Of a DNA stretch of 64,000 nucleotides, positions 1-64,000 are shown piece by piece; within the stretch, counting starts at the first letter, position 1, and each line of letters begins with the position of its first letter. Source of the DNA: Perna viridis (taxonomy: Eukaryota). A program made the position numbers and the translations under genes. Where the stretch lies: positions 42,383,626 to 42,447,625 of the forward strand of contig CM074516.1 of NCBI GenBank assembly GCA_037379345.1, in the 5' to 3' direction. The notes below the pieces were generated by a model. It searched no databases and was not told the DNA's origin. It saw nothing but the letters and a program-made list of their open reading frames with translations.

Positions 1-570
1 TGACTTTTCATTCAGAATTGTCAATTTTCCTTTCATCCGTGGCAACATCCCTTCGGCTCCTGCGTATGGAGTGTTCATATCACAACTCATACGTTATGCC
101 AGAGCTTGCCGAAACTACGCAGACTTTTCGTATCGCGCTAGAACTCTTACAAATAGGCTTCTGGAACAGGGTTATGTTGCTACAAGATTGAAGTCATCAC
201 TATAGAAGTTTTATGGTCGTCATCATGAACTCGTGGATCGTTATGGTGTATCCATCAATACCATGAAAACTGATTTATTCAACGGGTCATAGTTTTCCTT
301 TTGTCTACCCCGGACTTGACTTTTTATGAGCAACTCGGCGGGTGTTTCTAGAAAAGCAGAGAACGCTTACCCTACCGGTGCACCTGGTCCATGCTCCCAG
401 TTTTTAGTGGAGTCCGAGTTGCTCATTTACTTTTGTTACTTTGTATGTATGATTTTAGTTACTTTATGTTCTTTGTTGTGTATGTCTGTTTTCCATGTCT
501 GGTCTTTGTCCCTGTATTACATTCTGTTGATTACCGCTATAACCTTGGTTCCCTTGATTACTCTTTGATT
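1..570 (+). mobile_element. 3' end of a Penelope-like retroelement (RT thumb/C-terminus remnant plus 3' UTR), cut by the window edge
   Basis: Frame +2 (2..292) reads DFSFRIVNFPFIRGNIPSAPAYGVFISQLIRYARAC...LLEQGY...L*KFYGRHHELVDRY..., the motif I recognise from invertebrate Penelope-like RT C-termini. One internal TAG at 203-205, terminal TAG at 290-292. The ORF ends with no C-terminal GIY-YIG (Naiad-like domain order, inference). The 3' UTR recurs at 60570-60771. Confidence 0.75.
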
Positions 571-3500
571 TACCCTATTATTACTTTTTTTAAAAGATTT
601 GTTTATGTGAACATTTTATAAAACTAAAAGACAGAACGATAGCAATGTATTGGCCTAATCCTCATTCCTTATGCTTTCGGAAAAGATAGTCGACTTTGGA
701 AATGCAGTAACGAAGAATTTAAGCAATTATAGTTGCCTATTTGAGTTATCTTTCTTTGTATTGCATTGAATTGATATATTGTACATGTATTCGTAATGTT
801 AATGAAACAATGCAATCAGCAGTTATTTACCCCAATCAATCGAGATAGACTAAAAAGTACTCCTTACTTTAAAAAAAATCAGTATCAGTTAAAAGAATCA
901 TTTAAAAAGATGTACATTAACTGCAAAAAGGGAAAGTTGTTATGAACGATTATCTCCCCTTGATTCAGAAAAACTTCAACAGGTGTCCTTGGCATTCAAC
1001 ATTTTACAATGGCAGTGTATCACGAATGACGAATCACTGAGTCAAAAAGCATAAATTTTGCATAACTTGGGATCAAATAATAAATTTCATTTTTTATGTG
1101 AAGGTAAGGATTCAATATTTCAGAGATGTCTACTAAATTCCACTGAATGCGATTTGTAGGAAAGTTACATTCGAAAATTTGAATCAATGACATATATTTT
1201 GTTTTGGTCACATTACACTATTACTATTCATTCTCCAAGTGCATAGGATGCCATCAAATCAGAAAAAAGGGTTACCAGACCATTTCTAGCATTACTGGAT
1301 TAACTGCACTTCAATTATAAATTATAGTATTGACTTGCATAATTATATGTACATGTATATTGAGGTCCTGCTGTACATGCATCCGTAGTTTTCTAGACTG
1401 AAGAAAAAATGGGTTTTTATTTTGTTTAACATTAGTACAACATTTAATCTTTCATTGCATAACTTGTCTTTTCTGAATCAGCATCAGGGGAGGTAAATAA
1501 TTTAAATTTATGTGCTTAAAAAGTGTTATCAATGTATCACAGTATTGAAAAAAAATTCTCTGAAATTATTTCTTTCAAAAATTTTGTAGGGACGAACTTC
1601 AACAACTTTTTTAATGGATGAAGATAACTTTTTATCCCAGTTTTATCTTCATTTGATTTGACAGCAATTTTCTTAACTTACATATATAATTGTTATTTGA
1701 TTTCATCATCAAACATAAAAACACACAAGCCTCTGTGAGTTAGTAACAAAATGTACACTTTGTATGATGTCGAAAGAACAACATACATGTAAAAACTTTC
1801 AACCAGATCAGATGTTACAGACAATACAACACAATCACACAACAACAAGAATAAAATTCTATTTAAGATTGATATTTAGATATTCATTCAAGAAAACGTT
1901 TTTGTTTTTAAGATAATTATTGGGAACATTTATTGTTATTTTACATTCTCTCCAGGACACATCACTTTTGGACAATGAATTTTTGTTCTCTTCATTCTGC
2001 ACCCCACAAACTAGCACATGCATGCTGCCATAGAGCTCTCTGCTCTTGCTGCAACTTTGCAGCAGCTTGAGCTGTGCTTGCTATAAGTTGTATTTACAAT
2101 CTACAAATTATGCACATGTAGTTTCTGTTGCAGTTTAGAAATTACATGTACATACATTGCAGTGCTTGCCTTGAGCCACTAACCTGAAGCCCGGGGCTAG
2201 TAAAAATTGGTTCGGCAAATGAAATGATGTGTACATTGCTTGTTTCGGGCTAGTTGAATCCTATACAGTCCTCTATTATTCGGGCTAGTCATTGAGAATT
2301 TTGAAGGAAAGGACTTGACATTGTATGTTGATCATGACGAAATCACTTTAAATTTTGTTTACATTTCAACACTGCTACTGTTCTGATATCAATAGAGTTT
2401 TGATTCATGATAAAAGCATTAACCTTAAAAGGTATTTATCAAGCATAATTTGGTTACAATACAGATTTCTATGTACAATGCAGTGTACATTTTGAACATG
2501 TACATCGATGTTAGCCTGTTTTTATAATTAGTTTATCATTTATATATTATACATTGTACATAAATTTAAGGTTATTGAAATTGGTAGTGTACATTAAACC
2601 TAGGTTTTGTTAATTTTTGATCAATTTGTGTAATATAACCTACTATTGGGCAGTTAAGTATAGTGAATACATTGTATATATTTGTGGTCGTTTATAGTAT
2701 TGCACTGTTGTTATTTATAGTTTTCATACACTGACTTGAATTAATTAGGTATTATCTTCTTTAAAAAAAAATAATATCAAGTTTCCATACCACAAAATAA
2801 AGGTTGGCATTGATTTTGGAAATTATGACCTTAACTGTTCAGGAATTATGGGCTGTTCATGAAGTACAATGTACAATGTACACAATGTTCATGTACATTT
2901 GTACAATTTAAAATGGTATAAAAAAACCAAAGTGTAAATGTATAGAATCATATGAAATTGAACCATGTCACGAAGGGTAGACTGGCTTTCTGTTCCTTAG
3001 ACAACAGCTTGAATGAAAGTAAATGGGTCTTTATGAAATTGTACAAGATGTGAAGCAAAGGAAGGTTCTGATTCATTTAAAGGATTGTGGCCCTATTCAC
3101 TTATGAAAAAGATAAAAAAAAAATAAGCATTTTTTTCAACATTGTATTATCATTCATGTCTAATTGCAGATTTTAAAGTTCTTTGACCACTTCCATTTTT
3201 TTCTAGAAACTTGCTGCAGCCTGGTGTACATGTATGTGTTAAACATTTATTAGAGCTGTAGCAAGCTTAAAAATTGTGTCTGTACTGTAGTTTGGTTCAA
3301 CCTCTTTGGTTGTATCAAGCTGGGCTTGGTGAAGTTTTTCATTTACATATTATATGTATGTTTAGAAGCAAAACATATTTGGGAAAGTTACTTTTTATGT
3401 TTCATTTGAAGCTCATCAGAGAAAGCCATTTGTTTTCTTAAAATGTTAGAATTACAAGAAATAGTACAATGTACATGTACAATGTATTTTTGATCTGCCA

Positions 3501-5305
3501 CTACTGGTACATAGTAACTTTGAAGTGTACATTTATAATATGAAAATGTAAGATCAACAAACAGGATACCCTTTTATATGTGTGAATGACTGATGAATTA
3601 AAAGAACAATGTAGCAGTGAATTAATGGTAAACAATTTTCAAGTTGTTACCCTGAAAAGTTTAAATTCTTATGAAAAAGTAATTACAGAAGGGTAGCAGT
3701 ACAAAGGAGGAACCTTTTGGCTACTGAACCTAGTTATAGTGAATCATCATACAGGTGTAAAATGTACCTGACCTGATGCTTCACTCTTTGATGGAAGTTA
3801 CTTAATTAGTAAAGTATTAAATCTTGATTGAAGGGATGGACATGTAGGTGTCTGAGGAAACTCAGGATTCTACTGAGAAGGATTATTACTTGACTTACAT
3901 GTAAGGTAAATTATAGTTTTATAAACTTTGTCAATCTCTTTTTATTTGTCTTTTCAACTCCCAGAAAAGGTTTTGGCCATACGCTTATTTAATATCATAT
4001 AATATGAAAAAGACAATTAAATTACACAGAAACTTTCCCTGAGGAATTTTTAAAACAATAATCTCTTTTTATAGTTATTCTACAGATTTTGTTTAGATCT
4101 ATACTCATTCTGGTTGAAACTCATTGAGCTAAAAGGAAAACATATTTTCCATTGATGTTGACATTTTATACAGTTGTACATTGTACATGGAGTGTATATG
4201 TAAAATGATACATTAGTTGATATATGGTATAAACCATTCGCTATACAATTGTATTAATTATCTTAATAATTAGCATTTCATTGACAGTTTATAAGCATGT
4301 CATGTGGACATGTATTAATATACATGTACACTTGTACAATGTAAATTAACGCATGTTTGTATTGTACATTTTACCATAGTTAGACATCTGGAATGTTCAC
4401 ATTGACTGGACTCTAATTGAATTTCCAGTAGTTCAGCCAACACACAATAGTAATCCATTTATGTACAAGATTTAATTAGTTACTGACCCATGCTAATATT
4501 GACAATGTCCATATGATTTATTTAAACAAAATAAGGCTTGAAATATTTGATAGAAACTACATTTTGTATTCTACATGTACTGTGGGCTGTAAGTCCAAAA
4601 ACAGAAGCCAATATTTGGGTTATGGCTTTATATTGGTCTATATACATTTGTTCTTGGTTGCATAAGTAATTGAATGTTCATGGTTTTGTGGATTCTAGAG
4701 TTTGTTCAATGGTTCTGTACATGTATGGTTTTGTACAAGTAGTTGTAGAAGTAGAATAGGGTAGGGTAAGAGGTTCTGCTAATAGCAAGTCTATCACTAA
4801 TCTAAATAGAAATGGGACTACATGTATATATCATACAGGGCAGCTTATTTTTTTCTGATAACAAAGATGTAAAATAAAATGTATAGGAAACTGATAGCAG
4901 GTTAATAAAAATATGGTACATGTACATGTACATTTATGGACATCTGTAATGACTAGTATAATGTCAGAAAATTGGCCTTAAATATTTTGTACAGATAGTG
5001 TATATTGCACATGTACATGATGTAAGGAAAATAGAATAAGGCTCCACCCATGCTGATGGGTGTACATGTTTCCCTAGTTGTCTGACCCATCCTACAGTGT
5101 TCCATGATACCTATGAACTGTTAACCAAGTGTCATTTGTCATTCTCTGGCCCCTGGTAATTGACTCATACTTATTCTTCTTTTTATAAATTCAGTTATTA
5201 TCCTTTTATTTAAGTGTTTTTGTTATATGTACTCCTTTATCAAGATTGTTATTTAAAATTAAATTCCATTCTTTTTAAGTAGCAGTCTTTCTGAAAATCA
5301 GACAA

Positions 5306-5636
5306 AAAATGATTCATGCACGTCAAAAACCCACCAAATTCAGTTTTTTTTCTTGTTAAGAAACAGTTACTGATCACATAACTAGTCTTAAGTTTTCTTT
5401 TGGTTGTTGCGCTTTTGAGATAAAAATTATATAGATTGTACGTATGAAATTGGCACTTGGCAAGAGTTATCTTTCTTGGTTTAGTTTCATTTGGTTGATT
5501 ATTGTGGGAGATGTATGATTTTCAATAAAGTACAGGTCTTAATGCAGAAATTATTATTGTTATGTGAAAGTATATCGTATGTAGACTGAAAAAGCATTAT
5601 TTGTTTGGTGGATTTTTCTACACCATGAATCACTTT
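5306..5636. mobile_element. MITE (non-autonomous TIR element), copy 1
   Basis: Imperfect TIRs tgattcatg...aaaaacccaccaaa / tttggtggatttttc...catgaatca. Colinear diverged homologue at 59595-59918. A shorter derivative follows at about 5712-5865. Confidence 0.6.
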
Positions 5637-6693
5637 ACCATTGAGTGTGTCTGAATTTTATGTGAACTGGTACTTAAATACAATAACTATGCCGTAACTA
5701 CAAATGTATAAAGAAAAACCCACCAAATTCACTATTATTTATAATTCAGAAAAAAGTTAAACCACATATCTGTACACAGAGTGGACTATAATACATGTTG
5801 GTAAAAAATTGGTATATGTAGGCTGGAAAGGCATCGTTTCTTTGTTCAGTGGGTTTTTTTTCCGTATTTTATATACATTTTGTACCAATAGATTGGTAAC
5901 CATACCCCTAATCCAATTTCTTCCAAGATGACTGGGTTTGAAGTATTCAAATATTATTCTTTCTATAAGTATATAGGTTTATTATTACTTTATCACCTGT
6001 AATCAACACCTGTCTGTGTATTGGCCTTTTATCAATAATTATCCAGGTGACTAAGATGAGTAAACAATAGATGCATAGATTCACTTTTCTCTTCATGGCT
6101 GTGGACCAGAATAACAGGAAATATTTCTTTTCATTGTGAGTGAATTCCTTTCTATAATGAAGTGATTTGATATGAGTTCAAATCTGCTGGTTTGTTTTGT
6201 TCTACTATTCTGTTTTAAAATTATGCTGATGGTTTAAACATTTAGGCTGCTCACAATCATTTTGTTGATAGTACATGTATTATGTTTACATGTACATTTT
6301 ATACCAAATGAGCACCAGATAGGAAAGATTCTCTTTAATTTTACAATTGGTATGATTTTTTTATTAATTTCAATTAGTGAGAAACTTTGTGATTCTAACA
6401 CTTTGTAGTAGTTGGTGTCATGTTATGAGAAGTAACAAGTAAATGTAGAGTCCACATGCATGTAGAAACTTACTCAATAATCTACTACAAGTTCCTCTTG
6501 TATTCATCCCAGGGTTCTGGTATATATAGATAAATAAGGCTAAATGTGATTGAGACATAGATCCATCAGTTTTATTATTTATCATATATTTATCTACATG
6601 TATTTTGTACTGATTGGAGTCTTTCTAATTTCGCAACAGTGTAATATTAATAGATGTGTGGGATGTATTATAAGAATTCAGTTTGAACTAATG

Positions 6694-6976
6694 TACAATC
6701 CTTTGGCCTGATCAATACAGTACTTGTGGAATGTATTCAGTATATACCAATGTAGTTGTACAATCCCTCAGCCTGATCAGTACATTACTTGTGGAATGTA
6801 TTCAGTATGCACCAATGTAGTTGTACAATCCCTCGGCCTGGTCAGCACAGTACTTGTGGAATGTATTCAGTATATACCAACGAGTTGTACAATCCCTCAG
6901 CCTGATCAGTACAGTACTTGTGGAATGTATTCAGTGTATACCAATGAGTTATACAATCCCTCAGCCTGGTCAGTAT
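6694..6976. repeat. Minisatellite, 64-65 bp unit, about 4.4 copies
   Basis: Unit tacaatccctcagcctgatcagtacagtacttgtggaatgtattcagtatataccaatgtagttg starts at 6694, 6759, 6824, 6888, 6952. Confidence 0.95.
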
Positions 6977-7451
6977 TTACCTTTTGACAGGTAATGTTAG
7001 GTAGATCAGTAAGTCACTATAAAATCAACAGGTGTGTATAATGTCGGTATTAGTCATGGTCTGGCTGTAGTTTATGGACAGTAGAGTATCATTGTCTACT
7101 ATAAACACTCAATTTAATTTCTCTCAGCTGTATAAAAGTCTCATTACCACCCAATTACCTACCAATTTATTGCTAATAACTTGCCAGTCATGGTAACCTA
7201 CTAAATAATGAGGTTAGTACTTAAATGCATCAAGTTAAAAAGGATTATTTTATATCTTGATGATAAATACATTTGTATGTGTATTACAAATACATTGTAT
7301 ATGTGTGTATATTAGAGGATGATGCAGGTTCATCATTTACATAAGAAGAAAGTTCAGTGAGGGTCAGAAGTAATTCATCATTTTTATATGTCATATAGTA
7401 ATGTAAGGAATAGGGAAGAAAACTTTTTTATGGGGGAGAAAAAATTTAATG

Positions 7452-7742
7452 GTGTGGAGTCAGTATACAACTCCTGCTAAGTCTGTTGTGTGGAGTCAAT
7501 ATACAACTGCTAAGTCTGCTGTGTTGAGTCGGTATACAACTCTTGCTAAGTCTGCTGTGCTGCATCAGTATACAACTCTTGCTTCGCCTGTTGTGTCGAT
7601 TCACTATACAACTCTTGCTAAGCCTGTTGTGTCGAGTCAGTATACAACTTCTGCTAAGTGTGTTGTGTCAATGTGTGGAGTCAGTATACAACTCTTGATA
7701 AGTCAGTTATGTTGAGTCAGTATACAACTTTTGCTAAGTCAG
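7452..7742. repeat. Minisatellite, about 36 bp unit, about 8 copies
   Basis: Unit gtgtggagtcagtatacaactcttgctaagtctgtt with small indels. It explains the repetitive ORFs 7449-7715 and 7658-7861. Confidence 0.93.
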
Positions 7743-10700
7743 ATGTATACAATGTAACTTGTAAGTTTGTCAAACTGACTAGCATTTCTTATCATTTTGC
7801 GTCAAATTTGTCACATTTTCTTATTTTTATCCCTTCAAATTTGATAGAAAAACAAACTTGATTACCATTTTAGGAAAATAAGTCAAGAAAACTTGATATG
7901 AACTTGTATATTATAGTAATCTTTGGCATTCTATCTAATTTTAGTTCGTTGTCTCTCCCCATTTACATGTACATGTATTAGGAGGTAGATTTGCTGCCAT
8001 TCTGTTTTCAGTTAGAAACTGAATATTTATAGACAAAATAGAACAAAGGCAGCTTTAAGTTAAGTCCTAATATGTATGGTCCTTTGTAGTAATATAGAGG
8101 TAATTTATTTCTAATGGCAATTAGGCTTTGAAATCTGGACTTGTTTGACTAAGTTTAGCTTAATAAGATAATTTAAACCACAGGTCTAATAGAAATAGTT
8201 CTGTGTATTAGATTGTGGGGATGGGTTCTAAATTCCCATGTAATGCATTTAAACTAACCATCAAATGGGATATAAAGTTCTCAGAGTGTAAACCAACAAT
8301 ACTTTGGCATGTATTATAATGCAGTGTGTTGGTATTTATGTCTCCCCATTGGATTGTGAGATGTATGTCACAAACTTTGCCTTGGTTTAGTTACATAAGG
8401 AGATAAAGTGTAATCCAAGTCTTTTCATTGATTCTTTTAGTACTTTTAGCCTTTAAAGTTGTTTTTTTTTCATGATCTATAGCTGTAGACTTAAGTAAGC
8501 ACATTCCTTAAATATTGAGATATGGAGAACATATACAAACAATATAATGGTTACATGTATGTCTCATGGTCAAAACATTTTGGTTAATTGATAAGGGTTT
8601 ATTGTCTGTTGTGTTGATCAATACTTCATTTGGAACATACATGTACATGTATTGTCAAACTTTTAATGCTATTTCTGAAAATTTCAGATTGTTTTGTTTA
8701 TAAGGGAAGCATAAGTAAATTTGTCAACCCAGGAACCAAATTGTTAATTTAAAACAAATTTGTATTGACAAAGATTGCAATACAAAATTATTCTGTAAAA
8801 TGTTGAGGGCTCAGTCAGATAGTAGTAGTAGTGATTATTAGACCTCTGAAAAAGTAAATGTCTTGCAGATACCTTCAATACTATACATGTATGTAAGTTG
8901 TTGTCAATATCTTTATCCTGTATTATGATATGAGTTCTTCTGTGTAAAGTCTTTCATGTTACAAGCCAAGATTTATCACAACATATTTCTGATTTAAATA
9001 ATATTTTGAAAACCCTTAATGTCTACATTGTTCTAGTTGGGTTCTGAAAATAGAGAGGCACAGGAGGAGTTTAGTGTGTAATGTACTTCAAACCCTTGAA
9101 TTTGTCAAATTGTTTTAATACAGCTATTAATATTTACACGTACATTTGTATGGCAATTTAAGGAAAGGGGAAGTTATTTGCAATGCTTATTTCATGTAGT
9201 AGAGGTGACTTGGGTGACAATGACAAAATTTTATCAGGGCACTTTGAAATATGAAGAGGGTCACAAGTGCTTAGTGGGGAAGATGGGCACAGGTCTTTGA
9301 GGGTAGGGTATGGTGTCCCTCCATTTTTATCTAGTGAGAAAATTAGTTTAGCTTCATTGTATTTATACATATACAAAAATGTATGTAGGTAGAGACAGTT
9401 GAAGTTGTAAGATACAATTTTGTGTAAGGAAGTTATACATTATTATTTATTCTGCCAGATTATCATGGAGATAACTTAAAACAATTAACAACTTAGGATT
9501 TCTAATAGCTTAGGTCAAGAGCAGTTTAAGGAAGATTTTGATGCACATTGATATTTGCTCATGCATTTGTCAGCCACATGGCATGTCATACCCTACTACA
9601 ATGTGTCTGTCTATCGAAAGAATCCAAGTCAAACTTTAACTAAACAAAAACATTGTTAGTAATTATACAGTACATGTATTAGTTGAGTAGATAGATAACA
9701 ATCAAAGAATTCCGAACTTGTTCAAGATGGTAGTTGTGAATACAGAGAGATTTAAAATCTAAACTGGGGCGTGTAGAATGGTTTGTTATGAGAAATTGTG
9801 AAGACGTCTTTGTTATATGCTAGTGAAAGACTAAACCTTAATTTTGTCCTGGTATTCAGTGGATAGATATTGTCATTGTTGGAGAAAGTTTTCTAGGTCA
9901 TTTATGCATGAATTCAAAAATGGCAATATTGATACTGCATTTACATACATGTACATGTAGTTAATACACATGATGGAATTAAAGTATGACATTGACATGT
10001 GTTATGATCTGATTTATGAGTACATGTTAATGTTTAATAAAATCTTGACAGATAAATACAACTTGTTTTGCTTTCTTAACAGCAATATGTGAGCCATTTT
10101 GAGCTGCCTTGTAGGATCAATAATAAATTTGATAGCCTGACACATTCCATTTTTAAGATTTTAGATGCCTTATTGATTATGTAACACAACGAAAATGATA
10201 AGTAAGTATTTAGTAGAGACAGTATTGTATAATGGTTTGATTTTATAGCCATGGTTTTGTTTAAGGGTACAAACAGTTGATTTTTAGTTACATCTCATTG
10301 GTTTCAAAACAACATGTTAATTTGTTTTTTATATTTTTCATATGGTGACAAAACTAGCTTGGGGGCAAAATCAGAACATTTTTTCTATTGTGAATATATG
10401 ATTTACACAATGTATAATGGATCTTAAGTACATATTATTGGGGTATATTATGTCTATTGATAACTGCTGTAATTGTTTGTAATATCTCCTTCATTCATAA
10501 AAGCTGCAATTGTGAATTATAGCCCTGTATAATACATATGCTGGTGTCTCAAATTCTACCTTGCATGTTCAAAACATTTTTCAATGGCCTAAGGAGTGTT
10601 GCCTTTGTGATGCCTCTTTTCAAAACACTGAGGATTGTCTTATAATTGAACGACTTAGCACTTGAATATGATTTCTGTTTGTTATTCCCTTCAAAAGTTC

Positions 10701-11051
10701 AGAATCAGGTAGATTAAAAATGAATGTTTCTGTTTTGGTCACGATTAAATAGGGTGTACATTAAGGTGTTTTACATGTATATATTTTACATGTACATTTG
10801 TAATTTGAATCTCAAAACTGCAGAACTTTTTATGCATATTGCATAGGTTAAAATATAGCAATAACCATATTTAGGGACATCAAAAGGTCTTGGTGGTAAA
10901 AATCAATTTTAACCAAAAGGAGAATCTTTCGAAAACTTTTTGAAACTTTTGATCCCCCATGGTGTATTTTTCAACATTGTTTATTCTCAGAGCTGTTGTT
11001 CACCTCCCTTGATTAGTATACATTACGCTGGATACAGGCATCATGCAATGC

Positions 11052-11205
11052 CGACCACTAATGTACATGTACATTGTGGATGAAATACATGTAGATAGCA
11101 GTCTGTCTGTCTGTTTGCTTTTATATGTTGGGTACATGTGATGGAGACCACTAATGTACATGGTGGATTAAATAGTTATCAGTCTGTCTGTCTGTTTGCT
11201 TGTAT
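11052..11205. repeat. Two-copy tandem duplication (about 90 bp) containing a (tctg)n microsatellite
   Basis: gaccactaatgtacatg...gtggat.aaata...agtctgtctgtctgtttgctt is present twice. Confidence 0.7.
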
Positions 11206-11963
11206 CAAAATAACTTAATGTACAATGTAAATACATTGTACATATTCTAAATTACTTCAGCACTTCATTGTAAGTCTTATGCTGTGTAAAGTGAAATAAA
11301 TGTCTGTTTCATTGAAGACAAAGTTATGATTACTAGTAGACAAGAAAGAAGAACATTAAAGTGTTAAATCATTTAGTTATGGATTATGTCCTGTTATCCC
11401 ATTAACTGGTATTATACATAGTTGTGTTTTAAACCATAAGACTGATCCTAACTTTCAACATATTTACTGGTATTAACTTATTAGTATACAATGGTGTGGG
11501 CATGTTAGAAGCATTCATATAATATTTTATGAAATTTAAACTATGTGCATTTTTTCATGTGTACATTAAGGTAATGTTTACGTTATGTTCTTCTAAACTT
11601 TGTAAGATTTTGTACAATGAATAGAATTGTTTGAAATACTGTAGTAGAGTATTCAGTTCATAATATTATGGACTGATTCAGAAATTTTCAGATTTGGAGA
11701 CAGTGGACCTCCTGTTTTACCATAAATGCAACCACCGTTTTCTCACAAATAATGAAATAGGGGCTGGTTCAAAATCTGCATTGAAAATTGTAATGGTTAT
11801 ATTTCAGCCATAGCACCAAATAGGCAACCACATTTTGATTTTTTTTCTTGTGGACTATAGCTACATAATTCAACTTGTTTTTTTTTTTTAAGTATAATAC
11901 CCTATGGACAATTTAAGAGTTCTACGTGTGAAATGCCTTATAACTTGTAAAGTAACAATGCTT

Positions 11964-12273
11964 GTTAATGTCATTACATTTGTTGGAGTGTTAATTCAAT
12001 ACATTTGTTGGAGTGTTAATGTCATTACGTTTGTGGGAGTGTTAATGTCAATATGTTTGTTGGAGTGTTAATGTCATTACATTTGTTGGAGTGTTAATGT
12101 CATTACGTTTGTGGGAGTGTTAATGTCAATATGTTTGTTGGAGTGTTAATGTCAATACATTTGTTGGAGTGTTAATGTCAATACGTTTGTTGGAGTGTTA
12201 ATGTCATTACATCTGTTGGAGTGTTAATGTCAGTAGTTTGTTGGAGTGTTAATGTCAATACGTTTGTTGGAGT
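11964..12273. repeat. Minisatellite, 26 bp unit, about 12 copies
   Basis: Unit gttaatgtcattacatttgttggagt repeated head-to-tail with few substitutions. Confidence 0.95.
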
Positions 12274-14548
12274 TTTTCTAGCCTTCCTTTAAGATGATAG
12301 GATTGAAAACTTATGAAAGTTTAATATTTCAACTATCACATTGATGCTTTCATATGGTAATACATGTGATTGATACATGCAATAAGAATTTTAAGAAGCC
12401 TCTGTATTTCAGTCACATTGTGGATGGATAAAGCTGTTGAGTCATGTTTCTTAAATATCTCTGTTTGCTAATCAAATTGAATGCACTGATTGATAAAAGA
12501 AAAAGAAAACTTTCAGATGATTATTCACCTGTAGACATATGTTTTGTATTGAGTTAGTAAAGCAGCTGGCTCTACAAATAAACTTCATTTACTAATTACT
12601 GGTAGTGAGATTCACTGAGACTGACAGCTATGGAGGGGATGTATTTGTTGTACATTGTCTTGCAGGTTAATATCTTTCCTGATATTGCTTTGCATACTTT
12701 GGGAGGTTGTAAGAACAAGAAGTTTTCATGTGAAAAGAAAGAGTTTTTTTAATACTTTTATTTTTATAAGTAAATTTCCATTTGTATGCAATCTTGTATG
12801 TTTGTTCTGTACAATAAAGGTATGTAGGATTTCTTCTATGATGGTCTTCGGTATTGTGTGTTATGTTTTTAATCAACTGATAGATGTCTATGTCTTTGGA
12901 TAATTTGCTGTTCTGTATTCAGTAATTCAAATTATTTTAGAAGCTTATCTTTTTTTTTAAAAAAAAAACCTTGAAAAAACTATTTGCTTTGTGCAGTAAT
13001 TTATATTACATCATAGAAGTTTTACATGGACTGATTTAATCATGTTTTCAATTACAGCGGGTGTTACATGTATAATGCACTATGACACAGGTTTTCTATG
13101 TACATGTATTCTATAGGGAAAACTCATTTATATCTGCCGAATAGTGCAATGACAAAACAATAGTGCCTATACTTAGCCAAAATAAGACAAATTATCCTGG
13201 TGCCAGCATGAATCTTCTCTCCTATCTCTGTCTATAATAATCAATAGTTTTTGATATTTAGGAATGTTGCATGTAATTGTCTACATTTTAAGACATTGTA
13301 GTTATATTATGTCATACATTCAAGGATATACTTAACATTGATCAGATTATTGTGGTCAGTGATCAGCTGTTAATTGTTGTGTTTGATCAGATAGTTTAAA
13401 GTTTATTGACTCCTGTATCCAATAGTTTACTTTCCCAGCCATCTGCTTCAGGGGTTTGTATTACATCTTGAATCTTGAATCTGTTTTTGATGTTTCAGAT
13501 TACTGAGGCACTTTGAAAATCTAAGTATTTCCTGTAGAAATCATCATGTACTCTTCCAGAAAGTGAAATTCAATTACAGATAACTTCATACATGTAAACA
13601 TATATTGATAAATAACATAAACAGTTATTGAAGACTTGAGATTTTTGCCGTGGGTTTTTGGTAACAATGATTTCTTGGTTTGTTTTCATTGGTATTATAT
13701 AAAAAAATTCAAACATATATTTTTTGCAAGTAACATTATACCTTAATTTTCACTCCATCACCTCAACAAATTATAGGTTTAAATTGAAATCTTTCTTTAG
13801 CCAACAAGATTTATTGTGACTTGACATGTCAGTTGTATCGAAGGTAGTACTGTGTGGATATATGAGACATTTGAACAGTGAAATAATTATGTTGACCAAG
13901 TAATTGGGTGTTACAGTATCAAGTCAATCCTTTGTGTCTCTATCATTGTCACCATAAAGTTATATGTGCAATAAACTTTACATTTTTACTTTTTGCAGAA
14001 TATGCCTTTTTGGAAAACAAGTTTTTTTCTTAATGTAAATCATTCTCGTCAAATTATGATTATTATATTTACATCATTTTCTCAAGGCTTTACATTACTG
14101 CTTAAAGCCTTTGAAAGATCTAGTAACCACTTTTTATTTTTTTTGACAAGGGGTAAAAAGATCTGTTAATGACTCCAGCTTAAACATGTCTTTCCTTTTA
14201 ACATGAAGACAACTATATATAAATTATTTAAATTTTGTTGAAAAGTTAAACCATCAAAATAAACAGCTGTGAAAAGAAAATAGAAACAGAACTTTCATGC
14301 AAACCATTTGGGAATGGTGATTATGGCTTGAACAAAGTGAACCTGGCAACTGCATTTATCTTTTACAGTGTACATTTAGTTAAAAAAAAAAATGGGCATT
14401 CTGTCTATGAGCTATATCTTTCTCAGGCCATTGTATGTCTGTAGCTAATCAAAGTTATACTAATAGTAGGTACTACATGAACAAATAAACTGATTTCTAT
14501 TTGTTTAATAGTGTATATACATCTAATTGTAGGATCTAGCTATGCATT

Positions 14549-17500
14549 ATGAATGGTGGTGAGCCTGCCTCGCTGGTCTGGCAGTTTGAAAACTTCACCA
14601 AAGCTGGAACATGCAAATCCATATTATCTACATTCCATGACCTCTGTGATGCAGCCGGTCTCAAACATGATACACATGCCAACTTTTACAGAAGACTCAA
14701 GTCAAAGATTAATTTCTGGAAGGCTCAGAATATCTGGTTAAAACTAGATAAGCATGCCTCCAGGAAAGAATATCGTAGGGGAGAAGCTTGTGCCAACACT
14801 AGGGTAAGAAATATGAAATTTGTTTTGTTATTTTTAAATAGAAACCAGTAAGGCATTTCAGATGCAGTTTTCATTATAAACCAGTTGTCAGAAGCTAGAG
14901 GCTGGTATAAGTGATGGTGAGGTGTCTGTAAAAATTCCTCTTTCAGACCTATGTATTTAAATGATTCTCCAGAATAGTTAGGTCCTTTGGATCAAAGAGT
15001 TTACCATGAAGACTGCAGTTGCACAAGTGTATTGAGAGAGTCCTCTAATTGGAGTATGTTCAATTATTTTTCTAATATACAGTCCATTTCATTAGACATT
15101 TTCCAAAGGTGTCCATTTTTAAAATTATTTTTACGTACAGTATATGTGTAAGAAATACATGTATTACTAAACATAAATACCTATACATTATGTTTAGTAT
15201 ACATTTACACCCTAAAACATAACACTTTTAGATGTTAACTTCTGAGATGTCAACATAAAAAGCATTACTTATTTTTATACTCAGTCTTCAATGATTGTAT
15301 TGCCTTTTCAGGTACTGGTGATAGGATCAGGGCCATGTGGTCTGAGGGCAGCCATAGAATTAGTACTACTTGGTGCAAGGGTGGTAGTTGTAGAAAAAAG
15401 AGACAGTTTCTCCAGAAACAATGTTCTTCATCTCTGGCCATTCCTTATCACAGATCTCAAAAGCTTAGGGGCCAAAAAATTCTTTGGAAAGTTTTGTGCT
15501 GGTGCCATAGACCATATCAGTGAGTAACTAAACACTAGATAATATTAAAAAAAGGTACACCACATTGATATTTACCCCATCAATGAGTGTGTAAAAGGTA
15601 TACCACCTCAGTGAATAGAACTTACAAGGGTATTGTTTCATTGAGTTTCATCATGTTATCATTGTTGGGAAGTCTGACCAAATGTTGGGTTGTAAAATAT
15701 TTCAAATTAGATAGAAAAAAGATAAATTGAAAGATTTGATTAGTAGATATTATGGGAATTTCATCAACTATGAAAATTTATAAATTGCAATAAATGGCCC
15801 ATGAAAACATTGAAGTGCAATGAAGAAAATGTTCAGATTTCTGACTGTCTATTATCTGTCTATCCTGCTCCAATTTTGTAGACCCCGAAAGTTGTTTATT
15901 ATAGATAAATGGTGATTTAAATGACAAGAAAATAAGAATTTGACATTCTTCAATTTTATTCTTACACAGTAGTATAACCAGACTGTAAGTGGTATGTCAA
16001 AATGTGGTACAGTTATCATAACAATCTAGGAAATCACATGTATTACAGATCTGATTTTATCATTAACTTGCTTATTTCTTCCCATTTAAACTTCAGTTAA
16101 GAATCTAGCAGTTAAGTATAATGACTCCTTGGTTTAACATTATGCGGAATATTTGTCACCTCTTCAGTATACAAAATACATAACTTTAGTAGCAATATAA
16201 CCCTTTAATTATATTGATATGTTTACTTGTGTTATGACTCTGAGAAAGTACTTTAAATCTTGGGTAGCAATTTTTATGTTTGACAACTGTTTAGATCTGT
16301 ATAGAATGATTATGTTTATGCAGTTTTATTAACTATGTTGTAGGGAAAGTTATGATTATTGAGAGATTATTGTTTTTGCTGTCTTAGGACAAACATGGAA
16401 ATGGTACTAATTAACAATAATGCACTGTATATTGGTCCTATATAACCTACTCCTGTATTGTAGGTATTCGACAACTACAGATCATTTTGATGAAGGTAGC
16501 CCTACTCCTGGGTGTAGAAATCCATGTCAATACGTCATTTGATGATTTGATAGAGCCACCATCTGACCAAACACACAGTTAGTATGGGTTTATAGTGATA
16601 TCATTATCTCATGAAGTCCCATCTGACTTCTTCAATACAGTGATTTTTATTAGGGTTCTTTTGCTGTAAAAGTCTTGCTTTTCGTTTGGAGTAAATATGT
16701 TTCAATATTGCAAGTTACCCAAAAATTAGATGTATCTTTTTAATGTTGCCTCAAAACTACAAGTATAACAAAGAATAATTAACCAATCTGTCAAAGTGTA
16801 TAAGTACTCAGTTCTTTAGAAAAGTAAAGAGTTTGTATTTGTTTCCAATAATAGCTGAAAAACAATACAATTGCAATGTGATATTATAAAATTGGACTGA
16901 TTTTAAAACAGGTATTACAATCTCCATATAATGACCTACTTCTGATCACCTTTGTCCTGTCAGCTGTTTATAGTGGCACTCAAACACTGATTGAAAAGTA
17001 AATTCTCTGCTGTACTGATTGTAATGACCAGACCTATAAGTTTTATTGATGTACAGATTCTCCCAGCTGATTGATCAGGCATCAGTGTTTATTGATGAGA
17101 TTTTAACCTCCATTGGTCAGATTAGGTTGTAAGAAATTCATTATTTGTTTATAAATTGACTTAAGGTCTTCAAGTCATTCTATATAGATTTTATAGGCTA
17201 TTTCTATTAGATTTTCATTAGTATTACTTGACATTGAGAAACAAGTAAATCAATCATTGTAATTTAAGCTTTGGTTTTAAAGGGAAAAACTTGGTAGTGC
17301 ATGAATCAAAGGACAACTTTTTATATGTAAAAACCTTGGTAGTTGTATTCCAATTGTAATGTTCCTACCAGGAGGAAACTTGAAGTAATCTTGAAGAAAG
17401 TATACCTACATTATAAATTTTCGGCACTGATTCATAAGAAAGAACGTGTATACATAATACTTATCAATAATTTAAATATGTTACAGTAATATACAAGTAT

Positions 17501-20500
17501 CTTCTGTCAAGATAAATGTATAATTACAGTAGCTTTTATGACATGATATTCACTGAGTTTTTCTTGGGTTTTGTTTGGTTTTTTTTTGTTTGTTTTTTTT
17601 TTGAAGAGGTGATAATCTTTTTTTCAAAAGTCAATAACCCTGCACATTTACTGAATCAACTGGCAGTTTTTGTTTTGCTCTATAATACTATATCAAAGGT
17701 AATAATGACTGAACTTTGATGACTCAAATGTCAATGTCTTCCCAATGACATCAATAATGCAGCAATGGTGTCATGTAATCATGACAAATTTTGAAAAGTC
17801 AGAAAAGCTAAAATCCAATTGATCAGACCTTGCATTTACAATCTCAACTAGTTTGGAAGATATGAGAAAAATAACGTGTTATGAGCAATCTTTTAGTTTT
17901 CATTTCAGAAATTTTGGTACAATTTTTTCAGTATATAATTCATTTGCATGTTTATATAGGAAACCAATTTAGTTTTCATAGTTTAGTGGTTTGATAAGTA
18001 TATGTGGCACTGTATTTATTTTGTAGAGACAGGATGGAAAGCTAAGATAACACCATCAGACAGTCCTGTATCTGAGTTTGAGTTTGATGTACTGGTTGGT
18101 GCTGATGGGAAAAGGAACACTTTACAGGGTATGGATTGATATAGAAATGAAATTTATACTGCAACTGTTCTATTTGACCAGTCGAAATGCATTGACCGTA
18201 TATTTACAAGAGATATACTATCACTGACTGACTTACTGTTGTGACGATACAAGCTTATTACACTTCAAATAAAACTTTGTTTTCTTCTTGAAATGTCAAT
18301 TATCTTTTGAAACTTTGATGTACAAATTGGGCTTGAACCATTGAAAATGCTCTGCACGGCCTCACATTTCCCACGGTTCTAAACCTCATCTGTTTGTCAG
18401 TTTTATTTGAAGTCAGTGCAATGTTATTTTCAATGTTAGTCTTCTTTGAACAAAAATATTAAATGTATCTCTTGCACATTCAGCCAAAATTCAGTTCTTT
18501 CATTAGAGAAAATCTGGTACTCATGCTAACTCATTCACCATTCAGAATTTAATACAAGTGGACGTACTCTGTACATTAGTAGTAAATATGTCTAGAAACA
18601 GGCTGTTATTAAGCTGTACTCGTTTACACATTTTCATCAGTGATTTGGAAAGAAATTAAAACATGATAATGGGAGATAACTTATTTTATACATTGTATCT
18701 AACAGTTGGGGTACTCCGTAGTAATTTTTTTCAGGTTTAGTACATGTATATAAGTATACTGGTACCTGTGTATTTCTAAAATGTTTATTTTGTAGATCTA
18801 TATGTTTGATAATGACTTCTTTATTGTATCATTATTATATCAACTATTTTTACTTCAGGTTTTAAAAGAAAAGAATTTCGTGGAAAGCTTGCCATTGCCA
18901 TTACAGCTAATTTTATCAACAACAACACACAACAGGAAGCCAGGGTAGAGGAGATCAGTGGAGTAGCTTTTATATTCAATCAGAAATTCTTCAAAGATTT
19001 GAATGAAAAAACAGGAATTGATTTGGAGAACATTGTGTATTATAAGGATGATACTCATTATTTTGTGATGACTGCTAAGAAATGTAGCCTTCTTGATAAA
19101 GGAGTGTTACTACAGGTAAATATTGAGTTAAACTATATTTGTTAAGGCACCTGTTGCCCATTAAAGTTTTTAAGCACTTGATGATTCTGTTGCAGTTTAA
19201 CTTAACCTGTCAACAGTAAATCTGAGAAGGCATACACAATTTTATCATATTAAATTGAAACAGGACTGTAAACGAACAATAGTGAAAGTTTTCACGTGAC
19301 AAATTGTATGCATTATTTTTATATGAGTTGTGAACCTTACATCTGTTTCTGTTGAACTTATTGTAAATCCTTCGTTACTTCTTCATCTTGTCTCAGTGTG
19401 TTGTATGTTGTTCATGTTGTCTTTCATTGGTGTGAAATATACATATATCATTTGTCATTTCCACTGAAATCAGGTGTCACTCTGCTGTATTACAGGACTA
19501 CCCAGACACTGCCTCACTGCTGTCACCGACTAATGTCAACAAGAAAATGTTGTTAGATTATGCTAAGGAAGCTGCCAATTTCTCCACCAATCACCAACTT
19601 CCTGTACTAGAGTATGCTATTAATCACTATCGTCAACCAGATGTAGCCATGTTTGATTTCACATCCATGTTTGCTGCTGTCAATGCCTCTAGGGCAGTGA
19701 AGAGAAACGGTCACACTTTACTGAGTTGTTTGGTTGGAGATAGCTTATTAGAGGTAGTATTACAACAAGCATTTTTCATCTACATGTATGAAGTAAAAGT
19801 TTGCTGCATTACGTTCAGCAATAAAATTGAGACTTTTCCAAAATTAATATGATAGTTCTATACGAATAATCAACCCAACTTTTACATCTGTTACTACATG
19901 TACCAATTATAGTTTTTTTAACATGGATTTGTGTCTGTGACACAACTTTTTGTGTCTCTCTGTGTAGACTTTACGTTTTCAGTGTGTGGGTGAATCACCA
20001 TAAGACAATGTGTTGGCTACATTTATGACCTCTAAATGACTTCGACCTTTGAATTCAAATTAAAAATTATTGGATTTTTAATGTTCATACCATATATCCC
20101 CTGATTCTGATCTGGAATGGATTTTCACCATAACATTAAAATAATTAAGCTTCCGTGATTCAAGTTAGCATAAAAATATGTGGATAGCAGAGGGGTATCC
20201 TTTGTGAGTTTTACTCCCAGTATTTATAGATTTATTCTGTTTACAATACTTCAGTCTAGTTTTAGTTTTATTTCTGAAGTTACATTGTATTTTAATTATT
20301 TTCTTCAGCCTTTCTGGCCAACAGGGTCAGGTTGTGCCAGAGGGTTTTTAGGGGCATTTGATGCTGCCTGGATGGTAAAGAACTGGGCCTCAGGAAAGAT
20401 GACTCCATTACAAGTCCTGGCAGAGAGAGAGGCAATCTATCAAGTCTTGTCCCAAACCACTCCAGAGAACCTGAACAAGAATTACAATGAATACACTTTA

Positions 20501-20985
20501 GATCCCAATACTAGGTATATTGAAGTGTTTTATATGAACACTGGTAGCATGTAATCATATGTCTGCTTTTGATCAGGTATTAATATAATCTAAGCACCAG
20601 TGATATTATCTTGAAATTGTGTTCCGAAATACTAAAAACAAGATAAAAACAATGAACACAATTTTGTTTCAGCATTGTAATTCCTGATGTTTATATACAT
20701 TACAATGTTTATATGTAGGTTATGTCTTGTTGAATTTTTATTTTTTTTTGTATACAAATAGGTTTTTTAACAATTAATTTTACTAAACCTATCAAGCAAG
20801 ACATCTAACAATTTAGTGAATTAGCTGTGTGTTTTTGTGCCTGAATCTTTGTTAATACTTTTTTAGGTATACCAACCTAAACATGAAGACAGTATTACCC
20901 CAGCAGGTTAGACATCTGTATGATACTGGTGATGGAACATATAATGATGAAATCATTGAAGTTCCTGCCAAAAAGCCTAGGAACG
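14549..20985 (+). CDS. MICAL: MICAL FAD-dependent monooxygenase domain (coding exons 1-8)
   Basis: GxGxxG ([10 protein letters not shown]), DG motif (VGADGKRN), [20 protein letters not shown] and GD motif ([12 protein letters not shown]). Confidence 0.95.
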
Positions 20986-23900
20986 GTAAGAATTCATGTT
21001 CATTCCCTGTCCGTTGACAGTTGGTATTCTGATACACAATAATCTGCCCCTCTGTCCATCCACATGTAGTACCATAGCTGAAAAATGCTTATGATGGAAT
21101 TTAGCGGAATGTTTATCTTCATTGGAGAAAGCTGCCATTTTTGTTTTTCATTGTTTTCCTAGAGACATGGTTTAGGCTCTTATTTCCAATAAAATGATGT
21201 AATGAGTTTAACATGTATCATAATACAGCTGTTAAGTAATCAAAATAATACAATGAAGCAAACATTTCAAATTTATCTTGATATAATGGACTCTCTAGTT
21301 CTTCACCTTCCAATGTTTTATGTCTTACATAATGAAACTTGATTATTTTAGGGATTATATATACAGACATGATTTTTTTCCACTTTTTAGAGGAAATCCG
21401 CTATTTCAAATCGGGATTTTGCCATTCTTTTTTTAACTGATTTACTTCAGATTTTGCCAATCTGCTTTGTAGACCAAGTAAAATCATATCTGATGTATAG
21501 GATGTCAATGAAATTTTTAGGAAATCATTTCTTATTAGTACTATTTTGGTGTTGCATGTAAGTTACTTATAAACTTATGTTATTGTTGATACCAGTTTAA
21601 ATACCATTTAATTTATTGATGGAATGTGGAATACTATAATGCCCATTTTAATATTATTTTCCTGAATTTGCAGATGAATACATTGACAGTTATTCATTGT
21701 TACGATGGACACAGCGAGTACTTAATAATCAGGGAGTGTATAGAGGTGTTCACATAGTGGATCTAACTACATCATGGAGGAATGGTCTGGCTCTCTGTGC
21801 ACTTATACACTACTTCAAACCTGATCTCATGTATGTATCATAAATCAAAGTACTGTCTTGAATTTCATTTTGTCTAAATTGTGTTCCTTGGCTATTTTAT
21901 GTAGTACATTTTTGCACTGTTAACAAGTGTGATGTAGGTGTCAACATTTGAATAAGTTATTTGATATTTTTCCTATAACTCTTTCTACAGATTTTCAGGA
22001 ATGGTAAGCTTATATTTGAAATTTTGATTTAGCAAATTACATTCTGTCATCATCAAAATTTAATTACAATATAGTGTATTTTTCTTTCAGAGACTTTCAA
22101 TCACTGTTATCAAATGATGGTATCCAGAATAACCAGTTAGCATTTACTGTTGCTGAGTCTTCCCTGGGAATCTCCCCTGTCATGTCCCCTCAGGAAATGG
22201 TCAACTGTTCTCTCCTTGACAAACTCACCATGGTCTCCTATCTGTCTCAGTTCTACCATAAATTTAAGAAGGAGAGATTAGCTAATGGTATGTATGAGAA
22301 ATATTTAGTTTTAGATTTGTTTTAGTCATCTATTAATACACACATTGCACTATAGAATGGCTATAGAAATGACAGAGTTTTTGTACATAAAAGATCTTTA
22401 AAAAGAAAGTTCTAGGCTTATAGTTTGTTAATGTTCATCATTACCTTTCAACAAATATGATTTAAATTTTACTACTAGTTTCCTTTTGACTACACAAAAA
22501 AACCTGTATCTATCTAGAAGAATAAAAGGCATAGCATCCCCTAGATCTTAGAAAGTTGCATACATTTTTTGTAAAATTATATCAAAAACTGGCCTGACTT
22601 TTGCTGTTTTAATTTTATCAATTCTGCAGAAAATGCAAGAATACATGAGATTCACTTGATATGGTCCACTCAATTAGGCCCTTTTTTTAAATTGATACAG
22701 GAGGTAGGCTTCTATTTTTTCTTTTTTATATCAGAAGCAAGTTTCCTTTTTTTTTTTCGAGAAATTTCATTGAATTGAACAATTCTGTTAATGTTAAATA
22801 AAATACTCCATGGTATTAAAACTTTACTGGATTATGAGATGTGGCAAGAAATAAGAGCCATCTCCGCCACAAGACAAACCTTTGTTTTTAATGATCAATG
22901 TTAAATAACAGCCTCATTCGCATCATACTTTTTACCTTTCTGTCAAGCGTACAGACAATTCCATTAACTTATTAAAAGTCGATTCCAGACTGGATATGAA
23001 AATTTCCGGAACGGATATAAAATTTCCAGATTTTATCGTAATAAAAATTGCAGATTGTGGAGGGTTTTTAGGGATGCAGCATTGCCTGAGAACCTAGCAT
23101 ATATTTTTTTTAGACTTACACAGTTTAAATCACCTGTTGTGTATAGATGCATATAGCAAGAAATTACCAAATGCAATAAAAAAAATGTTTATCAGTATTC
23201 ATAACTTTAGTTGAGCAGTGGAAGAGAGATATTGGTATTGTCATTCATGTTATGCTAACATATAAGTACGTGATCTACATGTACAAAAACTTAGAACAAT
23301 ATTGTTATATATGTAATATGCTTACCATTGAAGTTATAACCTGTGATATTGTGTTCCAGCTGACTCACCTAACGTACTGTTGAGAGATGAACCTCAGAAA
23401 TCCCACAAGTCTCCTCACAGCAGACTCTCTATACTACAAAAACTTCGAAACAGTACCAAATTTTACAGGTCTAAAAAGGTTTGTTACTTTAAATTGTTGT
23501 GTGAATACAATATATCAACTCTTTTTTCTAATTTACTTTCTTTTGGCATGAAACACTTTTTGTCTTAAATAAATGATGCTTTAACTTGTAACTCATTTAA
23601 GAAAATATTCATTTTTGAGAGCTGAGAAAATTAAGGCATATTAAAAGTTCATGTTTATTCCATATATTTGTTTCCTGTCCCTGACTATTCTAAACACAAA
23701 GCTGCTGACTTGGAAGTATTCTGATTTAAATTGTTTCAAATATCAAGATTATGTCAAAATTCCTGAAATAGTTTGTATTTGGTTCGGATACAGAGTAGCT
23801 TCATAAACAAATTGAGTGCTCTCCAGTAGTGATAGAACCAGTATTGGAGCTATCCTATATACAAACATATGATAATAATTGTGTAAAGAATGTTGTATTC

Positions 23901-26900
23901 ACTGGGACTATATCTCAGTACACTTGACTGAACTTGTTTTATAATTTGACATTAACTAAAAAAAAAACAAATAATTGAAAAGATAAAATTCTTTACTTAC
24001 TGACCTGGATTGTTTTTTTATTGTAACATGAAACACACACACGCACACACCCATGTATATTTTTTTGCCTCAATAGTGTTAAATTGAGTTAATTTATGTT
24101 GCCTTTTGGTTACTTACATGAGTTTGTCCTTGTTAAGAATAGTAAATGCAATTTCCTGTTGATTTATAGAGAAAAGAGAAGGAAGATGATAATGCAGTGG
24201 ATTCATCTCTGTCTAAAAAGAAATACAAATCTCCTGAAGTTAGTAAAATCTTATTGTAGAGCAGAGAAAAGGTTACGTCATATATAAGTAATTGCTAAAA
24301 TATGACTTTACAGAGATTGTTGTCACTTGTAACAAACACAAATAGTGGGGATTTGCTTTACCATACAAGGCTTATTGTATAAACATTTTGAATTATTATT
24401 CATTGTATAATGTTTATTGTGCTTCCAGTTTTGTACTGATTAATCCTTCCAAAGTTTCAGTTGCACCTACCAAAGTTCAAAACGATAAGTAAAGCTATGT
24501 AATTTTTATAACATAAAATTTTTCAAAATTTGCTGTAGATCTATGATGAAATAGATCTAATTTTGAACACTGTCTTTCTTGAATGAAAAAAAGAACAAAT
24601 GAATCAAGTTGTCATAAGATTATATTGTGTGTGTTTTTTTTTCATTTTAAGAGTTATCAGAAGACAGATGTTGAGTTAACCAAGTACAACAAACTTCCCA
24701 TGGAAGAAATAGCCAATAAGTTTGACTTTAATCAGAAAATAAATGAGATTTCAAACCAGAACAAAATTGACATTGAAGGCAATGTTAAAGTTAGTGCTAT
24801 GGCAGAAATTTTGGCCTCTAAATTTGCTGTGGAACAAAATGTAAATCAGACTCCTGTTAAAAAGGTGGTATGTATTATTTAACTTGATTTGATTAATTAC
24901 TTATTGATTTTTTTCATTATTATTTATTTAAAAGTTATAAAATATGATAGTATAGACCAACTAAATGTTTCAACTTTGATCATGCACAGAAAGAGAAATA
25001 TTTTTATATTAAGTAGCTGTCTTAGATTTAGCCAAAGTCAAGATTAACTGATTCATTTGAAAAGAAGTCACTAATTTAATTTTGGGAAGTAGTTGGATGA
25101 GGGGATTGTAAAGTGAACAATAATGTTTCATATGAAACCTTCTAGTGAAAGGTACTGTTAACGTATTAATGTTCACTGATTCTGTCAAGTGAGCATATTT
25201 GTTTGTATCAATTTTGGCTGATTCTAAAAATGATATGCGTTATGTAGTGTTAAAAATCAATTTCTTGTGTATAATTTTTCATGGTTTTTTGCCGACCATG
25301 AAAATAGACAAAATTGGTACGTTTACAGTATATGGTTTGAAATATATAATAGAAAGTGTTTGTAAAATCAGAAATATCTCCCTGCAAAACTATTGTACAT
25401 TCCATTGACTTTTTTCTGCCACTTTATGACATTTTTTTTTCAGAAGTGTATTTCATTTCTATTAAGCATTCTCTACATTAAACATGTGAGCATTTGACAA
25501 AAATCTTCCTCTGCATGGTTTTTAGGTGGATGATTTCTTGGTAATTGAAAAAAAAGAATACTTTGAATTCAATACCTAATTTATTGTTTATAATCTTAAT
25601 TTGCATGAAAAATAGCTGCATCCATGTATGCAATTTATGTTCCATTGTTCACTATATATGTGACTGCTTTGTTGACAGAGAGCTCCCGGTGTACTAATGG
25701 CAGCCCAGCCAGCCAGTGAGGTGTGTTATTTCTGTAAGAAGCGGGTTTACCTGATGGAGAGAATGAGTGCTGAGGGTCTTTTCTTCCATCGAGGCTGTTT
25801 GAAATGTGACTACTGTGATGGTGGTCTCCGTTTAAATAATTACAGTGCGGATAGACTTCCTAATGGTGATGGTATGTTTAATGATAAAGAAGGACTTTCT
25901 ATGTTAACATCATTAAGACATTTTATGCCAAAACAAAATGATCATAAAAGTATCTATAAGCTGTATTGAAACTTATTAAAATGTGGTACAGTGAAAGAAC
26001 TTTAATTTGTTGATACTAATTTTTTGTAGATTAGTGAAGAAACATAAGTTCTTGGATTCTTTAATTCTTGGTTTTGAGATCTTCAGTATACACATCAGTG
26101 GGAATCTCCTTTTTGTTGGGAACCAAATTTCTTTGTTTTGCCTACCCACAAAAACCACAAAAATTGGTGTCCCACAAACAATAGTACTTTCACAGTATAC
26201 ATCTGTTTAAAGACTTGAAATTTATTTAATGATCAGCAATACAATGTGGTATGGTATTGTGTCTGTGTTTTATTAGTACATGAAATTTAGGATCAAATGA
26301 ATGTACATCTTATTCAAGACTTCTTTATTTTCAGTCAAGTTTTTCTGTTTCCGACATTCTCGGTTGGAAATGCGTTTCTCAAAACCAAAGAGGAAGAGAG
26401 AATATAACGAGGAAGAGGAACAAATCAAGGTGACTATACTTTACTTAGATAATGTAGATCTTGTAACAGATCTTCAGTCTAAAAAACAGATTTTCTTCAG
26501 TTCAAAACATATATTTGGGTAGAAAGAATTTTGCAGCCATATTCAATTCAGTGATGTTTATCTGTGATTATGGAATTGTATAAATTATGTTGCCATTTTG
26601 ACTTGAGAATTTTTTGGATGCTTTTTAAGCCATACTGTACAAAAATTAAACAAATTATGATTTTAAGGAGTGAAAACTGTGCATGTGTAAGTTTTCTGAT
26701 TTTATTTTTTGTTACATCTGAATTTTTTGGTTTCAATTTCAGGAAAATATTCCGAAGGTAGTTATAGATGCTGGTCCATCTCCAAAGGTAGAAAGAAAAA
26801 CGTCACCAAAGAAAATTCTCAGTAAGTTTTATAGGATAATTGATATGGTAAAGGAAATTTCCAAGCATTTACATTATGTATGAGTACCTGTGGTCTAATT

Positions 26901-29900
26901 CCAAAATATATTTCACAAAGAACAAACTAACCAAAAATTGTGTAATAACATTTTGCATTTTGTGCAATGTTCTAGATGAATTACGTAAACTGTGAAGATT
27001 GTCAGCAGCTTTATTTTCCCTGTATGACCTGAAATGATAAAATTAAACTGTCATCTTAGAAAGACACTATAATATGATTTAGGAACACTCAGAATGTCAC
27101 ATAGTGCAAAAGTAGATTGATTACAGTAACCATGGAAAAATATTGCAAGAAATTACCTGGTTCACAGTGTGTTCACATTATTGTCAGACATGTAAAGAAG
27201 AAGTACAATGTAGGTTTATAAGTTTTTAAAAAAACACAAATATTTACCCTGAAACATTCTTTGGTATTAGACATGATGAATAGCATTGTTATAAGTCATT
27301 TCATAAGACTCAAGTATTACCTGTTGTAACTTTCTGCCCATTTCAGCCCCACTAACTCCACCTTTGACCCCACCAGACGATGAACCTAAGCCTAAGAAGA
27401 CCCCAGAACGTATTGGGTTTGAGAACAGTATTGATGGGTTCACAGAAGAATCAGAAGAAGAATTGACAGAACACAATCTTCGTGCCTCCATGTCTTCTGA
27501 TGCTCTACTGGAGGACATGGATGAAGATTTTAGTGACTCAGACCTGGAGTAAGTAGTTAGAGCTAGTATAAAGTGTTGTCAATATTTTGTACACATTTCT
27601 ATAATGAGAGACCATATATTTTTGTTTTGTCAGTGTTTTTTATTTGTGGAAGTGTCTCTGGGCAGTTAATGTTTTTTATCTGGTAAGATACTGAAATTAG
27701 TAAAGTTGACTTGACAAGTACAATAAAGAAAATTGGAATAAATAATTTTGGTTTTGCATTGCAATTAAAGCTTAAACCAGCAATTTTTATACAGATATTA
27801 GCTTTCTACATATATTGCTTAAACATAATTTCTGTAAATATATAAAGGTATTTTGACAGTATCTATTATATTTTGCAGTGATTTATTAGATTATGAGATG
27901 GCTCAAACATTGAGTCAATGGTAGGCTATCAATGCCTGTGTGTGTAAATTGCTACTCTGTATTTGGATGAATTTGATTCTTATTTTTTGATTGATATAAG
28001 CATCTATCAATTTTAGTTCTTCAGTAATTAGTTGTATCCTAGATATCCCTTAATTTAGTTTATATGAATGTCAGTTTTAGAATTCTGAAATTCAACTGGT
28101 CAATTTTAGTTGTTGGTTTTTGTATTTCAAAGCATTGCATGAATACCTTGACCTGGTTACATAAACAATCTCAAATAAAGATTTTCCTTAAATCCTCCCT
28201 CGATTCTAATTTTGAACTATCAAGTTACTTGAAATTGAGAATTTCAGGAAAAATTCAGGGATTTGAGGAAAATCTAAATTTAAGGCACTTTATGAAACCC
28301 AGACTTTGATGTGTCTTTTACTACTTCAGCCTCAATATCTACAGTCTCGGGTCATAAGTATTTCCGCACAATGGCGGCCGACGTTATCCGTGCCCGACAG
28401 GTGCGTGAACCAAATGCCGATATTTTTGTCATGACCTGTAACAAAGTGAAAATAGATTTGGTTTTTTAAAAGGTCTATTTATAGAGTATTTTCTGGAAAT
28501 TGAAGGGATGCATAGAGTTGTCTCTCTTTTGTTTACTTGTCGTCTGCTAAAAAATGGCACCGAGAGGAAAAGAGATGAGTGTTGATACGAAAAAATGCAT
28601 TGTAAAATTAGATGAAGATGGACATAGTGGACGAAAAATCGCTCAGATGTTGGGTTTGAATCCCTCTACAGTTCAAAAGTTTTTAAAACGTTATCGGATC
28701 CGTGAAAATGAAGAAAACAGGACACGAAGTGGTCGACCCAGAAAATGTGACACCAGGACGGACAGGCAGTTGCTACGGATTGTGAAAACGGAGCGTAGAA
28801 AGAACTTAAAGGATGTTACTAACCTTTTGAATGAGAGAACACCAGTTAAGATAAGTGAATCAACTGTTAAGAGGAGGCTTAAGTTTTATGGATTCAAAAA
28901 ACGAGTTGTGAAGAAGAAAATTGTGATCAGTGATGGAAACAGGTTCAAAAGGAGGGCTTGGTGTCGATCAAAGCTTCATATGACTGTGAACAAATACTGG
29001 AAGAATATAATTTTCTCTGATGAGACTCAAATATGTATAGGAAAGCATAGCAAAGTTCATATTTGGCGGAGAGACGATGAAAAGTGGTTTAATTCTTGCC
29101 TTGGAGAGAAGGGTGACGACACAGCCGGTCCCGTTGTGAGTGTTATGTTTTGGGGATGTGTAACATTTGACGGTGTTGGAACTTTTGTACCAGTGAATGG
29201 GACAATTAATTCACAGAAATATACAGACATTCTGGATGAACATCTTTGGCCAGTTGTGGCTAAAACTTTTCCGACAGGGAGGTGGATCTTCCAAGATGAC
29301 AATGCTACCCCCCACCGATCTAGACACACGATTCGATGGAAGGCAGACAATGATATCGAAGGAATGGTGTGGCCTGCGCAAAGCCCAGATATCAACATTA
29401 TTGAGAATGTTTGGAGGTACATTAAAATCCGGTTACAGAAGGTGGTGCACAGGATCAAAACGAAGGAGGACTTGATCAGGGAGTCTAAACGTGTGTGGAT
29501 GGACATTGAACCAGTCTATATAAGGACATTATATAATTCTATTCCAACTAGAATTCGTCGTGTATTGAGAGCCAATGGTGCAATAACAAAATATTAAAGT
29601 TAGTATCTCATTTATTTTGTCTTTAAAATGCCCTTTTATTGATTTATTTAGTGGTATAAAGTAAATGACGTTGAATGACGTCGGCCATATTGCAGAAATA
29701 CTTTTGACCCGAGACTGTATGTCTTGTGAGATGAGAAAAAAACTTTTGTAGCTCTTATCAATTACAGTAAAAGTATATATTTTCATGAATTCTGTCAAGT
29801 GAACATATTTGCAAGTATCAATTTTTGTGGTTCCAAAAAATGATGATCGTTATATTGTATGAAAAAACAATGTCGCGGGTACTATTTTTCACTGTTTTCT

Positions 29901-32900
29901 GTTCACTGCAAAAATTAAAAGGTTTCGATTTACTTGACACATTTTTAATTGACATTTCTAACTGGGTATATATTATGGTTACCCATGATTTACACTGGAG
30001 GACATTTATTTTGGAAACAGTATCTGTCTTGATAGAAGAAGAGGCTGTTTTAGTTTTTAGAATATGTTTTGCCATGCCTTTGTTGTCATTGGCTAGAATT
30101 ACAATGCTGAGTTAATTACCATTTTAGGTGTGACAATAAAATGCATAGAAGGTAGATGAGCTTTAATTGTACAAGTCTGTTCTCAGTTTCTGTCTCATTA
30201 ATACTAAACTTTAGTGAAGTTATATTGAAACTGAAAACAGACTGATTGACATACACAAGAGCAGTGGTACAGCACAGCAGTTGCCCTTTTAAACCTTTCT
30301 GAAAATGCAGTGAATGATCACACCATCCTGTTTCATATAACCCCTTTTATATGCACTGACCAAAATTATTTGAACCGATTTGTTTTTCAGATGTGGATCT
30401 TCATTAAATAACTATCTGTCTATTGTGTAAAGTATCCTATATTAACTTAGACACTTTCTATACTTAGTAATGGTAGATTTAGTGGCTACCGATATTATAG
30501 TCACTAAACATTTGCTAATATTTTTTGTATAAGCCATTGTTAGTGCTAAGGTCAGACAAACATAGAGGCTATGACATTGGTGGATGGGTATTTTCAGAAT
30601 TTTAATATTTATGAATTAACACTCCAAACTTAAAAACATTTTGATATAATTTCTTGAAGCTTCATAGTCTTCTCAAAGCTTTAACAATTAATAATGCTTA
30701 CACATAAAACTTTCAAACTACACTTGCCCTCATTTGCATTGTACTGGATTTTCAGGTAACATTTAGACAGGTAAAAAGAAAAAAAACCCTAAAGAAATAA
30801 ACAGCTGTAGATTAAATAAGTAGTTGCATGAACAATGTCAGAAAATATTAGCATGGGACAAAAGGAGTCATCTAAAATTAAATAACCCTGTTTTTAATAT
30901 TTTGGAAATTTATCACATGTTCACAATTTCATTCTTACCTCCTCATTTTCCTTTCTTTTCTAATTCAACAGATTTCCATTAATGCCAAATTTTCCTATAG
31001 TAGTGTTAATATTGAAGTGTTTTCCTTTAGACATTGTTGAGAAGGTGTTGAAAAAAAGTGATGCTGACTTAAAATGTCTTATAATTGTATTTTAGAAAGT
31101 CTACTTCCTTTGAAAGTTTTACAATTTTAACTTTCGTTAAGCAAGTATTTGAAGAGTAAAACAGGTTTAGTTTAATAAACGTTTTAAAAAAAAATAATCA
31201 AGAAATAAAGATAAAAAAGCAGTAGTTTTCTGAACTATCTTTATATCTCTGAAATATTTGTTCAGGCCTAGTGATGATGAGGAGCTGAATGAGGTTGTCA
31301 ATGAGACATTAGGTCACAACAAAGATCTAACACTGGAAGAAGCATTACAGGTGGTAGAAACATTAAAACGCAAGTCACATGAGAACCTCCTCGACGCCCT
31401 CAAACTGGACACACAGATACAGTATGAGAGAATGAATCATGAGCAGCAAGAGGAGGACTCAGATGAAGGTGATTATTATTGACTGATTAACAGTCAAGTG
31501 GATTGATATCCATATTAGCCGAGAAAAAAACATAATACATCCTGAATAATTGATATTGAAAAAATGTTAGGGTGTTAAATATATGATAAACAATATATAA
31601 TATGGATTTTTCCATTTCACATGCTATTACATGCCATCAACCAAAGCTAATCCTCAAGCAAGCTCTATGGTTAATATTGATGTCCCAATTGTCTTAGAAT
31701 ATGATATGAGAAAAACCTATATATAATGCTTGTATTCCATATGTATTGTATTAAATATCTGTAGAGAAAAAAAATATATGTAAGAAATAATTTTAACCAG
31801 ATCCATCTGTCTTAAATATTTCTGTATAGATCTTCATATTTTTTATACTTTGCTTTTTTACTTTACATGTTTAAATATGTATGGTATTCATTAAGTTTTC
31901 ATTATTTGGTGGTTTAAGCGTATAAAACAAGTTATGATGAAAAAAATTATATACATTACAGTGATGAAATTTCACTTGTTGTTCTTATCGTAAGAACATA
32001 AACATCTATATTAAAGTTTACTTCCTATTAAAAGTCACTGAATAACTGTCATTCTACTGGTTTAATTGGGTCTTTTTCATTACAAATAGATTCAGACACA
32101 GAAGAACAAGAAGAATCTTCAACTGAAACAGAAAAGGAAACTGAACCAAGTAAAACTGACTCAAGTCAACAGAAACTTACTCTCGACATTAACCAAGGTA
32201 ATAGTCCATCAGCCATGAAAGCTGCCAGGGCTAACTTCTTCAATACTCCACCTGAACCTGTTAGGCTTGACCCATGGAAAATGTTTGACATGGGTAATAA
32301 AAAGGAGGACAATGGAAAGAAAGAGGAAATGATTCAGAATGGTACAGATTCTGAGGATAGTGAGGAAGAGGTAATGTGAACATTTGACTTAAGATAATTT
32401 AATGTAGAAGGTATCATTTCTTCATTAGTTATGTGATGGTTTAAAACAAGATAAGCTGGAAAGACAAATATTTTACATGTACTATTTCTTATAAACTGAT
32501 ATAAAAAGTTGACTGGGCAAAAATCTAAAGTATATTATTTTTATCCATTTTCTGTCATTTAACATTTGGAACTTAATTATAATACTTTTCAATGTATGGA
32601 TTTATTTGAATTTGTTTTAAGATACACCCATAGTACATTAGATGTGTTTTAATTTTGTAGGCTCAGGAAATAGAAGAAATTGAAATAATTGAACAAGTCC
32701 AGATTGAGGAACCTATGGAGGTAGAAAATAGTGTTGAAAAAATAGAGGAAAATGCAAATGAAGATTACAAAAGTAGTAAAGATAGGTTCATTGAGGAGTA
32801 TGTAGAACAAGTTGTTGAATTGTCTGATAGAAATGCTGTAGAAAACCAGGATGAAAATGGACAAGATACAGCAGATGAATGTGATGAAGTCTTTGAAACT

Positions 32901-35900
32901 GACAATGATGATGAGGAAAATTTATCTGAAGATGATGAAAATGATAAAACTGCTATGCATAATGAGATGGAAAGGTTACTTGCTGAAATTGACCATAAGT
33001 CATCTGAAAGTAGCAATGAAAATATTCTGAAAACTGACGATTCTTCTGTTTGTGAAGAAGAGGCTGCTATGTCGGATGACAATCATGCTGATATTGAATG
33101 TGAAGGTGTTCTTGTGTCAGGGGTCAAACAAAGGTCAAGTAGTACTGATTCGTCAAAGAGGCTAGCTCAAGCTGTGCTTGATAGTGTTCGTAACATGGAT
33201 AACTCAGAGGAGAATCAGGACTTTACTGGAATCGATGATAGGTTTGTTACAAGGACAAGAGGAAGAGGGCGTCCATTAAATCAGCAGAAGAAAAAGTATA
33301 GAAAATCATTTGGATCTGATTCTAGCTTTACTATATCTACTCCTAGTAATTCTAACTCTAATTCACTTCATTCATCATTAACTTCATTATCAGAGGACAA
33401 TCGGAAGTATGCAGGAGATGATGAAAGAGAAACAGATACTCCAGACGTTGATTATGACGATGATATTTTCAAGGAGTATCAGCTTACTCTTAGTCATGCT
33501 TTAGATGAAGAATACTCAGATGAAACTACTCCACGTGTAAATGAAAACTTAGATGATACCTTACATGCTGCAAGGGAAATTGAGAATGAAGAAGACATGG
33601 AGGTTAAAGAAAATGATAAAAGTGTATATGAAACTCCTAATGCAAGTTTGACTAGTGATACATTCATCTCTGCTAGTGATTTCACAAACATCAATAACAA
33701 TCATGAAAAATCTCAAACCTCAGAAAATTTTGAATCAGAAACTTGTGAAAAATGTAATAGTAGTAGTCTTAATGGTGTAGTGAAAAATGGTGAAAATGAA
33801 ATAATGAATAAGAAAAAGATCATATCTCCGCAATTGAGTAGTGACGGAAGTGAAATAGGTAATGAAAATGATATTAACAATATTGACCATTCAAAAACAC
33901 CAATTAATAGTGATGGGACAGTGTGGCGGCCCTTACCAAAACTGCCCGATCATATTGCTAAGAAATTTAGTCCAGATCACAAAGCTAAAAGTCCTCTTAT
34001 GAGTACTACGTCACCAAAAATCTCCAGAAGCAAGAGATCTTTGTTGAGGCAGAAAAAACTGTCACATGCTTCAAAGGAGAAGTATGATAATGCAAAAAAT
34101 AATGAAAAGAAATTGATTAAAGTAGATAAAAATGTTGATAATTTTAGTACACCATCAAAAAATAAAATGGTTATGGAAATTGAAAAGGATGTGAAATATT
34201 CAGAGGTGTCATCAAGTTTAGATAATGAAACAAAACAATCAGTTGAAGGGAGGAAACTGCCAGATATAAGCAATATGAAAAGTAGACATACTCCTCCTGA
34301 GTTCCAAAGTGAGTTCATGAGGAAACGCTATGGTTCACCAGCATCTTCGGGGACTAAAAGTCCAACAAGTCCCGAATTTAAAACCTCTTCAAGCACAAAT
34401 ACCACAAGTGTTCAATCTGATACTCCTGATGATAACGCAGATGTCAGTAGTAAGAAAAAAACAATATCTGTTGATAAAACAAAATTAACTGCAATGAACA
34501 GTGTTGAGGATAGCTCAAGTCAAAATGAGGAAAATTCAAAGAAAAAGATTGGAGTGGATTCAAAATTAAAAAATCAGTTTTCACCGTCAGTTGAACCCAA
34601 GGGTATTGATGACATTCCCTTTGCTGATGATAGTGAGGATGATCTATTAGAAAATAATAAAGAGCAATTCTATACTCCAATGACAAGTGTTAAAAATAAA
34701 CCAGAGAAATTGAAAGAAGTTCAAAGTAAGGATATGAGAAAACGAATATTGCCTATCCCACCTTTAAAACTGGATAAACTGAGCACTCCAACTGTAGGTC
34801 AAAGTAAAGGACTAAGAGAGGAGGAAAGGGCAAAAGCAAAGGAGAAAGCTAGACAAAAGGCTAGATTAAAAAGTGATGAGGAATTAGGTATCTCTGATAT
34901 TAACTATACACCTATTTCAGCAAAGAAAATTCAAAGAAAATTACGTCGTGAATTGAGTACACCTACATCTAATACTCCTAGTACTAGTGATATGATTTCT
35001 GAAAGTGATGAAAATAAGAAATCAGTGAGTGAGAATAAGTCGACAGTTTTACATTCCACTCCAATCAATGCTTTAGCCAAAACTCCAAAAACAAAAGAAA
35101 AGAAAAAGAAAAAGAAGGATTCTGTTGATACTTTAGAAAGTGGACTATCTGACATTGAAACTCCAAACAAAACTACAAAAAAAAAGAAATCCTTACTTCA
35201 GATCCTGAAACCATCTAAATCTCCTGATCATCCAAAAGAATTAAAGGAGAAAAATAAATCCTCCTCTACTGATACTCTGGATGAAAAATCTGCCAAGAAA
35301 AAGAAAAAGACACCTAAGACTGACAAAAAGAAGAAACGACAAAAATCAGTAGACCCTGCAGAACTGAAAGAATTGCCATCTGTATTCTCAGAGAAAGTGA
35401 AATTGAGGCAGACCAACTCGCAGAAACGACCATCAGTGATACAGAGAAGATCAATGCCACCAAGAGCTGATTGTATGTATTTATTTATGAATAAATGTAA
35501 ATGGGTCAGTGATGATTTTCTGCTTAAATATTAAGTAGGTCATTAATTTGCAACTGGATTTTGGCTTGAATGCAACTATTAATAGAATACTGTACATAAA
35601 CAAAGACATGGCCGCTTGCGTTACGCTTTTTTACAACCAGTAAAACAATTACATTAGAAAAAAAGAACATGTCTTACAATAAAAGCTAAAAAAATGTACA
35701 TCTACAACATGAAAGAAACTGCACCATATTTTTATTGACAACATACATGCTCTGTTTTCGCAAAATTTGACTCTGAGAAATCGTAACATAAACTAGGTCG
35801 CTAGTAGGTCATTAATTTGCAACTGGAGTTTTAAAAAAAGAAGGCTTGGATGCAACTATTTATAGATCACTACATAAAGGAAGATATGGCTGCCTGACAA

Positions 35901-38900
35901 TCAGTAAAACATCTTGTAACATTTAAAAAAAAAGAACGTATTTTACAATAAAAGCTGAAAAATGTACATCTACAATATGAGAGAAACTGCACCATATTAT
36001 TATTGACAACGTACATACATGTACTACCGTTTTCTCAAACATTCCACTCAAAGAAATTGTGACCAACCAATATACTTGGCAGTCATTGGGTTATTGCCAT
36101 GTAAAAATATAACAGGGTATTTTTATTACAGTGTTACAGTCCAATATTTTACAATGCAATGTACATGTACATGTATCAAGTTACTAATTTAAAGGTTTTT
36201 TTTATATTTAAAATACTTTTGGAAACATTTTCAACAATGAAATCTAATATTTTTTTGTATGTAGATTTGTTTTTGGAAGGTATAGTATTACTGCATGTTA
36301 ACTAATTCAGTTCTTTATCCAGCTGTTAAGGTTTGGTCATAACATTGTACTTGAAAATTTTATTCTTGGTCATTGATTATAGAACAAAACAAAAGCAATA
36401 GACAAAGATATGTGTCAGTGATAAACATTGAAAATTTGATAATGGCATGAATAAATCAAAGTTATATCAAGTATTGAGATCGGAAGAAAGTTAAGCATTT
36501 AATTTATACAAATAATAGTGTATTGGAAATGACAAGGAATTTAAGGCTTTTAAGGTCTTCAAGGGTAAATACCTTTTATGTTTTATTATTATTTATGCAT
36601 GATAAATTAGAAATTAACATACATGTATGGTTACTCTTTATTTTGGTGGTTAGGGTTAGATGAAGGGGTTGCATGCTCTGGTAAACATTACTGAGAAATT
36701 AACACATATTTAACCTTGTGTTAGTGGTTTGGAGAAGATAGAGAATTTGCATGCTTTGATAAACATTAAAGTTAAAAAAAAATCAGGATACCATAACCCA
36801 CTTATTGACAATTTATGTAAAACTTTATATTGCTTGGATTATCCTAGGATTAACCAGGTTTCATAGCATGGGCTATTTTTATGGTAAAGTGATTATTCAT
36901 GTAATGGAATCAAGGCAACTTATGCAAATGTACATTATTATGAATACCAGTATAATGGAAAGACCATAAAACATGAAACAAACCACATACAGACATCAGG
37001 TAGAAATATCTATATACAAAAAAAGGTCCACACTTGGAACTAAGTCTTATTGGTCCTGTCAATAAAGCTTACAATAAGGTAATTGCTGATTACTGACAAA
37101 CATTCACCTCTCGGCAAAATTCCCACATACTTATTATGCAAAATCGCTTACAAATACATGTACACATTTCTTAATGTCATTCAAGCAAATTTACAGTTGC
37201 AATTTACTTTAATTTTACCTACATTGTATGTAATGCTTTTTTTTCCAGTTGATGAGTTTTCTGACTCCGATGAAAGTCATCTGTCTGCAGACACTTCAAT
37301 GAGAAAATCTAAGGTTTGTTTTCGTGAATATTTTATGCAGGATTTTCATCCAAAAAAAAAATTATATAGAAGATCAGTGGTTCACAGATAAAATCTTGAG
37401 TAACTGAAAATATTTATAGTACTTTAAAAATAGTATAACTAATAACTCTAATAATGAGCATGCTTCTATATGTTTTCTTCTTGAAATATTAGTGATTTAC
37501 TATACAGACACTTTGTGAGTGAGTGGTATATATAATCGAATCACCTTGTCTGTCCGTATCTCTGTGATTCCTGAACTCAGCTGCCAATGGATGAATTGAT
37601 TTTAAATTTGGTGTGTGGCTTTTTATAGATGGGAAATACATTTAGCCATTTTAGCCATTTTGGGTGCTGTTTGTTATAATCTTCTGGAATGAGTGGTGTA
37701 TACATAGCACAACAGACTGTGCAACATCATGCTTGGTCTTATCATGTATTTGAGTATAATGGGGCAACTGCTTTGCCGTACTGTGTATAGTGACGTTTCG
37801 GGGCCAGCTGCAGTCTGCCCTTTGGTATGAGGGTTTCCTTGTTGTTCATTGAAGACCAATGGGTGGCCTTGGGCTGACATTTTCACCTCATTGGGGATGC
37901 TGTCTCTGACATATACACTATACCTATTCTAGTTATAAATGTATATGTGTTAACTAGTATGTGTATCAAAGTTCAAACCAAAATTTCTGTTTCATTCAGG
38001 AGAGACGAAATCTTACAGAGGAAGAGTTAAACATAAAGATAGCTAAAAGAGTTCAGTCTGCAGCCCGTAAACAACTGAAACAGAAGGAACAGAAAAGATT
38101 AAGGATTGCTCAGGAAATACAGAGACAGCTGGAAGAAGTTGATGTTAAACAAAAAGAGTTGGAAGAGAGGGGTGTCATTGTGGAGAAAGCATTGAGGGGA
38201 GAAGGTGATGGTATGTATACTTAAGGAGGGAGAAGTATGGAGGAAGCATTGAGGAAAGAAGGTGATGGTATATACACTTGAGGAGGGAGAACACAAAAAT
38301 ATTTTCAAAAATGAATTCTTACTCAGGTGAAAAAACTATTCACTAATTAATGACGTACGTTTAGATTTACAGGTAGATTTCCGGTATAATTATTTATCTG
38401 TTTATCTATTGTAATTACTAGTTTTAACTAAGAATTTAAAACTTCCCAAGCATTGATGGAAGTAGGAGACAAGATGAGAAAGAGTGTCTGGTGGTCTCAA
38501 ACACGGATGACTGAACATTTTTGTTAAGCCAAATTATTTATCTTGTCTAGATTTTTTCCCCATTAAATGTATATAGTTTGACTCCTAATGAATTAAATTA
38601 CTCAAAACTCAGTTGTTGCAAAGTAGATATATGTCACACGTTTTAAATTATAAGCAATGAAATTGCTCAATTATCACTTGATATGATAGTGCAACCTTTG
38701 ATCATTGCCAAGTATTTAATCTAGTTAGATTAAATATTATAATATCCCCCTAGTGTTTGTTTTAGTTCAAGAAAATTTAGATCCATGTTCAATATACACA
38801 GATATACTCATTATTAAATAAGAGACTTAAAACAAAGGTTTTCTGTACAGTATTGTGTTTGGTTCTCATTGATAAACATTGTATATTATTCTATAGAGGC

Positions 38901-41900
38901 TGGAAGAGATGAAGCTGAGTTGATGCAGGAATGGTTTAACCTGGTGTATGAGAAGAATGCTCTGGTCAGATATGAATCTGAACTGATGGTCAAGTATGTT
39001 ATACATCTAAACAACTTCATATTGTCAGTTTATTACTATTGTCATGATTTAATGGGGCAGTTAAATAAAAAAAAGGGTTTAAATGTGTATTTTCAGATAA
39101 GATTCATGAATTTTTTAACCCCATGAACCTAAAATATTTCAGAACCACAAAGAAAAAGAACTCCTTTGAAATAGTATTAAAAGTGGTTGCTGTTGTTTTG
39201 TTTTATTTGGTGGTTATTTTTAAAATAACAAATTTAACATTATCAAGGTAGGATATGTTTCTCACTGGATTATAACTGCTTTTGTGGAAAGCTTAAGCTT
39301 TTCAAATGTTTAAGACAAATATAATCATTTTTTACTTTGTATAAGGAACCTAACATTGTATGAGCTAAAGTAGGTGTTTGTGTAATATATATTTAAATTC
39401 AGTAAAATTTGTACCATCTTGATTAATTGTAGTGCACAGTACATGGAATTAGAAGACCGCCATGGTAGACTGGAACAAGAACTAAGGGAAAGAATGGCTA
39501 TAAATAGTAAGTTTTTATTTGATATAAAAACTTGTATTTGTGCATGTCCTGAGAATGGATGAATAAAATGAAAAGCTTAACTGTGAAATGTTCTATATGA
39601 TTCTCTCAGTATGTTCAGTATGACTACACTGCTTGTTGACTGAATTTTTTTTTTTTTTTTAAGTTTTTAGAAATTGCATCTTGTGCATGAAGAACTAACA
39701 TTTTGAAGATTTCATCTCCAAAAACTTGATAGAGATCTTTATGTGCACAAAGCATAAAAAGTATTTTCTGTTCCACAATTTAGTATTTTTCTTTCAATTA
39801 TTTGTCCTTTGAAACTGATAAAACCAATTATATATATATTATAGGTATTTTGAGATTACAAGTACAGGACTGTCCTTTGTCTGAAATGTTTAGAAAATGT
39901 GCCATATATGGTAATGTTTCCCACACTATCACTTCTAAGGTCAAGGTTATTTTGGGTAGTTGGTTTGTGTATGGGTTTCTTGTTACTTGTGGTACTTTGG
40001 ATTTTTATACACTTTTCACAATTTTTAGGATATTGACTTAAATAATAAGTTCCTTTAATTCCATGTATCATTAGTATTTTTCTTGTAGGTTAAAATAATC
40101 AGGTGTCATGTTTAGGTCTACTTTAAAACAGAGTAAATAAATAATATCAGTCAATATTGTGTGGGAAATGTCCATTTTTGGCACATAATGGTTCCTTCTT
40201 ACTTGATAATAAATAAGAGTAACTTCAATTTTGTTTTAGTTAAATTGCTTCTGAGAGGTACATTATACACCTGCCATTGTGTTTATGTGTGGTGATATTT
40301 CACCATTGTGTCTGTTCACATCCATATATATACTTGTAATGTTTGTCACACAGTGACTGAATCCTTTCACTTTTAAAAATAAAAAAAAATGACAAACTAA
40401 TTTAACTTATTATTTCCCAGTTTAAGGGACAAAGTTAGATAATCTTTAAAATGATGGCAAAAAATTAAAATAAGTAAAATGTTTATAAATACATAATGAA
40501 ATATTGCAAGATTTATTTTTTTCAACATGAAGTAATAGCACAATCTGATCTACTTGGCCATTTTTGCTACACTAAAAATATAACTTTGGATGCTGAAAGG
40601 AGAATTTCATCTTGAAAAATTGTCTAGACCTATAGTGATATGCGTATCCACCATGTGGTGCTTAAACTTTATTAAAATATCACTAGAAGTAAAGTAAAAT
40701 AACTCTACCAAGAATTTTGACAGGAAGTTAGGAGCTGAGAAAAAAAGTAATGGTAAAAAAATCAACCAGTTTAACTAAAATTTTTGAATTGGATTGGACA
40801 AATTTGTGACAAATTCTAAAGCTTCTCTTTTGTGTAATGAGAAATGTTGAGTAGTTTCAGATTAGTAATAGCATTTTCATTTACAGTGTTAGTAAAGAAA
40901 GGGTTCAGTCCTTATGCATTTCTATGTCTGGTTCTAGGATATCAGTTCAGTTCAGTGTTTGATGAGTTTATGGTAAACACATTGTTTGAAGTGTTTGCAC
41001 ACAATCATCTTAAAGTTTTGACAGCCATTAAAGCTTGCTAGGCTGGCATGGGTTACCTCCCTTATGTCATTTCCTGTACCATTTTGTATGTTTGTGGTGC
41101 AGTAGTGTCTTGTTATAGTCATGCAGAATCTTTGTACACAGTCATATGCTGTCACAAAGTGTTATAGTAATTTATAAATAAATGATCAGCACTTTACTCT
41201 CATAATGTTACCATTCAACACATATGTACTTGAGAAAAACATTTCTATAGAAAACAGTTGATGATATACATGTACAATAATTTTGTGCCATAGAAACAGG
41301 ACGTAGAAGTAACAGGTTCTCCACCAGTGAAATATCTGAGGTTTATTTTCCTAAGAAGTGTGAGTTCTTCACTTCCTGCTTTGCTCAGAATATCTCTCCA
41401 TATTCACCAGATTATCTTTTCATAACAATCATACCTACTTCCTTTATCCTCAAGTTTTGTGGGTTTGGTTCCTGAGTTTTATGGATTCACCAGCATATGA
41501 GTTTACTACACATGTATAGTGTGAAAAAAAAATATATGTACTAGTTTGTTTTTAATCTTGACATCACCTCTTGAATTTCTGTTTTGATAATTACTAAGAG
41601 AATGATGAACTTAAGCTGTAACTTGAAGAATAAAAAGATGGGTTTAGTTTACGTAACAGCAAAATTTAAATACAAGTAAAATTTTAAGAATATTAACCAT
41701 TACCCATCATACTTGCTCATCTTGGTGTGGCTGATATCTTTTTTTTTTTGCTTTGTACAAAAGATTTTTTAATAGGTAGTGGTAGTACACCATATTGAAA
41801 TTCTCTTTTTATGTGTTGATTCTTTGCTGCTTTAAAATCAATTTATCTTTGCATTGACTTCAGTATAATACATATACAAGTAGGTATAACATCAGTTTCT

Positions 41901-44581
41901 CACATAATGCATACTATTTTCTGTACATGTGTTTCTATAGTAGATGCTTGTATATAACAGTACTTTGGAGTCAATTTCTGAATTAACTACAATATCTCAG
42001 GTCATCCTTAAAACATTTTCAAATTCCATTATATTGTACAGATTTCTAAAAATAAATGATTTTAGTAAGATTTAGGGGTACCTATAAAATGTTAAATGTG
42101 ATTTTTTTCACACTATATGTGGTCCCTTAGTTCCATATGAATTAGAACTATCATTGCCATGGGACAAATTGCATTTTGTAAGTCCAATAGTAAAACTATT
42201 ATGTCTATTGATAAACTCTTCAGAGTAAGAATTAAAGACTTTGTAATGTTGACATGTATTTTACATTAACATGTTAGAGTATATACAGTTTAGTTCAGTA
42301 TTATTTTGTTTACAATATATTTTCATTATTTAGTAATTGCTTAGTTTCAGAGAAAGTCAAGAAAAAGATAAAAAATTAAATTTATATCTTGAATCTGATT
42401 AATTATTTAACATCTTTACTTTTTTTGATTTTTTTTTTTATTAAAACTTGGCTTGATCTGGTGGTAGAAATTTTAATTTATTTTTGCCTGTGCATGATTT
42501 TATTGCTAACCTGTTGATTTACAGATGAACAAAAGACTCCTGAACAGGCAGCGGAGGAAAAACGTATCCTTGATGAGCTGCTAGAAGTTGTTGAGGAGAA
42601 AAATAATCTTGTTAAAATGATAGAGGAAGACCGTGTCAGGTATTCAGTGGCTTCATATGGAAACCTAATCAGAATTTATTGTATATGTATTATTTGTATA
42701 CATAATGCTGTATCTTTACCCAAACTCTTTTAAGGGTTATACATTTATCCTGTCTACCTTGTCTCAAGAGAGAATTTTGACATTTCTTTTTTTCAGCCCC
42801 TATGAAAAATCATCAACTACATGTTTCTTGATATTTGGTACAATGTTTTGATGTGGTAAGTTGCTATACTGCAACTTTATTGTCCCCCACCACAATGCAA
42901 TGGAGGGCCCTAGTAATGGTCTATCTATCTGTCTGTCCACCACACTTGTCTTCTGGGCACATTTCCTCTGAAACTGCTTGAAGAATTTATTTCAAATTTT
43001 ATCAGATTGTTTGGCACCAAACCTAATAGATTGTATTTCTCCACCATTTTAATTCAGCAGTTATGGTCTTCCTGCTTTGACCACTACTGTGACACTTTGG
43101 AGTTTGTGAATGCAACTCCTCTGACACTCCTGGGTGGATTTTGTTAAAATTTTGTAGGAATGTTAGGCACACTACATTAGTTAGGTGACTTGGATCATTT
43201 TTGCATTGAACATGAAAGTGACATTTGGTTGACGCAAATCTTCTGATGCCTCTGAAGGATTTTGCACAATAGGTAGTTGATCATAATGCACCATAACTTT
43301 GATTTGGCAAATTTTACAGGATTTATGGGATATGAAACTTTTTCTTGCCTTGAGCACTGACACTTCGTGGACACAGTGTTTCTGATACCTTTGAAAGAAT
43401 TTTGTTCAAATTTTGTAGGATTTTTAGGCACAATATATAGTTGCTCATACTGCACCATCATTTAGATTTGACAAATTTTGTGGGAGTTATGGGACTTTAT
43501 CATTTCCTACATTGAACAGTGAAATATAACTGTGTACCCACCTCATCTGAAACCACTGGATGGATCTTGTTCTGAATGTTGTCTTTGTGGACATATTGTT
43601 TCTTTGACCATAGAGATAATTCCTAGTTTAGTTGTAAATACATATATATTGTTGAAGTGGTAAATCTCCAAATAACATAGTGATTTCAGTGATGTGCATA
43701 TTTGTATTTCTAATGGGCCTTCAAATTTTGCTGTGGCTGAGAACATTTGGCTACGTGCAGCAATCATGTGTTACTTTATTACCGTATAGTTATCCCCTGA
43801 ACAACTGAGAACTTGTTATACTATTGTAAAACTATTGTACCATTCAGTCTTTCTGTTCTTTTGTACAATCCTTGTAAACACTAATATAAATAGCTTTCAA
43901 TAGATTTGACAACTTGGCTCATACTTAATAATTGGCACTCTTGATTTTCAAGTACAAGATCATAGTGGGACTCAAATATTCCATTAAGATGGCATGCTAC
44001 AAACTTTGTTATTATTATAACTGAAACTTTTTATGGTTTTTTGAAAAAAGGGGTGAGATTTTTCATATTGGATTAAATAATATTTAAGTACCGGTATTTT
44101 ATTGAATGATTAATAGTTTTGCATGATTCATACCTCATTCCTTGATCCTACCCCATTCCTTGAGGATAACTTTGATTGTTTCTATACAGTGCATGTTTTG
44201 TAATAGTTGTTAAAGTGGTTTTACATACTTTTTCATAATTCCAGTATCTGAAACTGTTGTGGTAATTTTTTTTTTGCAATTGTTCAAGAAGACCAGCATT
44301 ATTTTTTCAAATATTTATGTAACTATTAAAATAACAAGATTCAATGAAATGTTAATTAGAAGCTATGTTTACCTATATCAATAATTGCATTTTTTGGCAT
44401 GTAAATACTTTATTTATGAATAAAAAACTTTCATATTAATAAATATGATATGTCTATTTTCAGGGAGCGTGAAGAAGACAGGGACCTTATGAACATGATG
44501 CGTGCCAAAGGCTTCGACTTGGAGCCCATTGATCATTGTCGTCATTTAAAGAACTCATCAGGATTCCCATTATCATGTTAA
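14549..44581 (+). CDS. MICAL: MICAL family [F-actin]-monooxygenase (MICAL3/Drosophila Mical-like), 27 coding exons, about 2286 aa
   Basis: Exons (all GT-AG, phases consistent, total 6861 nt): 14549-14803, 15312-15519, 16464-16577, 18027-18128, 18859-19115, 19496-19753, 20309-20514, 20867-20985, 21674-21830, 22091-22287, 23360-23478, 24170-24238, 24652-24864, 25679-25871, 26335-26429, 26743-26821, 27347-27548, 27879-27920, 31266-31468, 32090-32370, 32661-35472, 37249-37313, 38000-38210, 38897-38993, 39433-39506, 42525-42639, 44464-44581. Diagnostic motifs: [54 protein letters not shown]-terminal coiled coil. An acceptor at 14531-14532 implies an upstream non-coding exon that I could not locate. 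Confidence 0.95.
21674..22287 (+). CDS. MICAL: MICAL calponin-homology domain (exons 21674-21830, 22091-22287)
   Basis: LLRWTQ...[27 protein letters not shown]...[10 protein letters not shown]...LGISPVM...[13 protein letters not shown]. Confidence 0.93.
25679..26429 (+). CDS. MICAL: MICAL LIM domain (exons 25679-25871, 26335-26429)
   Basis: CYFC...[12 protein letters not shown]...KFFCFRH zinc-ligand spacing. Confidence 0.93.
25987..26197. mobile_element. TA-flanked MITE (Tc1/mariner-type non-autonomous)
   Basis: Left end tacagtgaaagaactttaatttgttgatactaattttttgt versus reverse complement of right end tactgtgaaagtactattgtttgtgggacaccaatttttgt. Related decayed pieces at about 25153-25330 and 29763-29895. 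Confidence 0.6.
28342..29717 (+). mobile_element. Full-length Tc1 (DD34E) DNA transposon, 1376 bp, in a MICAL intron
   Basis: TA target duplication at 28340-28341 and 29718-29719. TIRs cagtctcgggtcataagtatttccgca (28342-28368) and tgcagaaatacttttgacccgagactg (29691-29717) are 25/27 identical, with similarity extending to ggccgacgt. Contains a single intact ORF. Confidence 0.97.
28554..29597 (+). CDS. Tc1-family transposase, 347 aa, uninterrupted
   Basis: N-terminal HTH, GRPR linker, IIFSDET (D1), [11 protein letters not shown] (D2), [15 protein letters not shown] (E). 34 residues separate D2 and E. Confidence 0.96.
   Translation: MAPRGKEMSVDTKKCIVKLDEDGHSGRKIAQMLGLNPSTVQKFLKRYRIRENEENRTRSGRPRKCDTRTDRQLLRIVKTERRKNLKDVTNLLNERTPVKISESTVKRRLKFYGFKKRVVKKKIVISDGNRFKRRAWCRSKLHMTVNKYWKNIIFSDETQICIGKHSKVHIWRRDDEKWFNSCLGEKGDDTAGPVVSVMFWGCVTFDGVGTFVPVNGTINSQKYTDILDEHLWPVVAKTFPTGRWIFQDDNATPHRSRHTIRWKADNDIEGMVWPAQSPDINIIENVWRYIKIRLQKVVHRIKTKEDLIRESKRVWMDIEPVYIRTLYNSIPTRIRRVLRANGAITKY
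32661..35472 (+). CDS. MICAL: MICAL giant internal exon (2812 nt), acidic then Ser/Lys-rich low-complexity region
   Basis: Acceptor ttttgtag ending at 32660, donor gtatgt at 35473. In frame with ORF 32715-35534 and phase-compatible with the flanking exons. Confidence 0.9.
35534..36064. repeat. Diverged two-copy tandem duplication (about 270 bp units) just inside a MICAL intron
   Basis: agtaggtcattaatttgcaactgga starts at 35534 and 35803. Shared blocks include tacaataaaagct and gaaactgcaccatatt. Confidence 0.85.
38000..44581 (+). CDS. MICAL: MICAL C-terminal bMERB / Rab-binding coiled-coil region (exons 38000-38210, 38897-38993, 39433-39506, 42525-42639, 44464-44581)
   Basis: [97 protein letters not shown]. 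Stop TAA at 44579-44581. Confidence 0.92.
38181..38291. repeat. 57-bp tandem duplication spanning a MICAL exon end and 5' splice site
   Basis: tggagaaagcattgaggggagaaggtgatg|gtatgtatacttaaggagggagaa is followed by tggaggaagcattgaggaaagaaggtgatg|gtatatacacttgaggagggagaa. Confidence 0.9.
42878..43780 (+). mobile_element. Decayed Helentron-associated (HINE/pearl-like) element with internal tandem subrepeats
   Basis: Short 5' stem and tctatctgtctgtcc microsatellite, followed by recurring ctc(c)tctga(a)act...gatttt...aaattttgtagg blocks (about 42965, 43117, 43380, 43545). The architecture is typical of bivalve HINEs; the family assignment is inference. Confidence 0.45.
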
Positions 44582-45793
44582 CAGTAGACATTCACTTGTG
44601 ACACGTTAATAAAACTGCATGACTTCAGAGGAGATCACACAGTACTGTCTGCAGAAGCTGTCTACAGAAGCTACCTTAAAAGATGACTGTAATGATGTTT
44701 AAAGTTATGCCACAATCTAGCTACATTCTACCCGGACAGACTCATAATAAGTGGATAGAAACTCTAGATTTTAAGTGCCCTCTGATTTCTTGTTGATAGT
44801 TTTAAGTCACAAATCCATGCAGTTGCTTTAAATTGTCTTAGGTCATTGTGTCAGTGCATTAGAACAATTAGTTATGATATTAACTGGGAAGAATCTCATA
44901 GATCTTAGTGTTTTTTTTACTGTAATCAGAATTTGAAAATGACTAATGGTTTGAATTCAGGTTAAGTAGGAGTGTATATAACCATTAGTAGCATCAATAC
45001 ATAAAATCATCATTTAATGTTTTCTAAAATAGGCTTATTATCTTTGTAACACAGAAAATCAGTGTTAGAGCCTTCTGTGAAGGACTTATGTGCAATGTTT
45101 TCATTGGTGTAAGTATTCATGTACAACATGTGTGTTTGTTTACAATTTTGAGGAGGTGTGTAGTGTGTGAAAATGGAATAACTCTATTGAGTAGAATAGT
45201 AGAGAAATAAGTAGCAGGTTTATTGCTTCATGAGATTTGCTTTGGTAAAAAATACCTCTGGTATGCAGATATTGAACAGCAGTTTTCCTGGTAAAGTTAC
45301 ATTAAAATTGTCATTGTAGAGTTAATAAACATTATATTCTGTAATCAGTAAAAAGGAAGGTTTTTGTTATTTTGTTCTTTGTATGTTATAAAATATTGAG
45401 AGATAGTAATAGATGCCCAACTGTTTGTGGTTTTTTTAAAGTATTAATACACTGTAAGTGATTAAAGGTAAAATAGAAGTACATTGTCATGTATTAACAA
45501 TCCTATGTTGAGTAGATTGGATTAACATGTAATTTAGTTCACATATCACATTTCTATGGTTAGTGATCAGAATTTACAACTGTCATTTTATGACAGGGTC
45601 ACCTTTGGGTTGTGGAAAATATCTATAAAAATTATATTTGCTTTAGAGAATTAAGCATGTTTTTGTTTGTTCACTGCCAAAAAGAGATACTTTCCTTTTG
45701 GGTTTTCTTTATTTGTTTACCAGGTAAATCTATGTGTTCAAGAATAGGAGAACTCTGAATATACACATTCTTATGATCAGTTTCATTAAGACA

Positions 45794-46029
45794 TATTGTA
45801 AACGTTAAAATTTTCAAGAGGTGATTTTTTTTCATGTTTTAGAAGGTCAAACCTTTTGTTTGGGGGAAATTTTTGCAGCACAATCTTGCTGTCTGGGTCT
45901 TCTGTCACATCTCATAATTCCAATATCAACACCAAACTATTCAGAGGGGGTTATTTTCACAGATTTTTTCTCAGCACAGATGTAGGGAAGATAACCCTTC
46001 CCCACGTAAAAATTTTCACCTTTTCAGTA
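45794..46029. mobile_element. Decayed TA-flanked MITE in the presumed MICAL 3' UTR
   Basis: Left tattgtaaacgttaaaattttc and right aaaattttcaccttttcagta form imperfect TIRs. Confidence 0.45.
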
Positions 46030-46584
46030 CTGTCATTTTAACAATTCTTATAAGTGTACAACTATGTTTTAAATTTTATGGAGAAAACTTGTCTGTTACT
46101 GAGTTATTTATAAACTATTTATTGTATATCTCCATTATTTTGTTATTGTCATTAAGTTTCATTTTTATTAAGAATCTAAAATACATTATGCAGTAAAGAG
46201 TTATACAGAGACATTTGTGCTATGTTGCACCACATAGTTTTGCAGATTTTAATTCATTTTAATTCAGTTAATTGAGATTTTGATGTATCTAGGGTAAGAT
46301 TTTTTTTCTATAGCATTTGTTTCAATAGTCTTTTTCTTTCATTCAGTTCTGATTCTGTTTCTTCAAAGTATTGAACTGTAATGTTCCACTTGCATTTAGG
46401 CAGTAATATATTCTTAGACAGGGAACCAGTAAAACAATGAGCATATAATGCTGTATGGGTGTGCTACGATTTATTTATTTTTGCATCGTAGGTTTAATTT
46501 GACCTATATGTCTAGTCACATTTTGGTTGTACAGCGCTTGCGTATTTATTTTGTATATAGCTATCAGGGTTGTGAAAAATGACC

Positions 46585-46590
46585 ATTAAA
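46585..46590 (+). terminator. Candidate distal MICAL polyadenylation signal (ATTAAA); proximal AATAAA at 44608 and 45324
   Basis: Motif match only, at the end of a U-rich UTR-like stretch. No transcript data. Confidence 0.3.
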
Positions 46591-47029
46591 CATGAAAGAA
46601 ATAGTTGACTTAGTTTTTAACTCATTTGAAGGATATTGTAATTCCTCTGTTTACTTATCACTTATTCTGTCACACCTCTGTGAACGGTAGATCAACATCC
46701 AATTGATTTTGGAAAAAAACTTGCTTTGACTCTAGCTGATTCTGGAAGCCTTTTGATTTTCAAGGTTACGGAGAGGAGATACTGTGCCCTTGATATTGAA
46801 AAAAAAACTTGCTCATTTAATTCAATTAATACAGGAGATTAAATGCAATGAAATACAATATCATTATTTCAGATACTTCAAAACAGATATAAATATCATT
46901 AGAAGATCAATTTATACTGTATATATTGTACAGGGATGGTCAATCAGATACATGTAGATTCACAGGAAGTTACAAATGTCATAAGATGTATCAGCATCCA
47001 CTGTTCTCTTGTACACAATACACCACATT

Positions 47030-48150
47030 AGTAGGAGAAAGTTTGTCCCTTAGCTAATCTTGGTCAACAGTTTGTATTTGGTTCTTTTTCCAATAGAAAT
47101 TGTGTACAGCTCTTCCCTGCCACAACTTTTCAATAACAGACACTGATATTTGTGCGATTACATGAATATTGTTTGATCTTTAAAGTTTCCATAGCATTAA
47201 AGAAGGTTGGGATTGATTTTTGAAGTTATGGCCCAACTGTTTTTGAATTAAGGGCCAAAATCAATCATTTCATAGAATTTAACTATATAACTCTGGTAAA
47301 AGCAAATGGATGTCTAGAATCAAGAACTTTCTATACCGGAGTTGATTTTTGGGGGTTAATACTTGAACAATCAAGTAATGGGGGCGAGATCGCCTGGTAT
47401 CAAGTTCAAGGGAATGGGGTTCAGAACAACAAGGGAAACAAGCATTTTTATGGTGTCTGGACAACTTGACTACTAGTATAAGTGAAAAGATTCTAAAAGC
47501 AATTGTACCTCAGAATGCCAGACTGGGATTGATTTTGGGGTCAAAAAGAGGCCATTAGTTCCTGTATCAAATCACAATAAAAATCTGACAGCCATATGAA
47601 GCTTTTATACTGTATCCATGCTTGCCCAAAATGCTCAAGGATTATTAATGAACTAAAGAAATCATTAAAAAACATTTGCAGTTGTATAATGATATGACTC
47701 TTGCATCATCAGACATCTGCATTGTCGTCCTCGTTAGGCATCATCAAAAATGTCATTCACTAGTATGATAATTAATGTATTAGTGTATAGATCTCAATAA
47801 AATTATACCACAAGGTACCATTCAGCAATAAGGAAGCTGGGATTGATTTTGCTGTTCAGGACTTGAACTGTTAGGAATTACTAGATTTTTCCTGTAATCC
47901 AGACTAACTTGAACAAATTGTTTGAGTATTAAATGTCATATGTGGGATTAGTTTTTTGGAATGTAACTTGAACCATTTAGGAATTAAATAAGGGCCAAAA
48001 CAGACACTTTCCTGATGAATATACAATAACGAGTAATAATGTATGGATCTTTTTGAAAACAAATCACAAGTTGCTTATGATTCTTCAAAGCAAGGCTGGG
48101 ATTGAATTTTGGGGATGTAATGCTTTAACTTTTAGGACATTGGAGTAACA
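47030..48150. repeat. Decayed satellite-like/HINE subrepeats
   Basis: Recurring (g)ctgggattgatttt(g)gg and gaattaagggccaaaa blocks at about 47205, 47520, 47835 and 48095. Confidence 0.45.
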
Positions 48151-49344
48151 TTATAAGGTTTCTTTTTCTTATGGATTCAATGAGTTTAATAGGGACTTAC
48201 CATTTTTTTTTAATGTTGTTTTTTTCTACCATGTACAAGGAGAATCAAATAAATGATAACTTCCTGGTAAAAAAAGATCACAAACCATTGGAAATTTACG
48301 GGGGGAAACTGGTCAGCATTAAAAGTTGTCATCAACTATTTATTTCTATATTGTCAAATAGCAAATTTAAAGTCTGTTAACCACTTTCATTCTTAAATAT
48401 CAGAAAAAAAACTTAATTGCCATCCAAATTTGTAGCTGTATCAACTGTTTCCAATAGTGCAGTGTTTGTCCTTTGCATTAATATCAAGCTTTGCCCTGGG
48501 AAGAATTATTGTATAACTTCAGTATCTTTATCTGCAAATTAAAAGATTAGTCCAAAACTTATGGTTGATTTTCAGTCTTTATAAATGGAATGACAAAAGT
48601 GACAATGTATATATGGCTGCATTATGTTTTTTGTATTTTATTCTGAATTCTTATGAACTAAATATATTTCTAACTATACAGCTATCTTATAGACTTGATA
48701 ATGGAACAATCATTTAATTTTGCAATAAAAAGACAGGAAGACAATTCATGGTTTAAAAAATCCAGAATGAACAATTGGGTAAAATAAAAAGGCAGCATGC
48801 AAGTAGTAGATAAAAATCATGATCTAGTTTGAAAACAAATTAAGGACAGGCTAAAGTTAAAATAAAAATTTCAGGTCAGAAATTTTACCAATTAATAATT
48901 CAGGACACAAGATTTGTTCCAGCCCCCATCACCCCCACCCTTTCTAGAACCAAACGGTTGCTCTCTAACCAAAAGAAAAGATTATAAATAATATACTAGA
49001 TTTTGGGGAAGACTTTGCTAAAACATGTTAAAGAGCAGTCATTTGAATACATTTGAACTTGAGGTAAGTAAAGAATTAAAGAGTGCAACGTAGGCCATTT
49101 GAAGGTTATCAAGGTACAAAACTCATTCAAATGTGAAAGATATCCAGGTTAATAGGTTCAAAGGCAAACTATTGCAGGACAATTTCTGTGCAAAAGGTTG
49201 AACTTCGGTTAAATTGTCAAGGTCAGAGTGTACACTAGGTTATTAAGGTATATAATACACCTTCATGGTGTGATATATCTTATTGCCTGAGGGTCAATGT
49301 CAAAGGATAAAATAGAATTTTTGCAAGAGAGTGAGAATACTATA

Positions 49345-49679
49345 AGGCAGCAACCATTTGATGTTCTGAGGTTGGCTATGTTTTTTTTTCTGAGACCAAA
49401 CTTTTTTTTACCTTGAATGAAATTAACTTGTATTTTCCAGGGCCAATAGAAAACAAATAATCTATTCACCATCTATTGAAAACAATTTTTTGTCATCTCA
49501 CTATTGCGTGGCATCTTTCACATTAACAGCATGATTTTTTTAAAACAAACTTTATTTTTCTCTCAAGCGATAAGTCAAACTCATATTTTCCACTTTTCTA
49601 GAAACAGACTTTTTACAAATAAAAATCCATAGCCCTTCCCACCCCACCCCACCCCCAGAAAATCAAATGGTCGCTGCCT
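49345..49679. mobile_element. MITE with 24-bp TIRs upstream of DERA
   Basis: aggcagcaaccatttgatgttctg versus reverse complement of the right end aggcagcgaccatttgattttctg (22/24 identical). Confidence 0.75.
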
Positions 49680-49879
49680 GTTAAATATATTAAATTTATG
49701 TTGCAGTCAAATCACCTGCAATTTTATGATTTACTTGTATGCTGAATTGGCGATTTATTATTCATGACCCTCTGATCTGTGGTTCTTATCCCCATTTTTG
49801 TTGTTAATATGTGGTTCTTATTTCTCATAATAATGTCAGTGATATAAAGTTTTCTAAAAATACAATTTGACTTAAAATA

Positions 49880-50340
49880 GTGAAGGTCGCGGTCAATATT
49901 TTGAATTCAAGGTCACAAACTATTAAAATGAACACTATATCGTAGATTTTCAAACAACATCAATTTAGCGTTTGCAAGACCGAAAAATACAAGCGTCTTA
50001 AAGATTGTAATTGGTAAACATGGCAGACAGAAACCCTGGAATTGACTTCGGTAAAAAATAACTTTACACAACGTTTTCAACATGCATGCGTTAAGTTAGG
50101 CGTGTAGTTTTGAGCTAAACTGAAGCGTATAACGAATTTTCATTTAAGTTGCCACTGTCATTGCGGTTATAAAGCAAGTAAAATGAGTGACCCCAATTCA
50201 TGTCCGTTTTCTAGAGCATGTTTAATGGAATAAATGCTTATGTTGAATATATATGAAGCGGGTGCGACCTGTAACAGTACGTAGTGTCAAACCAGAGTAG
50301 CCAATCAAAAGTTCTATCTCTTTGGTTACGGACAAAAATT
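49880..50340 (+). promoter_or_regulatory. Probable DERA promoter/first-exon region (CpG-retaining island)
   Basis: Visible local excess of CG dinucleotides around the ATG at 50020 compared with the CpG-poor flanks. Confidence 0.45.
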
Positions 50341-53300
50341 GATAAAGTATTAATTTCTATTTTTATACTGCCAGTAGTGCAGTACTGGTCAGACAGGATT
50401 CTCAGGGAATAAGCAGTAGCCCATGGCTCCCAGATTTAAAGCTGGGCCACCAAATTTCAGGGTAAAATTTAGTTGAATATATAGAAAATATGGAACAAAT
50501 ATATAGTCTGGGCTACCAGCTTTCATTTCCTAATTTTTAGCCCTGATTCTGATGATAGTCTCCCATGGCGCCATAATTATTTGGACTCGTCAGACAGTTG
50601 ATTTTACCACTTTCATGATAGAAGTAATTCTCACCAATCTTCTTCTCAAATTTGTAACATGAGACAGGTGATACCTGAAATGCTATGGAAGAAACAGTTA
50701 TAGTGGGTTAACCTCACTCTGGTGGTCAAAATACAAATCCTCCATTAAAAATTCACATCATCAATTGATGGACATGTTTTGTTTCTATACAGATAGCCTG
50801 GATATCTATAAAATGTCAAAAAAAATTATGATGATTTGAAATGCTGACCTACTGTAGGAATGCAGGTCTTTTTCCAGGATTTTGAAAGTTGTCACTTTCA
50901 TGTGAGAAAATGAGGACCATTTTTATGGTATATTTTTTTAAAGTACATGTAGTAGATAAAACATCTGATAATATGGAGTAGGCATTGCCTAAATTAGTGA
51001 GCACCATGAGCTTTACCATACGTGTAGCATCTGTGAGACACTTAAAAATAATAAAGGGCATCAAAAACCTCTTTGCAAAAGGGGTAGGGTTCTGATGAGA
51101 ATTTTTGTTTTATAAGTGTAATATTTTTATTGATATTTCAACAGCAAGCAACATCAATATTTTTATTTGAAAATCTGCCTTGTTAAATAATGGGGGAATT
51201 TTTTTTATTATTATTTTTCAATGAATGAGTAAAATGTTTTTCCAAAATCCCAGCCCCATCCCCTGTCCCACACTTTCAAAATGGTTGATAACTTTGTAGC
51301 ACTTCACCATACTTCACATTTTTCAACCTTTAAGAGCATCTCTAGCAACATCCTTTTTAGTTTTAGGGGGTCAGATTAATTTATACAGATACCGCAAATA
51401 TTACAGTCTTCCAAGGATGGTGGGAATATTTTACAGATATCATGTGTTGTAAATAAAATTCAGATGCAAATGACAGCTGCAAATTCCAAAAAGAAAACAA
51501 TTGCCTTCCTATTTTAGAAAAGCTATGTTTTGATTTGGATAATACATTAAGTGTTATGTTTTCCAGAGGCGGGTTGGGTTCTTGACAATACCTGTAACTA
51601 AAAAAACGAAGTGATACCTGAGTAGTGACCAAATTACCTGCATTAGTTAACACTCAAGTTTGATGTACAAAAATAAATGAAAAATAACTGTTTATGTCAT
51701 TTTGTTACAAAGTTAACAAGAAGTAAAGGAATTTTCCCAGCAGAAATTTTTACCAGCATTTTCATAGACCTTTAATCATGTGCATTAAAGTCAGGCTTGA
51801 GGTGATCAAGAGCTTGACACTTACTCCACTGTCTATCACATGAATGATTAGTGTGATTGTTAGCACAAAATGTTGACACCTTTTGAGTCTTGTATACAAT
51901 CAGGGGTAATGAAATTGTCATTTTCGTCACTTGAACCGGTGATGAGCTTATAGCTCTTAATGTTTTTTGTACTTTCAAAGATAGATGAGACTAGATTATT
52001 TTTGTCATCCCGAAAAATTTTTTGTCAATGATGAAAATGGCATGTGCTAGAAAAATCACTGTACATTCAATCTATATTGAACTATGCTGTTGCTTTTTGG
52101 CTGCAGATCAATGATTTCTTTTTTTTAAAACTTACCTATTATATTTGAGAACTACTGGAAATTTGGAAACATTGAGATATACATGTGACCAACTAAAGTT
52201 TTCTTGAGTCTACATATTTCATGCCATACATGAAATCTCATTTCCGGCAGTAAATTTTTGAGCAGGGCTTTGTATTCCAAATCTGTCATCTACCAAATTA
52301 CCAGCTTTTCTGGCAAACATCATGATTAACTAGACTCGTTGAAGGGAAGAATTAAGATGCAAGCTTCATATTTTTTAGTTTTATGTAATGTAAATTGTAG
52401 CCATTACAATATTCTGCAAAAATTTTTTTGCAATTCTTTTGAGTTTTTCCTTAGCAATGGAATCATTTAATATGTGATAGAGATACTATGAAATGTCTTA
52501 TAAAAATCTTGTCTGGAGTGAAGCACATGTATTTTTTAAGGTTGATCAGTTATTTTAGATTGATTTTTTTGGGTGTCAGTTAAGCCAAAAAGCATACATG
52601 AATTTCATCAATTTCCAGATGCAAGTTGGTTGGAGAATGTTTATGTCAATTTACCAGCAGTGAAAAGGAGGGCGGAAACTTTAGGAACCAGGAGATGTGT
52701 GAAGAAACAGTGGCAAGTGAGTCATTACAGAAATTAGACATTTCATATTCATTTTGTTCTAATATAATATGTTAAGATTTTGAAGAGAAAAAAACCAAAA
52801 AACAATGACATAATGTGGAAAAAAATTGAAAGTTTTATGCCATAATTAAAATTAAGTTTGTTTCCCCTTATCCTACCTACCCTTAAAAATTGGCCTTTCC
52901 CAGATAACTTTATTGCCATTCTCTGACAAAATTCTAAAATTTTCAAAGCAACATTTTTTCATTTCCTTGATCATGGTTTTTATAGCATCATATGAACTTT
53001 GGGTATTTTTTAAAAATATTTTTCCCCTACTTTCCTACCCAAAGCAGGAGCTGTTGTTAGGTAAGGGGAAGTGAACATTATTTTAAGTGTGGCTTTAGAA
53101 GATTTTCTTTTTATTCTATTTTTTAAGACAAGTTTCATTTCATATAAGCCAAATATGGAAGAATAACCTTAATTGAAGAATAAGAAATTATCATTAATTG
53201 TGTTTAATTTCTATTGTTTAGTCTGCCTGGTTGCTTAGAGCTGTTACATGTATAGATCTGACTACTTTATCTGGAGATGATACTGCTAGTAATGTTAAAC

Positions 53301-56300
53301 GTCTGTGTTTCAAAGCCAAAAACCCTGTCAGAGATGACCTCATTAAGGGTCTACAAATGGAAAATGAAGGTATGAATTTTACGAAATGAAATTATTTTTA
53401 TTCATTATGCAATATGTAGAAAGATATCTGTTTATGGTATTCAGTTGTAGGCATGATGATTTGAAATATTACAAATATGAATAATGTTTAAAACTTATTA
53501 ATTTAAACCTGAAAATACAAGTATTGATTCCCTCCATGTAGTATTTTAATTAGTATATGTATGAGTGAAGGTCTGGTGTTATTTTTTTTTTTAATTCCCA
53601 TTGTCAACTTTCCATTTTCAGGTATAACAGTAGGAGCAGTTTGTGTGTATCCAAACAGAGTTGTTGATGCTGTAAAAGCCCTGAAAGCAGCAAATGCTTC
53701 ACATATACCTATAGCTTCTGGTAAGGGATGATATGCTCCAACTCTTGTTGTTTGTTTGTCCATTTGTTGGGGTTTAACACACGAGCAGCAATATTTCAGC
53801 TATATTCAGGCGATGAACATGAAGTGGATGATAAAATGAATATGAAATGATAAATGGGATGGGACATAAGGATAATGGGGTCGACAAATTTTGATTGCCA
53901 CTGAAAAAAGGGGAGAAGTGGGTAGGGTCAGCAATTTAGCCTCCTGTGGCGGAGCCCTATGGTTCCTACTCCAGGAGAATACCACAGTAGGGTTCTTTAA
54001 CATGCGAGGAACGTGGCATCTTCCCAACACGGTGCACCACTATGGTTTGCGGTGAGGTTTTCCGTATTATAGCCTGACAACTCCAGCATGTAACACATCA
54101 GGGTTTCTCCATTCTACCACCTGGGGCACACAACCCAGTTGCTCTGTGGGCAGAGTGCCCTAGCCCCCGGCTAAGGTTCTGAGCACTATTTAGTTGCCTT
54201 TTACGACAAGCTTAGCGCTGCTGCAGGCCTATTCTTTTGACACTCGGACCTGCCCAGGGTTCAACTCTTGTTGTAATGGGCTTATATCTACGGTAGATAG
54301 GAAGAAATTTTCTTTTGATGAGGTTTTCCATATATCAAGGACAACAAGTCTTTATTAGGCAGTCAAAATTATGTGCCATCTCCTTACAGAAGTTATTGTC
54401 CTAAGAGGTCATTTATTTTGATTTTTGTTGTGTTTGGCTTCTATATTAAAAAACATAATGGATAGAAATTAACTTTCAATTGATGAAATGTCCTTATGAA
54501 AAGAATTACAGAAGTTTCATTTCAGTTTAAGTTGTACAACAATTCTTTGAAACAGTTGAGAGGGTACGTGTGTCCATTTTAGTTATCATGAAGACTTAGA
54601 GAGTGTTGGTGCATGACATGTTCATACATCACACCTGGTAAGTGATCTAAAGGCTATATTTCTCAACAGATGAAATATGAAGCAAAGTTACTGCCATAAT
54701 CTCTCAAATAAGGTTGAAACTAACAATGTCTGGCAAATACCATGTATTATAAAGTTATTAGGTTTCTTCAAAATTTGTTTTGAAAGTTCTTCTACTTGTC
54801 AGGGAAGTTGTGGGTTCAATCAATGGCTGAGTCACATTATAGACTTACTTCAAAATGAGTACTCACTGCTTATCTACCAGGCCTGTGGTCAGAATTACGT
54901 GTCTGAATGGGATGACGTGTTTTCCCTTGGTGTGGCAGACAGGTACAAAGCAAGGTCTTACAAATACTTGCAATTTTCTGTTTTAGTGGCGACAGGATTT
55001 CCTACAGGACAGACACCATTAAAGACGAGACTTGAGGAGATCAGAACTGCTGTTGCTGATGGGGCTACTGAAATAGATATTGTTATCAACAGGGACTATG
55101 CATTGACTGGAAACTGGAGAGGTAATAAATACAAACAAAAGCAATAATGACATTGGTGATATTTCCACTGCACTAGCATCCTAAATGTCGAGTAATAATT
55201 TATTTTTGTGAAGAAAAGGTGTGAACAAAAAATAGTTTTAGCTTGGTGCACATGATACAATTTGTCTTATATGAGTTTTGTTCTATGTAACAAATATTCT
55301 CAAATCCATAGTAACAAAACCATGACCACACTTCAGAATCTAACTAATAAAGAAATATAACAAGACAAAGACAAATCAATCACCTCTTGACAGGCATCTG
55401 TGGTGGGGTTAAAGTAGTTCTATAAGGCTTTAACCATTGCCCTAAAATATAAGGTCAAAAATGAACTGAAACAACAAACACTCAATAATATATCCAATTC
55501 TCTCCATGAAATACCTCAATATACATCATATAAACAAAATGATATACCCACTTAAGAAAGCTCCCATTTACAGGAAACTAAAAAATAGTTAAAAGGGAAA
55601 ATGGTTGGTTTATAGTAAGTCTACATGTATGTTATGGGCATTATGATAAGAATGAATAATGTTCATGTTGTTTATAGTAATACATGTTGTATTTGACTAC
55701 AGGTGTTTATGATGAATACATGTCCATTTTGTTTATAGTAATACATGTTGTATTTGACTACAGGTGTTTATGATGAATACATGACCATGACCTTTATTAT
55801 AGTAATACGTGTTGTATTTGACTGCAGGTGTTTATGATGAATACATGTCCATGTTCTTTATAGTAATACATATTGTATTTGACTACAGGTGTTTATGATG
55901 AAAACATATTGTATTTGACTACAGGTGTTCATGATGAATACATGACCATGACCTTTATAGTAATACATGTTGTATTTGACTACAGGTGTTTATGATGAAT
56001 ACATGTTGTATTTGACTACAGGTGTTTATGATGAATACATGACCATGAACTTTATAGTAATACATATTGTATTTGACTACAGGTGTTCATGATGAATACA
56101 TGACCATGTTCTTTATAGTAATACATGTTGTATTTGACTACAGGTGTTCATGATGAAAACATGTCCATTTTGTTTATAGTAATACATGTTGTATTTGACT
56201 ACAAGTGTTTATGATGAATACATGACAATGACCTTTATAGTAATACATGTTGTATTTGACTACAGGTGTTTATGATGAATACATGTCCATGTTCTTTATA

Positions 56301-59173
56301 GTAATACATGTTGTATTTGACTACAGGTGTTCATGATGAAAACATGTCCATTTTGTTTATAGTAATACTTGTTGTATTTGACTACAAGTCTTTATGATGA
56401 ATACATGACCATGACCTTTATAGTAATACATGTTGTATTTGACTACAGGTGTTTATGATGAATACATGACCATGACCTTTATAGTAATACATGTTGTATT
56501 TGACTACAGGTGTTTATGATGAATACATGTCGTATTTAACTACAGATGATTATGATGAATACATGACCATGATCTTTATAGTAATACATGTTGTATTTGA
56601 CTACAAGTGTTAATGATGAATACATGTTGTATTTAACTACAGGTGTTAATGATGAATACATGTTGTATTTGACTACAGGTGTTTATGAAGAAGTTAAAGC
56701 CATGAGAGAAGCTTGTGGAGAGGCCCATCTGAAAACAATTTTAGCTACAGGGGAGCTTGGAAATATGGTTAATGTCTATAAAGCCAGTTTAGTCTGTATG
56801 ATGGCTGGTAGGTTTTAAATGGACTTACCTGTCAACATTGTCAGTTTAGTCTGTATGATGGCTGGTAGGTTTTAAATGGACTTACTTGTCAACATTGTCA
56901 GTTTAGTCTGTATGATGGCTGGTAGGTTTTAAAGTGGTTAATGTCTATAAAGCCAGTTTAGTCTGTATTATGGCAGGTAGGTTTTAAAGTGGTTAATGTC
57001 TATAAAGCCAGTTTAGTCTGTATGATGGCTGTATTGATTTAGTAAGGGATATTTGCATGGATATCTTTTGATTATTTGTTGGTGCAATAATTACAGATTA
57101 TTACTGATAGTACATATTGTTTAAAATCAATAATTAAGTTGAAATGCTATCCATGTGTTCTTGTGTCTTACGGATGTTATAGCATAATGCAAGCAAAATA
57201 TTGAAATGATTGTTAATCATGTTAATCATAAAACACAACTAACTCATATCTGTTACCGGGTAACCCTTTCTCATTGGGAGGTGATTGATTTTTGGGGTTT
57301 AATGTCCGAGCAGCAATATTTCAGCTATATTCAGACGATGAACATGAAAGTGGTGATAAAATGACCATGAATCGATGAATGAAAAAAGGGATGGGACACA
57401 AGGATAATGGGGTCGACAAATTTTGATTGCCACAAGATAAAAGGGGGATGGGTAGGGTTGGGCAATTTAGCCTCCTGTGGCGTAGCGCAAAGGTTCCTAC
57501 TCCATCAAATACCACAGCAGGGTTCTTTAACGTGCGAGGAACGTGGCATCTTTCCCAACATGGTGCACTACTATGGTTTGCAGTGAGGTTTTCCGTATTA
57601 TAGCCTGACAGCCCCAGCATGAAACACGCCAGGGGTACCCCATTCCACCACCTGGGGCACACATCCCAGTTGCTCTTTGGGCAGAGCGCCTAGCCCCCGG
57701 CTAGGTTTCTAAGCACTATTTAGTCGTCATTTACGACAAGCTTAGCGCTTCTGCAGGCCTATTCATTAGACACCCGGACCTGCATGGAGTGATTTTGTAA
57801 TATTAAAAATTCATTATTTAATATTTCAAAATATTGATTTTTGTCCACTTTAGCTTGCCATACACATGCAATTGCTCTACATGTCACAGTAATAATTAGG
57901 CAATAAACAACAAAGTTTTATTATGAAAATAATCAACACAAGGAACCACCACATGTTATGGAATTTCATTTAATATATGTTTAGTTTTGTTCCTATGCTT
58001 TTATTTCCATGTGTTAGTGTTCAAATTTTGTAACAAGTACATAAAAGCCTAAGAACAAAATATGACATTTATCAAAATAAAAAAATAAACAGTCAACAAA
58101 GTTTATCAGCATTAGTCTAGAAATAGATCTGGTGGGAATCATGGGGAGCTCCTTGATTTGGTTTGAGACCAAATCAGTTATGATTCATTATATATCATAT
58201 ATCTTGATTTCAAATTCATATATTTTAAACAAAACTGGAGCAAATATTGCAGACTTAATCCCATATTTTCAAGTCAAAATTTAAATCTCAAAAAGGCTAA
58301 CATCCAGGAGTTTCCGGGAGACTTTGCCCCCAGCCCTTCAACATCAAATTAAATTGCTTTATTTTAGTTTGATGTTTTGACATAGAATATGTTATGCACT
58401 TAAATGTATAATTTGTCTTTAGGTGCTGACTTCATAAAGACATCAACTGGTAAAGAAGGAGTAAATGCCATATTTCCTGTTGCCTTGGTGATGGTCAGGG
58501 CCATCAGGGAATTCTATCAAAGGACAGGTTACAAGGTTATTCTTGTTATAGATACCATATAGGGGAAATGGCTGACACAGAGAGATCAGTTACATGTCCC
58601 TATCAAATTATTTGAAATTTTGCAACCAGTAAAATATATTTTGGACATATCATACTGATACTATCATCACATGAAGGCTCATATCTCACCCTGTATTTCT
58701 TTATATTTTATGTACTAAGCATTCATAAGTTGTTTCAGACTTGAAATACCAACCAATATATGTTTTTCACTGATTAATTTGTGCACAACTTTTCTATTGA
58801 AAAACAATGCAATTGTCACTTGCATAAGCTGGGTTAGGTGTTTATTCCTTTACTGTGGGTTGACCATGCATGTTTCCGTCTGCCTGTAACTGTTGAATTA
58901 CTGCAGTCATTCAGTTGAATTATTCAGATTTGAAAATACCTTTAAAATATTTACTTTGTTTGTCAGGTTGGGTTTAAGCCAGCAGGAGGAATAAGAAGTG
59001 CCAAGGATGCCTGTACTTGGTTGATACTAATGAAAGAAGAACTTGGTAATGAATGGCTAAATGCCAAGATGTTTCGACTAGGTGCTAGCTCTCTCTTGAT
59101 TGACATAGAGCGACAGCTGTTTCATCAGGTTTATGGTCGCTATGCTGCAACACATGAAATTCCAATGTCATAG
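50020..59173 (+). CDS. DERA: Deoxyribose-phosphate aldolase, 8 exons, 319 aa
   Basis: Exons 50020-50050, 52619-52716, 53222-53369, 53622-53720, 54987-55121, 56679-56807, 58423-58535, 58967-59173 (960 nt, phases consistent). Motifs: IDLTTLSGDDT, AVCVYP, VATGFPTGQ, DGATEIDIVINR, HLKTILATGEL, GADFIKTSTGK (Schiff-base Lys), GFKPAGGIR, FRLGASSLL. Ends HEIPMS*. Confidence 0.96.
52837..53097. mobile_element. MITE in DERA intron 2
   Basis: Left gccataattaaaattaagtttgtttcccctta versus reverse complement of right gccacacttaaaataatgttcacttcccctta. Confidence 0.55.
53752..54261 (-). mobile_element. About 510-bp non-autonomous retroposon (SINE-like, no tRNA head), copy A, antisense in DERA intron 4
   Basis: 13-bp TSD caactcttgttgt at 53739-53751 and 54262-54274. 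The - strand 3' tail ...aatatagctgaaatattgctgctcg...ttaaacccc(aaac)n is a molluscan retroposon-type tail. Colinear with copy B. Confidence 0.85.
55660..56692 (+). repeat. Minisatellite made of the DERA exon-6 splice acceptor; 19 units of 61 or 36 bp
   Basis: Core tacatgttgtatttgactacag|gtgtttatgatgaa. The last copy (cag 56676-56678) is the one in frame with exon 6. Confidence 0.95.
56766..57036 (+). repeat. Minisatellite made of the DERA exon-6 splice donor; about 5 units of 55-57 bp
   Basis: Core cagtttagtctgtatgatggctg|gtaggttttaaa. GT at 56808, 56865, 56922, 56977 and a partial copy at 57031. Confidence 0.93.
57287..57788 (-). mobile_element. About 500-bp non-autonomous retroposon, copy B, antisense in DERA intron 6
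   Basis: Colinear with 53752-54261 over its full length. Possible short TSD gtgatt at 57281-57286 and 57789-57794. Confidence 0.85.
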
Positions 59174-59594
59174 ACAAAAGATACTGAAGAAATAAAAGTA
59201 TGGTTGTGAAATGTGTCATGTGTTGAGGAAGGTTGAGGCAGCACTTTACAACTGACCTAGTTTGTTGAATCTAGTCTTGTTGACAATCCATGAATTGAAA
59301 TAATATTATCTGGGTATAAAATCTCTTAATTGATATCAATTATGAATGCTGTGTAGTACTTGTATTGTTTTCTAACTTACCCCTGCAAAGTGTTTGTATC
59401 TTTTGTTGGGCACTTTATTGTATAAACCACTAACATTTTTTTTGTACCTGCAAGGCTTTATATCATTAGTCACTTAATTTTTTGTATCAGTAATTTCCTG
59501 ATTTAATGATGTCTGTTGAGATGCATCTCTCCGACACAAGAATTACTGTTCACCTGCTTTAATTATTTTAGTAGTTTTTATAAAAATCAGTCAG

Positions 59595-59918
59595 AAGGTG
59601 ATTCATGCATGTCAGAAACCCACCTAAGTCACTTTTATTTCTTTATCAGAACAGGTCATATAACCAGGTTTGTAATTCAGTTGTTGCACTGATGAGATAA
59701 AAACTATATACATGAAAATGTGAATGAAATTGGTACTTAGCAAGAGTTATCATTCTTGATTTTCTTTGATTTGGTTGAATCAGTGGGGAATGAATGCATG
59801 TTTTCTAAAAAATACAGATCAAAATGCAGAAAGGACTATCGTGACATGAAAATATAATATGTAGAACAACAAAGCATTATTTGTTCCATTGTTTTTTTTT
59901 ACAGTATGAATCTCCCCT
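59595..59918. mobile_element. MITE copy 2 (homologous to 5306-5636), in the presumed DERA 3' UTR
   Basis: aaggtgattcatgc...gtatgaatctcccct termini. Internal blocks tgagataaaaa.tatata, tgaaattgg.actt.gcaagagttatc and aaagcattatttgtt are shared with copy 1. Confidence 0.6.
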
Positions 59919-60277
59919 ACCATAGACAGTGTTATATATGGAATGGTTCCTAACTGTTAGATTGTTAAGGATTAAAAAATTGTCACTACATGTATTTGTT
60001 TTAGATGTATATGATGTCATTTATTAGGTCGTGTATAATCAGACAAAATCATGGTAGATATATAAAGGTTAAGCTTTATATACAATATATCCTAGTTAAA
60101 ATGTATGTTTATGGGTTGAGGATATATATGTTGAGGAAATATATTATATTCAGGTATGCATGCACATGTAGGTACTTTTTTAACTCTTTACTTGCAGTAT
60201 GATTTAGAATACTCTTTCATAGGAGAAAATCTCTGTTATAGATTTGTTTTGTCACAAATTAATTAAAACATTCTGTC

Positions 60278-60283
60278 AATAAA
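60278..60283 (+). terminator. Candidate DERA polyadenylation signal AATAAA
   Basis: Motif about 1.1 kb after the stop codon, followed by GT-rich sequence. Unverified. Confidence 0.3.
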
Positions 60284-60569
60284 TAAGATTATCTTGGTGA
60301 AGTATTGTTTGACTGTTGGATGTTATTATACCCTCCATAGGAGATGTATGACAATCACCTTGTCTCTCCATGTATCTTCTAGGTATTGACTCCTTTTGAA
60401 TTCTTCAGTGCTTTCTTAGAAAATTTATAGATGTACACGAACATGATAATTGGTGGATGCTTGTTTAAGGAGATACTTCAACTGAATAAGTGTTGAACTA
60501 TGGACGTTCAACACTTTATTTTTCACTGGAAATATGAAAAACTATGAAAAAAAGATAGCATTCTTCCAG

Positions 60570-60771
60570 AGGACGCTTACCCTACCGGTGCACCTGGTCC
60601 ATACTCTTAGTTTTTAGTGGAGTCCGAGTTGCTCATTTACTTTTGTTACTTTGTATGTATGATTTTAGTTACTTTATGTTCTTTGTTGTATATGTCTGTT
60701 TTCCATGTCTGGTCTTTGTCCCTGGATTACATTCTTTTGATTACCGCTATAACCTTGGTTCCCTTGATTAC
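60570..60771 (+). mobile_element. 5'-truncated copy of the Penelope-like element 3' UTR
   Basis: Near-identical to about 360-565. Flanked by the direct repeat tcttccag at 60562-60569 and 60772-60779 (TSD). Confidence 0.85.
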
Positions 60772-62518
60772 TCTTCCAGTAAGACATACATTCTAACAAA
60801 AAAAATTAAAATAACCACAGCTATTTAATTATGTTTTATTATTTGATGATATTGTGTTACTATTTAGTCTGAAATTGTTATCTTCTACAAAACATAGTTT
60901 CTAAATTATAACATGATAGCTTTCAAAAAAAGGGTGTATTGTCAGAAGTTAAAGAGCAATGGAGTTCAAACCACTAAGTCTCACTTTTCTATACATGCCT
61001 TGTCAGTTTCACCATTTTCAGACTTAATGTAGGGTTTTTTTTTTCAATTTTATACCATGGAATTTAGACTTTCTCTCTCACAATATCCTGTGACTGTGTG
61101 GCCTAAATTGACAAGGAAGGCTGTAAATAAGATTTCCTTAATATGATGACTTTATGACATGAACTGTATTGACTAAGTCTTCAATCCTGTCTTTGTACAA
61201 CTGTTGATATGAAGACTTCAGGGTATTGATAAAAATGAAGGAAAAATGAAGGAAAAAAAGATTTAAAACAAGTTTCATTAGAAATAAGCTCCTTTAATAC
61301 ATTGGTCCAATTAAAAATAAGTCTAGACAAACATAGATTACATATATCACAGTAAAATGGAATTCATAACAAGAACATTGCAGTATTGCACATGTACAGC
61401 AGCTAATGAAAAGATAACATAATTTAAACATATACACTATAGAATTGTTCCACTTAATCAAAAGCATACATAGACAACAATGTCAATCAGAGAGACACAG
61501 GAATATCAAAAAAACCACTAAAGTCATGTTTATTTCTAATTCAGAAACAGTTACAAACCACATACCCAATTTGTTGTTCGACAGTTGCACTTTTGTGACT
61601 ACTTGGAGTTGCACATTTTGTCATGCTAGATATACCACCACTCATATCAGAAGGTTAAGGGTAACGAAGTTATCCCCATCAGACCAAATTTTAAATAAAT
61701 CCATCTATCTGCTGCTGAGATTTTTCTCTATCATTCCATATAGTGAAAAATGGCAAGGCCCTATGAGACAGGTAGTTGATATCTGACCACAATCCATATT
61801 GCTTCCAATGTATGCCTCATTTATATAAAGATACAGACCAAATTTGAAATAAATCCATCCATTGGGAGCTGAGATTTTTCTTTGTGACGAAAATTTCCTC
61901 AATCATTACATCTAAAGCAAAAAATTTTTGCTTTGTATGACAAAATTATATTTTTTTCCATACAAAGCAAACAGGAAGTTGATACCAGACAGCACCCAAA
62001 TTCACTTACAATGTATGCCACATCTATATAAAGCCACACACCAAATTTGAAATCAATTCATCCACCTCGTTGAGTTGGGGTATAAAATTGATACACATAT
62101 AAAGTGTTTATGAAATTGAAACTTCGTTAGAGTTATCATTTGTTTGGTTGGCTTTTCTACACCTGGTATCACCTGTACCATTTGCAGTGTCTTAATTTAT
62201 GGTCCCCATAGTCCATTATTTAACTATTATGACAAATTTTACACTAATTTTTTTTATAAACAAAAATAATTTTCAGATCTAATTACCTGTATACAAAAAT
62301 ACAATGTTGTACAGTCTACTTATAACATGATATGTCTAACAACTTTAAGGCACCAATTTCTTTAAAAAAAATACTTGATACTTGAACAAACTTATGTATA
62401 TTATGTACCTGGCATGTTATTTTAAATTTTTTCCTTTGTCACATGAACTGATATTAGAAATTTTAAAGAATTTATCTACAAATTCAGATATAACAAACAA
62501 AGCATAAAAAATATCCTA

Positions 62519-62862
62519 TCAATTGTCTTTCTTATCACCCCTTAAGAACATTAAATAATTCTCCAGGTCTTTTTGAGTATTTATCAGCCCATGTTCCTCC
62601 ATTTTGTTCAGTATAAGTCTATTCCATATAGAGTACCCAAATGTTAGAGTTAGAAGGACTAACATGAATCCCCTGATGATTCCAAAACCATATGGTACAT
62701 CCAGGGATGATATAAGATACAGAAGGAACACAGACATCACAGCTAACACGGTATACATGGTACAGTCACTTGATGCTTTCTTCAGTCCTTTATCTATCAC
62801 AGTTACACAGTTGGTAACATTACTGTCAATTTCAGCCTCTTTATAGTGATCAGTTCCAGCAG
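62519..62862 (-). CDS. Last coding exon of an unidentified membrane protein (two TM segments, C-terminal KKxx); the gene continues upstream toward or past the window end
   Basis: Open frame AGTDHYKEAEIDSNVTNCVTVIDKGLKKASSDCTMYTVLAVMSVFLLYLISSLDVPYGFGIIRGFMLVLLTLTFGYSIWNRLIL...GDKKDN*. Acceptor atttttag (AG at 62864-62863) or ttttcttaag (exon start 62893). A possible upstream exon 63897-63854 has ttttcaatag / gtaagt boundaries. Confidence 0.6.
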
Positions 62863-63063
62863 CTAAAAATAGATCAAATTTTATGATATAGTGCTTAAGA
62901 AAACCCCTTACCTATGAGTTGTACAAAACCATATTTACTCAAATCATTCTTTCAAACATTTGGAATTTCTTTAAGCAAGAAAATGCTTCAAATTTACTGA
63001 CCTAAATGCAGTATACCTTGCTTCTACTACTTCCTAAATGTTAGTACATAATTGTGTTTATGT

Positions 63064-63200
63064 GCCCTTCCGGAGCACCTGGTATAAACTACCAATTTTA
63101 TTGCTCATTTACTCCTTATTTCTGTAATATTTGTTATATGTACTTATGGTATTTTCTCTCATTTTTGTTTGTTATAGTCTAGTTTTTTTTTAATGAATAA
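63064..63200 (+). mobile_element. Old fragment related to the Penelope-like 3' UTR
   Basis: cccttccggagcacctggt...ttgctcatttact resembles ccctaccggtgcacctggt...ttgctcatttact at 370-431. Confidence 0.5.
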
Positions 63201-63330
63201 GGAATATCCTGTTCCTAATCTAATCTCCTTTCTTTCATTCATTGATAACTTGGAGGTTAACACAGTTACCTGGTCTGGGTTATAAAATATAGAGATTTAC
63301 ATCCAATCATCAAGTTTTCAAGTGGTTTAA

Positions 63331-63526
63331 AGAGGTAGACCAAGGGCAAGGGACATAACTCATGTAGTCAATGATATGTTTGTATCATATTCAATTTCAC
63401 CAAAGGCTATCAAGCTTTCATTTGACACAGAATGAAATTAATCTAAGTTACTTTGATGCTTACATGACATTGATGTAAAATGCTGAATACAAATGTTTCG
63501 ATGATTTGTAAGGTTGGTCTACCTCC
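63331..63526. mobile_element. 196-bp MITE with TTAA target duplication (Kolobok-type termini)
   Basis: ttaa|agaggtagaccaa ... ttggtctacctcc|ttaa. TIRs match at 12/13; termini are RR...YY. Confidence 0.7.
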
Positions 63527-64000
63527 TTAATTGATAAAAATGTCAGTTTGAGATTTATTTTTAAGAAACAAGGTAAGATAAATGCTTAGGTGAGTTTGTA
63601 ATAGACAAAACTATGCAAAGGGATTTTTTATGGAATGAAATAAACTAACAACTATGCTAATGAAAGTGGATAAAGGTTGTTCAACACCCACATCTTTTTT
63701 TGGAATGAACCACTTCAAATAATTACAAAAAAATACTGTCCTCTGTAAGTATTCAATATGTATGGGTGTCTTTTGCAATATTTCTTAAATAAAAATAGTA
63801 TTTTAATTTTTTAAGAATAAATGCCAGTATACAGTATATTTTTTGGGACTTACCATTTTTTTTATCTGCAAAGGTGAAGGGAACTCCTTATCTCTGACTA
63901 TTGAAAACATAAAAAATATGTATCCCCTCTCTAAAGCTAATTAAGAAAAAATGATACCCCTCTAGTCCTTCTACAAAATGAAAAACTCCTATTTTGTGGT

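Follow-up and report, generated by a model that had tools for sequence, protein, structure and literature searches.

Mollusc SINEs of the 'LP' (LINE-promoter) kind begin with ~70 bases that match the 5' ends of the LINEs Nimb-17_LMi, I-3_DR and RTE-9_CPB (Matetovici et al. 2016, PMC4758252). According to that paper the LP head has been exchanged among LINEs of the Nimb, I and RTE clades and is presumed, without a demonstration there, to be a promoter; the promoter/ribozyme of L1Tc is cited as an analogy. Pr77 of L1Tc is both a promoter and a ribozyme, L1TcRz (PMC3383444), and HDV-like ribozymes are well known from LINE 5' ends, those of R2, RTE and L1Tc forming a double pseudoknot of ~77 nt at the exact 5' end of the non-LTR element (PMC3383444, PMC6765202, PMC8256844). 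The viral xrRNAs (classes 1-3 and coremin) are likewise compact pseudoknotted RNAs, situated near the start of the viral 3' UTR and sometimes in tandem (PMC8374639, PMC12397905, PMC10321173); they give rise to subgenomic 3' RNAs in viruses and, as stated in a review, none is yet known from cellular RNA (PMC8374639).

The head of a mussel retroposon found in the window (the whole 64,000-nt stretch of Perna viridis DNA that was analysed) is, judged by its sequence, a homologue of this LP head, the 'Nimb-17 homology' of the scallop MESC SINEs, an assignment based on a by-eye match to the scallop heads and on the LINE match as PMC4758252 states it. Common to mussel and scallop heads (PMC4758252, Suppl. 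Fig. S2) are a CCCC-TGCAGGT start, an AAGAA linker and the core TCGTAAGAGGCGACTAA, and all five helices described below are kept in the scallop heads as judged by eye. The original prediction had called the head uncharacterised, which does not hold at the level of sequence, and had suspected similar heads in other invertebrate repeats; these were found, the scallop SINEs of PMC4758252 among them. Structure and virus link of the LP head are absent from the accessible text of PMC4758252, and the mussel family lies outside its named species. The fold is not described in the accessible parts of Kojima 2018 (PMC5786205) or of the 2024 survey of bivalve SINEs (PMC11481361), the latter giving no hit for 'LP-SINE'; nor was a description of the fold or of the virus link found in the full-text literature searched, a body that does not include most subscription journals. 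The sequence module is known, the mussel family is a new member, and the double-pseudoknot RNA class shared with viruses is apparently undescribed.

The retroposon family

The window contains two decayed, antisense, intronic copies of one retroposon of ~500 bp that align with 89% identity over the whole element. Copy A occupies 53752..54260 on the minus strand (~91% identity to the family majority) and is enclosed by a 13-bp target-site duplication (TSD; 54262..54274, second copy 53739-53751). Copy B lies at 57285..57790 on the same strand (~90% identity to the family majority), and no TSD was found at its flanks. The heads correspond to 54183..54260 in copy A, where P1 and P4 are decayed (model R1, 54.4 bits), and to 57713..57790 in copy B, where copy-specific changes have damaged P1 and P3 (model R1, 52.5 bits). 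Both copies are ordinary decayed members of their family, and the interest lies in the class of motif that they carry.

The family is large: exact genome matches numbered 8,158 for a 19-base word of the head, 5,628 for the first 20 bases and 9,474 for a 30-base word of the tail, and each of the reversed controls gave 0. Its sequence starts with GCCCCG, which bears out the CCCG that had been guessed for the decayed first bases, extends over 503 bp up to the tail and terminates in (CAAA)n. In copy A the 3' tail, a stem-loop followed by (CAAA)n (53752..53815, minus strand), is likely LINE-derived, and a body motif at 53991..54021 (minus strand; core GCACGTTAAAGA) resembles, in a by-eye comparison, the Nin/Snail SINE domain. 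The same core word is seen by eye in Snail-domain SINEs of the PMC4758252 supplement. LP-SINEs share TSDs and short 3' repeats with the mussel family, and part of a Nin domain occurs in one of the LP families (PMC4758252).

The 5' end of the element is very sharp. Exact TSDs of at least 9 bp (mode 12-14) were present in 91 of the 133 copies with head and tail; the duplication adjoins position 1 in 55 of these, overlaps it in 15, and is separated from it by one extra base in eight (5 G, 2 A, 1 T) and by 2-9 extra bases in 13. The excess of G among the single extra bases (5/8) has a p value of 0.03 against an expectation of 25%. Among the first 100 tail matches on contig C1, 65 are full length, i.e. 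they reach the first four bases. The boundary is located 2 nt 5' of P1, and a sharp boundary ~6 nt before a conserved U recurs in several families. The head contains neither tRNA nor 5S sequence and lacks Pol III boxes (no B box), in line with the non-tRNA retroposon without A and B boxes that had been predicted. The element is a non-coding, probably LINE-mobilised retroposon, and by head, TSDs and tail the family belongs to the LP-SINE kind. A partner LINE with an LP head was not seen in the same genome among the matches listed: the best 100 of 117 matches were all of the SINE's type, 30 of 42 others were all SINE as well, and two further searches gave no match.

Of the 100 loci picked by their tails, seven have unrelated flanks and begin to match the reference at position 460 (L457, L517, L530, L531, L537, L538 and L544); this fixed boundary could correspond to the LINE-derived tail or to a stop of reverse transcription. 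Copies are often nested in or placed beside other copies in both orientations (L006, L009, L012, L014, L019, L021, L023 and L025). Dense clusters with one copy per few kb occur on contig C1 at 3.33-3.55 Mb and 9.81-9.86 Mb, and at 9.836 Mb four copies follow one another at an exact spacing of 504 bp.

Fold of the head

The head of ~78 nt is predicted to form two H-type pseudoknots in tandem that would stack on each other. Numbered from the family start, P1 pairs 3-6 with 15-18 and is followed by U7, and P2 pairs 8-14 with 32-38, preceded on its 3' side by an AGAAUA linker (26-31). P3, a helix of three base pairs (AGC/GCU; 39-41 with 50-52), comes directly after P2 and is crossed by P5 (43-48 with 73-78). 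The P4 hairpin GUCG-UAARAGG-CGAC (54-57 with 65-68) and a UAA behind it are located inside the long loop of pseudoknot 2, and the module is conserved to about position 78. On the minus strand of copy A, pseudoknot 1 covers 54223..54258, with P1 at 54255-54258 and 54243-54246, the single U position, P2 at 54247-54253 and 54223-54229 and the linker at 54230-54235; pseudoknot 2 covers 54183..54222, with P3 at 54220-54222 and 54209-54211, P5 at 54213-54218 and 54183-54188, the P4 hairpin at 54193-54207 and UAA at 54190-54192.

The original prediction was made on the minus strand of copy B, and the string that it gave is present at 57713-57788. Its paired elements (UGCAGGUC/GGCCUGCA, GCGCUA/UAGUGC, the GUCG/CGAC hairpin and three downstream hairpins) are all in the sequence, and the H-type pseudoknot proposed for the 5' end agrees with the covariation of P1 and P2 across families. 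Two helices were drawn one pair too long: four pairs of the hairpin given as GUCGU/ACGAC stand, the fifth being a mutation of copy B, and the AAGCGCUA/UAGUGCUU helix is real except for its first pair, which is again a copy-B mutation. The 3' half had been drawn as a helix around an internal loop. P3 was missed because a C-to-A change breaks it in copy B; with P3 present, the 'internal loop' helix becomes the second pseudoknot. The three hairpins behind the module (54121..54176 in copy A, minus strand) exist as described, but they are specific to this family, absent from other families and outside the conserved module. Subfamilies differ in the length of both arms of the first hairpin (64 and 33 matched, 4 unmatched).

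Support for the fold comes from covariation between families, since folding energy alone is modest: z is -2.2/-3.0 for copy B, -0.6/-1.0 for copy A and an unremarkable -1.4/-1.6 for a near-consensus copy. In a sequence-only alignment of 19 intact-looking homologues, hand-picked from 47 clusters, the five-helix structure has 72 cells with double-sided changes compared with 31.5 in shuffles; none of 500 shuffles was as high, a count that is not a probability because shuffles ignore relatedness. Slid registers reached at most 32 such cells. In the same 19 sequences P1 is paired in 86% and P2 in 85% of cells, and double-sided changes affect 7/7 pairs of P2 and 2/3 pairs of P3; RNAalifold, unprompted, placed directly behind P2 a 3-bp helix in which two pairs show 11 and 4 double-sided changes. 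A motif-anchored test used 25 sequences that were hand-picked from the 47 clusters in the same manner, chance matches and badly decayed copies being left out of both sets. Here P3 is formed in 64/75 pairs (permuted mean 43; 0/10,000 permutations as high), and P5 and pseudoknot 1, scored as the best helix within fixed windows, reached 311 (permuted 236; 0/2,000) and 604 (permuted 428; 0/300), respectively. A held-out test of 21 sequences, some of them belonging to the same families and many decayed, found P3 paired in 55/60 cells and P1 in 65%, both helices lying outside the search model.

The covarying helices are P1, P2, P3 and P5. P5 is weak or missing in L232 and in the viral sequences L265, L268 and L270, and P4 with its loop never varies, although the search patterns themselves demanded P4. 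Looser viral patterns that allow P4 to vary returned only known members among the matches listed. Covariation within the family is uninformative, its copies differing by neutral decay. A pairing of the GG of the P4 loop with the bases before P1 was rejected, as those bases vary among homologues.

Carriers and possible roles of the head

A 16-base core pattern served as the search query and found at least 122 metagenome stretches, most of them animal-like repeats whose bodies behind the head differ; the anchored sequences yielded the 47 clusters. In one animal repeat family (L135, L144, L165) a tRNA-like unit comes directly behind the LP head, as it does in the scallop MESC SINEs. Two multi-copy families (L080/L180 and L128/L132) have kept pseudoknot 2 and lost most of pseudoknot 1, which suggests that the two halves are separable. 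In L235 the motif precedes an endonuclease-like frame, itself without a Pfam hit, by ~130 nt. Prokaryote genomes gave 69 matches to the core pattern, most of which look like chance because the upstream half is absent. About nine matches in prokaryote assemblies (such as L213, L225, L232, L235, L253, L255 and L258) carry the motif amid eukaryote-like repeats; we read these as likely host contamination, and a prokaryotic origin of the motif was rejected. Phage sequences gave no motif match.

The core pattern also occurs in 11 viral stretches, of which seven have the whole motif, six of them distinct. Five likely RNA viruses have it in the 3' UTR, in coding orientation and no more than 184 nt from the contig end. 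Its distance from the last stop codon is 6 nt in L270 (RdRP_3 and a noda-type capsid), 10 nt in L265/L271 (peptidase A21 capsid), 23 nt in L269 (RdRP_4), 75 nt in L272 (RdRP_3) and 100 nt in L263 (S-domain coat and a long ORF without a Pfam hit). Tandem copies are present in L263, where the second is partial and at the contig end, and in L108. The sixth carrier, L268, comes from a DNA-virus contig of 212 kb that encodes an NAD-dependent ligase; the motif there is intergenic, ~215 nt before an ORF of 1,046 codons. The helix sequences differ from one viral copy to the next, so that these are not chimeras with a single host repeat. Looser viral scans (at least 120, at least 120 and 88 stretches) added no further members among the matches listed. 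Presence in likely RNA viruses, together with the covariation, indicates that the motif is kept as RNA, and the shared fold suggests, as far as sequence comparison goes, that modules have been exchanged between retroposons and RNA viruses.

This argues against the role presumed by the discoverers of the LP head, an internal RNA polymerase II promoter that acts as DNA, with the RNA fold being secondary. The position at LINE and SINE 5' ends (PMC4758252), the lack of Pol III boxes, the precedent of Pr77 and the five G among eight single extra bases, as expected from the copying of a cap, would all agree with a promoter. As the only role it fails nevertheless, because likely RNA viruses, which have no DNA stage, carry the fold sense-oriented in their 3' UTRs, and double-sided changes in four helices also speak against it; we consider it highly improbable. 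An internal Pol II promoter at the DNA level may be an added role, weakly hinted at, that is compatible with any other reading, in analogy to Pr77 of L1Tc.

The original prediction had put a ribozyme first. A self-cleaving ribozyme of a new class would cut just 5' of position 1 and so free the element from host read-through. In several families the conserved U follows the sharp boundary by ~6 nt, which is what such an activity would leave. The compactness of the double pseudoknot and its unchanging loops (for P4 partly an effect of the search patterns) fit as well, as do the swapping of the LP head between LINE clades (PMC4758252) and the known ribozymes of LINE 5' ends (PMC6765202). Like the HDV-like ribozymes, the module is shared by autonomous and non-autonomous families and has a 3-bp P3 followed by a hairpin; in contrast to them, its strands are in tandem and not nested order, P1.1 is absent and the linker of the favoured register has no catalytic C. 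The nested P1-P2-P3-P1.1-P4 arrangement was not found in either P4 register. A strict HDV descriptor matched 0/19 homologues (2/190 shuffles) and a loose one gave scattered matches in 14/19 without a common register. For the window region and the six viral loci Rfam returned no relevant match at loose E-values, and at the gathering score 17 loci matched no ribozyme, IRES or CITE family. Hammerhead, twister, twister-sister, pistol and hatchet gave no Rfam match either; the twister and pistol core words are in 0/19, and CUGANGA, a further core word, is in 1/19 and outside the module. The predicted absence of HDV, hammerhead and twister folds is thereby borne out. In the pistol ribozyme the loop of the 5' hairpin takes part in a pseudoknot, and an A-rich linker comes next. 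The head resembles it in its hairpin-loop pseudoknot and in AGAAUA, and differs from it by the missing P2/P3 cleavage junction, the missing conserved GCG and the negative Rfam result. The L268 copy, for which an identity with the published HDV-like ribozyme drz-CIV-1 had been considered, fails the strict descriptor. A ribozyme is no longer the leading reading and seems unlikely, since likely RNA viruses carry the same fold within their 3' UTRs in the sense direction, and cleavage at that place would sever the end of the genome; moreover, the base identity 5' of P1 varies and many reads cross position 1 uncut.

These reads come from two stranded RNA runs of one study, labelled as the same species (standard RNA-seq, strand calibrated on the host gene), in which 6,891 and 11,651 reads fall on a near-consensus copy. 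Sense reads of the head region exceed antisense reads ~1.7- and 3.5-fold, and 68% and 61% of the element reads continue into unlike sequence, so that most of the element RNA detected is read-through embedded in other transcripts. Position 1 is crossed by 289 and 349 reads; no pile-up of read starts was listed there in these standard RNA-seq data, which map 5' ends poorly.

We tentatively prefer a reading in which the covariation-predicted module at the exact 5' end of the SINE stalls 5'-3' exoribonucleases (Xrn1/Xrn2), because such a block would be of use both at a retroposon 5' end and where a viral 3' UTR begins. The roadblock at the knot would fix and protect the 5' end of the element RNA: degradation of host transcripts that contain copies would proceed from the 5' side and halt at the knot, leaving, without any Pol III promoter, a unit-length RNA that starts just before P1, and a LINE reverse transcriptase would prime on the element tail and copy this RNA. 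In viruses, stalling at the knot would yield a short 3'-UTR RNA, as with known xrRNAs. The 3'-UTR placement and the tandem copies are typical xrRNA traits (PMC8374639), the element begins only 2 nt ahead of P1, and the element RNA is abundant, sense-biased and mostly inside other transcripts. On the other side, the head differs in secondary structure and sequence from the known xrRNA classes (PMC8374639, PMC12397905) and, unlike these, also occurs in cellular retroposons. The flavivirus classes 1/2 have a three-way junction core (PMC8374639), which the two tandem H-type knots lack; in class 3 of plant viruses the 3' flank pairs with the apical loop of a P1/P2 stem-loop (PMC12397905), a different topology. 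Known xrRNAs wrap a ring of ~15 nt round the 5' end (PMC8374639), whereas the head is known here from its predicted secondary structure. The head may thus work like an xrRNA and yet stand, by its predicted structure, outside classes 1-3. Ordinary frameshift pseudoknots fail to stall Xrn1 (PMC10321173), P5 is weak or absent in L265, L268, L270 and L232, the five G of eight extra bases hint at capped, promoter-made RNA, and reads run through position 1 without a pile-up of starts.

Alternatively, the head could bind a translation factor or the ribosome, as a cap-independent enhancer in viral 3' UTRs and a translation aid in LINE 5' UTRs. The SINE would then sit near ribosomes and capture the LINE protein, in analogy to Alu, which stays near ribosomes through SRP9/14. 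The 3'-UTR position in tombus-like and toti-like contigs, virus groups whose RNAs are uncapped, would suit this, as would the motif's place ~215 nt before the long ORF of L268 and ~130 nt before the endonuclease-like frame of L235. The HDV-like ribozymes of R2 are also thought to aid initiation (PMC6765202). However, the element is non-coding, Rfam gave no CITE or IRES match, and the fixed 5' end of the SINE, 2 nt before P1 and without Pol III boxes, would be left unexplained, so we doubt this role. A site for the carrier's own polymerase, used in the second-strand step of reverse transcription or for RdRp recruitment, is fainter still: the R2 protein binds a 5' pseudoknot (PMC6765202) and the share of full-length copies is high (65/100), but the carriers' polymerases are very different (RdRP_3, RdRP_4, a DNA virus and several LINE clades). 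One motif common to such carriers points to a host factor or to an intrinsic activity.

We regard it as somewhat probable that the head represents a new double-pseudoknot RNA class that has passed between LINEs, SINEs, RNA viruses and a DNA virus, and that would free the SINE from a Pol III promoter either by blocking 5'-3' exoribonucleases (a cellular xrRNA) or by self-cleavage, as a new class of ribozyme. If true, this would account for the production of SINEs that have neither a tRNA nor a 5S head, a question left open by PMC4758252. A fold common to retroposon 5' ends and RNA-virus 3' UTRs also offers a ready test case for a cellular xrRNA.

Host gene and neighbouring repeats

Copies A and B are inserted in introns 53721-54986 and 56808-58422, respectively, both of which are skipped by spliced reads. 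The host gene is DeoC/DERA-like; three of four tested exons match Pfam DeoC weakly, below the cut-off. Its aldolase exons extend over 53622-59170 on the plus strand, with five introns backed by spliced reads. One exon is flanked by tandem repeats (55659-56700 and 56766-57043) that are built from its own ends: the units of 25, 36 and 61 bp include the acceptor and the first exon bases, and those of 55-57 bp the last exon bases and the donor. Reads use a single junction on each side of this exon. Another repeat, of 209 bp and 97% identity, is found at 357-565 and 60567-60775 of the window, 60 kb apart.
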